Assembly (NCBI RefSeq): GCF_018977255.1
Contig: NW_024704742.1
Location: 122,390,001-122,454,000, forward strand
Source of the DNA: Callorhinchus milii
Lineage: Eukaryota
DNA: 64,000 nt
Direction: 5' to 3'
The position numbers and the translations under genes are program-made. Positions within the stretch are counted from its first letter, which is position 1. Each line of letters begins with the position of its first letter. Of the stretch, positions 1 to 64,000 are shown piece by piece. A model generated the notes under the pieces. That model did no database searches and was not told the origin of the DNA. It saw nothing but the letters and a program-made list of their open reading frames with translations.

Positions 1-527
1 TTAAGTCACAGTTCCCCTGACTAATCTCCAGAGACACTGCTTGATGAGACTTCTGAATTTCATTATATGCGCGGAGGAAAGAAAATAAAAATGGCAAGAC
101 AGCTAGAATGAGATTTTATCAAAATTTACTCAATCTCAGTTTGTTCATCAAATGGATTTCTTATGGATGGATTGGATGGGGGGGGAAAGAAACATAGGAC
201 ATAATCACACAAATAAAAATCCAGTGTTAAAATTCATGTGACATTATTAACCGGTCAGAACAAGAGGAATTGTCCACCCCTCCTGATCCCAACCACCAGC
301 TTGGGTGCAGATCCCTGACTGCCCAACGCCTTGGGACGTCCTCCTGATGTTATACAAGGCGATATACAAATGTAATTTGTTGTTGTTGATAAAATTGGTT
401 GTTTGTGAGTCATTGTTGCGCACAAATTGCCTGCCATGTTCACCATTACAGTCACTACACTTGTAGTGACTAAAAGTGAACATGGTGAAAAAACAATGTT
501 ATCAATCTGTGAGTCACATTTTAAGAT

Positions 528-1152
528 ACAACAACAAAATTACATTTGTAAAGCACCTTTCACGTCGGGAGGACGTCCCAAGTCCCTGAACAGTCAGGGA
601 TCAGGACCCAAGCGTGGGGGGCAGGGTAGGGATGAGGAAGGGCAGAGATAGGATGGCGGCTAAAGCACGGTCAAAAACGAGGGTCTTGAGTCATGCCTTG
701 AAGGAGACAAGAGACGGAGCAAGGCGAAGGGATTGTGGGATGGACTTCCAAAGGGTGTGGGCAGAGACGCTGAAAGCAGGGCTGTCAATAGTAGGGTGGG
801 TCGGGAGATCTGGAGCAGGCTGGAGCCTGCTGAGCGGAGGGAGATAGGGGGTCAGCAGGTCAGAGATGTAGGAGGGGGCAAGGCCGTGGAGGGCCTTGAA
901 AATGAGGATGAGGATTTTGCATTCTATCCTCTGAGGGATGGGGAGCCAGTGGAGCCGGGTGAGGGTGGGGATGATGGGGTCACGGAGCCTGGTGCGGGAG
1001 AGGCCACAAGCTGCAGAGTTCTGGTTGATCCGCAGCTTGTGGAGGGAAGAGTTGGGGAGGCCGACAAGGAGGGAGTTTCCGTAGTCGAGCCTTGAGGTGA
1101 AGAATGCGTGTATGAGGGTTTCGGCGGCCTGAGAGGTGAGGCAATGGCAGAG
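528..1152 (-). mobile_element. L2-clade LINE 3' fragment
   Basis: ORF 691-1188 (SRLDYGNSLLVGLP...LHWLPIPQRI) is L2 ORF2 C-terminus; 3' tail GGACGTCCTCCCGACGTGAAAGG...(TTG)n. Confidence 0.9.
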
Positions 1153-4100
1153 TGAAAACAGAATTTTTACCCAAGGGTTTCCAAACATTCAAGTGCTTTA
1201 GGTTTAACTGTAGTGAACTTTATATACTAGCCCATGGTGTAATCTTCAAAGTGTGCCAGGGAACACCATTCGATGGGATTTCTTAATCTCATTATGTGTT
1301 GCCAAAGCAGTAGCAAACATTGGCTTGTATTTCAAATTAGGATTATTCCAAGTATAATCCATTTTGACCTTGGTGCCTGAAAACCAAGAGAAAATAACTA
1401 GGGTTTTATTTTTCTTGCTACTATTCTTAAACTTTAAGATTGCCTTTAAAAGAATCAAACCTTCCACTGGTTAGGCCCGACCAAGTGAGCAGGTCATTGT
1501 AAGCTATTTGGCCAACCCTCATTGACCATGTTCTCCCCCAACCACAAAAATTATATTGAGATATTTATAGTTTGTTTAAAAACAAACAAGAAAATGAAAA
1601 ATCGTTATCAACGTACTTTCTTTTTCAAGAAATAATTTGCCAGTTTTGTGTAGAGAGGGATTAAATGGTATGTTTATAGAAGAAAAACTTTTTTTTAAGA
1701 TAGACAAGATTAGCCAAGTGCTAATGTCAGGAAAAAATACACGCTACTCCGTGCTTAAGGAGGGTTAACTGACAGTTAATAGAAAAGGAGTAAAACAGAT
1801 GGGACCATTTCTAAGCTGCTCCCAAAAGCTATTTACCATGAATAATATAATTCACGAGCTACATCTTTTATTTGAGGATTTGTTCCTGTTACAATTTTAA
1901 AGGGCTCCTAGTACCTTCCAAACAAGAGGCATGCAATTGAGCCACAATAACCTGTGTGCTTATATGATATGGGGATGTAATACATTTCCCTTCAAATACG
2001 TTGGCTCTTATCTGACTGCTCAGATGATTTAGGTGGACATTAAAGATCCCTTGGCATTATTTCGAAGAAAAGCACAGATAGGTTTTGCCAGTGTCCTGGT
2101 CAGTATTCTTCTGGTCCAATTTTTCCTGGTTAGCCAGGTGTCTGACACACATGGAAATCCATCACCAGCCTGAGAGATTACATGGACATGCCACATGCAC
2201 ATGGAAATTTCTGGTGTCTGGAAATGGAATGCGCACTCTCTGCACCAACTGAAAATTATTAATCTAATATTTTAAAAATTATATATTATTTTATAAACAT
2301 TTTATTTTACAAAAATATATTTTTTGTATTATAAAACATAAACATGTCATACATATATATTTCAAATTCACTAAAACAAATTGCTTATTTATCTCGTCCT
2401 CCCGACGTGAAAGGCGCTCTATTAATGAAATGTTGTTGTTGTTGCTGTTTGTAGGATGTTGCTTGTGCAGTTTACTTGCATACTTGCTTACACTGCATCA
2501 GTCACTGCACTTCACTTCAAAATAACTCATTGCATAAGACGCTATTCCAAATGGAAGCATTGCTTGTTTTTATTTTGCTTTCTTTATGACGCACTGTGCT
2601 GATCAGACTATTGAGGAAGCTGACTAACAAGGGCCTGCTGGGGGAGCAGAGTTGCTGTTTAGAATTTGGTCAGTTTTTCTTTTTTGTTTGTTAGATTCAT
2701 TTGCCAACAGATCTGCAGCCATCAATTAGCTGTCACCAAGAGCTGAAGTTTGTGGTCAGAGATGTGATGGAATGTGTTGGCATTTGTCAACAAAGTCCCA
2801 TCTTGTCAACAACACTTAAAACATTCCAGGAGGAATGGCACAGATTTCTAGTCGTATTATAAATAGTAATATTCCTTGCACTTGATACAGGATCTTTGGT
2901 TTGGGATACTCTTAGGCATGGTGATGGGTTTCTGCAAGTGTCAGAGACCGAACTGGCCCCCAAAAATATATAGCTATAGCACCTTATTGTGTTTTCAAAA
3001 TCTTTCAAACTGCTTCACAGGATTTACTGTAGAGTGTAGTGATTGTGTTTTTTGTAGATGAACACAACAGCCAATTTGAGCACAGCAATGTCATACAACA
3101 TCCACTTCAGCAGGCAGATGGGACCTTAGTTTAATGGCTTATGCAAAAATAGGTAACGATTGGATAATAAGTAGATATTTGAGTAAAACGCGAAACATCC
3201 TCAAAGTAAAGATCCCTTTGTAATGCTAATAAATATATCACAAACATTAGTGTTTCCTGGGAGTACAACAATCAGCAGTTGTAAAACCTTTAATATAAAT
3301 AATTCTTTAAGGAGGTTAATCTGCGAGTGGAGAGAAATTCTACTTGGATCTAGTATGTCTGCATTTCAGAGCAAAATGCAAATTCTTGAATTCAGTCTTA
3401 ATTCTGGCACCTTTTTTTAAAAGAGACTACAGCAAAATTAAGGCTATATTTAAGATTTTACCAAATTCTAGACACTCTAAAATGCTAGACCCAGATAGAA
3501 TTTCATTTCTTTATCCCAGAGACTGTAGAAGTGTCTTATTGTAAAATCTTGGAGATCCATTTGAGTTCTGCTTATGTGTTTTTTAAAAAATTCTTTTAAT
3601 GGTACATGGACAATTTTAATGTTCTTAATAGGCAATAAGAATCAAGAGATTACAGCTTTGAAGTGCGAATAACAAGATTCATTAGCATTGTTCCAAAGCA
3701 TCATAAGCATTTTTTAAGCCTAAAGGGCTGCTTATGGAGAAGTCCCTTCTAATGCTGCTGTATTCCTAATTTTCATTCTTTCCACTCATTCCTCATTCAT
3801 CTGTCAATGTCTAGTTTGTAAAATGATTCAGATTGTCCCGAGGGTAATGAAATACATTAGCTGCAAAGAATTGCAGGGAAAATCTAAAAGGAAATGTCTT
3901 GATTTCCTGTTCTGGTTGATGAAGGAAAATGAACCTTTTAGGGAAATGACGGGCTTGAAACGGTCAATGAAAGCAGTTAGCACCGGCTGCTTTTTGAAGC
4001 CTGCAGGAAATCCCGTGGAATTCCAAGTGATCTTAAGAAAACACAGGCATTTATTCTCTTCCACCTCAGATCACCTGACAGCATAACTTACTCTTCACCT

Positions 4101-5325
4101 CTTTGACAGACAGAGACTCTGAGCATATGACAGATGCAATAAACGTCAGCCTTGTTCTTCAGCTGCTATTAGACCACTGCAGTGACAAGTCCATTTCTGA
4201 TATCTCTGGACCACCTCATGTGACCCTCTGACATTTTCCGATGTTTTTTGCATGGCTCTCTGATTTGAATGGCTGATAAGCTTCACTGCATTCAAAATAA
4301 ATATCCCAGCGTTAAGTTAATATTAATCCTTGCATTTGGTACAGTTTCTTTCACATTGGGAGGACGTCTCAAAGCAGTTCACAGAATTTCCTGTAAAGTG
4401 TAGTTAATGTGTATTTTGTATTGCTCTCCATACGTGCAAAATGGGAATGGAGTTAAATAGCAAGCCATAAGTGTCAAAATTATTAAAACTGGATATCAGA
4501 GGCCTCGGAATATGTTCGATTCAGCTTTAAATTGGAAGCCAGGACAGAATATTGGCTTCCAATTTAAGACTGAATTTAAGAATTTTCCCAAATTCTACAC
4601 AATCCTACATTTAAAGACAATGATCTTAACGCTAAGACCATGAGAAATTTCAGGCCTCTGCTTACATTTACTTTGGTCCAAAGCCTTGAGATCATCATTT
4701 CCCATTAATGTTTAAACATTTGCTGGGGAGGGTGCAAAACATAATTCTCATCCATATTTTAATCCATAGTTGTACGCATGAGGGAGAAGGAAAGGTTATG
4801 GGAGGATTTGGAGGAGTGGAGGCTCATGTAGGGCACAAACATATAGAGTATGTGGACGAGTTGGGTTGAATGGTCTATTTTCCTGCTTTAACGGTCTATT
4901 GTAATTCTATGTTATATGGCGAAGATGCAGACATTAATTATGTCTTTTGGATGATATCATTTGGAGTCATTTTACAAGGTTTAAGAAATCTGCTCAATGC
5001 AAATCACAATTGGAATTTTATGTTTTATTCAGTCTGATCTCAACTGCAATTATATGTGCGAGCCCAATATGCAAAACACTTAAATCAATTTGAGTTTTTG
5101 TGAAAAGCACATGACGATAGCAGTTTATTTTGAGGATTTTAATTATACACAATTAATTGCCTATTTGCAAGTTCTCAGTTACAAAAGAGACTTCTGAATA
5201 GAAAAATAATATAACTTGACACAAATTGTATGGAATTAGACAAAGAGAGTTTAGTTCTTGTACTAAAAAGCTATAAGAATGCAGTATTTGTTTTAAGAAG
5301 TTTAGATTCAAAAAAGGTCACATAG

Positions 5326-5835
5326 ATGTCAGCTTGCTTCAGTTGGTAACATCTCCTCTGAGCAAGAAGGCTTGGTTTCAAGTCCCATGTTGGGACTTTG
5401 GGGACACTGTCTAGATTGACACTCCAATACAGGGCTGGGAGAGTGTTGTGTTGTCAGAGATGCCGTCTTTCAGATGAAGCAATAAACTAAGGCCCGTTGA
5501 GGTGAACGTTAAAGATCTATGGCACTACTCAAAAAGAGAAGAGTTTTTTTCTCCCATTGTACTGACAAACATTCCCCCCGTTAAAATGGGTCATTCATTT
5601 CAAGACTGTGTGTGGGACGTTGCTGTGCACTAAATGATAACTGCGATTGCCTACGATTACACAGTCACTATATCACACCTGAACCAAGCTGCCCCCCACC
5701 TCCTCCAAAAATGCTCGTTTCCATTCCCCACCCTTCACTACTCACTTCACTTTGCAGTAAATCTTGTGAAGCACTTTGAGATGTCCTTCTAATTTGAAAT
5801 GCGCTATATCAAATGTAAGGATTATTATTGTTATT
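5326..5835 (+). mobile_element. Older Deu-domain SINE (SacSINE1/AmnSINE1-like). Further degenerate copies at ~9490-9790, 24140-24500, 28260-29940 (split), 35430-35790, 40140-40470, 52135-52590, 53640-54040, 55845-56110
   Basis: tRNA-like head followed by GCTGACACTCCAGTGCAG, TAAAGATCCCATGGCACTATT, GTGTCCTGGCCAACA and the Deu core, with an L2-like tail. Confidence 0.75.
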
Positions 5836-7793
5836 ACTATTCCCAGACAAAATAACTATTCTGGAATAGGAAATTAGACCTTTAGGGAACAGAGTGAGAA
5901 ATATCACATTCGATGAAGATAAATTGTTTCATTATCAATCGTATGATCTTGTTGGATTTTACATTGCAGCCAATTTGTACAACATATAAATCTAGCTGTA
6001 AATCAGGCTCATTCTTAGCTCACCTAAAAACTGATAAGAATTGTGTGAATATTTGAAATTCTAGTTGTTTGTCTTTAAAAAATAAATGTTGAAAAGAGGA
6101 AGAATGCTTGCATTTGATCTAGTGCTAATAATAATAATGTTTGCATTTGATGTAGTGCCTTTCACATCAGGAGGAAATCTCAGAGCCCTTCACTTTGACC
6201 CTATAGAACAGTAATTGTATTTTGTAGGTGAATGCGGCAACCAATTTGAACACAGCAATATTCATATTATTTCAACAGGAAGTATAACTTTCTCCAGTGG
6301 CTGACTGAGGGGTGGCCGGGCGGGGTGTAAAAGTCATATATGCTGGAGTATAGCATAATTTAATCACAGTCTATCCTGAGGTAACTGATTTTAGCTGGGA
6401 CAGCAGATGGGGTGTTTGTATTTGCCTCGATGCTCCTGGTTTAAGAAGCGAAAATCCACTAAATTATCCACTCCTAATCTCTCTTTAGAGATCACTGCTA
6501 AAAGGTGTGTGTGTCTATATGTGTGTGGGTGTTGGGTGAGGAGAGCATCAAGCTCACTTGTCATGCCCCTGGGGCTGAACTGCCTATTTTGTGAATCTCT
6601 GCTCAGTTTGTAAGAGCATTTGTTTTTGAGGTGAGAGGTATCAGCACACAGGGTGCACATCGCTGCTTCTCTAACGCCATGTCATCCCAATCATCAATGA
6701 ATACATTGCATGTTGTGAAGTTGTTCATTAAAACCTCTCTCCCCGCCACAGAATCACCTGCCATTTCCCAGCTCACAATAGAACAATCGCTTTTGACATC
6801 TACCATCTATGTGGGTGATACAGTAAAGTTCTGTTCTGTTGAGCGTTGCTGCTTTGTTGGTTATATAGTGGCTCATGATAGAAATTCTATGTTGCTGACG
6901 TCTCTACAGTTGAAGAGGCAGCAACCTGACTTTGTAATTCCAACAGCAATGTCAGCAATTAATAACAACCAAGAGCGCTTTGTGCTTACCTGACAACTCA
7001 ACCAACGTCACAATTATTGTGCATTTCTTACAGTAAAAGGACAGGGCCTAGTTTTGTGTAGAGGGTTGTGAAGGGCACATTTACAACAAAGACTAGGAAC
7101 CAACAGCTGAAATTTGATACTAGGAAGCGTAGTTGAGGCCAGGATATTGGACTCATTTAAGGAACAGTTTGATGCTACAATGGGAAAATAGTAGGGCTGA
7201 TATTCTGAAAGGATCAGATCAAATGAGCTGAATGTTCATTTGAACATCTCTTGTGATCTTTGTGTTTCAGGGAGCAGAAGGTTGTAGGTTTGACACCAAG
7301 GCAAGGATGAAGTGCAAGATGACTCCATTTAAAAGGGCCACAGTTGAGCTTGGGTTTACTTACAGCATAGGTCTACTGTGGACCTGTCCTTTATCAGAAA
7401 CATGGTTCCCTCAACACTAACTTACTGGCTTCACACATTAAAAAAAAATCTGCCTTCCAGTTCATAAGGATATTGCAGATGTCACTTCCACCACATGCAC
7501 AGGACGTAATGATAGCAGTGACCTAATGACCAGGAAGGTGGCCATTTTTAGCATGCCTCTATTTAACATAGGATCTGATATTATGGACCCGGAACAAAAT
7601 TTTACTGGCTAACCATGTAGGCTGAATAGATACCTACTGTGAATTTGAATGATATATCTAGATAGATGGGCTCAATGACTTTATTTTTTAGCTTCGCTCT
7701 AATTAATGTTCTTAGTGTGCTTTCAGAACAGCGGTGATGCTTTGCTGTGTTTCACCCAGGCTGTAATAATTCCTTTGGTTTCTTTTTGTTTAG

Positions 7794-7966
7794 ACAAGCA
7801 ACATGAGTGTGAAATGCCGTCACCCTCACAGAAAGATAAGGACAAGAAGAAGAGGCCAATGTCACAGATCAGTGGGGTCAAGAAACTCACGCACAGCTCG
7901 AGCTTAACAAATTCCAGTATAGCCAGGTTTGGTGTCAAAACTGACCAGGAGGAACTCCTGTCAAAG
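7794..7966 (+). CDS. PDE4D: PDE4D coding exon (LR2 linker: [11 protein letters not shown]...[14 protein letters not shown]); first PDE4D exon visible in the window
   Basis: tttag|ACAAG acceptor and AAG|gtgtgt donor; the peptide matches human PDE4[33 protein letters not shown]. Confidence 0.95.
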
Positions 7967-8159
7967 GTGTGTTTAATTCCTATCACTGTTTGGATGCTTA
8001 GTTTATGCAACTCACTTCCCGCACTTGTGCTGATCTGAAAAACAAAGACTAGGAAAATGTTTGAAATCAAATTGTCGCCATTTATTTACCAAGTTTTTAA
8101 ATATTCGGGTCAACTGGCATTACCAGTTGCTTCGGCTTACCACTGCTGTCCTGATAGAA

Positions 8160-8972
8160 GTCCTGGATGAGAGCTAACTTTCTTCAGTTAAATGTCAACA
8201 AGACCGAGGCTCTCCTGATTGGCTCCTGTCAGCGCCTCCACACCTCAGGCGCTGACAGCATCACCATCCACTCCACCTTACTAAGCCAGTCCGGAACCTT
8301 GGCATCTTGTTTGACCCTCAACTATCCTTTCTACCCCACATCTATGCCATGACCCGCTCTGCCTTCACTGCAACATTGCCTGGCTTCGCCACTGTCTCAC
8401 ACCGCAGGCCGCCGAAACCCTCATACATGTATTCATAACATTGAGGCTTGTCTATGCAAACTCCTTGTTTGTCAGCCTCCCCAACTCCTCCCTCCATAGG
8501 CTGCAGATCATCCAGGCTCTGCAGTATGTGTCCTCTCCCGCAACTGGCTCCCCATCACACAGAGGATACATTTCAAGATCCTGGTTCTCACCTTCAAAGC
8601 ACTCCATGGTCTTGCTTCCCCCTACCTCTGTGACCTCCTAACCCCCTACCAACCTACCCGCTCCCTCCGTTCAGCAGGCTCTGGCCTGCTTCACGTCCCC
8701 CGCCTCGTTCGCCCCACCATTGGCAGGTGGGCCTTCTGCCACTCTGCCCCCACCCTCTGGAACTCCATCCCTCAGTCCCTCTGCCTCACCACTCTTTTGC
8801 CTCCTTCAAAACCCATTTTGAACGTGCTTTCGATCACCCTGCTTCCCCCCAACCCTCCATCCTCCCCAATCCCGACCCCCAGCTCGGGTCCGAAACACTG
8901 ACTGTCCAGCACCTTGGGACGTCCTCCCAAAGTGAAAGGCGCTATACAAATGTAATTTTGTTTTTGTTGTTC
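8160..8972 (+). mobile_element. L2 LINE 3' fragment, degenerate, in PDE4D intron
   Basis: [20 protein letters not shown] with frameshifts; L2 tail stem-loop and (TTG)n. Confidence 0.88.
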
Positions 8973-9306
8973 TATCGCCTGTGATATATTTGATTTTTGT
9001 TCTTTGGGATTTGATAAGAAGTGTTCCTGAGTTTCCAAAGGAAATGGCAAAATGCTATTTTACTGATCGCTCCACCCACAAAACAGCCAAGATGCTAACA
9101 TTTAATAATGTTGCTAAAAAAATAATGAACTGAGTACCTAGTCAATGAAAAGCTTGGTAGTTATTTCTAATCGCTGTGTGGACAATCCTTGATTTGTGTG
9201 GAATTTGAGTACAGTATTTGTTCTTTAGAAACATGCAAAATTATATTTGTTTAATGTTGTCCTTAACATACAAACCTTTCTTGAATTTATGCTTTCTTTA
9301 TTTCAG

Positions 9307-9405
9307 GAATTAGAAAAGGTTAACAAATGGGGCCTTAATATCTTTAAAGTAGCAGAACATTCTGGAAATAGACCTTTAACGGTTGTCATGTATACAATTT
9401 TTCAG
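9307..9405 (+). CDS. PDE4D: PDE4D exon ([14 protein letters not shown]...YTIFQ), start of catalytic domain
   Basis: tttcag|GAA acceptor and CAG|gtgag donor; 99 bp, in frame with neighbouring exons. Confidence 0.96.
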
Positions 9406-9601
9406 GTGAGTTTGGAGTTTAGTCATCATGAACTGTTTGAAAGTGTTGTGCTTAGTGAGGTTTTTAGTTCTATACAGAACTGGTCAAGTGTCAACCTGGC
9501 TCAGTTGGTAACACTCTTGCTTCTGAGTCAGAAGCTTGTGGGTTCAAGCCCCAGGTCAGGACTTTGAACTCACAGTATAGGCTGACAACTCCAATACAAT
9601 A

Positions 9602-9703
9602 ATAAAGACAGAAGTCGCTGGGAAACACGCAGCAGGTCAGGCAGCATCTATGGAGAGAGGAAAATGAATTAACATTTCAGGTCGATAACCTCTCGTCAGA
9701 ACT
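9602..9703 (-). mobile_element. Penelope-like element terminal fragment with minimal hammerhead core, flanked by a 15-bp direct repeat
   Basis: Minus strand reads AGTT-CTGACGA-GAGGT-TATCG-ACCT-GAAATGTT-AATT. AACTCCAATACAATA occurs at 9587-9601 and 9700-9714. Confidence 0.7.
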
Positions 9704-10135
9704 CCAATACAATACTTTGGGGGTGGTGGGGGTGTACCTCATTGTCAGAGGTACTGATCTTTGGATGAGGCATTGTAACCCGTACTACTAAGAACCTGCC
9801 TGGAATTTATATCCTTTGTGCGCTGACATATTGAGGACAAAGTCTACAAATGAACTGTTGTGGGAGGGGACAAAGTGGAAGCCAAGTATTTGCTAGGGTG
9901 GGAGTGCAAAGTAGGCAGAAAACTGGTGAGTGAGAAATCTGCTGTCATTCTCATGCATCTATTGGCAACCAGGCATAGAGCAGTATAGACAGAGGCGTCA
10001 GAGTAGGGCTTTCCCCTGCCTCCTTGCGGAACCCAATGTAACCTAAAATTTACAGGATGCGGAGAAGATAAAAAACATGGAAACAAAAATTGCATTTGTC
10101 TTTAGATACCTATTTATATTTATTCCAGGTTCTAA

Positions 10136-10369
<234 letters not shown>

Positions 10370-11278
10370 TAGTCAAATTGCTATCCTTTGGTAGAGAAGT
10401 GTAGAGAGATGCATTCAACAGTGTCATTGTTTCAGTGTCTGCTATCAAATTGATTTCAGCTAACTGCCATTTGAGAGATATAGCATAAGCTACAGTAGCA
10501 TTGCAAAAATTTGTTCCAGGGATTGATCTGACCAGAAAGATCCCCAAAGTGGCCACATTGTTAGATTGGAACATCCTTGTAAATACCTTTAGAGCAACCT
10601 GGGTAGTTCAAATATTCCCTCCAAAACCAAAAAAAATAATAAATTGGTAATTTTCAATCCAAGACTGTTTGTGGGACACTGCTGTGCGCAATTGGCTGCC
10701 GCGTTTTACCCACAAATATATAGTCAAATCACTTTACAGCATATTCTGTGAAGCGCTTTGAGACGTCTGGAAGACGTGAAAAGCGCTATATTAAATGCAA
10801 GGATTATATTATTATTATTATTCATTTGTTTGAGTAGTGAACCTGAGATCAGAAGGCACGACTCCTGGGGGTTCAATTTAGTTCTTCACCCTTTAGGCTA
10901 TGTTAAACTATTCTTTTTGTAGGAGGGAGAGGCAAGCAGAGACTCTTTAGGTTATGTTGGCTTTCTCTTGAACCCTGTGAGTAACAGATAAAAGTAGCTG
11001 GACAAGTCTCACAAAATGTACCGGTGCCTCTTATAGGATGTCTGATCATTTCTGTTTTTTAAGGAAAGGTCACCCAGTCTTTTGCCAATGCACATAAGTA
11101 CAAAGTTTGCTTTGACTGGTTTACTTCACTTCATAAGGCCACCCCTTCTCGAATTACACAATACAACTTTGGAAGTGATTCAGGTTCTCCTATTACTGGA
11201 GACTTCTCTTTGATATCATGATGACGAGATCAGTCTTGATACGAAGGTAGTCCTGTTAAAGATTTCCTTGAGAAATTA

Positions 11279-11582
11279 AATAATAATAATCCTTGCATAT
11301 GATATAGTGCTTTTCATGTCTTCTAGACATCTCAAAGCGCTTTACAGAATATAAGGTAAAGTGAATTGACTATATTTGTGGGCAAAACACGGCAGCCAAT
11401 TGCACACAGCAGTATCCTACAAACAGTCATGGATTGAAGTGACTAATTTATTATTGTTTTTTTTCTTGAGGGATAATTATCAGGCATTTGGAGTAAGGAA
11501 ACTTGCCCAAGGTTTTGCCTTGCCGGGAATCGAACACAGATCTCTCGCTTGTGAGGCGAGTGCTCTAACCAGGGAGCTATAT
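11279..11582 (-). mobile_element. tRNA/Deu/L2-tail SINE, short variant
   Basis: Same head, core and (TAA)n tail. Confidence 0.85.
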
Positions 11583-12710
11583 GCTCTAACTGAGCTCTAG
11601 CTGGGTTTCTTTTCAACAGCCCAGCATGACACCAAATAAGTATTTTTGTGAGCAGTGATACGTAGCGCATTTGGAATAAAGCCATATAAATGACAGGCCA
11701 GTGAGTTAAACCTCCAGTAACCTAACTTCAGTGTCAGTAGATTCAGGTTTCTGCTGTCTTACCCGATACATTGAGGTGCAGTCATCCCAATATCACAGAA
11801 CCTCAGAGAACAGAACTGTACCACTTCCAATTTCAATATTCACTGAATAATTCTTTTGTGGGTGGATTTTCACTCTGAATAAATAACACATGAATTATAT
11901 TGGTTTGAGTCACACAAAAGGAAAAAAAATCCCCATAGCGTTCTGGGTTACCTCAATGAGTTGAGCGCAGGATTTAAGACTTGATTGTTTTGAGTTCGTA
12001 TCCAGGGTTCTTTGAGCTTTTTTAGTTGATAAAATGAGAGTCCTGCCTAATAATGTCCTCCTGGGGGCATCTGATAAGCATGGTTTCATTTTAGAATGAA
12101 CTGATACTGAATTGATCAAATGAAGACTTAGAGGCTTAGACACGGCCAACTCTGTGAGACAAAGCAATAAACAATAGCAGGCTGCACAGTTAGCTCATTC
12201 CACTTTTAATAAAACACTTATGATATCAGGCAACAAATAATCCCTGGTGTCTGTCCACATGGTCCCCTGAGGAGAGAGTGTGCACTCGTGTGCATATGTG
12301 GAACTCAGTCTAGTTTGGATACTGATAAACATGGTGATGGAATTCTCCTTGTGCCACCTATTCAGCTGACCAAGGAAAAATCCTAACATCAATTGTTGAT
12401 TGACCTTTTGCTTATTTAATGCTTTTGCAGCTTTGAAAATACGACTACGCTGTACTTTATTTATAGCACCTGCCAAGATATTTTAATATTTAAGTATAGA
12501 TGCTTTCTATTATCATAAAGTATTGTTCTTTCTAAATTCATTGTATTCTTAGACTAAGCTAGGAGAAAATTTATTTTTTTATACGTAGACTACTACAGCC
12601 TGAGGTCATAGACTTATTGATCAACACTAAAAAACAGTGCTGGACTGGAAGCATTAAGCAGTTTGCAATCCTTTCAGTGTGCTACATGTGATTCTTGTTT
12701 CTTTTTTCAG

Positions 12711-12810
12711 GCTGTCTTCACAGATCTGGAGGTCCTGACTGCAATATTTGCCAGTGCTATTCATGATGTTGATCACCCTGGCGTCTCAAACCAGTTCCTC
12801 ATCAACACAA
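12711..12810 (+). CDS. PDE4D: PDE4D exon ([33 protein letters not shown]), HD signature
   Basis: ttttcag|GCT acceptor and ACAA|gtgagt donor; 100 bp; class I PDE signature HDxxHxGxxN. Confidence 0.97.
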
Positions 12811-14568
12811 GTGAGTGCACTGCTTAATGTTCAACTGTTACAGGCCAGTAGAGTGCACACAATCCCCAGGGCTTTAGTTTGGATGCTCGCGTGGTGTACT
12901 TGGTTTTCTTCTGTTAAAATGATTTCTGTGGTGGAATTGACATCCTGCCCCTAAATGTATATCTCAGCTGTAACATTGTACAATTGTACCACTGTAGGAG
13001 CAGAAGACATCTGCTGCCTCCGAGGGAGATATGACGAGGCTCTACCCCTCTGACTCCCGCTCTGTCTGTCTTTAAATCCTGCCTTAAGACCTACCTCTTT
13101 GACCGCGCCATTGGTTACGCCCCTTCCCCCTCCCTTGCCCGATTCTTTAATTGTTTAGCACTCTGAGATATCATCCTACATGAAGGACACTATATCAATG
13201 CAAGTTGTTTTGCTGCTATGCATCTCTGGTGGGCAATTTTTGAGACATTGTGAGAGGTATGGCAGCAGGTCATCATTTCTCTCTCAGGGAGCAAAATGCG
13301 TTGTTGGGTTCTGTGAGTAACGAGTTTGAGCTGTTTCAGTTCAAATCCTAGTGGTATTCTTCTGACAGCACAAAATGTTGTTAATTCAGCACTGCTGTTC
13401 AACTAGCAAACTCACAGATACCATGAGATAGCTGGTTTGGGAGGTGCAGATGTCACCTGAAGCTATTCTAAGATTAAGGCACATTATAACCATCTCTGCT
13501 GTTCCTAATCTGTAGACTTGTTGACAGTCTGTCCCTGACATAGAAAACCTTTGAGCAATACCGTCCCTCACTTTGTTGAGCATAGAATTCACACACAAAG
13601 GATAAAACCAAAATGATCTCTACTATCACCAATGGTTCCCCACGCAGTCTGCTTACCAATGTGATTTTAGCTTGACCACAATTTCACTTTCCAAACCCCA
13701 GCTTGAGTGCCCAGACAATAAACACTCATCAGACGTCCTCCCGACGTGAACGACGCTATGTAAATATCAATTTGTACTGTATTGTAGGTTGAAGGAGCAG
13801 CAGTTAAATGGATGGTTGAGTCACTGTAAATTTCAGACTGTAAAAATCTTAAAAATTAATTATTTTTGGGGGGGGTTTAAAAAAATTATTTAAAATCCTT
13901 TCGAGGTCTGGTGGATTCTGTAAACTTGTTCCTGTGAGACATTCATTGGGGACAGCTTGCGCAGTCCCATGGCTACATAGCTTGCTAGTGACTCATGCTA
14001 ACAAAAACAGCAGAGCAGACTGGTAATGCTGAAGACATCATGAGAATAACACGGACGCTGAAATGCTGAGGTGTTGGATGAGCAGATAACAAGCATTTAG
14101 CGATATTCACAGATCCCACAGCTGCTGACAGCTTTTCATTTGGAGGCAGCAATCTCATTACCACGTATAGAATCACAGCACTTCAAATTCAGATTTTAAA
14201 CCTGTCAATCTTTATTTCATACCACTAACACTGTGGCTGTCAGGCTCTTTGTGGCTTATTGGCAGGGCTGAACGGTGTGATTTGAAAGCAAATCGCACGA
14301 TATCCCTGCTGCTGAGAGCATCTTGAGGAGGTGGTTTCAGCAACACTTTAATTTGCAGCACTTCAGGATAGATAATACAAGAATCCACCCCCAACTACCA
14401 AAGCGTCTTCAAGGTCGCCTTTGGTACCGTCCCTCAAGTTTCAAGGTATCATCTATTAACATCATGAAAGGACTCTTCAATAACATTAGAAAATTAACCC
14501 CAAGTTGGACTTCTGCACATGAGTTTAATTTGATGAGAAGTTGGCTTTTTGTTAGCATGAGGAGTTGT

Positions 14569-14873
14569 AATAATAATAATAATAATCCTTGCATTTGATT
14601 TAGCGCTTTTCATGTCTTCTAGACGTCTCAAAGCGCTTCACAGAATATGCTGTAAAGTGAATTGACTGTATATTTGTGGGCAAAACACGGCAGCCAATTG
14701 CGCACAGCAGTGTCCCACAGACAGTCGTGGATTGAAAATGACCAATTTATTATTGTTTTGTTTTAGGCGTGTGAAGTAAGGAAACTTGCCCAAGCTTTTG
14801 TCCTGTCTGGAAATGAACCCAGGTGTCTCGCTTGCAAGGCGAGTGCTCTAACCACTGAGCTACAGGACTCCAC
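14569..14873 (-). mobile_element. tRNA/Deu/L2-tail SINE, short variant
   Basis: Same head (GGAGTCCTGTAGCTCAGTGGTTAGAGCAC), core and tail. Confidence 0.88.
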
Positions 14874-15247
14874 TATATGGCTGGCATATAGGAAGCTCTG
14901 CACGCAGTAAATGTGGAAATGGCTGGTTGGAATTTTATAGCCCCCAACTCCTGTCTCAGAACCAGGCATCACTGTAGTTCTCTTGGTAAATTGTGTATAA
15001 ATCCAAAGGGTGGACCTTTGATTTCTGTCTTGGAATGCTGCCAGTCTAATTTAACGAATCCTGATTATTCACAGAACTCCACTGGCAAAAGATACACATG
15101 ATTTTCCAAGAGCATGATATGTAGAATCTCTAAATAACCCAGATAGCGGTAAAAAAAATCAACCATTACTAATGCTCAATGCTTTGTCTTCTTTGTTTCT
15201 CTTTCTCTTCCTCCCTCCCTTCCCCCATCAATTCCTGCCTCTTCCAG

Positions 15248-15402
15248 ATTCAGAACTTGCCTTGATGTACAATGATTCATCAGTCCTAGAGAATCATCAT
15301 TTGGCCGTTGGCTTTAAGCTGCTACAGGAAGAGAACTGCGACATTTTCCAGAATTTGACCAAGAAACAGAGACAGTTGCTGAGGAAGATGGTCATTGACA
15401 TT
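15248..15402 (+). CDS. PDE4D: PDE4D exon ([34 protein letters not shown]...MVIDI)
   Basis: ttccag|AT acceptor and ATT|gtaagt donor; 155 bp; phase matches the preceding exon. Confidence 0.97.
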
Positions 15403-16245
15403 GTAAGTTAAAGGGCCTCTAAGGCATGCTACCCTGTTTGAGTCTAGGTTGCAATAGCCTGGTCCAATAATCTTCTCAATTTAGGTCAGTTTCATAAAAT
15501 GTGAACTCCAGTGACTATGCTTATGTACCAAGGCTGAGCTTGAATTTGTTTTCATTTGAAATGGAGGATTATTATTACTTTCACATATATTATGGTCGAA
15601 GAACAAGCAGGCAAGGGTTCCGGGTTGCAAGGCCAGTATCATGACAGAGACCAGGAAGTGGTTCTTTATAGAGAGAAATTAATGATAGGTATGGATTACC
15701 AGGAAGGGTTGTTGAGGCCAAAGCACTGCGTTCATTCGAGAAACAGTTTGATGCTACAATGGGAGGATGTGGGATAGGTAAACTGGAAAGATGAGATCAA
15801 ATTCTAAGGGTCTTCTTCATCCGAAACTCTCTAGTGCTCTTGTGATACTGAATCCTGCAGTCAACAACAACAACAACAAAATGACATTTGTAAAGCGCCT
15901 TTCATGTAGGGAGGACGTCCCAAGGCACTAGACAGAGAGTTACGGACCCGGGGTGGGAGAGGGAGGAGAACAGGGAGATTGAAAGCATGGTTGAAGAGGA
16001 GGGTCTTTAGGTGGGGCTTGAAGGAGGTAAGGGAGGGGATGAGGCAGAGGGACTGCGGGATGGAGTTCCAGAGGGTGAATGTATTCCATTTCTCAGTAGT
16101 GTCATCACTTATGATGTGCAGAAAACTCATTATAAAGAAATCCCCACAGATCTGCAGACATGAATACTATAAAATGATTTTACACAATTTGCCGCTGATG
16201 TATGATTTGAGGTATCTAACTGTCAGGCGGTGTGATATTTTATAA

Positions 16246-16536
<291 letters not shown>

Positions 16537-16997
16537 TAAGTTTAATTCCGAACTTTTTTTCTGTTCTCCCTTCCTCTCCTGAGGAGAAGGCTGACTCTTT
16601 GCTGTGCTCTTTCCTGGATTATCTTCTCCAATTTTTCGTGATTAGAAAACAAGTGTCAGCTGTGCGCAAATGTGCTGTGGTTTGCATATAAATATACAGT
16701 CATTACGCTTCACAGTAAATCCTGTGAAACACCTTGAGACCTGCTTTGAGACCATGAAAGGCACTGTACCAAATGCAAGGATTATTATTATTATTAGATT
16801 AATCAGATTCACTCTGGCTTGAGCTTTTTATGAACTGAGCCATTGGAACTCTCCATTAATTAATTATGAAGCTTTTAGGATTGCATATTCATTAAGAGTA
16901 ATTACTAATTTTAAATCACCCTGTAGAGGATTACACTCACTTGCAATCTCTATTAAAAATAAAGTAAGACGGAAAATATATTGTTTTGATCTTATAG

Positions 16998-17201
<204 letters not shown>

Positions 17202-18474
17202 TAATGTACACTGAGCCTAGACCTGCGTCAGACAGCAGTGTATTCACACACCCATTCACACAGTGCAATATAAATTTACATTTATGTAGTGCTCACATCG
17301 AGAGGATGTTCCAAAGCTCTTAATAGTCCTAGCTGGGCGAGCTGGGGGTGGTAGCTAGGGGAGGTGAGGAAGGGAAAGATGACCGAAAGTGTGGTTGAAG
17401 AGGTAGGTCTTGCAACAGGAATTTAACAAGGGGAGGGAGGGAGGGAGAAAACCTGAAAGGCTGCCCGTCCGCCTGCTGATAGTTAGATGGACAGAGCAGG
17501 TACATGAAACAGGCTGGTGTTCGCTGAGCAAAGGGAATGGCCGGGTCAGTTGGCTTTAAGGAGGTCGCAGGGTAGGGTGGGATGCCCTACACTTGTCACA
17601 CACTTGAACTATTCGGTTTTAAATCTAAGATAGCGAACATGTCATCATCCTTCCATAGGAAATTTCTAAAATCCTTTGTGAAATAATAAAAATGTCCACA
17701 ACTTCACCTGCTCTATTTTGAGAAATGTAACTTGATTCAAATTACTGTAGTAATTTACATGATTGTGTACTCATTATTGTATTTTTGGAAGAATCTGTAT
17801 CTGGCAACACCAGAGAGTTGGTTTTGAAAAGGAGCCATCTTAGCTTCCCCGACATTTTGTTAAACTATGAGCAAAAGCTATTTATAAATATAACTATTAT
17901 TGTATAAGCATACAATAATGATGGAATTTATCATGCACTGATGGCTGAAAGTAACATCTTTTTACAAAGATGCAATGAAAGCATTGCTATTTTAAGGAAT
18001 TAATGTACAGGATGTCTCTGTACGCTATACTCGTCTACTTCAAGTTAGTCAGGGAGAGCATGAAGTATCACACACTCACTTTCTCTTCCTCGTTTCTCAC
18101 TACTTTTCTCTCTGTTTATGTGTTCTAGGTTTTTAATCCATTCTCTATCTCTGCTCTCAGTGTCTGTCGTCCCTTCTTCCCCTCTCAGTTCCTCTCTTCT
18201 CATGCCCTGTAACGCTCTCTCTCTCTCTCTCTTTCGAAGTTGTTTTGATCACTAAACCACAGCAACGCCTGACCTCTTGACACTCAGCGTAGAAGGGGTC
18301 CTTTGTTCCCAAGCACGATTCTGGTGTCATAGATCATTGCTGAATCAGTAGACCATTCCATAACTAAAGTTTTTTTAGAAAATAATTGCAACATGTTGAC
18401 TTCATTGAGAAACTTGGTGTGTTGCCATGTGAACCTTGGAAGTAACAATGTCATTTGAATTTACTTCACAACAG

Positions 18475-18894
18475 GTGGGTTTCATAGACTACATTGTCCA
18501 TCCACTTTGGGAGACATGGGCTGACCTGGTCCATCCTGATGCACAGGACATGTTAGATACACTGGAGGATAACAGGGAGTGGTATCAGAGCACAATCCCA
18601 CAGAGCCCTTCACCTGCACCTGATGAGGATGAGGAGGGACGGCCAGGACAGGTCGACAAGTTTCAGTTTGAATTAACACTAGAGGAAGATTGTGAATCAG
18701 ACACTGAAAAGGACAGTGGTGCCAGTCAGGGAGAAGATGACAACAGTTGCAGTGACTCAAAGACACTTTGCACCCAGAACTCTGAATCCACAGAAATTCA
18801 ACTTGATGACCAGGGAGATGAAGAAGAAGATGATGATGATGCTCCGATAGAAATTTGTGCAGTGGAGGAAGAGGAAGAGGCTGCAGACACATAA
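18475..18894 (+). CDS. PDE4D: PDE4D last coding exon ([15 protein letters not shown]...PQSP...FQF...acidic tail, TAA)
   Basis: caacag|GTG acceptor. The C-terminus ([50 protein letters not shown]) is diagnostic for PDE4D rather than 4A/B/C. ERK site PQSP and FQF docking motif are present. Confidence 0.96.
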
Positions 18895-21000
18895 CAATGT
18901 TGACGGGAAAAATATCTTGGAAACGGCTTCCAAGCACACATGTAGCCACAGCCAAGTCTCACCCTCATCTACCAGGACTTTGTACGTCACAAAGTCTGGA
19001 ATCATCTAGATGACTTTGCACTCAGGAAATACCGTCAGAATTTCAGCTCCACGTCAACATTAAAGCATGGGGGAATCCATTTCAAAACTAGTTGACCACT
19101 GCTACTATCAGATTCGCAAATCTGACATAGGAATGGATTGTTTTTTTTGGTGAGGACAAAAATATTAAAAACCAAATGTGGGTTATGTTTTCACAAGGCT
19201 GTTAGAGGTTTGAGCTTTTTCTTTTACCGATGAGAAGAAAGTTACAATATCAATTTATGTTGATATGATTATGCTGCGGACTCTGGTTTCAGCAAACCTT
19301 TCGATAATGACGCATGAAGCGCACAGTATTGTGTGAGATTGAGCTCAGTGAGGATCTGTCACCAGTGGGAAGATCACCTCTGGAAATCATGAGACGTTTT
19401 ATAAGTTCAAGTCTTCCTTGAAACCTGACTGTAAAAAACTGTACAACTTATAAGTTGTACTGACCTCTTTTTGTATCATATGTAATACAGAGAACTTTTT
19501 TAGATTTTACTTTTATTAATACAGATTTATGGAGGTATTATATTTAAAAAATACTTTGAACTTTCATCTGTAATCGCTAGATATTACAAGTAACTTGCAA
19601 GTTCTCTGTACAAATCTTAAATACTGAGTACTAGTAGTTCTTGGTCATGTTGCACCTTGTGATTTTATCACTTAAGATAGCTTCAGGCAATTATTCTTTG
19701 TAGGTTTGTAACACAAATGCCATACACCTGGACTCCACACCTTTCTTCATCGCATCTATTAGCGGCATCGAAAAGGCATTGGATTTATAAGAAGCACTGT
19801 TCCTTTAAATGCTGCTCAGACAGGTAATGGAAACATCTCAAAAGCAGAATAATCGATCTAGAGGAATGGTAGGCCGTCTCAGGAGTTGGGGATAAAATGC
19901 ACTGAATTTCACAACACGCTTTTTCTTGTCAAAGTGCGGTCGTGAGTGACGCACTGCTTGTGTGTTTTTTAAAAAAACAACGTTTTTTTTGAAAAAGCAA
20001 AACTGCATTAAGTGGCTTTAAGATTCTGATGAAATCTTTCCATATAAAATTGTGAGGAGTTTAATAGACTACTGTATAACAGTGCTTATAGCTTCCAAAT
20101 CAGTACACTCTAGCTTGCAAGTTACTGTACCAATAGAATGCTTTCTCCACCTCCTTCCCCATGGATATTATGATGAAAGTATGTAGGTAGAATAAACTGT
20201 AAAACTTGAATAGATCTGGCTGTTAAGGAGCACCTGTTGAATGAGCTCGTTTTACTGCATTATTTAATTTTTGGTGCCATACCTATTTTTTTCCTCACCA
20301 GATGACCTTACCTGTAATCCAGTCTTGTTTCTCTCTGTTTACAACCATGTATTTATTGAACTGTACATACTGTAATGTTTATTGTAAATTATTGATTCTT
20401 ATTATAACATAATTCCTAACAGGGTGGTGTTGCTGTATTGGAAACTCTTGGTCAGAGAATGGATATACTTATTCCTGTAAATTTATCTGTAATATTATCA
20501 CCTACAGCTTGGCTAAGGAGAACTTTGAGGAAATCAAAACCTGACGTAGAACAGTTGCAGGTCTTTGGCCCCAGGGCTGTGCCTTAACTTTCTCCAATGT
20601 ATTGTTACTATCTGCTGCATTTCAAAGCGTAATAGCTGAGTGACAGTTCGATGAAAGGGGAGATTCTTTTTCCAAAAAAACAAGAGCCTCCTTTTTTGAC
20701 ACGCAAACTGTAGATTTCAGCAGCCCTGGCCCAAAGGAATTGGATAATTTTTTGTTTATTGAGTTCGATAGTAATAAAAGGGATACACAAACAAAATGCT
20801 AATTACAGAGACTCCTGAACAATTCATTTTGCTTTGAATATGTCTTTGGAACGCCAACTTGTTTGGAGGTTGCTGAAGAAAACTCTTTCAGTGTTTTCCT
20901 AGTCTCTTACAGTCTACAGTTTAGTACTGTATATCATGCTCACAACCTTCATAAAATGTTTTTATATGCAATGAAAAATAAAAGCATGAGTTGATTCTAC
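18895..21000 (+). other. PDE4D: PDE4D 3'UTR (~2.1 kb)
   Basis: Follows the stop codon, AT-rich, free of recognisable TEs, and ends at AATAAA 20977-20982. Confidence 0.7.
20977..20982 (+). terminator. Probable distal polyadenylation signal of PDE4D
   Basis: AATAAA in TATATGCAATGAAAAATAAAAGCATG at the end of the TE-free UTR block; tandem-repeat and TE sequence begins just after. Confidence 0.7.
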
Positions 21001-21610
21001 TTGAACACCACCAGTTTACTTATCCGTGCGTTTATATTAGGACGTAATGACCTGCAGGTGACTGTAAAACAGAGACCTGAATACCAGTAGTTTAGTTATA
21101 AACAGAAACAGGACTTTATGATCAAATCACCATATTAGACAGAGATGTGAACCCCATCAGTTTACTTACCCAGGCATTATATTACATTATATTAGGACTT
21201 CATTATTTGTTTAGACTACAGCGGTACCTGAATGATGTCCCGAACCCTTTCTCTTGCCAAGTGCGCCTAATGTGGAATTTATGGAATTGAGCAGCATACA
21301 TCCTTCCAGGCGGAGAGTGCACATTCCATTCCAACAATCCATCTCTAGGATTTCCATGCGTACGTGGGAATTCATGGCATTCTCAGTTTGGTTTGGATAC
21401 TCTTAAGTTTCTGCATGTGTCAGACACCTGGCTGGCCAACAGATCACCATATAACAGAGACTTGAACAACACCAGTTTACTTATCAATGCATTAGGATTT
21501 TATAATCAGATCACCATATAACACAAACTTAACCACCATTGTTTAAATATCTATTTTGTTATGAAACAAAAGCAGGGCTTTATGACCAGGTAAACAGAGG
21601 ATGTAACACA
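21000..21610. repeat. Degenerate ~65-75-bp tandem repeat, interrupted by the retroposon copy at 21240-21439
   Basis: Recurrent ATCACCATATAACAGAGACTTGAACA.CACCAGTTTACTTATC...AGGACTTTATGA. Confidence 0.65.
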
Positions 21611-22264
21611 GAGGGTGTTTATCCAGACATCAGTTTTATTATCTTTATACTCAGCTTATTTTGAACAGCTGTAGTCTCAAGATGATTTTGAAAAGAAAGG
21701 GCTTCCTCTCACCTCGATTTTGTAACCGACTTTAGATTTTCTCTGATATCACTCACCATTCCTGACCAGAAAGGTGGCTGATAGCCCCTTTGTATGTGAA
21801 GTCATACATGTTATTGAGATCCTCGTCCTCACTTTCAGATCCCTTCACAGTCTTGTCCCCACCCTACTTCTTTGAACTCCAAAAACTCTGCTTGGCAGTT
21901 AATGGTGTGCTTCACATCCCGCACCCTCCCCATCCTACGGTCAAGCTTTCAGGCTTTCTGCCCCCCAATCCTTGGCGTCTCTTCGCCTGGCCCTTACCTT
22001 GCCTCTTTCAAGGTCGGTCTCAAAATCTTTGTATCTAGCCGCGCCTTCACTCATCTTCCCATCCCCTTTGCCTCATCATTCTTGAAGCAACTCGGGTGCT
22101 GGTCCAGAGAAATTCAGCTTTACAGTGGAGTTATGAATCTCACAGCAACATGCATTCATTTAAGGAATCTAAGGAACTTTGAGAGAGTTTTTCCTTGTGC
22201 TAGTAAAATTAATGCTTCAATAGTAATAGGAGAAACAGGTTTCTCTATTTTACATTAAGGGATA

Positions 22265-22660
22265 CATAGACAGTATAACATGCACACATTCAGCCAAACT
22301 GTATATGTGCCAGTGTTTATGCTCCATATGAGTGTGAGTCTGCACTCCTCCTAATCCCTTTGCCCACATCCCTCAATTCCCTTCTCAAGTTCCTCTTAAA
22401 TGCACTGATGTTTTTCGCTTGCACCACAGCTTCCAACAGCGAGTTCCACATTCTCACCACCCTCTGCGCTTCCTCCTAAACTCCTTTTTAGTTCTGCTAC
22501 TGGGTATCTTATATTTACACCTTAGTTTTGAACTCACTAACGAGTGGAAGCCGCCTTTATTAATCCTTTCACAATTTTAAGCAGCTCAATCAGGTCCCCT
22601 CTGAATCATCGTGTTTCCAGACAAAAAAAGCTCCAACTTATCCAATCTTTCTTGATATCT
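22265..22660 (-). mobile_element. CR1 3' fragment (others at ~4790-4915, 7050-7260, 15690-15845, 49660-50090, 51450-51665, 58270-58520)
   Basis: Minus-strand LRGDLIE.LKIVKG and AGAGGGTGGTGAGAATGTGGAACTC CR1 3' motifs. Confidence 0.7.
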
Positions 22661-22793
22661 GTCGAAGAGAGAAATTGCCAATTTTCTCCCAACTACAAAT
22701 GGTCAGCGAGAAGCAGTGTTGCTGACAACAGCATTCAGAGCATTTAATTGTTGCCTTCGGCTGGTTCTGCTGTGAAACTACACTTTTCCACTC

Positions 22794-23106
22794 TTAATAA
22801 TAATCCTTGCATTTGATATAGTGCTTTTCACGTCGGGAGGATGTCCCAAAGCGCTTCACAGAACACATTGTAAAGTGAATTGACTGTATATTTGTGGGCG
22901 AACGCGGCAGCCACTTGCGCACAGCAGTGTCCCACAAACAGTCGTAGATTGAAAATGACCAATTTATTATTGTTTTGTTTTTTGGAGGGATTATTATTAG
23001 GCGTGTGGAGTGAGGAAACTTGCCCAAGGTTTCGCCCTGCCTGGAATTGAACTCAGGTCTCTCGCTTGCAAAGCGAGTGCTCTAACCACTGAGCTACAGG
23101 TCTCCA
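22794..23106 (-). mobile_element. Same tRNA/Deu/L2-tail SINE, short variant
   Basis: Reverse complement aligns by eye along the whole 63215-63540 copy. Confidence 0.9.
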
Positions 23107-23549
23107 GGTCTCTTCTGAGACTCTCTGAATTTTGGAGCATGTCAGTGTGGTCCCAGTGGGCAGCAAGTTAGACATCTGTTCGCAGAATGCTGCAACTTCA
23201 GCAGCAGGTGTTGAGTCGACACTAAGTCATGCCAAATGCTGAAACTGTAGTCGCTATGGTATTGTAATACAATATAATTTGCATTCAATATAGCGCCTTT
23301 CATGTTGGGAGGATATCTCAAATCCTCGACAGTCCTAAATGCTTTGACATTGTCTTCGAAGCATGGGATAGTGGTATTATCCAAAGAGGAGAGGTTGAAA
23401 GACAAGTTGGAGGCTGTTAGTGAGGCAAACTCTCCACATGTATCTGCAGGAGAGTGTCCTCAGGCCCAGACTCCTTGGTCACCTCACCAATCCCAGCACT
23501 CTTTGGAATTATTGATGGATAGATAATGCAATATTCTAAAGTCGTCATG

Positions 23550-24030
23550 GCAGTTTGAAGTTAATAACAAGCAAGTGGGGAAGGCAGAGGTGACTATAGT
23601 GGGGAGGTTGAAGAGGGTAGGTCATAAGGTGGAATTTAAAGATGGATAAACAGAGCGCAAGATGGAGGCATTGAGTTTCAGAAGTTAGGGGCATCGTGGC
23701 TGAAGGCGTGACCACTGATCGTGGCGTGGAAGGCTAAGGGAATGTGCAGCTGTGCCTAGGGACAGGCTGAGGAGTAGGGTATGAGCAGGTCTGAGAGTTT
23801 GGGAGGTACCAGGGTATGCAGAGATTTATATGCAAGGGTGAGGATTTTGAAATCGAAACCTTTGGAGACATGGAGCCAGTGAAGCTTGGTGAGGATTGCG
23901 GTGATGGGAGGCGGAGGTTGGTGCAAGTGAGGATGTGGGTGGCGGAGCTTTGGATGAGCTGGACCTTGTGGATTGTAGAACTGGGGAGACCAGCAAGGAG
24001 TGCATCTGCGGAGTCAACACCACAGCTAAA
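23550..24030 (-). mobile_element. Old L2 fragment
   Basis: Minus-strand DALLAGLPSSTIHKVQLIQSSA resembles L2 ORF2 C-terminus. Confidence 0.75.
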
Positions 24031-25414
24031 CATACAGTCACATTCAAATAGTACAAATAACCCCTCAAGACTGAAGCGAACACTTAGAGGAAACTTTTGA
24101 AAATTTCTTAGATTTGGTATAGGAGGATGTGCCAAAGCACTTCACAGGATATAGTGTAGTGACTATGTGTTTATGGGAAATCGTGGCAACCAACCCATGC
24201 ACAGTAGTATCCCACAAACAGCGATGAAGAGAAGGACCAACTTTATTTTGGGGGATTGCTGTGCTGAGCTGGAAACAAACTTCTGTCTCTTTTTGTATAA
24301 TGCCATGGGATCTTTCACATTCACCTGAACAGGCAGACGTCTAAAGTTTAACATCTCATCCAAATGATGGCACCTCCCAATACAGCACACCCCCAACATT
24401 AAACTGGCTTTAAACTATAAGCACTCCAAGTGACAACATGGGGCCGGAACCCACAATCTTTTTGACTCAGAGGCGAGAATGCTACCATCTGAGCCAGGCT
24501 AATACTGGAGATCTCAGGAATTTACATGGCTATCTCAGGAATTTTTTAAATATTTTTTCAATAAGTAAAGCAACACATGTGTTCTGCTCAGCCGGGTGCC
24601 CTACCGTACGCAGAAACCCATCACCGTGTTTAAGAGTATCCAAACCAGCTGTGGAAAAAAAGTTGAATTTCTTCACCCCATAGGTGAGTGCTCTGTTGTT
24701 GCATCCAAGGAAAAAAGTATCAAATTTATCAAACTCTATGTTCAAACATAACATCAAATGACTCTTGTGAAAATAGATTTTGAGCTGTTGCCACCCTTTA
24801 AACCATACCTCATGTTATTGACGTGTTCCTTGACTCTGTATTTACGTCAAGGAAAGAAATGTACAGCAATAACAGGATGTGTGTGATACATAACTTTGCA
24901 ATCTCTTGACGTAACAAAGAGTAAATTCATTACAGTTTCCTGCTGACATGACTATTACCTCAGAAACTGGCTTGTTCACATTAACCAACCCTGGGCATCG
25001 TCAGTCTTTTCCTGGTATCTATTCTCCCCCCAAAAACACCCCGTTCAGTTAGTGAAGAAGAAATTTTTCTTTTAAAAAGGAAATAGGCAGATTAACTTTA
25101 CAGAAAATTAAATACAATACAAAATTACATTTATATATCATCTTTCAACAACAACAACAACTTGCACCCCTCACGCAGGGTGACGTCCCAGAGCGCTTGA
25201 CAGTGGCGGAGCACGACTCAGAGCCGGGGGAAAGGGGGAGGTGATCGTAGGCACGGTCGAATAGGAAGGTCTTCAGGCGCGACCTGAAAATGGGGAAGGA
25301 AGGGACATTCACATCAGGAGGACGTCCCAAAATGCTTGACAATTCTGACTGGGCATCAGCGCTGTGGGTGAGAGCTGGCGGGGGTTGGGTGAGCGAGGAG
25401 GGGAAAGATGACCA

Positions 25415-25587
25415 AAACAACAACAACAACCAGATTTCATTTATAGAGCGCCTTTCACATCGGAAGGACGTCCCAAGGCGCTGGACAGTGGGTCAGGACC
25501 CGAGCAGGGGGAAATGGTCAGGGTGAGGGGAGGGAAGGGAGGGAGCGAGGAGGGGGTAGAGAGTCGAGAGGGGAGCTGAAGGCACAG
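25415..25587 (-). mobile_element. L2 3' tail, same subfamily as the 26754 and 28849 copies
   Basis: Shares the diagnostic GGGAGCGAGGAGGGGGTAGAGAGTCGAGAGGGGAGCTGAAGGCAC segment. Confidence 0.85.
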
Positions 25588-26040
25588 TCAAAATTGGATT
25601 AAGTCAGAGCGACCTGGGAATGTAGTTCCAGAGAGTAGGCACAAGTGGCTGAAAGCCTGGCCACCAACTGTGGGGCAGACAGAGTGCAATGTGGAATTGG
25701 AGCGTTGGCAGACTAAAATGACTGGGTTGGTAAGGGTGAGGGAGATTGCTTTGGCAGGGGAGGAGGGGTGGGGAAGGAGAAGAGGGGCAGCAAGACCATA
25801 GAAGGATTTAAATGTGAGAACAAGGATCTTGAATTTGATCTGCTGGGGGATAGGGAGCCAGTGGAGATGAACGAGCAAGGATTAGGGTGATGGGTTTGCA
25901 GAGCCTGGTATGGGTAGAAGTACAATAAAAGTAAAGCTAAAGTTCAACTTAAAATAGAACATTTTATTTTTTAAAAAAAGAAAACAACAGAGTCAATAGG
26001 AAACAGGAATGAGAAAGCAAGGACAACAAACATTTTTAAA

Positions 26041-26245
26041 ATAAAAGGCAGAGTACTGTGGATGCTGGAAATCTGAAATAAAAACAGAAATCACTGGGAA
26101 CACTCTGCAGGTCAGGCAGCATCTATGGAGAGAGAGGAAAGTGAGGTGAGTTAACGTTTCAGGTCAATGACCCTTCATCAGTTCTCTCCGCAGATGCTAC
26201 CTGACCTGCTGGGTGTTTCCAACATTTTTTAAATGTTTGCTTTAA
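26041..26245. mobile_element. Penelope-like terminal repeat in inverted (hairpin) arrangement with hammerhead core
   Basis: Same sequence as 9602-9703, plus inverted arm CAGATGCTACCTGACCTGCTG; minus strand has CTGATGA-AGGGT-CATTG-ACCT-GAAACGTT. Confidence 0.7.
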
Positions 26246-26299
26246 TTTGAAATTGCTACGTTGGTACGTTTTGTGGTTAGGGTTCGTGTTACAGTATTT

Positions 26300-26753
26300 T
26301 ATTAGCGCTCTGTTACTGTAGCTCTGTTACTGTAGCTGTGTTACTGTAGCTGTGTTACTGTAGCTGTGTTACTGTAGCTCTGCTACTGTAGCTCTATTAC
26401 TATATCTTTACAACAGTAGCTCTTTTACTGTAGCTCTATTACTGTAATTCTATAACAGTAACTCTATCACTGTAGCTCTATTACTGTAGCTCTACTACTT
26501 TAGCTCTATTACTGCAGCTCTATTACTGCAGCTCTATTACTGCAGCTCTATTACTCTAGGTCTATAATTGTATCTATCACTGCAGCTCTATCATAGTAGC
26601 TCTGTTACTGTAGCTTTATTACAGTGGCTCTATTACTGTAGCTTTATTACTGTAGCTCTATATCAGTAGCTCTATTACTAGAGCGCTATTACGGTTGCTC
26701 TATTACTGTAGCTCTATAACAGCATTTCTACTACAGCAGTTCTATTACTGTAG
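26300..26753. repeat. 14-bp minisatellite (TACTGTAGCTCTAT)n, continuing at 28105-28157 after the L2 insertion
   Basis: Roughly 30 degenerate tandem units visible. Confidence 0.92.
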
Positions 26754-28107
26754 CATAGCACAGAAACCGCCTTGGTCAAGGTCACTAATGACGTCTTGAC
26801 CATCTACGACCAGGGCTCCCTCTGCCTCCTCGTCCTCCTTGACCTATCGGCCGCATTCGATATGGTTGACCATGCTATCCTCCTCCACCGCTTGTCCTCC
26901 CACCTCAACCTTCAAGGCCCTGTCCTTGAGTGGTTTAGGTCCTACCTCTCCCACCGTCTTCATTTTGTTTCCACAAACGGCTTTTCCTCCACCCCCCGCA
27001 CTGTCTCGTGCGGTGTCCCTCAGGGCTCTGTCCTTGGTCCCCTCCTCTTCACCCTCTATATGCTCCCCCTTGGTGACATCATCCGCAGACATGGGGTTAA
27101 CTTCCACTTGTATGCGGATGACACCCAACTCTACCTTTCCTCCTCTACCCTCAACTCCACGACCACTGATGTCCTGACAGCTGCCTGTCCGACATCGAGT
27201 CCTGGACGAGAAACAACATTTTTCAGCTCAATGTGCGCAAAACTGAGGCCCTCCTGATTGGCTCACGTCAGCGCCTTCGCACCTCAGGCGCTGACAGCAT
27301 CAGCATCCAAGGCTGCACTCTCCATCTCTCAAAGCCGGTCAGGAACCTCGGTGTTCTGTTCGACCCTGAGCTGTCCTTTCTTCCTCATATCCGCACCACA
27401 ACTGGCACCGCCTTCCATCACCTCCGGAACATCGCCAGACTACGGCACTACCTCACCCCTCACGCTGCTGAAACACTGCTCCACACCTTTATCACCTCAA
27501 GGCTGGACTATGGGAACTCTCTCCTCGCCGGCCTTCCCGCCACCTCCCTCCACAAGCTGCAGGTCATTCAGAACTCTGCAGCTCGTGTACTGTCCCGCAC
27601 CAGGCTTCGCGACCACATCACTCCCACCCTCGCTCGCCTCCACTGGCTCCCCATCCCCCAGAGGATCGAATTCAAGATCCTCATCCTCACCTACAAGGCC
27701 ATTCACAGCCTTGCACGCTCCTACTTCTCCGACCTACTATCCCCCTACCTACCTGCCCACACCCTCCATTCCTCTGGCTCCGGTCTGCTCCACATCCCCC
27801 GCCCTAACCGCCCTTCTATCAGTGGCCGGGCTTTCAGCCTCTCAGCCCCCAGGCTCTGGAACTCTATCCCCCAGTGCCTTCGCCGCCTCCTCCCTTTCCT
27901 CCTTCAAGGCCGGTCTCAAGACCTTTCTCTTCAACCGTGCCTTCAGCTCCCCTCTCGACTCTCTACCGCCTCCTCGCTCCCTCCCTTCCCTCCCCTCACC
28001 CTGACCATTTCCCCCCTGCTTGGGTCCCGACCCAACTGTCCAGCGCCTTGGGACGTCCTCCCGATGTGAAAGGCGCTCTATACATGAAATCTTGTTGTTG
28101 TTGTTGT
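26754..28107 (+). mobile_element. Young 5'-truncated L2 LINE (RT domain to 3' tail), frameshifted
   Basis: [29 protein letters not shown] and YADD (27111-27122); frameshifts near 27180 and 27885; (TTG)n tail. Confidence 0.95.
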
Positions 28108-28368
28108 AGCTCTATATCAGTAGCTCTATTACAGTAGCTCTATTCCTGTAGCTCTATTCCTGTAGCTCTATTCCTGTGTCTTTTTTAACTGGCCAATTTT
28201 GTTGCCAATGAACAGTCTAAAATAATAGACAATTTACATGCTCACATCATGGATGTAGTGTCAGCCTAGCTATTGCTTAGCACTGAGACTCTGTGTAAAA
28301 AGGTTGTACGTTTAAGCCCCATATCAAGACTCAAGGACATATTCTAGGCTGACATTCCAATTCAAAAG

Positions 28369-28748
28369 ATAATAATAATAATAATGATCCTTGCATTTGA
28401 TACAGCACCTTATGACATCTCCGAGACGTCTCAAAGCGCTTCACAGAATATACTGTAAAGACTATATTTTTTGTGGGAGAAATGCAGCAGCCAATTGCGT
28501 ACAACAGTGTCCCACAAACAGTCATGGATTGAAGTGACCAATTTATTATTATTATTATTTTTTGAACGAATTATTCTGCCCAGAAAAGCGATCTTCCAAT
28601 CGACTAACAACCGGGTTCCTGCTTACTGCTAGGTAAAAAGAGGAGTGTGGAGTAAGGAAACTTGCCCAACGTTTCGCCCTGCCGGGAATTGAACCCAAAT
28701 CTCTCGCTTGCGAGGCGAGGCTCTAACTACTGAGCTACAGGACTCCAC
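28369..28748 (-). mobile_element. tRNA/Deu/L2-tail SINE, long variant
   Basis: Carries the extra ACCTAGCAGTAAG.AGGAACCCGGTTGTTAGTCGATTGG segment absent from short copies. Confidence 0.88.
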
Positions 28749-28848
28749 AAATGAGGGGAGCATTGCATTGTTGAAATAGCATCCTATGGATGAAACAGTA
28801 AGTGGAGGACTTGTTTGCCCGTTCAGATGGACATTAAAGATCCCATTC

Positions 28849-29729
28849 AATAACAACAACAACAAGATTGCATTTATAGAGCGCCTTTCACGTCGGGAGG
28901 ATGTCCCAAGTTGGTGGACAGTTGGGTCAGGACCCGAGCAGGGGGGAAATGGTCAGGGTGAGGGGAGGGGAGGGAAGGGAGGGAGCGAGGAGGGGGTAGA
29001 GAGTCGAGAGGGGAGCTGAAGGCACGGTCAAAGAGAAAGGTCTTGAGACCGGCCTTGAAGGAGGAAAGGGAGGAAGCGGCGAAGGTACTGGGGGATAGAG
29101 TTCCAGAGCCTGGGGGCTGAGAGGCTGAAGGCCCGGCCACCGATGGTAGGGCAGTTGGGGCGGGGGATGTGGAGCAGACCGGAGCCAGAGGAACGGAGGG
29201 TACGGGCAGGTAGGTAGGGGGATAGTAGATCAGAGAGGTAGGAGGGAGCAAGGCCGTGAATGGCCTTGTAGGTGAGGATGAGGATCTTGAATTCGATCCT
29301 CTGGGGGATGGGGAGCCAGTGGAGGCGAGCGAGGGTGGGAGTGATGTGGTCCCGAAGCCTGGTGCGGGACAGTACACGAGCTGCAGAGTTCTGAATGACC
29401 TGCAGCTTGTGGAGGGAGGTGGCGGGAAGGCCGGCGAGGAGAGAGTCCCTGTAGTCCAGCCTTGAGGTGATAAAGGCGTTGACCAGTGTTTCAGCAGCGT
29501 GAGGGGTGAGGTAGTGCCGTAGTCTGGCGATGTTCCAGAGGTGATGGAAGGCAGTGCCAGTTGTGGCGCGGATGTGGGGGAGAAAGGACAGCTCAGGGTC
29601 GAACAGAACCCAGAGGTTCCTGACCGGCTTTGAGAGGTGGAGAGTGCAGCCTTGGATGCTGATGGTGTCAGCGCCTGAGGTGTGGAGGCGCTGACGCGAA
29701 CCAATCAGGAGGGCCTCAGTTTTGCGGAC
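28849..29729 (-). mobile_element. Young 5'-truncated L2 LINE, inverted relative to 27233-28107
   Basis: ORF 29028-29774 is near-identical to ORF 27233-28069; same 3' tail. Confidence 0.95.
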
Positions 29730-31180
29730 TTTCAAAAAAGAGAAGGGAGTTTCTCTCAGTATCCTAGCAACCAATCTCCCAGATAAAATTGGGTCACTGA
29801 TGGTTGTTTGTGTGACACCGTTGTGTGTTTGCTGCTGTATTTGCCTACAAATACAAAATCACTAGCCTTAGTAAAATTCTGTGAAGTCCTTTGAGACAAT
29901 TCAATGTCCTGATAAGACACTAGGTTCAATGCAAAGAATTTTTTTGATTAATATATATAGATCTTTTTTGTGTGTGTGGTGTTGTGTGGGGAGATGGTAC
30001 CTAGAGCAAAATAATAGAACAAGTAGACTCGTCCTCAATCTCTGAATAGTAATAATAATTGCAATAATGATCTAGGCATTTGATATAGAGCCATATCACA
30101 TTGCTGAGATGTCTCAAAGCACTTCATAGATTTTTACTTTGAAGTGCAGTGGCTATTCATTTGTAGGCGAACCCAGCAACCAATTTGCGTAAAACAATGT
30201 CCCACAAACAGCCGTATCGTAAGTGACCAATTTTACAATATAGTACTGATGAACAAAATTATAATGTCACACCAGGGTTAACACTTTGACACAGTCACTC
30301 TCTCTGGTTGCTGAATTGCATTTGCCAAACATGTGTTCCAAGTATTGAGTCATGGTGTATAAGCATTGCTCTTGCCCAACTTCTAAATTAGTTAAAGGAT
30401 ATTTCAGCCGATCAGTGTGTAAGAAACAGTGTCTGTCCACATTAGTGATGCTCTAAATGAGTTGCTTTGTTAAGAGACCTTTTGGTATCTTATCAAAATC
30501 TATCTGCAGAGGTACAGTACTGAGGTTTTCCTGTCTTAGTGAGTTAAATATTAGTGATAGAAATGATAAAACTCAAATAACCCCAAATTTACTGTCATAA
30601 TCAGATTTCTGGCTTTTTCCCATCAGGTCAATCACACACCCCAATCACTGTTATTTACAGCTGTAATCAACTGATATTTAAAAATGGATATGAGGATGCT
30701 CAATGATTCATGGGTGAGGCAAGGTGCATAACTCACAGTAGATGCAGCATTAATTGATTTCAAAACCCCGTAGCTGGTAATTTCTGTGCTTTCGAGATTT
30801 CAAAAAAGAATTTGTCCCAGCTCAAGATGAACAATTATTTAGCAAGAGAGGCTATGATAATCATAAGCTGATAATCATGAAGGGCGGGGGTGTTCACAGA
30901 ATTTACTGTAAACGGTCGTGTCTTAAACTTTGTTGGTGAATACGGCAGGAAATTTTGCCCACAGCAATGACTCACAAACAGCCAAGAAACATGCCTTCCA
31001 AAGCCTTGCTGGCTGATGCTCATTGCTGTGTGGATTCTGGCCGTTATTTGATCAAATATACATGTTAGGCCGATAGGCTATAGTTACCTGGATTAGATTA
31101 ATCACCCATTTTACACAAGTAAGCAAACTCGTCTCCAGTCCTGAGGATCAGATTGCAAATGTTAAATAAATGTTATATAA

Positions 31181-31550
31181 GAATAATGATAATAACAATT
31201 GCATTTGTTAAACACCTTATCACATCGTCAAGACATCTCAAAACACTTCACAGAATATACTGTAAAGTGAATTGACTGTATATTTTGTGGGCAAAATGTG
31301 GCAGCCAATTGCACACAGTGGAGTCCCACAAACAGTCGTGGATTGAGTGACAATTTTTTTTTTGGAAGGAATTATTATCCCCTGGAAAATGATCCACCAA
31401 TCGAATAATTACCAGGTTCCTACTTAGTGCTAGGTAAACAGAGGCATGTGGAGTAAGGAAACTTGCCCAACATTTCACCCTGCCGATAAACGAACGAGGG
31501 TCTCTCGCTTGAGAGGTGAGTGCTCTAACCACTGAGCTGCAGGACTCTAC
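31181..31550 (-). mobile_element. tRNA/Deu/L2-tail SINE, long variant
   Basis: Same structure as 28369-28748. Confidence 0.85.
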
Positions 31551-32052
31551 AATAGGCAAATGTGGCAGCTAAACTGCACATAGCAATGTCCCAGGAAAAG
31601 CTATGAAGTGAATGGCCAATTGAATTTGGTGGGTTGTTGGCTGGGATACCAGGAGAACTGCCTTCTCCTTTAAAATAGTGAAATGGGATCTTTAATGACC
31701 ACTTCAACAGGCAGACAGGACTTTGATTTGTCTCATCCGAAGGGCAGTACCTGTTACAATGCAGTGCTCCCCCAGGATTGTACGGTGTCATCCCAGAACA
31801 TGATCTTCACATCAGTTAGAATAAACAAAACTTGGCCAATATGAATCTGTACTGAACATTATTGTTTGTGTGCTCCTTCACGCACAACAATTGGTTAATT
31901 TTTGACACAACACAAAAAAATCTTTGTGTAGAAGTCAGCTCGAGTCCTCGTCATGATCAAGAAATCAAAAGAGACAAATAATCCTCATCTTTTCAGAGCT
32001 GAAAATGTGTGGAGACTGAGATTGCAACACACATAGTAAATGGGTTATAAAA

Positions 32053-32071
32053 TGGCGCCCTCTGCTGGCCA
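32053..32071 (-). promoter_or_regulatory. CTCF core motif (strong match)
   Basis: Minus strand TGGCCAGCAGAGGGCGCCA fits the CCAS(C/T)AG(A/G)(G/T)GGC(A/G)C core with no mismatch; lies in non-repeat DNA. Confidence 0.65.
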
Positions 32072-33399
32072 TCTTCCATTATTTCATCAGTGACACCCTG
32101 AAGGTCCCATGTGAAGGGCCATGGACCTGATCCACAATACTAATGACAATCCTTGCATTTGATGCAACACCTTATACCATTGTCCAAACTACTCACAGCA
32201 CTTCACAGGATTTCACTGTGCGTTTGTAGGCGAATGCAGCACAAATTTGACCACCGCAATGTCCCACAAACAGCCCACAAACAGTGAATGACCAATTTTA
32301 TTTGGGGGAATTGTTGACCAGGCACAAGTGACGGACTAGCTACCTTGTAAGGGCTCGGGATTTCCATGGACAATGGGAGCCACCAATTCATAGAAACAAC
32401 ACACAAAGGCACGGCCCCACCCTCCCAAATCAATATCAATCAAGCCCTGGCACTCCAACAACCACCTCCTCCCCCTGGGCTCGGCATGAGAGCGGCTGGC
32501 CAGACTTCTAACGCACAACTACCAGAATTTTGACCTCGCAACAGCTTTAGTAAGTTGAGAGGAAAAGATGAGGCACGATCAGGGGGTAAAAAACTAGTTG
32601 CTGCAAAATGTACCACATTTTGAAACCAAGCCACACGTCATAAAGGCGGTACAAAATGCCTTTGTTTCTGTCCAATAATCCACCCAACAAGACAATACAA
32701 GTCATGCAATTTTTTAAATAAAAAATGAACAGGTAAAAATCTAGGTTTCAGATGAACACAAGAAAACTCACCCTATCTGCATGATTGGCAAGAGCTGTGA
32801 GTCTTTTAAATAGACAAATTCAGTCTCCACCAACCAACAGAGCACAATTGATACAAGGTGAGCTGGTTTGCGTCTGTGACAACGATCCATTAGGGTTGCA
32901 CAACTAGACTTGGTGTCAGTCAGAAAATTAATAACCCCTCCACATCCTCTTTAACAATGAAGGCAATTTATTCTTTATGCTTGAGGTGCAAGGAAAATCG
33001 AAGCTTGTTCTTCACCTTGTCAGATTAATTGTGGTTAGTGATTTTTCCTCATTCACAAATCCAGACAGAGATAGAAGGGTCAAAATTACAATATTGTTAA
33101 CACATTGTTTTACTTATTCAAGAAATGTCATTGAAATGTAACGCTCGTCCCCCCCCCAACTGCTGAATAAAAGTAACTCTCAACGTCCACTCCTGGTCTT
33201 CAATCTTCTCCTTTTGGAATATGGTTCCACAGGCACAGGTTTCCCACCAGTGTTCCATCCAAGTTGCCTTTGTTTATGTACGAAGCTTATCGGTGAGTGT
33301 GGCCAGGCAACTGGACAGTAGAGGGTGATACAGTGGAGCGTCACCTGACTACCACACATAAACACTAATAATAATAATCTTTGCATTTGATCTAGGCCC

Positions 33400-33730
33400 A
33401 GTCGCTCCCTCCGCTCAGCGGGCTATGGCCTGCTTCATGTCCCCCAATTCGCTCACCCCACTATTGGTGGGCGAGACTTCTGGCACTCTGCCCGCACCCT
33501 CTCGAACTCGATCCCGCAATCTCTCCGCCTTGCCCCCTCTCTTGCCACCTTCAAGACCCATTTCAAGACCCACCTCTTTGACCGTGCTTTCGATCTCACT
33601 GCTTCCTCCCCAGCCCTCCACCTTCCCCCACCCCGACCCCCACCTCAGGTCCAAAACTCTCTCTGTCCAGCGCTTTGGACGTCCTCCCGACATGGAAGGC
33701 GCTATACAAATATAATTTTGTTGTTGTTGT
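33400..33730 (+). mobile_element. L2 3' fragment
   Basis: SFKTHFKTHLF-type end with GGACGTCCTCCCGAC tail and (TTG)n. Confidence 0.8.
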
Positions 33731-34978
33731 TTATCACGTTGTTGAGATGTCACAAAGCGCTTCACGGGATATATTGTAAAGTAAATTGACCGTCTATTTT
33801 ACGGGGGAAATATGGAAGCAAGCCATTAGCACACAACAGTGTCCCACATACAGTCGTGGATTGAGTGACCACATTTTTTTTNGAGGGATTATTACACCCA
33901 AAAAGCGATCCACCAATCGACTCTCAATGGGGTTCCAACTTACTACTGTAGGGAAACTTGCCTAAAGTTTCACCTCGCCCAGGAATCAAACCAAGGTCCT
34001 CTTGTTTGTGAGGCGAGTGTGCTATCCATCATGCTACGGTATTCCGACACACTACAAGTGCTGAATGGGCACAATGATCAATAAATCCATCCAATTTTAA
34101 CCTCACTCACCCAGGAAAGGCTGGTGTCAGTTTAGCTTCCCCAATGCAGCTTCTGCTGAGAAAAACAAACAGCACGGACCAGGTTCAAACCAGACTCTTT
34201 AATTGTGAACATTGTGCCTTTGCTATTTCAAAGAAATATGGGATCTTTCTCCCAGTTATCCTACCTTAGATTTCTCTCTTCGTCCAAATTTACCCCAAAT
34301 TTGAATTCTTTTGCAAATCATCTCATTGCTCATTACAGGATATTTCCAGTACAGATTAGCTGCTGTTTTCTGCCTTTTTCAGCACCATTTGCTTTCATTT
34401 CTAATGTAATGTAATACATACTGTATTTTGTAAAGTGCTTTCTCTGTGTAGCTTTTCAGTGGCTGACTGTAAAAGATTCTAGTCACAAAACTGAGGCTTT
34501 CTCTCCATTTTGGGGCTTTCTCTTGCAGCTTTTACAGAAGCTACCTCACTTGAAAGGGTGTTATATAATTGCAAATTGATGTTCTTGTATTTAGAAAGTT
34601 AAAAATAACCTGTTTTTTAAAAAAATTGTAAATCAAACAAGTACAATATTTTAGAATTTTTTTTTTTAACCCACATATTCTACTCCACGCCCTCTCTAGT
34701 AGAAGGAATAATAGTAATAATATACAGCTCCTTTCATGTCGGCAGGACGTCTCAAAGCTCATTACATTTTTTACTGTAAAGTATAGTGGGTAACCCTAAC
34801 CCTAAGTATTTTGTAGGTGAACACATCAGTCAATTTGCATCCAGAATTTAAACACATGTGTAATACGCACTTAAAGTGGAAACACACAGCTCATTAGCAG
34901 ATTTATGATCCTGGGTTTGCAAATTCAACAGAAGTCTCTCCAGCGTTGTGGAGATGGTATCAATTGTTTGGCAGCTTA

Positions 34979-34997
34979 TGGTCACCAGAGGGGGCTA
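34979..34997 (+). promoter_or_regulatory. Weaker CTCF-like motif
   Basis: TGGTCACCAGAGGGGGCTA has two core mismatches to the consensus. Confidence 0.35.
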
Positions 34998-37900
34998 TCC
35001 TATGAAGAATACCCTAAACACCTTCCAGAGACAAATGTTACAAAACTGACTGTCCATTGGCAGAGGGTATCATCACTAATAAAGTTCTCATCAATGATCT
35101 CTGATCTAGTAGATATTGCAGTTGGTTGTGTTCTGTGTTGGGAGTAGGGTTGCTTCTCTGGTTGGTATTCCGGGGGGAATGGTTGCTATTCTAAAATAAG
35201 ACAGCACTGACTTTAGTGTAGCGTCAGAAAGCGTCGTAAAGCCCTTATGATGTCCCTAAGCCCCAAGAATTCCTATGGTTTTATCCTGGGTTGCTCACAG
35301 CAGTGTCCGGAAGATTAATCTTTAAATCCTGGACACTCTAGGACAATCCGGGAGGGTTAGCAATCCTAATTGGGAGATTAATAAATGGAAGAATGAGTAA
35401 CAGTCAAGATAAGGCCTCTGCAGGGGTAAAGGTGTTAGCCTGACTCTGTTGGTAGCACTCTTACTCTTTCCTCTGAGTAATAAGGTTGTGAGTTCAAAGC
35501 AATGTTGGAATTTTGAACTCACAGTCTCTACTAGATGCATTATTGGATGAGATATTAAACCAAAGTCCTGTTTGTCTGTTCAGGTGGACTTTAAAGATCC
35601 CATGGCACTATTTGAGAAGGAGTTTCTCCGGGGTCCTGGTCAACAGGTGCCTTTGTATGTTGTTTCTATGAATTGGTGGCTCCCATTGTCCATGGAAATC
35701 CCGAGCCCTTACAAGGTAGCTAGTCCATCACTAGTGCCTGGCCAACAATTCCCCAGATAAAATTGGTCATTCACTTCATGGCTGTTTGTTGGACAACAAC
35801 AACAACAAATTGCATTTATATAGTGCCTTTCACAGCAGGAGGATGTCCCAAGGCCCTGGACTGTCGAGGGTTTGCACCCAAGCTGAGGGTTGGATTTGGA
35901 AAGGATGAGGGGGGAGCAAAGATGATGGAAGGCGTGGTCAAAAAGGTAGGCCTTGAGACAGACATTGAAGCAGGCAAGGGAAGGAATGCGGCAAAGGGAC
36001 AGTGAGTGGGGGCAGAAAGACTGAAAGCCCAACAGTTGAAAGTGAGACGGCAGGATGGGGATATTGCTGTGTGCAAAATTGGCGACTGTGTTTCTGGGAA
36101 ACAGCTATGGAAAATAGCTGACTTTTTTGGTATTTACATTTTGGGGATTCACAACTTATTGATTGTTGACTTTGCAATATCCGAGTTGCAATTTAATCTA
36201 GTTGTGAATATCACAAATTAAACTAATTGCCTTAAGTATTTTTCAGTAATAAAATCTGATCTGACTACAACTTAAAACAGTGATGGTATAAATGTTCACT
36301 CCTCACTTCCTTCACTGTACCATCAGCAGTTATTAAGCCTTTGTCCTATGGAATTCTCTCCCAAAACCACTTTGCCTTGCTACATGTTGCAAAAAAAACC
36401 TTTAAAGCATATGAGTTTGGTCAACTATTTGGTCGATGCCATTTCATATTGTTTCTATGCTCGCTGAGCACCTGTACATTGATCAAATGCTTTAAGATAT
36501 TCTTTTGTGTAAAATATACTGTATGAATGCCAGTTGCTATTGAGTTAACAACAACAATAAATTGCATTTGCATAGTGCCTTTCACGTCGGAACAACATCA
36601 CAATCCATTGGGCAGTTGGGGATTTGGGCAGTGGAATTACTTCAACTAATTGGACTCACTCCACCATATTGTTATTTTTTGTATAATAATCCATGTATTT
36701 AATCCATGATGGGCCTTATTACTTCACTGAAATGTCTCAAAGTGCTTCACAAGATTTACTGTGAGTGTGAAGTGATTGTGCAGGCAAACATGGAAACCAA
36801 TTTGTGCACAGCAATGTCTCACAAGCAGCCATGTGAGTGACCAATTTTATTGTGCACCTGAACATACAGATAGGATCTCAGTTTAATGTCTCCTCTGACA
36901 ATAGCCCCTCCGACAATCCACTACACTCCCAGCACTGCATTGGTGGGTCAATCTAGCCTTAGATTGGTAATTCATAGTCGTGACACGGAATCATAGAATC
37001 ATATAATTATATAGCACAGAAGGAGGCCATTCAGCTCATCTTGTCTGTGCCGGCTCTTTGAAAAGATCGATCCAAATCAATCCCACTCCCCCACTCTCTC
37101 CCCACAGACCTGCAAACTTGTCCTCCCAGAATAATTATCTAATTTGGGAACGTGGGTCTTGAATAATAATAATAATCCTTACTTTTGATATAGCGCCTTA
37201 TCACGTCTTAGAGATGTCACAAAGCACTTCACAGGATATACTGTAAAGTGAATAGGCTACATATTTTGTGGGCGAAATCCATGACCTTCAGACTCAGAAG
37301 TGAGAGTCCTACCAACTGAGCAAAGCTGACACCATAGTGAAATGTAGTGTAGTAACATTAATTGTTTACCATTAATCCTACAATGGAATATGTGAATTGG
37401 TGCTAACACCATTCAAGGTACGGTTTAATGACTCAGCAGAAATAACTCAACTGACAGAAATCTGAAAGATACAATTACTGAAAGTCCAAATACCTGCCCC
37501 CCCACCGTGATTTAAGCAGAAGAAATTCCTATTGTGGTCCAGTCCATGTTTTCTGTCGGAACAACCTGGCTTGCAATTACTGATCCTTGTTTAGATAATA
37601 GGAGCTCATTAGCCGAAATGTTTGACAGGATGTTAGAGAGCTGATGATCTGATATTTATTCAGCAACGTCCTGATTTTCTAAATCCCATTTGGGGGAACT
37701 TTGCCAAACAGATTCGAACGTCTTGCCAACTGCAACCTGGCAGCTATAGATATCACAGAAGCACTTTAATGAGGTCTATTGCTACGCAGTTGAGCACACA
37801 ACAGCCTGACAGTCTTCCTAACAGACAAAATAATTGGTGGATGTCAGACTTCGTGAAATCTATTTCACTCCCTTCGTTTGTGCTCTGGCATCCTACTGCC

Positions 37901-38118
37901 AGGCATCTGTAGTGCTTTATAGCCAGAACTCAGGATAGCCCCCGAAGGTGACTGCACCACCAATTCCCCTCAATCTTTGCCAAGATATGCTCTACCCTGC
38001 AAGTCAAAACCCTAACAAGCAGAAGGAAGCAGTACTTTCAATGGAAGTATGTGGTTTTATCTGATTAAACTCCAGCAGTACCTTATTATACACTCTGGTG
38101 TCTCAAGCCTTGGCTTTT

Positions 38119-38380
38119 GCAGGGCGAAACCTTGGGCAAGTTTCCTTACTCCACACGCCTAATAATAATACCTCCAAAACAAAAACAATAATAAATTGGT
38201 CATTTTCAATCCACAACTGTTTGTGGGACACTGCTGTGCGCAATTTGCTGCCGCGTTTCGCCCACAAATATACGGTCAATTCACTTTACAGCATATTCTG
38301 TGAAGCGCTTTGAGACGTTGAGAAGATGTGAAAAGCGCTATGTCAAATGCAAGGATTATTATTATTATTATTATTATTAT
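38119..38380 (+). mobile_element. 5'-truncated SINE (short variant) nested in the unclassified retroposon
   Basis: Starts at GCAGGGCGAAACCTTGGGCAAG and ends in (TTA)n. Confidence 0.85.
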
Positions 38381-40956
38381 CTGTACAAATTATACAAATT
38401 ACATTTGTACAGGATCTTTCACATTGGCAGGACATGTCTAATACTCTCCAGCATTAGGTAAACAAGATGTGTCCCTTAAATGCATTTCAGACAGAAGGAA
38501 ATGTCCATGTGCAGGTGGAATGCATATGTAGAACTTTGGTTTGGATACTCTTAAGTGTGGTGATGAGTTTTCACACGTGTCAGACACCGGGCTGACCAAA
38601 GCGATATTCTCCACAGATAGGCACAGTTGAGCTCAGTTTCTCACTGACGTAGGTTGCTTTACATGCCACTGCTGTCCTTATACCTGGAGGGAGGGCACTT
38701 GGGGTTTGAAATGCCCCACAAAAAGTTTCTGACTGGAAGGTGAACAGACAAGATTGGCAAACGAGGAGTATGGTTTAGCGCTCTGGGTCACCACACCGCC
38801 GTAAAGGGTGCTATATAAATGCAAGTTGCTGTTGTTTTGCTGAGGAGACATATCTGGCAATAAAACTGTGGTTTCTGAGATCCACATTTCCTCCTGGTTT
38901 TACCCCTTAAAGATGCTGATTTAAAATTTAGATTATTTTTAAGAACCGAGGAAAGTCAGATTCCATCCAATTGAAGGCAAAAACAAAGACATTTCTAAAA
39001 TGTTGTACTGTTGAATAATTTAAGACAGCTGCTGTAATGCTCAAATCACAAGGTATTCCGGGCCTCAGCTGGTTTAGACTCAACTTTCAGGACCTCAGTT
39101 TAACGTCACATCCAAAGTAGGCCACCTCCAGCACTGGTATTGGGGTGTCAATCAAGACTATGTGAGTTCAAAATTCGAACCTATCGAATCAGAGACCAGA
39201 GTGTTATCAACCAAACCAGCCTGAAACAGCTTGAGGCAAGTCATTTCCACAGTTCACAAGATATCTTTGGACATGAACCTTATCTCTAAATTTCTCATCC
39301 CATGCCAAAATCAACTGGAAATAATACTTAGATTAGAAGCTGAGTTTACACTGCACACCTTCGTATTCGGATAGCTCCTGGCAGGAGAGAAAATCAATTT
39401 TTCTTAAATTTTGATCTTGTGTCTGGTATCTAGCTCACTGCTTCACTGCTGTTTTCATTCATCACTTCTTTTAATGCAGTGCTGTATCTGATCATTTCTA
39501 GTGCTGGTTAACCACAGATGAATTTAACAGTGAGTGCTGACACATCATAATCCCAGGAAGGCTCACACAGTTTTCTTAGTTCATGTTGTTCTACAGTATG
39601 TTGCTAGCGTCATATGTTTCTTAAGTAGGAACGTGTGGATTTACGTGAAAGGCTGAGTTTGCAGACAGACTGAGTTAATAATAACAGGCTGTAGCCGAGG
39701 AACAGAATGCCTGCAATGCGAGGGCTGAATGGTTTTCTTTTGTGCAGTGAAATTCTATGATCCAAAGAAATGATGAGATTTCTTCTTTTGTGCGAAATTG
39801 CGAAATAGCTGACAAATCTCAGTGCGAATTTGTGTCCCATATTTAGCCTATGGAATGGCAGGCTGAAAACTGCCACGTGTGATGGGTTAATTAGCACATT
39901 GGTGAAAAGAAGCGATGAGTTTGGTGTGGAGATTATCAACCAGTTCCCGGGTGTGCTGGAAGCTGATAAATTCAATCCATTCAGCATATGCATGAATTCC
40001 TTATGATTTTAGTTTTCGATGTGTTTCGCCCTTTTACTTCTAGTGGTAAATAAAGCAGCCTGCTGATCAAAGTTGGATACTGTCTTTTGTTAACATTGGC
40101 TTTCATGTCATATAGTCTCACAAGCACAGCAGATGCTAGAGTAAGCTTGACATTATCTTGGCTCATTTGGTAGCAGTACAAGGGAGCATTGCATTGTTGC
40201 AAATGCCGTTTTTTTTAGATAAAATGTTAAATTGAAGTCCCATCTGCCTGCACAGATAGATGTTAAAGATCCCCTGACACTATTCAAAAAGAGAAGGGAC
40301 TTTCTCCCCAGATAAATTGGTTATTCACTTTGTGGTTATTTGTAGGCCATTGCTGTACGTAGGTTTGCAGCTACATTCGTAACCCTACAAAATGCAGTAA
40401 ATCCTGTAAAGTGCTTTGAGATGTCCTCCTGAAATGAAAAGAACTCTATCAAATGTAAGAATTATTATTATTTGTATTATTCACATCATGGGTGGCATAC
40501 ATGGAATTCTCAGTCTCGTTTGGATACTCTTAAGCGTGGTGATAGCTTTTCACTTGTGTCAAACACCTGGCTGACCAAACAAGCATGTGACATGTGATAT
40601 GGGATCTTTCGATGTCATACGGAGCTATAGAAAGGCCAAATTTACTTCATTTTCTTCCTCAGAGTTTCTACCTTTAATCCAGAAATCAGAGAGGATTACT
40701 GCCATTCTTATAATAATAATCCTTGCATTTGACATAGCACCTTATTATGTCTTCAAGACGTTTCAATGTGCTTCACAGAATATACTGTAAAGTGAGTTAC
40801 CTGTATATTTTGTGGGCGAAACGCGGGGCAACCAACTGTTGTGCGATGTGCATTGCCTTATTCTTGAGGATTGATAGAATTGGCTGGCTCCACAGTTTAT
40901 CGGAATGTTTCTGTTTCTAATGCAACCAACAAGGAAGGATTGAAGAAATATCAAAA

Positions 40957-41630
40957 TATTTTTTTCGTCAGCTGGGTCTCTCACACATGCAGAAACCCAT
41001 CACCATGTTTAAGAGTATCTAACCAGACTGAGAGATCCACATATGTATGCCACTAACACACGGAAATTTCCTTGTGTAGAATGGAATGTATACTCTCTCC
41101 CTGGAGGGACGCAACCTGCTTACCTAATTCCGAAAAATATTAGGCAGCGGCTAGCAAGAGCCAAAACTTGGGTAGCCCAGAGTGTGCAATGGGGTACTGC
41201 TGTAGGTTAACCAGCTGAAAATATAAAGCTTGCCTTTGAGAGCGCTGTTGTTTGTCTAGCTAGGACCACACTATCCATTAGGACAGTGGTGGCCAATCTT
41301 TTTGGTCGGCCGACAAAATAAATCAAGAAATATTCCATCAAGAAAACTCTGGAAACTCACTAATGATCGAACACAGATTTACCTAGACTAGTGCGAATGT
41401 TTGTGGGCTGCTTCTTGATGGCCCTGTGGGCCAAAACCGGTCTGCGGGCCATAGTATCGCCAGTACTGCATTAGGGCTTTAGCTTGCAGGATTAAAGATG
41501 TCTGAGTCGGAAGAACCCTTGCTCCCAATGGCTGTTCTGCCCCTCCAAGTCCTGCCGATGAGCCAGGCTGGCTGATGCGTGACCAACAGTGCCCCGAAAT
41601 ACTGCAGATCGTCACATATAGGGTTAACTT
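40957..41630 (-). mobile_element. Unclassified retroposon, long copy interrupted by hAT MITE
   Basis: Collinear with 54895-55354 once the MITE is removed. Confidence 0.7.
41284..41468. mobile_element. hAT (Charlie-type) MITE
   Basis: Termini CAGTGGTGGCCAA...TCGCCAGTACTG; 8-bp TSD CATTAGGA (41276-41283) / CATTAGGG (41469-41476); empty site seen in the paralogous host copy at ~55030. Confidence 0.8.
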
Positions 41631-43561
41631 GATTATGACATTCCGTTGCTAAGCATATCACCTTGGAGGCAGTTCAGCTCTGAGAAGACCCGGTTTATCT
41701 CCGCTCCTCCCCTCTCTAGGAGGATGAACAAAGCTTCAAAGTAACCAGACTGGATGCTATCAAGTAAGCTAAGCCAGTTGCTGAGTGCTATGCGTGGTGA
41801 GATATCAGTCTGCCACAGCCCAGCAGCTGCAGCTTTAAGCAGTAAAAGTAAAAGTACATACATTTCCTACATGCTGCTCATTCCCTGTTATAATTTGATA
41901 AAATTGCAATTTTTCTCAATTTTCAGGGGATTTACAGGAAATTTATAAAATATTGCTTGCTGGCATCAGCCCAGCTGATCAGAAACAGTGTGAAGATTTA
42001 AGAAAATTATGTAAAGCCAGGAGATCTGTAAAGGCTGTGACTAACATGGAAGAAAGCACAAGGAAAGTCTTCAGTAATCTTTCCATGGCAGTGAAACCTG
42101 CAGTCTTTGGGGAGAACGCATCATTTTGATGGCAATCTTAAAAGATGGCATACAATTTATATATCCCACACATATAAGTATGTGACCAGCCCCATTGTAT
42201 ATAATGCAATACAATTTACATTTTTTAATGTCTGTCACCTTGGAATGATGTTTCAAAACACATAACACTTTGGGGGGAGAATGGAATAGTTTTTCTCGTA
42301 AACTCTCCAGGAAGGCTGTTAGAAAGGAATAAATCTCCATGAAAAAATTGCAGTTCAGGAAATTTAAAAGGATAAACATTGAAAATGAGGAACCCGATCA
42401 GTCAGAACTTGGCTCATACCAGGAGTTGCATCACTTAGAAGTTTTAGAATCCTTTGTAACATTTGCTTCACGTTTCCCATTAGATCCACCCCATCATCGG
42501 TAGAAAAGCTTTCAGACAGTACAAACCCACTCATTGGAATTTCAATCCTGAGTCTCTCTGCCTTGCTCCCCCACACTGTATGCTTTCAAAACACATCCTA
42601 AGAACTATCTTTTCCATTGCAATCCTGGCCATCTTCCCCTCCCAGTCTGAGTTGCTGCCCTCCCCCGATAGCTCGGGCTCCCAGTCAACTGTGTGACATG
42701 CTTTGAGACATCTTTAAGCACTCCAAGACGCTGTCTGGCGTGAAGGACACTCTATAAATGCAACTTTTTGTTGCTGTAACTGGCTCTATTAGCACTAGAT
42801 AAATTTTCTTTAGTCAGCCAGGTGTTTGGCAAATGCGGAAACCCATCTCTGTGCTTAAAAGGATCCAAACTAGTCTGAAGTTCCATGCATGCCAGTTAGA
42901 CGTCGAAATTCTGTGTGTGGAATTGAATGTGCACACTCTTCCTGAGGGAATGCATCCTGCTTACCTAATTACAGATCAATTAAGATGATTGGGGTTTCAC
43001 ATTGGACCGAATGGCCTGTTTTGGTGCTATAAATTCCATGCAATTCTATGATGGCCGATCCCTGAACTACTGCCCCAACTGAAATCAGCTGATTCATACC
43101 AGGTGATGAATTGGATTTGACGACTTTCAGTTCTGCATGTTGTGGTCTCTGTCCTGACAGTAGCTCTACTGATTGAGTTGTTTAACTGTTCATTGTAGGA
43201 CTATTTACACACAAGTATCTCAGTTTTGATTTCCACATGTCAATTATCTGCTTTCGAAAACTGTGGTCGCAACTGAGATAAAATCAGTTATTTAAAACAA
43301 CAATATTGCATTTAAATAGTGCCCTTCATGTGGGGAGGACATTTCAATGTGCTTCACAGAGATGGTTGGGAGCTTAACTGGTGTGGGGGGAGCTGAGGAT
43401 AGCGGGGGGGTCGGGGGAAAGAAAACTGACGAAAAGGCGTGCTTGAAAAGAAAGGTCTTAAGGTGGGCGTTAAAGGTAGGGAGGGAAGGGGGTGGAATTC
43501 TAGAGAGCGAACACGGAAAAACGATCAGTACAATGAAATGGATTGATATCGTCTCTGCAAG

Positions 43562-43567
43562 TTTATT
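43562..43567 (-). terminator. Probable distal polyadenylation signal of RAB3C
   Basis: TTTATT on + (AATAAA on -) at the end of the unique UTR-like block. Confidence 0.5.
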
Positions 43568-44409
43568 TTCCTTTCAAAAACACATTGTTCATTTACATAT
43601 CTCACAGACAAACACAAAATGTCTGATCTACTGTACAATCTATATAGAACAAATGTCAACAGAGGTAAAATATATTATGCACATACATAACTTTCTAGTG
43701 TAGGTAACCTTTCATGTTTCAGTATATATATATAAAGGGATTACAACATTGATCAAATAGCTGTTTCAACTATATGTCTGTTATGGCACCACCTCACTAA
43801 GCTTTCACAGGCAGTAAACGTAGTAAACGTAGGGAACTGAAGAATTGGATTTTTTCTCATGTTTGTAAACAACCATTGCAACTACACGTACATCTGTAGC
43901 AAGAGGTCTGGCAAGCTTGATTCAGTGATTTGAAGAAAGGCAGTAACAAAGTTCATATGTTGTGGCAGTTGTACTTCGGGTGAAGTTTGTCCATCAAAAA
44001 GGCCTCAGTAGACAATGATCTGTATATCTCCAGTCTGCACAATATTCTGTAAAGCTTTCTTTAAGAATAATCCCCATTCAACTGGGGTTCTTTCCACTAC
44101 GTTGCTTTGCCAGCTACCTACACCATGCCCTGTTTTATTTTAACTCCAGCTGCATCCCTCCTAATTTGGAAAATGTCTTTTAATGACTTCTTTAGAAAGT
44201 TTTGCATGATTCCTTATCGATAATCAATAATGTAATTAATTTCTAAAATATGCTTAAGGACCTATGGAGAGATTATACTAAATACACTCACACAAACCAA
44301 ACCCGTTCATACACCAATGGTGAAAAGCTGGCAACATGTACTGCATCTGCATACGTAAATTATTCTCCAGCTTCTCCAACTACGAGCAGTCACTACAAAC
44401 CAGTCACGA

Positions 44410-44560
44410 TTACTGTACGGACAGTCTGAGCCATACAGATTCAGCACATTTACTGTAGAGACACACTGAGCCACACAGATCCAGGACGTTGTGGACATAT
44501 TACTATACGGATACACTGAGCCATATAGATTCAGCACATTTATTACACAGGCACGCTGCA
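44410..44560. repeat. Degenerate ~40-bp tandem repeat (3-4 units) in probable RAB3C 3'UTR
   Basis: Recurrent TTACTGTACGGA.A.CTGAGCCA.A.AGATTCAGCACAT units. Confidence 0.75.
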
Positions 44561-46136
44561 CATTTATTATCTTCTTAAATATGTTTTAATCACACAACAT
44601 ACATTCGCACAGGACCCACAAATGTCTCCATGAATTCTCACATCACTTCTCACTTCACGCCATGCTAGCAGACATTGGCTAAAGCACACCATGTGCAGGG
44701 CTTGAATAGACATCTCTATATATTAGTAGCATAGCAGTTTTATGACTGTCTCTGGTGAGTTTTCTTTTCTACCAGTAAAGCCAATAGTTTTTTTTCTACA
44801 AAAGAAAGATTTCAATGAAGTAACCCAGAGGTGGCATGATAAAAAGATATGAGCATTCTCTGAGTTTCAATGGATGCTGTTCCTTGTACTCATTCTGTAT
44901 TATGTTCTTATTTATTCAATAGCTTGGAATGGTAAGATAGGATAAAGAATAAATAACAGCTTCTCTAGTGACACATTCTGGCCTTTGCCAGCTATGAAAG
45001 TGAAAGCGAATCAGAAGAAAATTTAGTGTTTTTCTAGAAATCTGCATTAACTTGAAGCCCTGCATTCTGTGATTTTGCACTCATATCTGCACTGAGTTAG
45101 AGATGTAGTATGTGTTCTTTGAAATATTGCACTTAGTGGCCTATTGTCCCCCAATACAGAGGCTACACAAAGATATAAAACTCCAATTTCTTCAGCACCT
45201 ACCACTATTTTACATTTTCTCTCCTCAGGCAAAAAAAAAACAATGAAAAACACCAGCAAAATAATTCTCAAGTACATTCAATGCATAATCTTACTAGGAA
45301 GCAAATTTTGTCTCGATAAAACACTTAAGTTTGGTAATCTGTTCCTTTTGTACTTTGGAACAGCGTCCTCTCTGAGCTTTGCTTAGAGGCAAAATAACAG
45401 AGAAACGGTGTGAAAAGTCAAATTATAACTGAAAATTATGAGTAAGTACAACTTATGGTCAAGATCATTGCTATTGGGCATGGTGTGTTCACAGATTTAT
45501 ATTCATGACTTCCTGTGAGGGATGAGATCAGATGGACTGAAGGGCCTTCTTCATCCAAACTAATCTTGTGGCCTAACTTTTGGAGAGCATTTATTAGTTA
45601 CCAAAGACATCTCTAGTCAGTGAATGTTCCTACGGTGAGGTGCAGGTATGCTATTGCAACATATAGAATGCTTATTTGAATGGTCAAACTAACAACACGG
45701 TCATTTAAAAATGTGCATTTCTGTTGCTGAATTCACAGTGTGTGCAGATTGAAGATAAGCTCAACATGCAAGCAGTTAATCATTGAGAAAAAGCTTGAAA
45801 GGCCACATAAATCTAGTGAGCACATGGGTCTAGATCATTTATAAACCTAGTGTACAAAGCCTGGGAATCCACCATTTCTTTTAACAGTCACACAGATCTC
45901 AAATCTACAGAGAAATTGCAGAACCAGTACAGATATCAGTAAAGGTTGACTAAATGTCAATTTTAATGCAAGAGGTCTTGGGGAACAGTACTGTGCACAA
46001 ACTAGCAAAAAATAAATAGATTAGTTTGTTTAATATATAGAGGCCATACAGTAACATTTTCATGGACTAATACCTAAAGACTAATCTTTGCAATGCAGAC
46101 ATAATTTCATTGCCTCCATGTACTATGGGCGAGTCA

Positions 46137-46324
46137 CTAACAGCCACAGTTTTGCTGCTGTGCAGGAGGAGTCTCTGTGAGTTTTGTGTTCTGTTTTCCT
46201 GCCGCGATTGCAGGGTCCGTGTCCAAACTCTCCGACATCTTCTCGCAGATGATGTCGACAAGCCTCTCGAATGTTTGCTTCACGTTAATGTTGTCCTTGG
46301 CGCTAGTTTCGAAGAATTCAAAGC
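46137..46324 (-). CDS. RAB3C: RAB3C last coding exon ([62 protein letters not shown])
   Basis: Minus-strand acceptor ttctcctttacacaag|GC; G5 motif ETSAK; C-terminal CXC prenylation motif; tail matches RAB3C (TDPAITAAKQNTRLKETPP..PNCAC); adjacent to PDE4D as in human. Confidence 0.93.
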
Positions 46325-46770
46325 CTTGTGTAAAGGAGAATAATTGTGATGTTAGTTATAATAATAATTCTTTCATTTGACTTTCAAATTGGGAGACGTC
46401 TCAAGCCACTTCATGGCACTTTGACCGTGTATTTTGTGAGTGAGCATAGCAATATTCCCACAAACAGCCATGAAGTGAATGCCCAATTTTATTTGGGGCT
46501 TTCTTGTCAGGACACGAGGAGGAACTCCTCTTTTCAAACAGTGCCATGGACACAGTTTTAATAATAATAAGCCCTGCATTTGCTATGGTACCTTTCACAT
46601 CGGGAGGACATCCCAAAGCACTTCACAGGATTTTACTCCTGTGGCTGTGTACTTGTAGATGAACACAGCAGACCAATTGCACACAGCAATGTCCCACAAG
46701 CAGCTGTGAAATGAACAATCATTTTTTTTTTTGGGAGATTGTTAACTGGGAGAAACCCTCTTCTCTTTTT

Positions 46771-47132
46771 GAGTCCTGTAGCTCAGTGATTACAGCACTT
46801 GCCTCGCAATCGAGAAACCTGGGTTCGATTCCCGGCAGGGCGAAATTTTGGGCAAGTTTCCTTACTCCACACACCTCTGCTTACCTAGCAGTAAGTAGGA
46901 ACCCGGTTGTTAGTTGATTGGCAGATAATAATCCCTCAAAAAAATAATAATAATAATTTGGTCACTCAATCCACAACTGTTTGTAAGAGACTGCTGTGCG
47001 CAATTGGCTGCTGCATTTAGCCCACAAATCTACAGTTAATTCACTTTACAGAACATTCTATGAAGCGCTCTGGGACGTCTAGAAGACGTGAAGAGCGCTA
47101 TATCAAATGCAAGGATTATTATTATTATTATT
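46771..47132 (+). mobile_element. tRNA/Deu/L2-tail SINE, long variant, in last RAB3C intron
   Basis: Head with GGTTCGATTCC B-box, core and (TTA)n tail. Confidence 0.88.
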
Positions 47133-48181
47133 GTGCCATGAGATCTTTAATGTCCACCTGAACAGGCAGATGGGACTTCCAAAAAATATAACATACCCCT
47201 AGCACTGCTTAGACTATATGAGTTCAAAATCCTGATGTGGGTCTGGAACCCACAACCTTCCGACTCAGAGACAACTGAGTCAGGCACAGAATGAGAAATC
47301 AATATATTCCATTGTCCAGTATTATACTCGACTCAGCACCTCCCCATTGCTTCGTGGCTGACATAAGGCCACCACTCCATGATTCAGAAGTTCAAACCTC
47401 CATCCTTTCACCATCTAGTGTACCTCTGAATTCCCCCCACTCCCCCCCACCCATTAATTTTCTGCACCTCTCCAAAATATGGCAAGGCAAGTTAGCATTT
47501 GTGAACAGAAGTCATCATCTGAGTTTTCACGTATAGAACCATAGAATCTACAGCACAACAGAATTTCTCCTTATCGACTATCAACCTCCTTCCCCAATAA
47601 TCTTAAAAACCTCTATCAGGTATCTCCTCAATATTCTCTGTTACATTGAAAATAACCCCATTTCCTCTAACCTCACGGGGCTGACATCACTGAGCTGTGT
47701 TGCAGAGAGTAGACGAGTTCCTTCAGCGCTGCGTGCTTGTATAGCCGCACTACTTGGTGACATCAGCAGTGACACCATGACCCAGAAATACTGACCAGAG
47801 GTAGCATTGTAGCGCAACTTGTTATATTCCTAGGTTACTGAGGGAAGTAAGGGTGGAAATAACAGAGGCCTCCTTCTGTGCTGTGTAATTCTGATTTTAT
47901 GATTTCTATTATAGATTCAAGCTGCCTCGTTTTTTGGACTCAAAGCACTGTTATAAAAGGCTCTTGTCCGTATGCAGTTTTATGTCGAGTGTACTTAAAT
48001 AAATAAGAGCAAGCAAAGTTTGAAATTGGGTGCTTGTTAACAGATTCATAATTAACAAACACGTTATCAAATCAGTTATGAAATATCATATTTTCTTATG
48101 CATAGACAGCATACTCTGCAGAATAGTAACACTTATTAACATTAAAGGACAAACTGCCAGTCAATAATAAAAAAAACATAC

Positions 48182-48306
48182 CAAGTTGCTCGGCCAACTG
48201 CTTGCCCCTTTCCACAGATACTATCCTTTCATCTTCCATGTCACATTTGTTGCCAACCAATATGACCTGAGCATTGTCCCAGGAGTACGTTTTGATTTGG
48301 GTTGAC
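48182..48306 (-). CDS. RAB3C: RAB3C penultimate coding exon ((W)[41 protein letters not shown](G))
   Basis: ttttag|G acceptor and G|gtatgt donor; 125 bp; G4 motif NKCD; phase joins the last exon. Confidence 0.95.
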
Positions 48307-51300
48307 CTAAAAGGAAAGATGAGAATAAGTTCATACATCACTGGCAGGTTTAACTTTCTATAGTTTTATAATTGTACAGATCATAGCACTTTATCACTGG
48401 TTTCTATTACAGTTACCAATCACCAAACCTTACACTTCTGGAAAGTAAATGCTACGTGACAGTTATATTGATATTGACGAGTGTATCATTGATAAGATTC
48501 TTGGAATAAATTCATGTCAGTTGTTATTCTCCACAAAAGCATGATCCTACTGTTTATGAATCATTTCAAAGATCAAGCCAGACAAGATGACACCGTTGTG
48601 TAATGCTATCAATACAGACAACATTTTAGAAGGGCTAGATATACACCTGGAACTATGGGACCTTAAGAAAGAGAACAACATAGTACAGAGGGTAAGAAGC
48701 ACCATGATGATATTTGAGTCAAACAGGAGGAGGGGAGCTGAAAAGGGTATTGGTGGGGAGGGGAGGATAACTGAAGGATAATAATAAGTTTCTGAGTGAA
48801 TTTATTGTGAATAATTGATTAGTACCCTAGTTCCATTGTGGTCAGATGTACGATGATAGAACTGGGATTGATAAGGAATTCTCTACTTTCAGAGGTGGGA
48901 AAAATCATGGGAATGGGAAACATGTGGTGCACCTGTCACTGCTAAACACAGATTACTGAATGATTATGAAGGAAAGAGCAGTGAGATTATTCCACCTGCG
49001 TATGTTTTATCAGCAAAAACAATGGTCTTTTGATCAGATAATTTCATTTTGTTCGTAATAATGACCTTTTTCCTTCCCGTCCCCCATTTCACCCTGTAGG
49101 CACAAAGCTTGCCAAAGTGAAAGCTATGGCAGGAAATTGGAGATTGGACTCTCCATCTGTTCATTTGTTTGTACAAAATACGTCTGCACTTTAACCATTT
49201 CACAAATGACAGCTGGAACCAGAGAACACATTTGAACAAGCAAATAAGTACTGTAATGTAACAGATTAAATAGGAAATCTTGGGGGTAAGGTTTACAGTG
49301 TTTCATTAAATATTTCATATGCCAATTGACACAAGGAACATATTTTAAATGCCACAATTTAGTTAATATTATACAAAAATCCTCACAAACATTTAGGGCA
49401 ATACAAAAAAAAGTAGAATTATCTCTGCAATTCACTCCTGTTTCTGATAGATAGCCTACTATGTACCCCTCAAATACTTGCCATGTTCTATACTTTTCTC
49501 TTGATGTAGCACAACAAAATAGATTCATAAAACCACAAGACAGGTTTGGATTAAGAAAGCAGTTTCATCCAGTTGATTTCATCCTAAACTTGCATCCAAA
49601 AGTATTGCTGTTGGTTCCTTTCTCTATGAAAATATTGTATACCTCCATAAGGTGCAGTCTGAGACATTTTCAAGACTAAAGCGCCCCAGCTCATCTCCTC
49701 ATTGCTCGTATCTTGGTCCTCTAACACTGGAAATTATCATCATTACTCTCCTCTGCACTGCTTCTAGATCCTGGGCCATTCCTTATTTAACACTGACTGG
49801 AGCTTCACGCAACTTGGCCTGACCACAGCACTGTGCTTCTGACGTCCTCCTGATTTGAAAGGCGCTATACAAATGTAATTTGTTGTAATTGTTGTTGTGC
49901 AGCTTGAGTATGACATCTGGGGATGTGAAACTCACCTGATTTAGCAATGTAGTGCAACATCCTGTTTGCCTTGTTTATTGCTGCGTCACACTGTTTTATT
50001 ATAAACAGTGATGAGTCAACTAAGATCCAGAGATCTCTGTCAACATTCCTGGCTGTCTGTGCCAGAACTCGGTCAGTTGTTATTGACATCTTAATAAATA
50101 ATGCACTTTACTGGAGAAAAGTAGCAGGCATGCTTCAGTAAGAGATTTTTAATGGCATCTCATCTGACATATAATGAAACAGACATTCTAAGGGATGTTT
50201 TGCATCATTTCAGTCACAACTCACAACATTTCGCCCACAAATATACGGTCAATTCACTTTACAGACTATTCTGTGAAGCACTTTGAGACGTCGAGAAGAC
50301 GTGAAAAGTGCTATATCAAATGCAAGGATAATTATTATTATAACTCAAATTTGAAGCCAAAGCTTTCTCAATCAAGCAAATCCATTTTTAAAACCTGGTT
50401 CCATATCTCCAGTGCAATTCTTTGTGTTTAATCATCCACAGGAAGTGGACGCAGATGCTAAGCCGTGGCACAGAATATTTTCCGTTAATAAAATATTGAG
50501 AGCCAAAAACTGATGCTATTCATTGTATCCTTTCCACAGATAATCTTGTGATGCGAAATGATAATGGAACAGCTCATGATCTCAGCAGATAAGGCATCTT
50601 TATATTGTTAACGTGGCCTTTTGGTGGATGATTTTAGTAACTTACTTTCCAACAACATTTCTCTCCTATTATTATAATAATTCTTACATATTTTCACATC
50701 GGGAGGATGTCTCAAACTCCTCACAGGATCCACTGGTAAGTGCAGTACAGTGTTTCTGCGAAAAAAAATGTGACTGTACCTTGACAGAGAATATAGAAGG
50801 TTGGTTATAAAATAGCTAGTGTCTGTGACTGAAATCCTTTCATATGACTTCTGAATAAGTCTTGAGTTGATGAAGCACGATAAATAGGTAACAAACCTGT
50901 CTTCTATTAAAAATGTTGGGCTTTGTGAAATTGGGTTACCTAATCTACATTTAGTAGCAGGCAGAGAAAGTACTGTATTAAATGCTTGTGGCCAATATTT
51001 TTACATCTACCATTAATCTTTCACCAGATTTCTGTGCTCATGCATGCATTCGTGCTCATTTTGTACTTGTTCTATTCTTTATCTTTCCCTACATGATTCC
51101 TCAGTCAAGGGATCACATACACGACTATCTGGTCCCTGCAATACTATTTGAAGAAAAACTTCAACCAGACACACAGGACAGTCCCAAGCAGATCTTACAT
51201 TTGATTTACTCTCATTTAAGGAGAAGCAAATGGCTATCCAGATCACCTACTTGTACAATCATACCAAAAAACAAGATGTCAGCCTGACTCATTTGGGAGA

Positions 51301-52717
51301 ACGGCTGTCACTGAGTTAGGCTTGTGGATTCAACCACCATGTCAGAACTTTGAGCTCACAGTCTTGATTAACACCCCAAAGCAGAGACATCTTCTTTAAT
51401 ACTAAAGAGCCCTTGTCTAATTGCTCATGGTTCATTTACCTGACACTGGAGCATCTTCGTTTCTCTCCATTAAATTGCCTCTGCAGACCCGTATGTTGCT
51501 GTGATCAGAACTGTATGCAGTACTCCAGGTGTGGCCTATCACTGGCTATATAGTTTGAGTGTGACATTTGGGGATCTAAACTCAATTGATTTAGCAATAT
51601 AGCCCAGTATCCTGTTTGTCTTGTTTTTACTGCTGCGCACTGTTCTAACAGTGAACGGTGAGTCACTTTGAAGCGCTATGACACATTTTGATGATGTGAT
51701 AAGGTGCCGTATCAAATGCTGGCGTTATTATTATAATCAACAAGAGTAAACTTAATGCATTTGTAAAAGAGAAGCAAAAAAANGGGTGTAAGAGAGGCAA
51801 TTAGGATGGAGAGAGCCTCATGTGGAGTATAAACATCTGCACAGACTAGTGAATAGTCTGTTTCTGTGGAAAGGATATAATGAAGAACATTAGATGTTGG
51901 CCCTCAAGATTTTATTAAGGGAAAATAGTTAGTGATGCCTCCTTAGCATCTGAGCTCATTTCCAAACGATAATTAAATTCATAGAACTGGACTGGGGATA
52001 TGGAACAAAATATTATTAGTTATAATTGTTAAGTTGCTGTATGTGGATTGTTGACTGGTGTACTGGCAGAATGATAAAACCCCTGAGTAAACTGGGTCGA
52101 ATGTGAGTTCCATCATAGATCTCACATACTCTATGCATACACTCCAGTACAGTGTTGTGGGAGTGCAGCATTGTTGGGAGGTGCCACCCTTCGGATGAGA
52201 TGTAAAACCAAGGGCCTCTCTACCAGTTCAAGTGGATGCTAAAGATCCCATGGCACTATTCAAAAAGAGAAGGAAGTTTCTCCTAGTGTCCTGGCCAACA
52301 ATCCCCCAAATAAAATTGGTTATTCACTGTTTGGCTGTTTATGGAATTACCATGTGTAGATGGAATGCATGGAATTCTCAGTTTGGTTTGGATACTCTTA
52401 AGCTGGTAATGGGTTTCGTCATGTCTCAGACAGCTGGTTGACCCCCCAAAAATGTTGTGGAACACTGTTGTATGCATATATGGCTCCTGCATTCACCTAC
52501 AACATAGAGTACTGCACTCCACCATAAATCCTATGAAGCTCCTTGAGATGTCCTCCTGAGTTGAAAGGCACTATTTCAAATGCAAGGGCTGTTTAATTTG
52601 TTCAAAAAGTGAGAGAATCAAGTTGGAGAAAAGGAAATAAAGCAGGAAGCCCTCAGGATCACATGCATCAACTGAATGCCATTTTGGTGACCCAATCATT
52701 AAAAGATATCATGGCAC

Positions 52718-53102
52718 AATAATAATAATAATCCTTGCATTTGATATAGCGCTTTTCACGTCTTCTAGATGTCTCAAAGCGCTTCACAGAATATGCTGTA
52801 AAGTGAATTGACTTGTACATTTTGTGGGCAAAACGCAGCAGTCAATTGCACACAGAAGTGCCCCACCAACAGTCATAGATTGACTGACCAAATTATTATT
52901 ATTTAAAAAAATGTTTTAGAGGATTATTACCCCCGGAAAAGCAATCTGCCAATCAAATAACAAACGGGTTCCTACTTACCTCTAGGCAAACAGAGGAGCG
53001 TGGAGTAAACAAACTTGCCCAACGTTTCATCCTGCCTGGGAATCGAACCCAGGTCCTCTTGCTTGCGAGGTGAGTGCTCTAACCATTAAGCTACAGGACT
53101 CC
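52718..53102 (-). mobile_element. tRNA/Deu/L2-tail SINE, long variant
   Basis: Same structure as other long copies. Confidence 0.85.
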
Positions 53103-54894
53103 AGGTGATGGACATGGACAATAATAGAGCAGTAATAATAAGTTTGTTAACACCTTTAAACAAGATTAAGTACTACTTATTAGTAACTGCTGCATTAATT
53201 GCAGGCATCCTGTATATGTGGACAAGAAAAGATTTGTTACTCAGTCAGCCAATGAACAGATGCCTTGGCTTCTCCCTTCAATGTGCTGGGTAACAATATT
53301 AATACTTGGATTTGATATTACACCTTATCACTTCATTGAGATGTCTCAAAACACCTCACAGGATATACTTTAACGTGACTTGTAATTTTGTGGCTGAAAT
53401 GTGGCAGCCGGTTTGCACACAGCAATGTCCCACAAACAGCCATGGAGTGAGTGACCAATTTTATTTGGGGGACTGTTGGCTTAGACAAATTCCCTTCTTT
53501 TTTCGAATAGTGCCATTGAATCTTTAACATCCATCTGAACAGTCAGATGGGACCTAGTTTTAATGTCTCATCTGAAGAACAAGACCAAGTTATTGCATGC
53601 ATAGAATTGCATAGACTGATATAGCACAGAAACCTCATGCGTCAGCCTAGTTCAGTTGGTAGCATTCAGAAAGTTGAGGTTCAAGCACTACTTCAGAACT
53701 TTGAACTCACAAATTTAGACCAACACTCCAGTGCACTGCTGGGGGCATGCTGCATTGTCAGAGGTGTTGTCCTTTGGATAATATGTTGGATGTCAAAGAT
53801 CCCAATGGCACTGATTAAAAAGGGAAGGGAATTTCTCTTTTTGTAGTGGTCAACAATCCCTCAGATAAAATTGGTCATACAATTTCATGGCTATTCGTTT
53901 GACAATGCTGTGCACAAATTGGCTGTCGCATGCACCTACGAAATACACAGTCACTACACATTATAGTAAACTTTGTGAAGCGCTTTGAGACAACCTCCCA
54001 ACATGAAAGGCACTACAACAAATGCAATGATTATTATTATATATTATACATGTCAATCACTGATCTATTCCAGTGTTTATCCTCCACACGAGCCTCCACC
54101 TCTATGAATACCCTCTCCATATAACCCTTCTCACTCATGTAAGCATCAAATATCCTATTGAATACATTGATTCTTGACAAAGAGTAGCAGTTATTGCATA
54201 GAAAGTAAAAATATGTCATGGGATAATATCAGTTTACAGCACAGACGTGTATAGTTAAAGATGGAAAAATCAGACCACTGGCCAGCATCACATGTACCAA
54301 TTTCAATACTAACATGATTTGATATTCAATTTTATTTAGCGCCTTATCATGCCATTGAAGCATCTCAAACACTTCACAAGATTTAATAATAATAATAACG
54401 CTCACTTTTGAAATAGTGCCTTTTAACATTGTACGCAATTAACATGCGAGTGCTGCATGTATTTTTAGATTTCAGTGAATTAGACTCATTCTTTGTAAGC
54501 GATATAAATTGTCAACTAACATTGATATTCCTACTTTGAACCATCCATTTAAATAAAAATAATACTCCCCCATGGTTCAGTTCGTAAAATCAGTGCGTAG
54601 TGTGAGACTAAACCATACTCTGTGCTGAAGTAGCTATTCTTAGCTTGGAAAACAACAGGGACACCTCCAATTGTTCTCAGCTCTCTTGGGTTCAAGTGTT
54701 GAGGAATCAACCAGGCAAATGATGTGCAGCCAGAAAAAGCTATCAATGAAGATGAAGCTGATGGATTTCTGTCAATTCACAACTGCCTGAGAAGAAGAAT
54801 CAAGAATACAATAAAAACAAAAGCTGAAAGTTCACAGCTGGGCTCAGCGTTTGAACAAGAAACTGATGCTGAGTTCTGGGGAAGTTCCATGCCC

Positions 54895-55354
54895 GACATG
54901 TTAACCCAGCTTTTTGTTTCACACGCTGATCAATCCACAACTTGGCTCATTGGCAGGGATTGGAAGGTCAGATCAGTCAATGGGGGCAGGGACTCGTCCC
55001 CCTCAGCTCTCATTAACTCTGCCAAGCAAAGCCCCAATAGGTAGGGTGGTCCTAGCTGGACAAGCAGTGGGAAACCTTGCCAGATAGTGCTTTCAATGGC
55101 AAGCTATGTGGGTTTAGATGGTTATACTCCAGCAATTAGACTCTGGCTCTTGCCAAACTGCGCCTAATGCCCTCTAGAATTAGGTAAGCAGGATACATCC
55201 CCCCAGGGAGAGAGCACACATTCCATTCCAATAAACAGCTCTAGAATTTGCACGGTTAGGTGAAATGCATGGAACTCTCCATTTGGTTTGGATACTTTTA
55301 AGCATGGTGATGGATGGGTTTTTGCATGTGTCTCACACCTGATTGATCAAAAAA
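54895..55354 (+). mobile_element. Unclassified non-coding retroposon, long copy (about 10 copies in window)
   Basis: All copies share the 3' end GGTTTGGATACTCTTAAGC.TGGTGATGGGTTTC.GCA.GTGTCAGACACC.GGCTGACC + A-rich, with variable 5' extent. Confidence 0.7.
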
Positions 55355-57825
55355 GAGTGTGCATAAATTTAGTGGCAAAATAAATATTATCCTACAGAGT
55401 CTTCCCTCTTTGTGTAGTAAATCTGCATTGAATCCCCAGATATTACCATGTGCATCTACTGATATTTACTGTCTCAGAGTCAGGCATGGAGGTCTGTTGA
55501 GTTTAAACATACAGCATTTAACCACTTAGAACACCTAATACTGTAATTACATCCTGAAAATAACCTTCAGCTCAGCCTGGACTTCACTTCTTAACTCAAT
55601 TTCTTTTTCTCAAACTCCAGTGTAAAGTGTTCTTCAGATTACAGTCTTAAAAACAACTTTCCAAATTGGTGTGAATTTCCTGTGCCTCGCTGTTGATGCC
55701 TTTAGCACTTATGGAAGTGAAAAACTAAAGCTAAGATGCTGTTATGTACCCTGTATATATGTTCACATTTTTAATTATGTGTAAAAAAAGTTTATAGATT
55801 TCAATAAATCGCTTATGAAATTCTAGCTCTGACTATTTTCTTTTGGTCAGCTCAGCTGGTAGCACTCGCCTTTGAGTCATAGGTTCTGAGTTCAAGCTCC
55901 ACATTGGGTTTTGAGACTCATAATCAAGGCTCTCACTCCAGTGCAGTGCTGGGGGTAGTGCTTCCAGAGATGCTATCCTACAGATGTGGCAGTGTCTGTC
56001 TGCCTGTTCAGGTGAAACTTGAAGATCCCAAGGCACTTTGAAAAGGAAAGAGAATTTCCCCAGGTGTCCTAGCCTACAATTCTCCAGGTAAAATTGTTCA
56101 CTCGTGGCTTATGGTACAGTTCTGTAGCTTATTGGTTAGAGCACTCGTCTCGCAAGTGAGACAACTTAGGTTCAATTCCCATCAGGGCGAAACGTTGGGC
56201 AAGTTTCCTTACTTCACATGCTTCTGTTCAGCTTGCAGTAAGTAGGAACACAGTTGTTAGTGGATTGGCGGATCACTTTTCTGGGGGTAATAATCCCTTC
56301 CAACAAAAAAAAGTGTTCACTCATTCCACGACTAATTGTGGGACACTGCTGTGCGCAATTAGCTTCTGTGTTTCGCCCACAAAATATACAGACAATTTAC
56401 TTGTCTGCCGCAAATACAATCACTACACTTGCCAGTAATTCATGTATAGCACTTTGAGTCATTTTGATTACATGATGTGATGAAGTACTATATTAAATTC
56501 AGAGATTTTTATTGTTCCCGTTAGTTTTCAGCCCTCACTAGGTGATCTGGTTGTCACCTATCTCCAAATGCACTGTACAAGTGATAGAAAAGTATCAGGT
56601 CCCTATTGTAACATGAACAAAGGATTGTGTCTTTTTCTAGTGCTACTGGGAGGAGGTGTTGAATGAAGTGAATGTTTTCTTTCTGGATTGTGCATTTTAC
56701 AAATTGTTCATATTGTATTGAAAGCGATGTGTCTGCTGCAACTCACAGTTCAGAATGACAGGCAATAAATTAAAAAGATATTTGAGATTAACAATTCAGG
56801 CAGGTACAAAAAACTGCTTTATCAGGGAATATAATAGTTGCCTTGGAAACACATGAATCAATGGATGTTGCAGTCACTAACAAGAGAAGCTACATAAACT
56901 GTTGACTGCTTGCAGAAGCAAGGAAATTCCTCTCTCTCTGGGCCAACTGATATGGTTTGTTTTCAATTTCCACGCATAATTAAGAACCTGCATTATTAAT
57001 AATAAAGCCTCTCAACATTTAGGAGCAGTTTCATTACTGGAATATTAACTCCCTAAGATACATGAATAAACATCTGGAACAATATTTTAAAATAAAAGGA
57101 AAACATTGTGAACACTAATTATGCTCACCTTGCCGATCCTTCTTCTCTAGCTATTCTATCCTATTATCTATCATCACCTTTATATTATTTTCAAAAATGT
57201 TAATCATTTTCTATGTAATCCAGCAATGAATAGGCAGACAGGCTCTTCGTTTAATGACTTATCCAAAGGACAGAACCTCCAACAACAATCTCCAACCCCC
57301 AGCACTGCCCTAGACTCTCAGCCTAGACTGAGCTCAAAGTCCTGATTTGAGACTGAAATTTAACACTTTCAGACTCAAAGGTGAGAGTGCTATCAACTGA
57401 GTTAGACTGAAATCTGCATTTGTCAAAGATCAAATACTAACTCGTGACTATCTCCTTTGGAAGGTGAGAGAGGTAACAGCAACATTCATTTCACGCTGAA
57501 TTTTAAAACTCAGCCACTATCTCAATATTAGATTCATTTCTCCATTATCACAAAGTGATATAAACAGTTATTAAAAATGTAAGAGTAACTAAGAGCAAAT
57601 ACAGAGATCATTATTGCAACAGAGATGAATATCCTTTACGGATCCTTAAAGAGGAGCAACCCTACATTCTTGTTGTAACCTTATCTAAGACCTCAAGAAA
57701 AATTCATAGCAAAATCATGATAAATGAGGGAACTGATATACCTCAGAACAGTCAATATATGAAGATAGCCATGAATTCACAGATCATCTAAAATAATAGT
57801 TTCCTGATCTTTACTTACAACAAAT

Positions 57826-58146
57826 TAATAATAAATAATATATAATAATAATCCTTGCATTTGACGCTTTTCACGTCGTCTAGATGTCTCAAAGCGCTTC
57901 TCAGTATATACTGTAAAGTGAATTGACTGTATATTTGTGGGCAAAACGCAGCAGCCAATTGCTCACAGCAGTGTCCCACAAACAGTCATGGATTAAAGTG
58001 ACCAATTTATTATTGTTTTTTTCTTGAGGGATTATTATCGGGCATGTGGAGTAAGAAAACTTACCCAAGGTTCCGACCTGCCGGGAATCGAACCCCGGTC
58101 TTTCGCTTGCGAGGCGAGTACTCTAACCACTGAGCTACAAGACTCC
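57826..58146 (-). mobile_element. tRNA/Deu/L2-tail SINE, short variant
   Basis: Same head, core and tail. Confidence 0.88.
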
Positions 58147-58867
58147 TTAACTGAGGCTACCTATAGTTGTCATCAAAAGATAATTAAATTGTAGGGTATT
58201 TGCAAAATGCTTGTAAAGTGAAAGAAATTAGGAAGTAGAAACATTCACCTACCACCCCCATGCATACAATTGGGTAAAGTGAGAAGATTTTTTTAAAAAT
58301 AAGGGTTGTTAGAACATGAAAAATGCACAAGCATAAATAGTGTTGAAGCTGAGAACAGCATTTGAAGCCAGAACAGCATTTGAAAAAGAATTGAATAAAT
58401 ACTTAAGAACAAATAAAAGGATCTAGGGGAAGAGTTAGAAAATGGGATTGCTATAAATAGCTCCAGTAGAAGAGCTCAGCAGGCTCTAGGACTTTAAGCC
58501 AACTGGACTCCCCTGTGCTTATATTATTATATTATTAGGTGGCCATGTAGAATAGAGATGCAGGGTTGGATGAGCATTCTGGAGTTTAGCTTCATTACAT
58601 ACAGGGATCATGCAGTTTCTTTGTAGAATAATCCACAGGAGATAGTACTCGAGGGATCACAGATTGATTTAGATGAAGAAGGATCTTTGGCCCATCCAAT
58701 TTCACTTTCCAGAACAGCTACTTTACCGTTCCCCCATCAAGCTGCTTTTTAAATGAGTCCATTGTCCTGGCTGTAAATATCTTTGCTGTTCCAGTCGTTA
58801 ATTACTCCCAGAGTGAAGAAAAACGTTCTGGGATCTCACCTGAAATTGCCCTTTATAATTAAATAAA

Positions 58868-59135
58868 CATTGGCGGGCGGGCCTTCAGCCACTCTGCCCC
58901 CAACCACTGGAACTCCATCCCACAGTCCCTGCGCCTTGTCCCTCCCTTGCCTCCTTCAAGACCAATCGCAAGACCCTCCTTTTCGACTGTGTCTTTGGTC
59001 ACCCTCCTTCCCTTCCTGCCCTCCACCCTCCCCGATCCCGACCCCCAGCTTGAGTCTGAAACAATGACTATCCAGCGCCTTGGGATGTCCTCACGATATG
59101 AAAAGCGCTATACAAATGTAATTTGGTTGTTTTTG
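58868..59135 (+). mobile_element. L2 3' fragment
   Basis: GGRAFSHSAP..WNSIPQSLRL followed by L2 tail. Confidence 0.8.
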
Positions 59136-60939
59136 TGAACGTTCGTTCTCTTGATTTACTATCTCATCAGATATTGTGTCTTTCTGCACAGGAGAATGTC
59201 TCAAAGCGCTTAACAGAATTTAGGGTAGAATGACACTGAATTTGTAGGTTTTGCCCACAAAATATACAGTCAATTCACTTTACAGCATATTCTGTGACAC
59301 ACGTTGAGACGTCTCAAAGACATGATAAGCCGCTTTATCAAATGCAAGGATTATTATTATATATTATATTATATGAAGACCACTATTTGATTTTGTATTA
59401 AATTCCTTTACTTGATAGAACTCCAAAAGACAATAATGAAAGCATAATGTGAAAATGTATATAAATGAGTTCCCAAGATATAAGTACAGTACTTTTTCTG
59501 CCACTTGAAATTCTCACTTTCTCTTTTAAACAGACACTACTATATTTTGAAATAATTTCCCCCCACACCATCTCAGTATACAAACACCTCCATGACTCAC
59601 TCATGCTGTGTTTCAGTCAGACACAATTCAATGATGCATTTTGACTGAGGTGGAAGCTTAATCTAACACCTTTTTGCCTACTTTTGATGTTTGGAAATAT
59701 TTCTGGAATTAGATGGTATCTGATTTAATCCTTCAAGGCATGTGTTATACCAGGTTGCAGCACCAGTAGTGGCAGCTCACCACAAAACCAGCTGCCATGT
59801 TCCCTTCAGTGTACCAAGATGCTAGTTTGTAGTATAAAGGAAACTATTCAAATATTCAGATCATTGGGTTAAGGGGCAGCTGGCACAAATTTGGTGTCAC
59901 ATCTACTGACAGTCCACAGCCAAGGCACCTGCTATTTCTCTTCATAATATTGCCAGGATACAGTCTAGTGGTATCATCATAGAATCATACAGAACAGAAG
60001 GAGGCCATTCGGCCCATTGTGTCTGTACCGGTTCTTTTAAAAGAGCTATCCAAATCAATGATTAAAGTCAAATGGGACCCAATGTACAAATTACTGTACA
60101 GCTGGAGCTTCTGTTCTAGTGCATCTCACTTTAGAAAACATACTGTTCCAACTATTATTAATTTGGAAGCTGGTACAAATACACAGAAAAAAAGAACAGG
60201 AGTAGGCAACTCGGCCCATCGAGCCTGTTGCACCAGTTTATGGGATCTTGGCATCTTTTAATTCCAATACTCTAGCCCTTTGCCAGACCCCTTAAAGCAT
60301 CTAAATGCATTATCACAATTTTATATAAATATGCTAACTCTGAAAAACAAAAGCTACACTGTAAACCTGAGAAGCAAGATTTAGGACATAATGTGATACG
60401 ATAAACCTATCTTAAAAGAATTATTATTCAGTGTTATACACTGCATGGATATTAGGTTGACCATGTCAAAAGCAATTACATCAACAGAATTTAAAATAAC
60501 CTCTTCCTATATATCAAAATAAAAAGAAAATGAAATAAATCTTCTTTATAGTTGACTTAGAAAATGCAATAGTTTGACGACTCATATCAGAATATATGCA
60601 TTGCTGAGTTCAGGATCCAAATGACTAATCCGACGTTTTTATATCACAGCCTAATTGATGTGCTCTGTGAGTTTCCCTGAGTATCTGATGGACGGTTTTG
60701 TCAGCTGTTTTATTGAGCAGAGGTCAGAATCCGGACCACATGGAAGGCAGAGGTAAGATAGGCTTTCAGTTATGGCAATTTCAGTTGGTTTATGGTAATT
60801 ATTTCCTTAGAAGCTAATCATATGTTTATTCGCTGAGATGGGGTGTTATTCAAAATATTGAAGACTTGCATCTATAATGATTCACAAGTTTTACATTTAA
60901 ATGACAACAGTGCAAATAATGTGAACTGAAGGGGTTTAT

Positions 60940-61127
60940 CTTTGATGAGAGGCTGGGGAGCCTAGGATTATATTCCTTAGAGCAAGAGGTTAAGAGGCTA
61001 TTTGATTGAGGTATTTAGAATATTGAAAGGAATTGACAAGGTTAAATAGTAGACGACTTTTCTCCGTGATAGAGGGATCCATTACAAGGGGAGGCATAGT
61101 CGTAAATTCTGAGCCAAGCTAGTCAGA
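60940..61127 (+). mobile_element. CR1 LINE ORF2 3' fragment
   Basis: Degenerate ERLGSLGLYSLE.R.LRG.LIEVFRILKGIDKV..TRG CR1 C-terminal motif. Confidence 0.75.
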
Positions 61128-61177
61128 ACTGCTTCTCGGCCTTTTGCCTCAGATCAAGTGTAGTATCTATTTTGATC
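61128..61177 (+). pseudogene. U2 snRNA 5' fragment (nt 1-50), 3'-truncated
   Basis: ACTGCTTCTCGGCCTTTTGCCTCAGATCAAGTGTAGTATCTATTTTGATC versus U2 ATCGCTTCTCGGCCTTTTGGCTAAGATCAAGTGTAGTATCTGTTCTTATC: 43/50 by manual count. No Sm site or 3' stem-loops. Confidence 0.88.
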
Positions 61178-61827
61178 TATTGCTTCTTGGATTGTGCACC
61201 TGTCAGTGGTCTCCCTTTGAGGTTCAGTCATGTTAGGAAGCCACAATCTAAGCCTCTGCATGATTGTTCATGGGGGACAAAGCCACTGCCAGAGACTATA
61301 CCTTCATCCTCTGTTGGCTGGGATTGATAACGGGGTCTGATCTGAGGAGTTTGATCCGGCCTCACAAAGAGAAACTGCAAAACAAATCTATCTTGAGCCC
61401 TTTGCCACCAGGCTCAAGCCAGGCGAGCCTGGGCCGGAGAGGAAATAATAATAACAATAATCCGTGCTTATCACTTCATTGAGACGTCTCTCTGATCACT
61501 GAGACGTCTCAAAATGCTTCACAGAATATACTGTGAAGTGACTTGACTGTACATTTGCAATCCGGTCACTTAAGTTGCTCAGGTGGTCATGACCTGGGCG
61601 ATTAGAAAAGTGCGGAAATATTTGCCAAAAGTTGCGGGGAGATTTGAAAATTTTGTGGGCAATTTCCTGCAAATTTGACAAATTTGCAGGAAACGTCAGG
61701 GAGTTGATTGGTGCTATTGGGGTACATTTTACTGCCAACCTACATTTTTTCACTTTATTGATAAAAACTAAACATGAGGAAATAACACATATTAGACTGT
61801 TGCAAAAAAAAATGAATTGCTTCTTTA

Positions 61828-62250
61828 ACAAACAACAAGATTACACTTGTATAGTGCCTTTCACGTCGGGAGGACGTCCTAAAGCGCTGGACAGTGTACA
61901 GGATTTCAGACCCGAGCTGGAGTCAGGGGGGGAGAAGGGAGAGGAGCGGAAGGGGGGCTGGCCGATGGTATGGTCGAAGAGGAGGGCCTTGAGGTGGGAC
62001 TTGAAGGAGGCTAAGGAAGGGGTGAGGCGGAGTGATTGGGGGATGGAATTCCAGAGGTTGGGGGCAGAGTGGCTGAAGGCTCTCCCGCCAATGGTAGAGC
62101 AGGTGGATCGGGGACGTGAAGCAGGCCAGACCCGGCTGAGCAGTAGGAGCTGGTGGATTGATAGGGGATAGGATGTCACAGAGGTAGGGTGGGGTGAGGC
62201 CATCGAGGGCTTTGCAGGTGAAGGCCAGGATCTTGAACTCGATCCTCTGA
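61828..62250 (-). mobile_element. L2 3' fragment in RAB3C intron
   Basis: IGGRAFSHSAPNLWNSIPQSLRL..SFKSHLK followed by L2 tail. Confidence 0.85.
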
Positions 62251-62286
62251 ACAAAAACTCGGTGGCTTTTTTTTGGGGGGGGAGGG

Positions 62287-62500
62287 CAGACACAGAACAC
62301 AGCTCTCAGGGCCCAGCACTGCACACAGACTCAGAAAGAGACAGAAACACACACACTCAGAGACACATAGAGACACACATATACACAAACAGAGACACAC
62401 ACATTCACAGACACAGAGAGCAACACGCATACACAGACACACAGAGCGACACACATACACAGTCACACAGAGAGACACGCCCTCAGAAACACAGAGAGAA
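62287..62500. repeat. Compound (CA)/(GA) low-complexity microsatellite
   Basis: ACACACAGAG-type runs. Confidence 0.85.
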
Positions 62501-63214
62501 CTTAACTTGTTCTTAACTTTGAAGTTGTTTTTCTATTGTTCTTAAAAGCCTGGATCAGGGTTACCTTTCACCACCTACCCCCCCTCTTCCCTCAATCTCA
62601 GCTATATGAAGAGTAAAGTGAAATGACCTCTCAAGGTGAAAGGTGCTATATAAATGTAAATTGTTTTTATTGCTGCACGCAAATTGGCTGTTGCTTTCAC
62701 CTATAACTACAGTCAACTGACTTTATAGGAAAGCATTTTGAGACACTATGGGAGCAATATCAAATTCAAGGATAATTATTGTTATAAATATATGGAATAA
62801 TGCAATTTTTAGACATGAATGACAAAGAGAAGTTTTGCTTCTAATGGATCCAATGTCACTTCCTGTGTATTAGAATTGCTATCAGATTCAGTGATACATA
62901 AATCCATAACAGACACTTCCCTGATGGAAACTTTGGATCCCACTGTGCCCAAAACAAAATTTTAATTTTTGATGTGCATAAATTTTGTAAAATAATTCTA
63001 TATAATATGCAAAAAGAGAAAGCAGAATGAATGCGAAAAATAAAAGACAATAAATGGAGAGCAATATCAAGCTGGAAGAGAAGGAAAGAAGACAGGATAC
63101 TTTGCAATGTGGTGATCTGGTGTCAACCAGCTTGCGTTTTAAAAGGATATTGATTTGTTGGACAAAAAGTCCTTAATCCTGAGATGGCGACTGCTGTTAA
63201 CAACAATACTTGTT

Positions 63215-63540
63215 GTGGAGTCCTGTAGCTCAGTGGTTAGAGCACTCGCTTTGCAAGCGAGAGACCTGAGTTCAATTCCAGACAGGGCGAAACCTTGGGC
63301 AAGTTTCCTTACTCCACACGCCTAATAATAATCCCTCCAAAAAACAAAACAATAATAAATTGGGCATTTTCAATCTACGACTGTTTGTGGGACATTGCTG
63401 TGCGCAATTGGCTGCCGCGTTCGCCCACAAATATACAGTCAATTCACTTTACAGTGTGTTCTGTGAAGCGCTTTGGGACGTCCTCCCGACGTGAAAAGCG
63501 CTATATCAAATGCAAGGATTATTATTATTATTATTATTAT
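63215..63540 (+). mobile_element. Full-length tRNA-derived SINE (tRNA head + Deu-type core + L2 tail), short variant
   Basis: A-box TAGCTCAGTGG, B-box-like GAGTTCAATTCC, core CTGTTTGTGGGACA.TGCTGTGCGCAATTGGCTGCCGCG, tail shared with L2, (TTA)n end. Confidence 0.9.
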
Positions 63541-64000
63541 ACTTATCATAATAATCCTTGCATTTGATGTCTATCAAAACCAATGCCTTATCACATCATT
63601 GAGACGTCTCTCCTGACGTGAAAGGAGCTATACAAATGTAATTTGTTGTTGTTGCTTTCTCCCCACTCCATTACCTGCTGCCTCTGCTCGGCTGGCTCTG
63701 GCCTCCTGCTTGTCCCTCGTCCCCTCTGCCCTACCATCGGTGGCTGCACTTTCAGACATTACGCCCCAAAGCTTTGTAATTCTCTACCCCAATCCCTCCA
63801 CCTTAACCCCTCCATCTCCTCTTTTAGATCACAACTAAAGTCCTTCCTCTTCGGCTGTGCTTACAGTCACCTCCACCCTTCCCTGGTGTCAGGTTCTGGC
63901 ATTGTTAAGCGCTCTGAGGCATTGCCCTGCGCAAAGGGTGCTATATAAATGCAAATTGCTGCTACTGTTATAAAAAAGATACAGTGTAAGATAAACCATA

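Follow-up and report, generated by a model that had tools for sequence, protein, structure and literature searches.

Does a 90-nt sequence that is joined twice to the same nucleotide of a SINE in the Callorhinchus milii genome represent a retroelement that targets this SINE, as the initial annotation had proposed, or was the sequence copied once from a neighboring locus during DNA repair? Within the window, i.e., the whole 64,000-nt stretch that was analyzed, a similarity search paired positions 35647-35736 (plus strand) with 32323-32412 (minus strand), with 87 of 90 nt identical (E 6e-39), confirming the three differences first noticed (35657/32402, 35727/32332, and 35733/32326), and found no third match better than E 0.17. 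The ungapped inverted arms are longer than the 90-mer, spanning 108 nt at 96% identity (32305-32412 and 35647-35754) with 3234 nt between them, and both 90-mer copies adjoin the same SINE base, just as had been reported. A paralogous SINE at 52139-52347 is uninterrupted, with the empty site that had been placed at ~52280-52305 lying at 52290, and the other SINEs of the window are likewise empty at the insertion site. Both loci are intergenic, lying between PDE4 and RAB3 genes that converge.

At the 35.6-kb locus (hereafter the acceptor), the 5' part of the SINE runs on the plus strand from its tRNA-like head to the break point (35431-35645), carries a ~43-nt internal deletion near 35541, and differs from a window-built consensus at 19 of 95 positions. 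Its retained end is the left 11-nt repeat (35635-35645, plus strand), followed by an extra G at 35646, a 1-nt plus-strand filler at a non-homologous 5' junction that shares no microhomology with the bases upstream of the donor, then the 90-nt insert, which is a duplicate of the flank of the donor (the 32-kb locus), and finally a SINE body (35737-35795, plus strand) that begins with the right 11-nt repeat (35737-35747). The two repeats match at 10 of 11 positions, with the variable base being T on the left, C on the right, and T in the donor; this T is found in only one of the eight other SINE copies of the window with a letter there. The SINE body right of the insert differs from the consensus at only 3 of 59 positions and from the donor body at 6 of 59, and some or all of it may likewise derive from the donor by copying. 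It is interrupted by the 3' end of an L2-type LINE on the minus strand (~35796-36055, right boundary set by eye), which resembles the tail of a reverse transcriptase (RT)-bearing L2 copy at 26.7-28.1 kb and an L2 piece at 33.5 kb, before the acceptor SINE resumes on the plus strand (36056-36095) in a form that is not donor-like (13 of 38 positions differ from the donor body, with one shared derived base). The earlier description of a SINE intact on both sides was thus loose, given the deletion in its left part and the L2 end that cuts its right part after 59 nt. As had been noted, the insert lacks a poly(A) tail. The reported mimicry between its last bases, CTAGTG, and the bases upstream of the target is true when the 35.6-kb copy is compared with the 52-kb SINE, but not for the acceptor itself, whose own upstream bases are CCGGGGT; the 32-kb copy reads CTTGTG where the 35.6-kb copy has CTAGTG.

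The donor SINE (32136-32322, minus strand) is 5'-truncated, consisting of a body and a decayed (ATT)n tail, and contains an exact 11-nt tandem duplication at 32263-32284. An apparent decayed target-site duplication (TSD) after this tail was rejected, because other copies have their (ATT)n tail at the aligned positions. Directly 5' of the truncated SINE lies the donor 90-mer (32323-32412, minus strand), itself unique flank, from which further unique flank extends (32413-33378), covered by one contig per genome set. The additional ~100 nt previously read past the 32323 copy do continue it, but are just the beginning of a single-copy flank that is 1 kb or longer. Among the 21 matches listed, none was a SINE 5' half that ends at the target on the far side of this long copy. 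The flank ORF of the donor contains no RT or other protein family, a 55-codon plus-strand ORF across the donor matched no Pfam families at E 0.1, and positions 32100-33400 had no Rfam matches at E 1; the RNA fold of the 35.6-kb copy had a z value of −1.93, and the three folds of the donor had −0.02, 0.71, and −0.59. Between the two copies, the sole L2-like coding piece is an unrelated fragment (33418-33528).

The host repeat is probably a Deu-type SINE, the one named SacSINE1-CM in PMC5499810, an assignment based on the structural description given there and on the shared 3' end observed in the window. There, SacSINE1-CM is the Deu-SINE of the elephant shark, with a divergence of 22.4%, and, in the part of the paper covered here, the two repeats are alike in their tRNA-like head, L2-type tail, high divergence (~19-21% for the window copies), and a 3' end in common with a younger tRNA-SINE family (PMC5499810). 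It is the host repeat that SacSINE1-CM would correspond to, not the 90-nt insert, and the portion of the text of PMC5499810 considered here describes no variant carrying the 90-mer. The SINE bodies adjoining the two 90-mers had been called visibly more diverged than the 90-mers themselves, but the contrast is not significant (6 mismatches, or ~5 events, in 59 aligned nt versus 3 in 90; Fisher p 0.16-0.27). The bodies at 35.6 and 32 kb are closer to each other than the members of any of the 45 pairs formed by 10 other window copies (21-41% different), with the 32-kb body being nearly as close to the 52-kb copy (7 of 59 differences).

Copy number was assessed in three contig sets from other individuals (X2, X3, and X5; 885-963 million letters of contigs each). 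In each set, one contig includes the 90-mer along with its flank (32305-33378 in X2, 32333-33390 in X3, and 32305-33390 in X5), at a depth (6.51, 9.14, and 7.57 for X2, X3, and X5, respectively) like that of other contigs of its own run. At an 80% likeness threshold, the spanning contig was alone in the bin 32332-32368, and no other relative of at least 80% covered the 3' half of the 90-mer in any of the three sets. Pieces of 43-58 nt with 82-86% likeness occurred at 32394-32451 in all three sets; these lack the 3' end of the 90-mer and were treated as chance or unrelated matches. Under the most generous assumption, depth implies at most 4.6 copies in X2, 3.5 in X5, and 13.7 in X3, a rough bound since depth is no copy number, and one whose X2 baseline omits three short low-depth records (3.9-4.55) that would raise the X2 bound to ~7. 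A further run, X6, was left out: its cover was patchy, bore 32 G>A changes, and missed the 90-mer. Seen from the donor locus, no contig carries the 35.6-kb 5' junction in any of the three sets, and the residual depth fits none. Nonetheless, we infer that the 35.6-kb insert is present in other animals, as the contig ends at 32333 (X3) and 32305 (X2 and X5) adjoin the points where the copies part (32332 and 32304), a placement with a chance of ~0.002 for two positions that suggests that both copies exist in these three animals. X2 and X5 are unbroken across 32332, 32326, and 32317, and their contigs carry 3 and 4 mismatches, respectively, at unassigned positions.

Taken together, we consider the pair probably a one-off repair-mediated duplication, formed by homology-guided strand invasion and end joining, and the 90-mer most likely a commonplace scar of the genome rather than a novel mobile element. 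From the present arrangement, we infer a double-strand break within the SINE at ~35645, after which the right-hand end would have paired with the inverted, 5'-truncated SINE 3.3 kb away through ~60 nt of SINE-SINE similarity, been extended through the last bases of the donor SINE stub and then 90 nt of unique flank, and, once released, been joined to the left end without homology and with the gain of one base; which way the copying went, by which repair pathway, and how far the tract extends into the SINE body are deduced in the same manner. The 11-nt repeat would mimic a TSD because the donor SINE reaches 11 nt upstream of the point of breakage before it ends, so that its stub overlaps the retained end of the acceptor. 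Similarly, the identical insertion site would be inherited, not targeted twice, since any copy made across the donor junction carries that junction. Chance proximity of a dispersed copy in a ~0.9-Gb genome would, by simple arithmetic, have a probability of ~1e-5. Against repair, simple copying predicts that the right 11-mer equals the donor, yet it has C where the donor has T, so that repair needs one later substitution as well as a shared T; the missing 35.6-kb 5' junction in the three contig sets also counts against it.

Templated repair invading the SINE 3.3 kb away and copying its flank had been the alternative offered by the initial annotation, and this best explanation matches a class described by Pace, Sen, Batzer and Feschotte in 2009 (PMC2671141; here and below, from part of the text), in which repair-mediated duplications (RDs) capture proximal DNA. 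RDs are inserts of at least 50 bp without poly(A) that split an annotated transposable element (TE), with its parts within 30 bp on the consensus; here, a 90-nt insert without poly(A/T) splits the SINE with an 11-nt overlap, with a 1-nt filler on one side and SINE homology on the 3' side. The published human cases have one donor within 5 kb in 824 of 1,136 instances and a mean length of 162 bp, and our donor lies on the same chromosome, 3234 nt from the acceptor arm, as the only other copy in the window, with one contig per set in all three sets and a rough bound of few identical copies. The class of junction combining microhomology, TSD, and filler was seen in 2 of 39 proximal cases, with TSDs of 4-21 nt and fillers of 1-68 nt (PMC2671141); junction types, size, and distance here are all within the ranges of Pace et al. 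Their RDs include an inverted example and also occur in zebrafish and chicken; sharks are absent from the survey as far as its covered text goes (0 occurrences of "shark"). Two features depart from their cases: the pairing side has ~60 nt of SINE-SINE similarity where theirs has 2-9 nt of microhomology, and what looks like a TSD here, unlike those of RDs, is explained by the truncation point of the donor SINE.

The competing view, that a sequence-specific non-LTR element or a non-autonomous Tx1-type passenger targets this SINE position, would, if true, reveal a SINE-parasitising element worth pursuing, and it draws on a fixed 3' junction, an 11-nt direct repeat, a 5'-shorter copy, and the lack of poly(A). 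Such TE-targeting families do exist, including Xenopus Tx1 in Tx1D and crocodilian Tx1-Mar and SINEU-3 in Mariner-N4_AMi, the latter two with TSDs near 16 nt (PMC4494074, in part), and the 90-mer resembles such elements in that it lies inside another repeat, lacks poly(A), and is accompanied by a short direct repeat. SINEU-3, though, is a family with 347 near-full-length copies, 313 of them beside the target, and RT-encoding partners (PMC4494074), whereas the 90-mer occurs just twice, at linked sites, and at one of these it is the native flank. We regard this view as highly improbable: many independent copies at the same target were not found, diverged copies are absent from the three genome sets and identical ones number a handful at most, and the two copies are inverted and only 3.3 kb apart. 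The 11-bp target duplication first proposed is a real repeat, present at one copy only, and could equally well be a TSD or come from the donor stub. The long copy runs on into 1 kb of unique DNA that offers neither the 5' half of the target nor an ORF, the donor strand has no RNA family or significant fold, and the search for an ORF encoding RT plus an APE or RLE endonuclease 5' of the long copy, suggested as a check, found none, leaving the headline of a SINE-targeting retroelement unsupported. As far as contig data can show, only the two copies exist, a finding that the annotation itself had named as contrary to its proposal. Exact matches to the 90-mer in viral and metagenome contigs numbered 0, a weak result from non-animal collections, as did those to the SINE site in metagenome contigs, which are uninformative for an animal repeat, and the literature searches listed no SINE-targeting element of cartilaginous fishes. 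A tiny family of a non-coding element that a Tx1-type partner inserts site-specifically into this Deu-SINE, and whose few near-identical short copies were hidden by contig cleaning, seems just as implausible.

Among the other explanations, the least unlikely, though still improbable, is an inversion of 3.2 kb that lay between two oppositely oriented SINEs and whose ends were duplicated. The 5' half at 35.4-35.6 kb and the body at 32.1-32.3 kb would then have been one full-length SINE, the other SINE being the truncated one now at 35737, and one breakpoint would have formed by SINE homology and the other by end joining, leaving the 11-nt and 90-nt duplications. Inverted duplications at inversion breakpoints are a described phenomenon, and the locus is like them in having inverted arms around a 3.2-kb segment with one homologous and one non-homologous junction. 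The inversion yields exactly the present sequence and explains T in the left repeat and the 32-kb body, and C in the right repeat, without later mutation; however, it takes more steps (a crossover plus end joining), and its T/C advantage is lost should copying have taken in the SINE body, which the closeness of the bodies suggests. No TSD links the flank of the 35.4-kb head to that of the 32.1-kb tail (score 1, null mode 0-4), although all three insertion-versus-inversion scores (4, 4, and 1) fall within the null and none of 5 control SINEs has a clear TSD, so the test has no power here. With two animals lacking a break where the copies of the window differ, the arms might alternatively be the boundaries of a small inversion and continue to exchange sequence, which we hold to be about as unlikely or slightly less so. 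Retrotransposition-coupled capture, in which SINE cDNA or RAB3 read-through RNA was reverse-transcribed or switched template to the adjacent locus and integrated in the SINE, appears quite improbable: the donor flank and SINE are in sense to the upstream RAB3 (same strand) and end in an L2-type tail, and the right SINE part is unusually near the consensus (3 of 59 versus 102 of 548 for paralogues), but the insert has no tail, the SINE beyond the L2 interruption is not donor-like, and a retrocopy has no reason for landing 3.3 kb from its source in register with the homologous SINE position. Slightly less probable again is that the insert is private to the sequenced animal, having arisen recently by duplication of a donor haplotype and being polymorphic, or that it is a chimera of the assembly, with contig breaks in the other animals arising from donor-locus alleles. 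The missing 5' junction in all three sets speaks for it, as does a donor that may be polymorphic given the unbroken X2 and X5 contigs, but X3 equally lacks a piece that connects the donor flank with the SINE adjoining it (bin 32332-32368 holds the one contig only), which implies that short connectors into the SINE are dropped and makes junction absence weak evidence. Moreover, four substitutions in 108 nt plus a filler base are atypical of a chimeric join, and a polymorphic insert would remain a repair duplication.

Returning to the repair duplication, the 4 differences in 108 nt correspond, on the clock of PMC5499810 (in part), to a rough age of 16-18 Myr, which is unreliable if the arms convert each other, and no function is indicated for the duplicated 90-mer. 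As it stands, the locus has little significance beyond adding a short repair duplication from a lineage outside the 2009 survey, but it does offer a caution, as a duplication across a truncated-repeat junction imitates a fixed 3' junction, a TSD, and 5' truncation all together. At the RD densities published, in the part of the paper covered, of 0.08-0.65 per Mb of TE DNA (PMC2671141), a repeat-rich genome of ~1 Gb should hold tens to a few hundred such duplications.

The two copies of the 90-mer (32323-32412, minus strand, hereafter the donor, and 35647-35736, plus strand, hereafter the acceptor insert) lie where the initial annotation had placed them, with 87 of 90 positions identical (E 6e-39) and no third copy found in the window, and they form the sole high-identity pair there with at least 30 bases that match no third place. 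Ungapped, the inverted arms extend over 32305-32412 and 35647-35754. At 35.6 kb, the 5' part of a Deu-type SINE ends in an 11-mer (35635-35645), followed by an extra G (35646), the 90-mer, the 11-mer repeated with one change (35737-35747), SINE body over 59 nt, an oppositely oriented L2 3' end and a short remainder of the SINE. At 32.3 kb, a SINE that lacks its 5' end but retains a tail comes after the 90-mer, and the empty SINE site was recovered at 52290 and in other copies in the window. Most of the divergence between the donor SINE body and the right part of the acceptor stems from an exact 11-nt tandem duplication within the former (32263-32284). The 3' end of the insert holds a 6-bp hairpin (35719-35735) that is missing from the donor copy, and correction of a quasi-palindrome may explain why the copies differ at 35733.

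For copy number in other individuals, a sequencing-run search with 32323-33390 as query gave 13 runs, all under one organism label, four of them holding 79-89% of 116 words, and contigs were placed on 32295-33390 at 80% likeness for three of those four and for one run from another study. The listing, based on contigs that drop rare variants, covers 32 of the 1,674 pieces and 21 of the 100 loose ends, and depth was summed over all placed contigs. In the contig sets of three other individuals (X2, X3 and X5), the 90-mer with its flank to 33.4 kb is spanned by one contig each, at depths of 6.51, 9.14 and 7.57, respectively, versus 7-12 in the longer unrelated contigs listed; where the stretch runs into SINE at one end and into an L2-like tail at the other, depth is 1,300-79,000. 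Because bin 32332-32368 holds the spanning contig alone in all three runs, there is a strong, if not final, case that no diverged 90-mer family exists at 80% likeness. The spanning contig could have absorbed short copies of identical sequence; with the most generous assumption, a rough estimate from depth bounds these at ~4-7 (X2), 3.5 (X5) and 14 (X3), and 50 such copies would have lifted mean depth to 23-42. For the refuting condition set in the initial annotation, that only two copies exist genome-wide, the outcome is two in the window and a single spanning contig in each set, and genome-wide uniqueness of the pair is probable. The window departs from all three sets at 32442 and 32471, through either an error in assembly or an allele carried by the sequenced animal, and the 32 G>A changes in contigs of a further run (X6, 32650-32958) bear the signature of a base-converted library and do not represent variation in the genome.

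The apparent element hallmarks very probably have another origin. What looked like two insertions at one nucleotide is one junction and its copy, and, since the donor SINE starts 11 nt upstream of the end of the acceptor's left part, copying through the donor stub would repeat 11 nt at the insert. The terminal CTAGTG does resemble SINE bases upstream of the target, but the acceptor's own upstream bases differ, and the likeness is best read as a few extra SINE-derived or microhomologous bases at the donor truncation point. The SINE bodies had been described as more diverged than the 90-mers; right of the junction, this difference is not significant (p 0.16-0.27), and the donor and acceptor bodies are closer than all 45 pairs from 10 other copies, so the copied tract may reach into the SINE body, with the 32-kb and 52-kb bodies nearly as close (7 of 59 differ). 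Past the L2 interruption, the acceptor differs from the donor at 13 of 38 positions, and hence the tract, judged by sequence, does not pass it.

A longer insertion in a SINE would need the SINE 5' half beyond it, yet 0 of 21 listed 5'-half matches end at the target on the minus strand beside the long copy. Extension 5' of the long copy uncovered no RT or endonuclease ORF, and at the donor we found neither an Rfam match nor a significant RNA fold on its strand. TE-targeting families described in the available text of PMC4494074 number hundreds of copies at dispersed sites, in contrast to two 90-mers in the window. The site-specific, SINE-targeting retroelement proposed in the initial annotation is accordingly scarcely credible. 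An ORF of 55 codons across the donor (32366-32533, plus strand; no Pfam match), which starts with ATG and includes a proline run, is probably due to chance.

We consider it very probable that the locus arose by one local rearrangement and is no mobile element. In the mechanism that we infer, and hold to be likely, a break inside the 35.6-kb SINE would have let its right end invade the inverted neighbouring SINE, ~100-150 nt would have been synthesised on the donor and released, and end joining with a 1-nt filler would have followed. One-off templated repair from the SINE 3.3 kb away, the annotation's other suggestion, is thus favoured, with the blemish that the variable base of the 11-mers (T left, C right, T in the donor) does not fit neatly with repair copying. 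Inversion of the 3.2 kb that separate the SINEs, accompanied by end duplications of 11 nt and 90 nt, yields the same present sequence and explains T, C, T without extra mutation; we regard it as unlikely, and a TSD test had no power to separate it from repair copying, as 0 of 5 control SINEs have a clear TSD. Capture during retrotransposition is quite improbable. A private or artefactual insert, which would agree with the failure to see the 35.6-kb 5' junction in any contig of the X2, X3 and X5 sets, seems very improbable.

The absence of this junction sits awkwardly with the favoured reading, but two observations lessen its weight. First, X3 likewise contains no piece that links the donor flank to the donor SINE, which means that these contig data lose short connectors into SINE, presumably through graph cleaning. 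Second, the contigs end at 32333 (X3) and 32305 (X2, X5), each adjoining a point where the window's copies diverge (32332, 32304), the pattern that two coexisting copies would produce in these animals. As the X2 and X5 contigs are unbroken at 32332, the copies there seem identical over 32305-32334; these contigs carry 3 and 4 mismatches somewhere along their length, which might correspond to the three acceptor-type letters. Three readings offer themselves: a donor haplotype resembling the insert segregates, the two arms undergo mutual conversion, or these animals lack the insert and the contig breaks come from donor alleles. That contigs end at different places in different animals (32305-32334 in X2 and X5, 32333 in X3) points to polymorphism, or else to gene conversion from one inverted arm to the other.

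In the available text of Pace et al. 2009 (PMC2671141), a repair-mediated duplication is an insert of at least 50 bp that splits a TE and has one donor, which in human lies within 5 kb in 824 of 1,136 cases (mean 162 bp); among 39 inspected proximal cases, none has poly(A) and two combine microhomology, TSD and filler. That text counts 80 such duplications in zebrafish, sharks being outside the survey, and by all of its criteria that are fully testable the 90-mer locus fits the class. The initial observation was real and correctly seen, but instead of an unusual element the locus is likely an ordinary further case of a known class.

Both copies are located between the last exons of a plus-strand gene ending at ~18.9 kb (Pfam: PDEase_I) and those of a minus-strand gene at 48.2 and 46.2 kb (Pfam: Ras), which we take to be PDE4 and RAB3-type, respectively; this convergent pair (7.7-18.9 kb and 46.2-48.3 kb) frames the locus. 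Two SINE types in the window share their 3' end and in this fit, by description, SacSINE1-CM (218,294 copies) and CmiSINEs (302,861 copies) in the available text of PMC5499810. Single N bases occur at 33882 and 51783. Two tRNA-headed SINE copies (22795-23106 and 63216-63527), 97% identical across 312 nt, represent a young subfamily, and two inverted L2 3' parts ~750 nt apart (27230-28105 and 28852-29732; 881 nt, 93.5%), the latter within a Deu-type SINE, are probably two young insertions.
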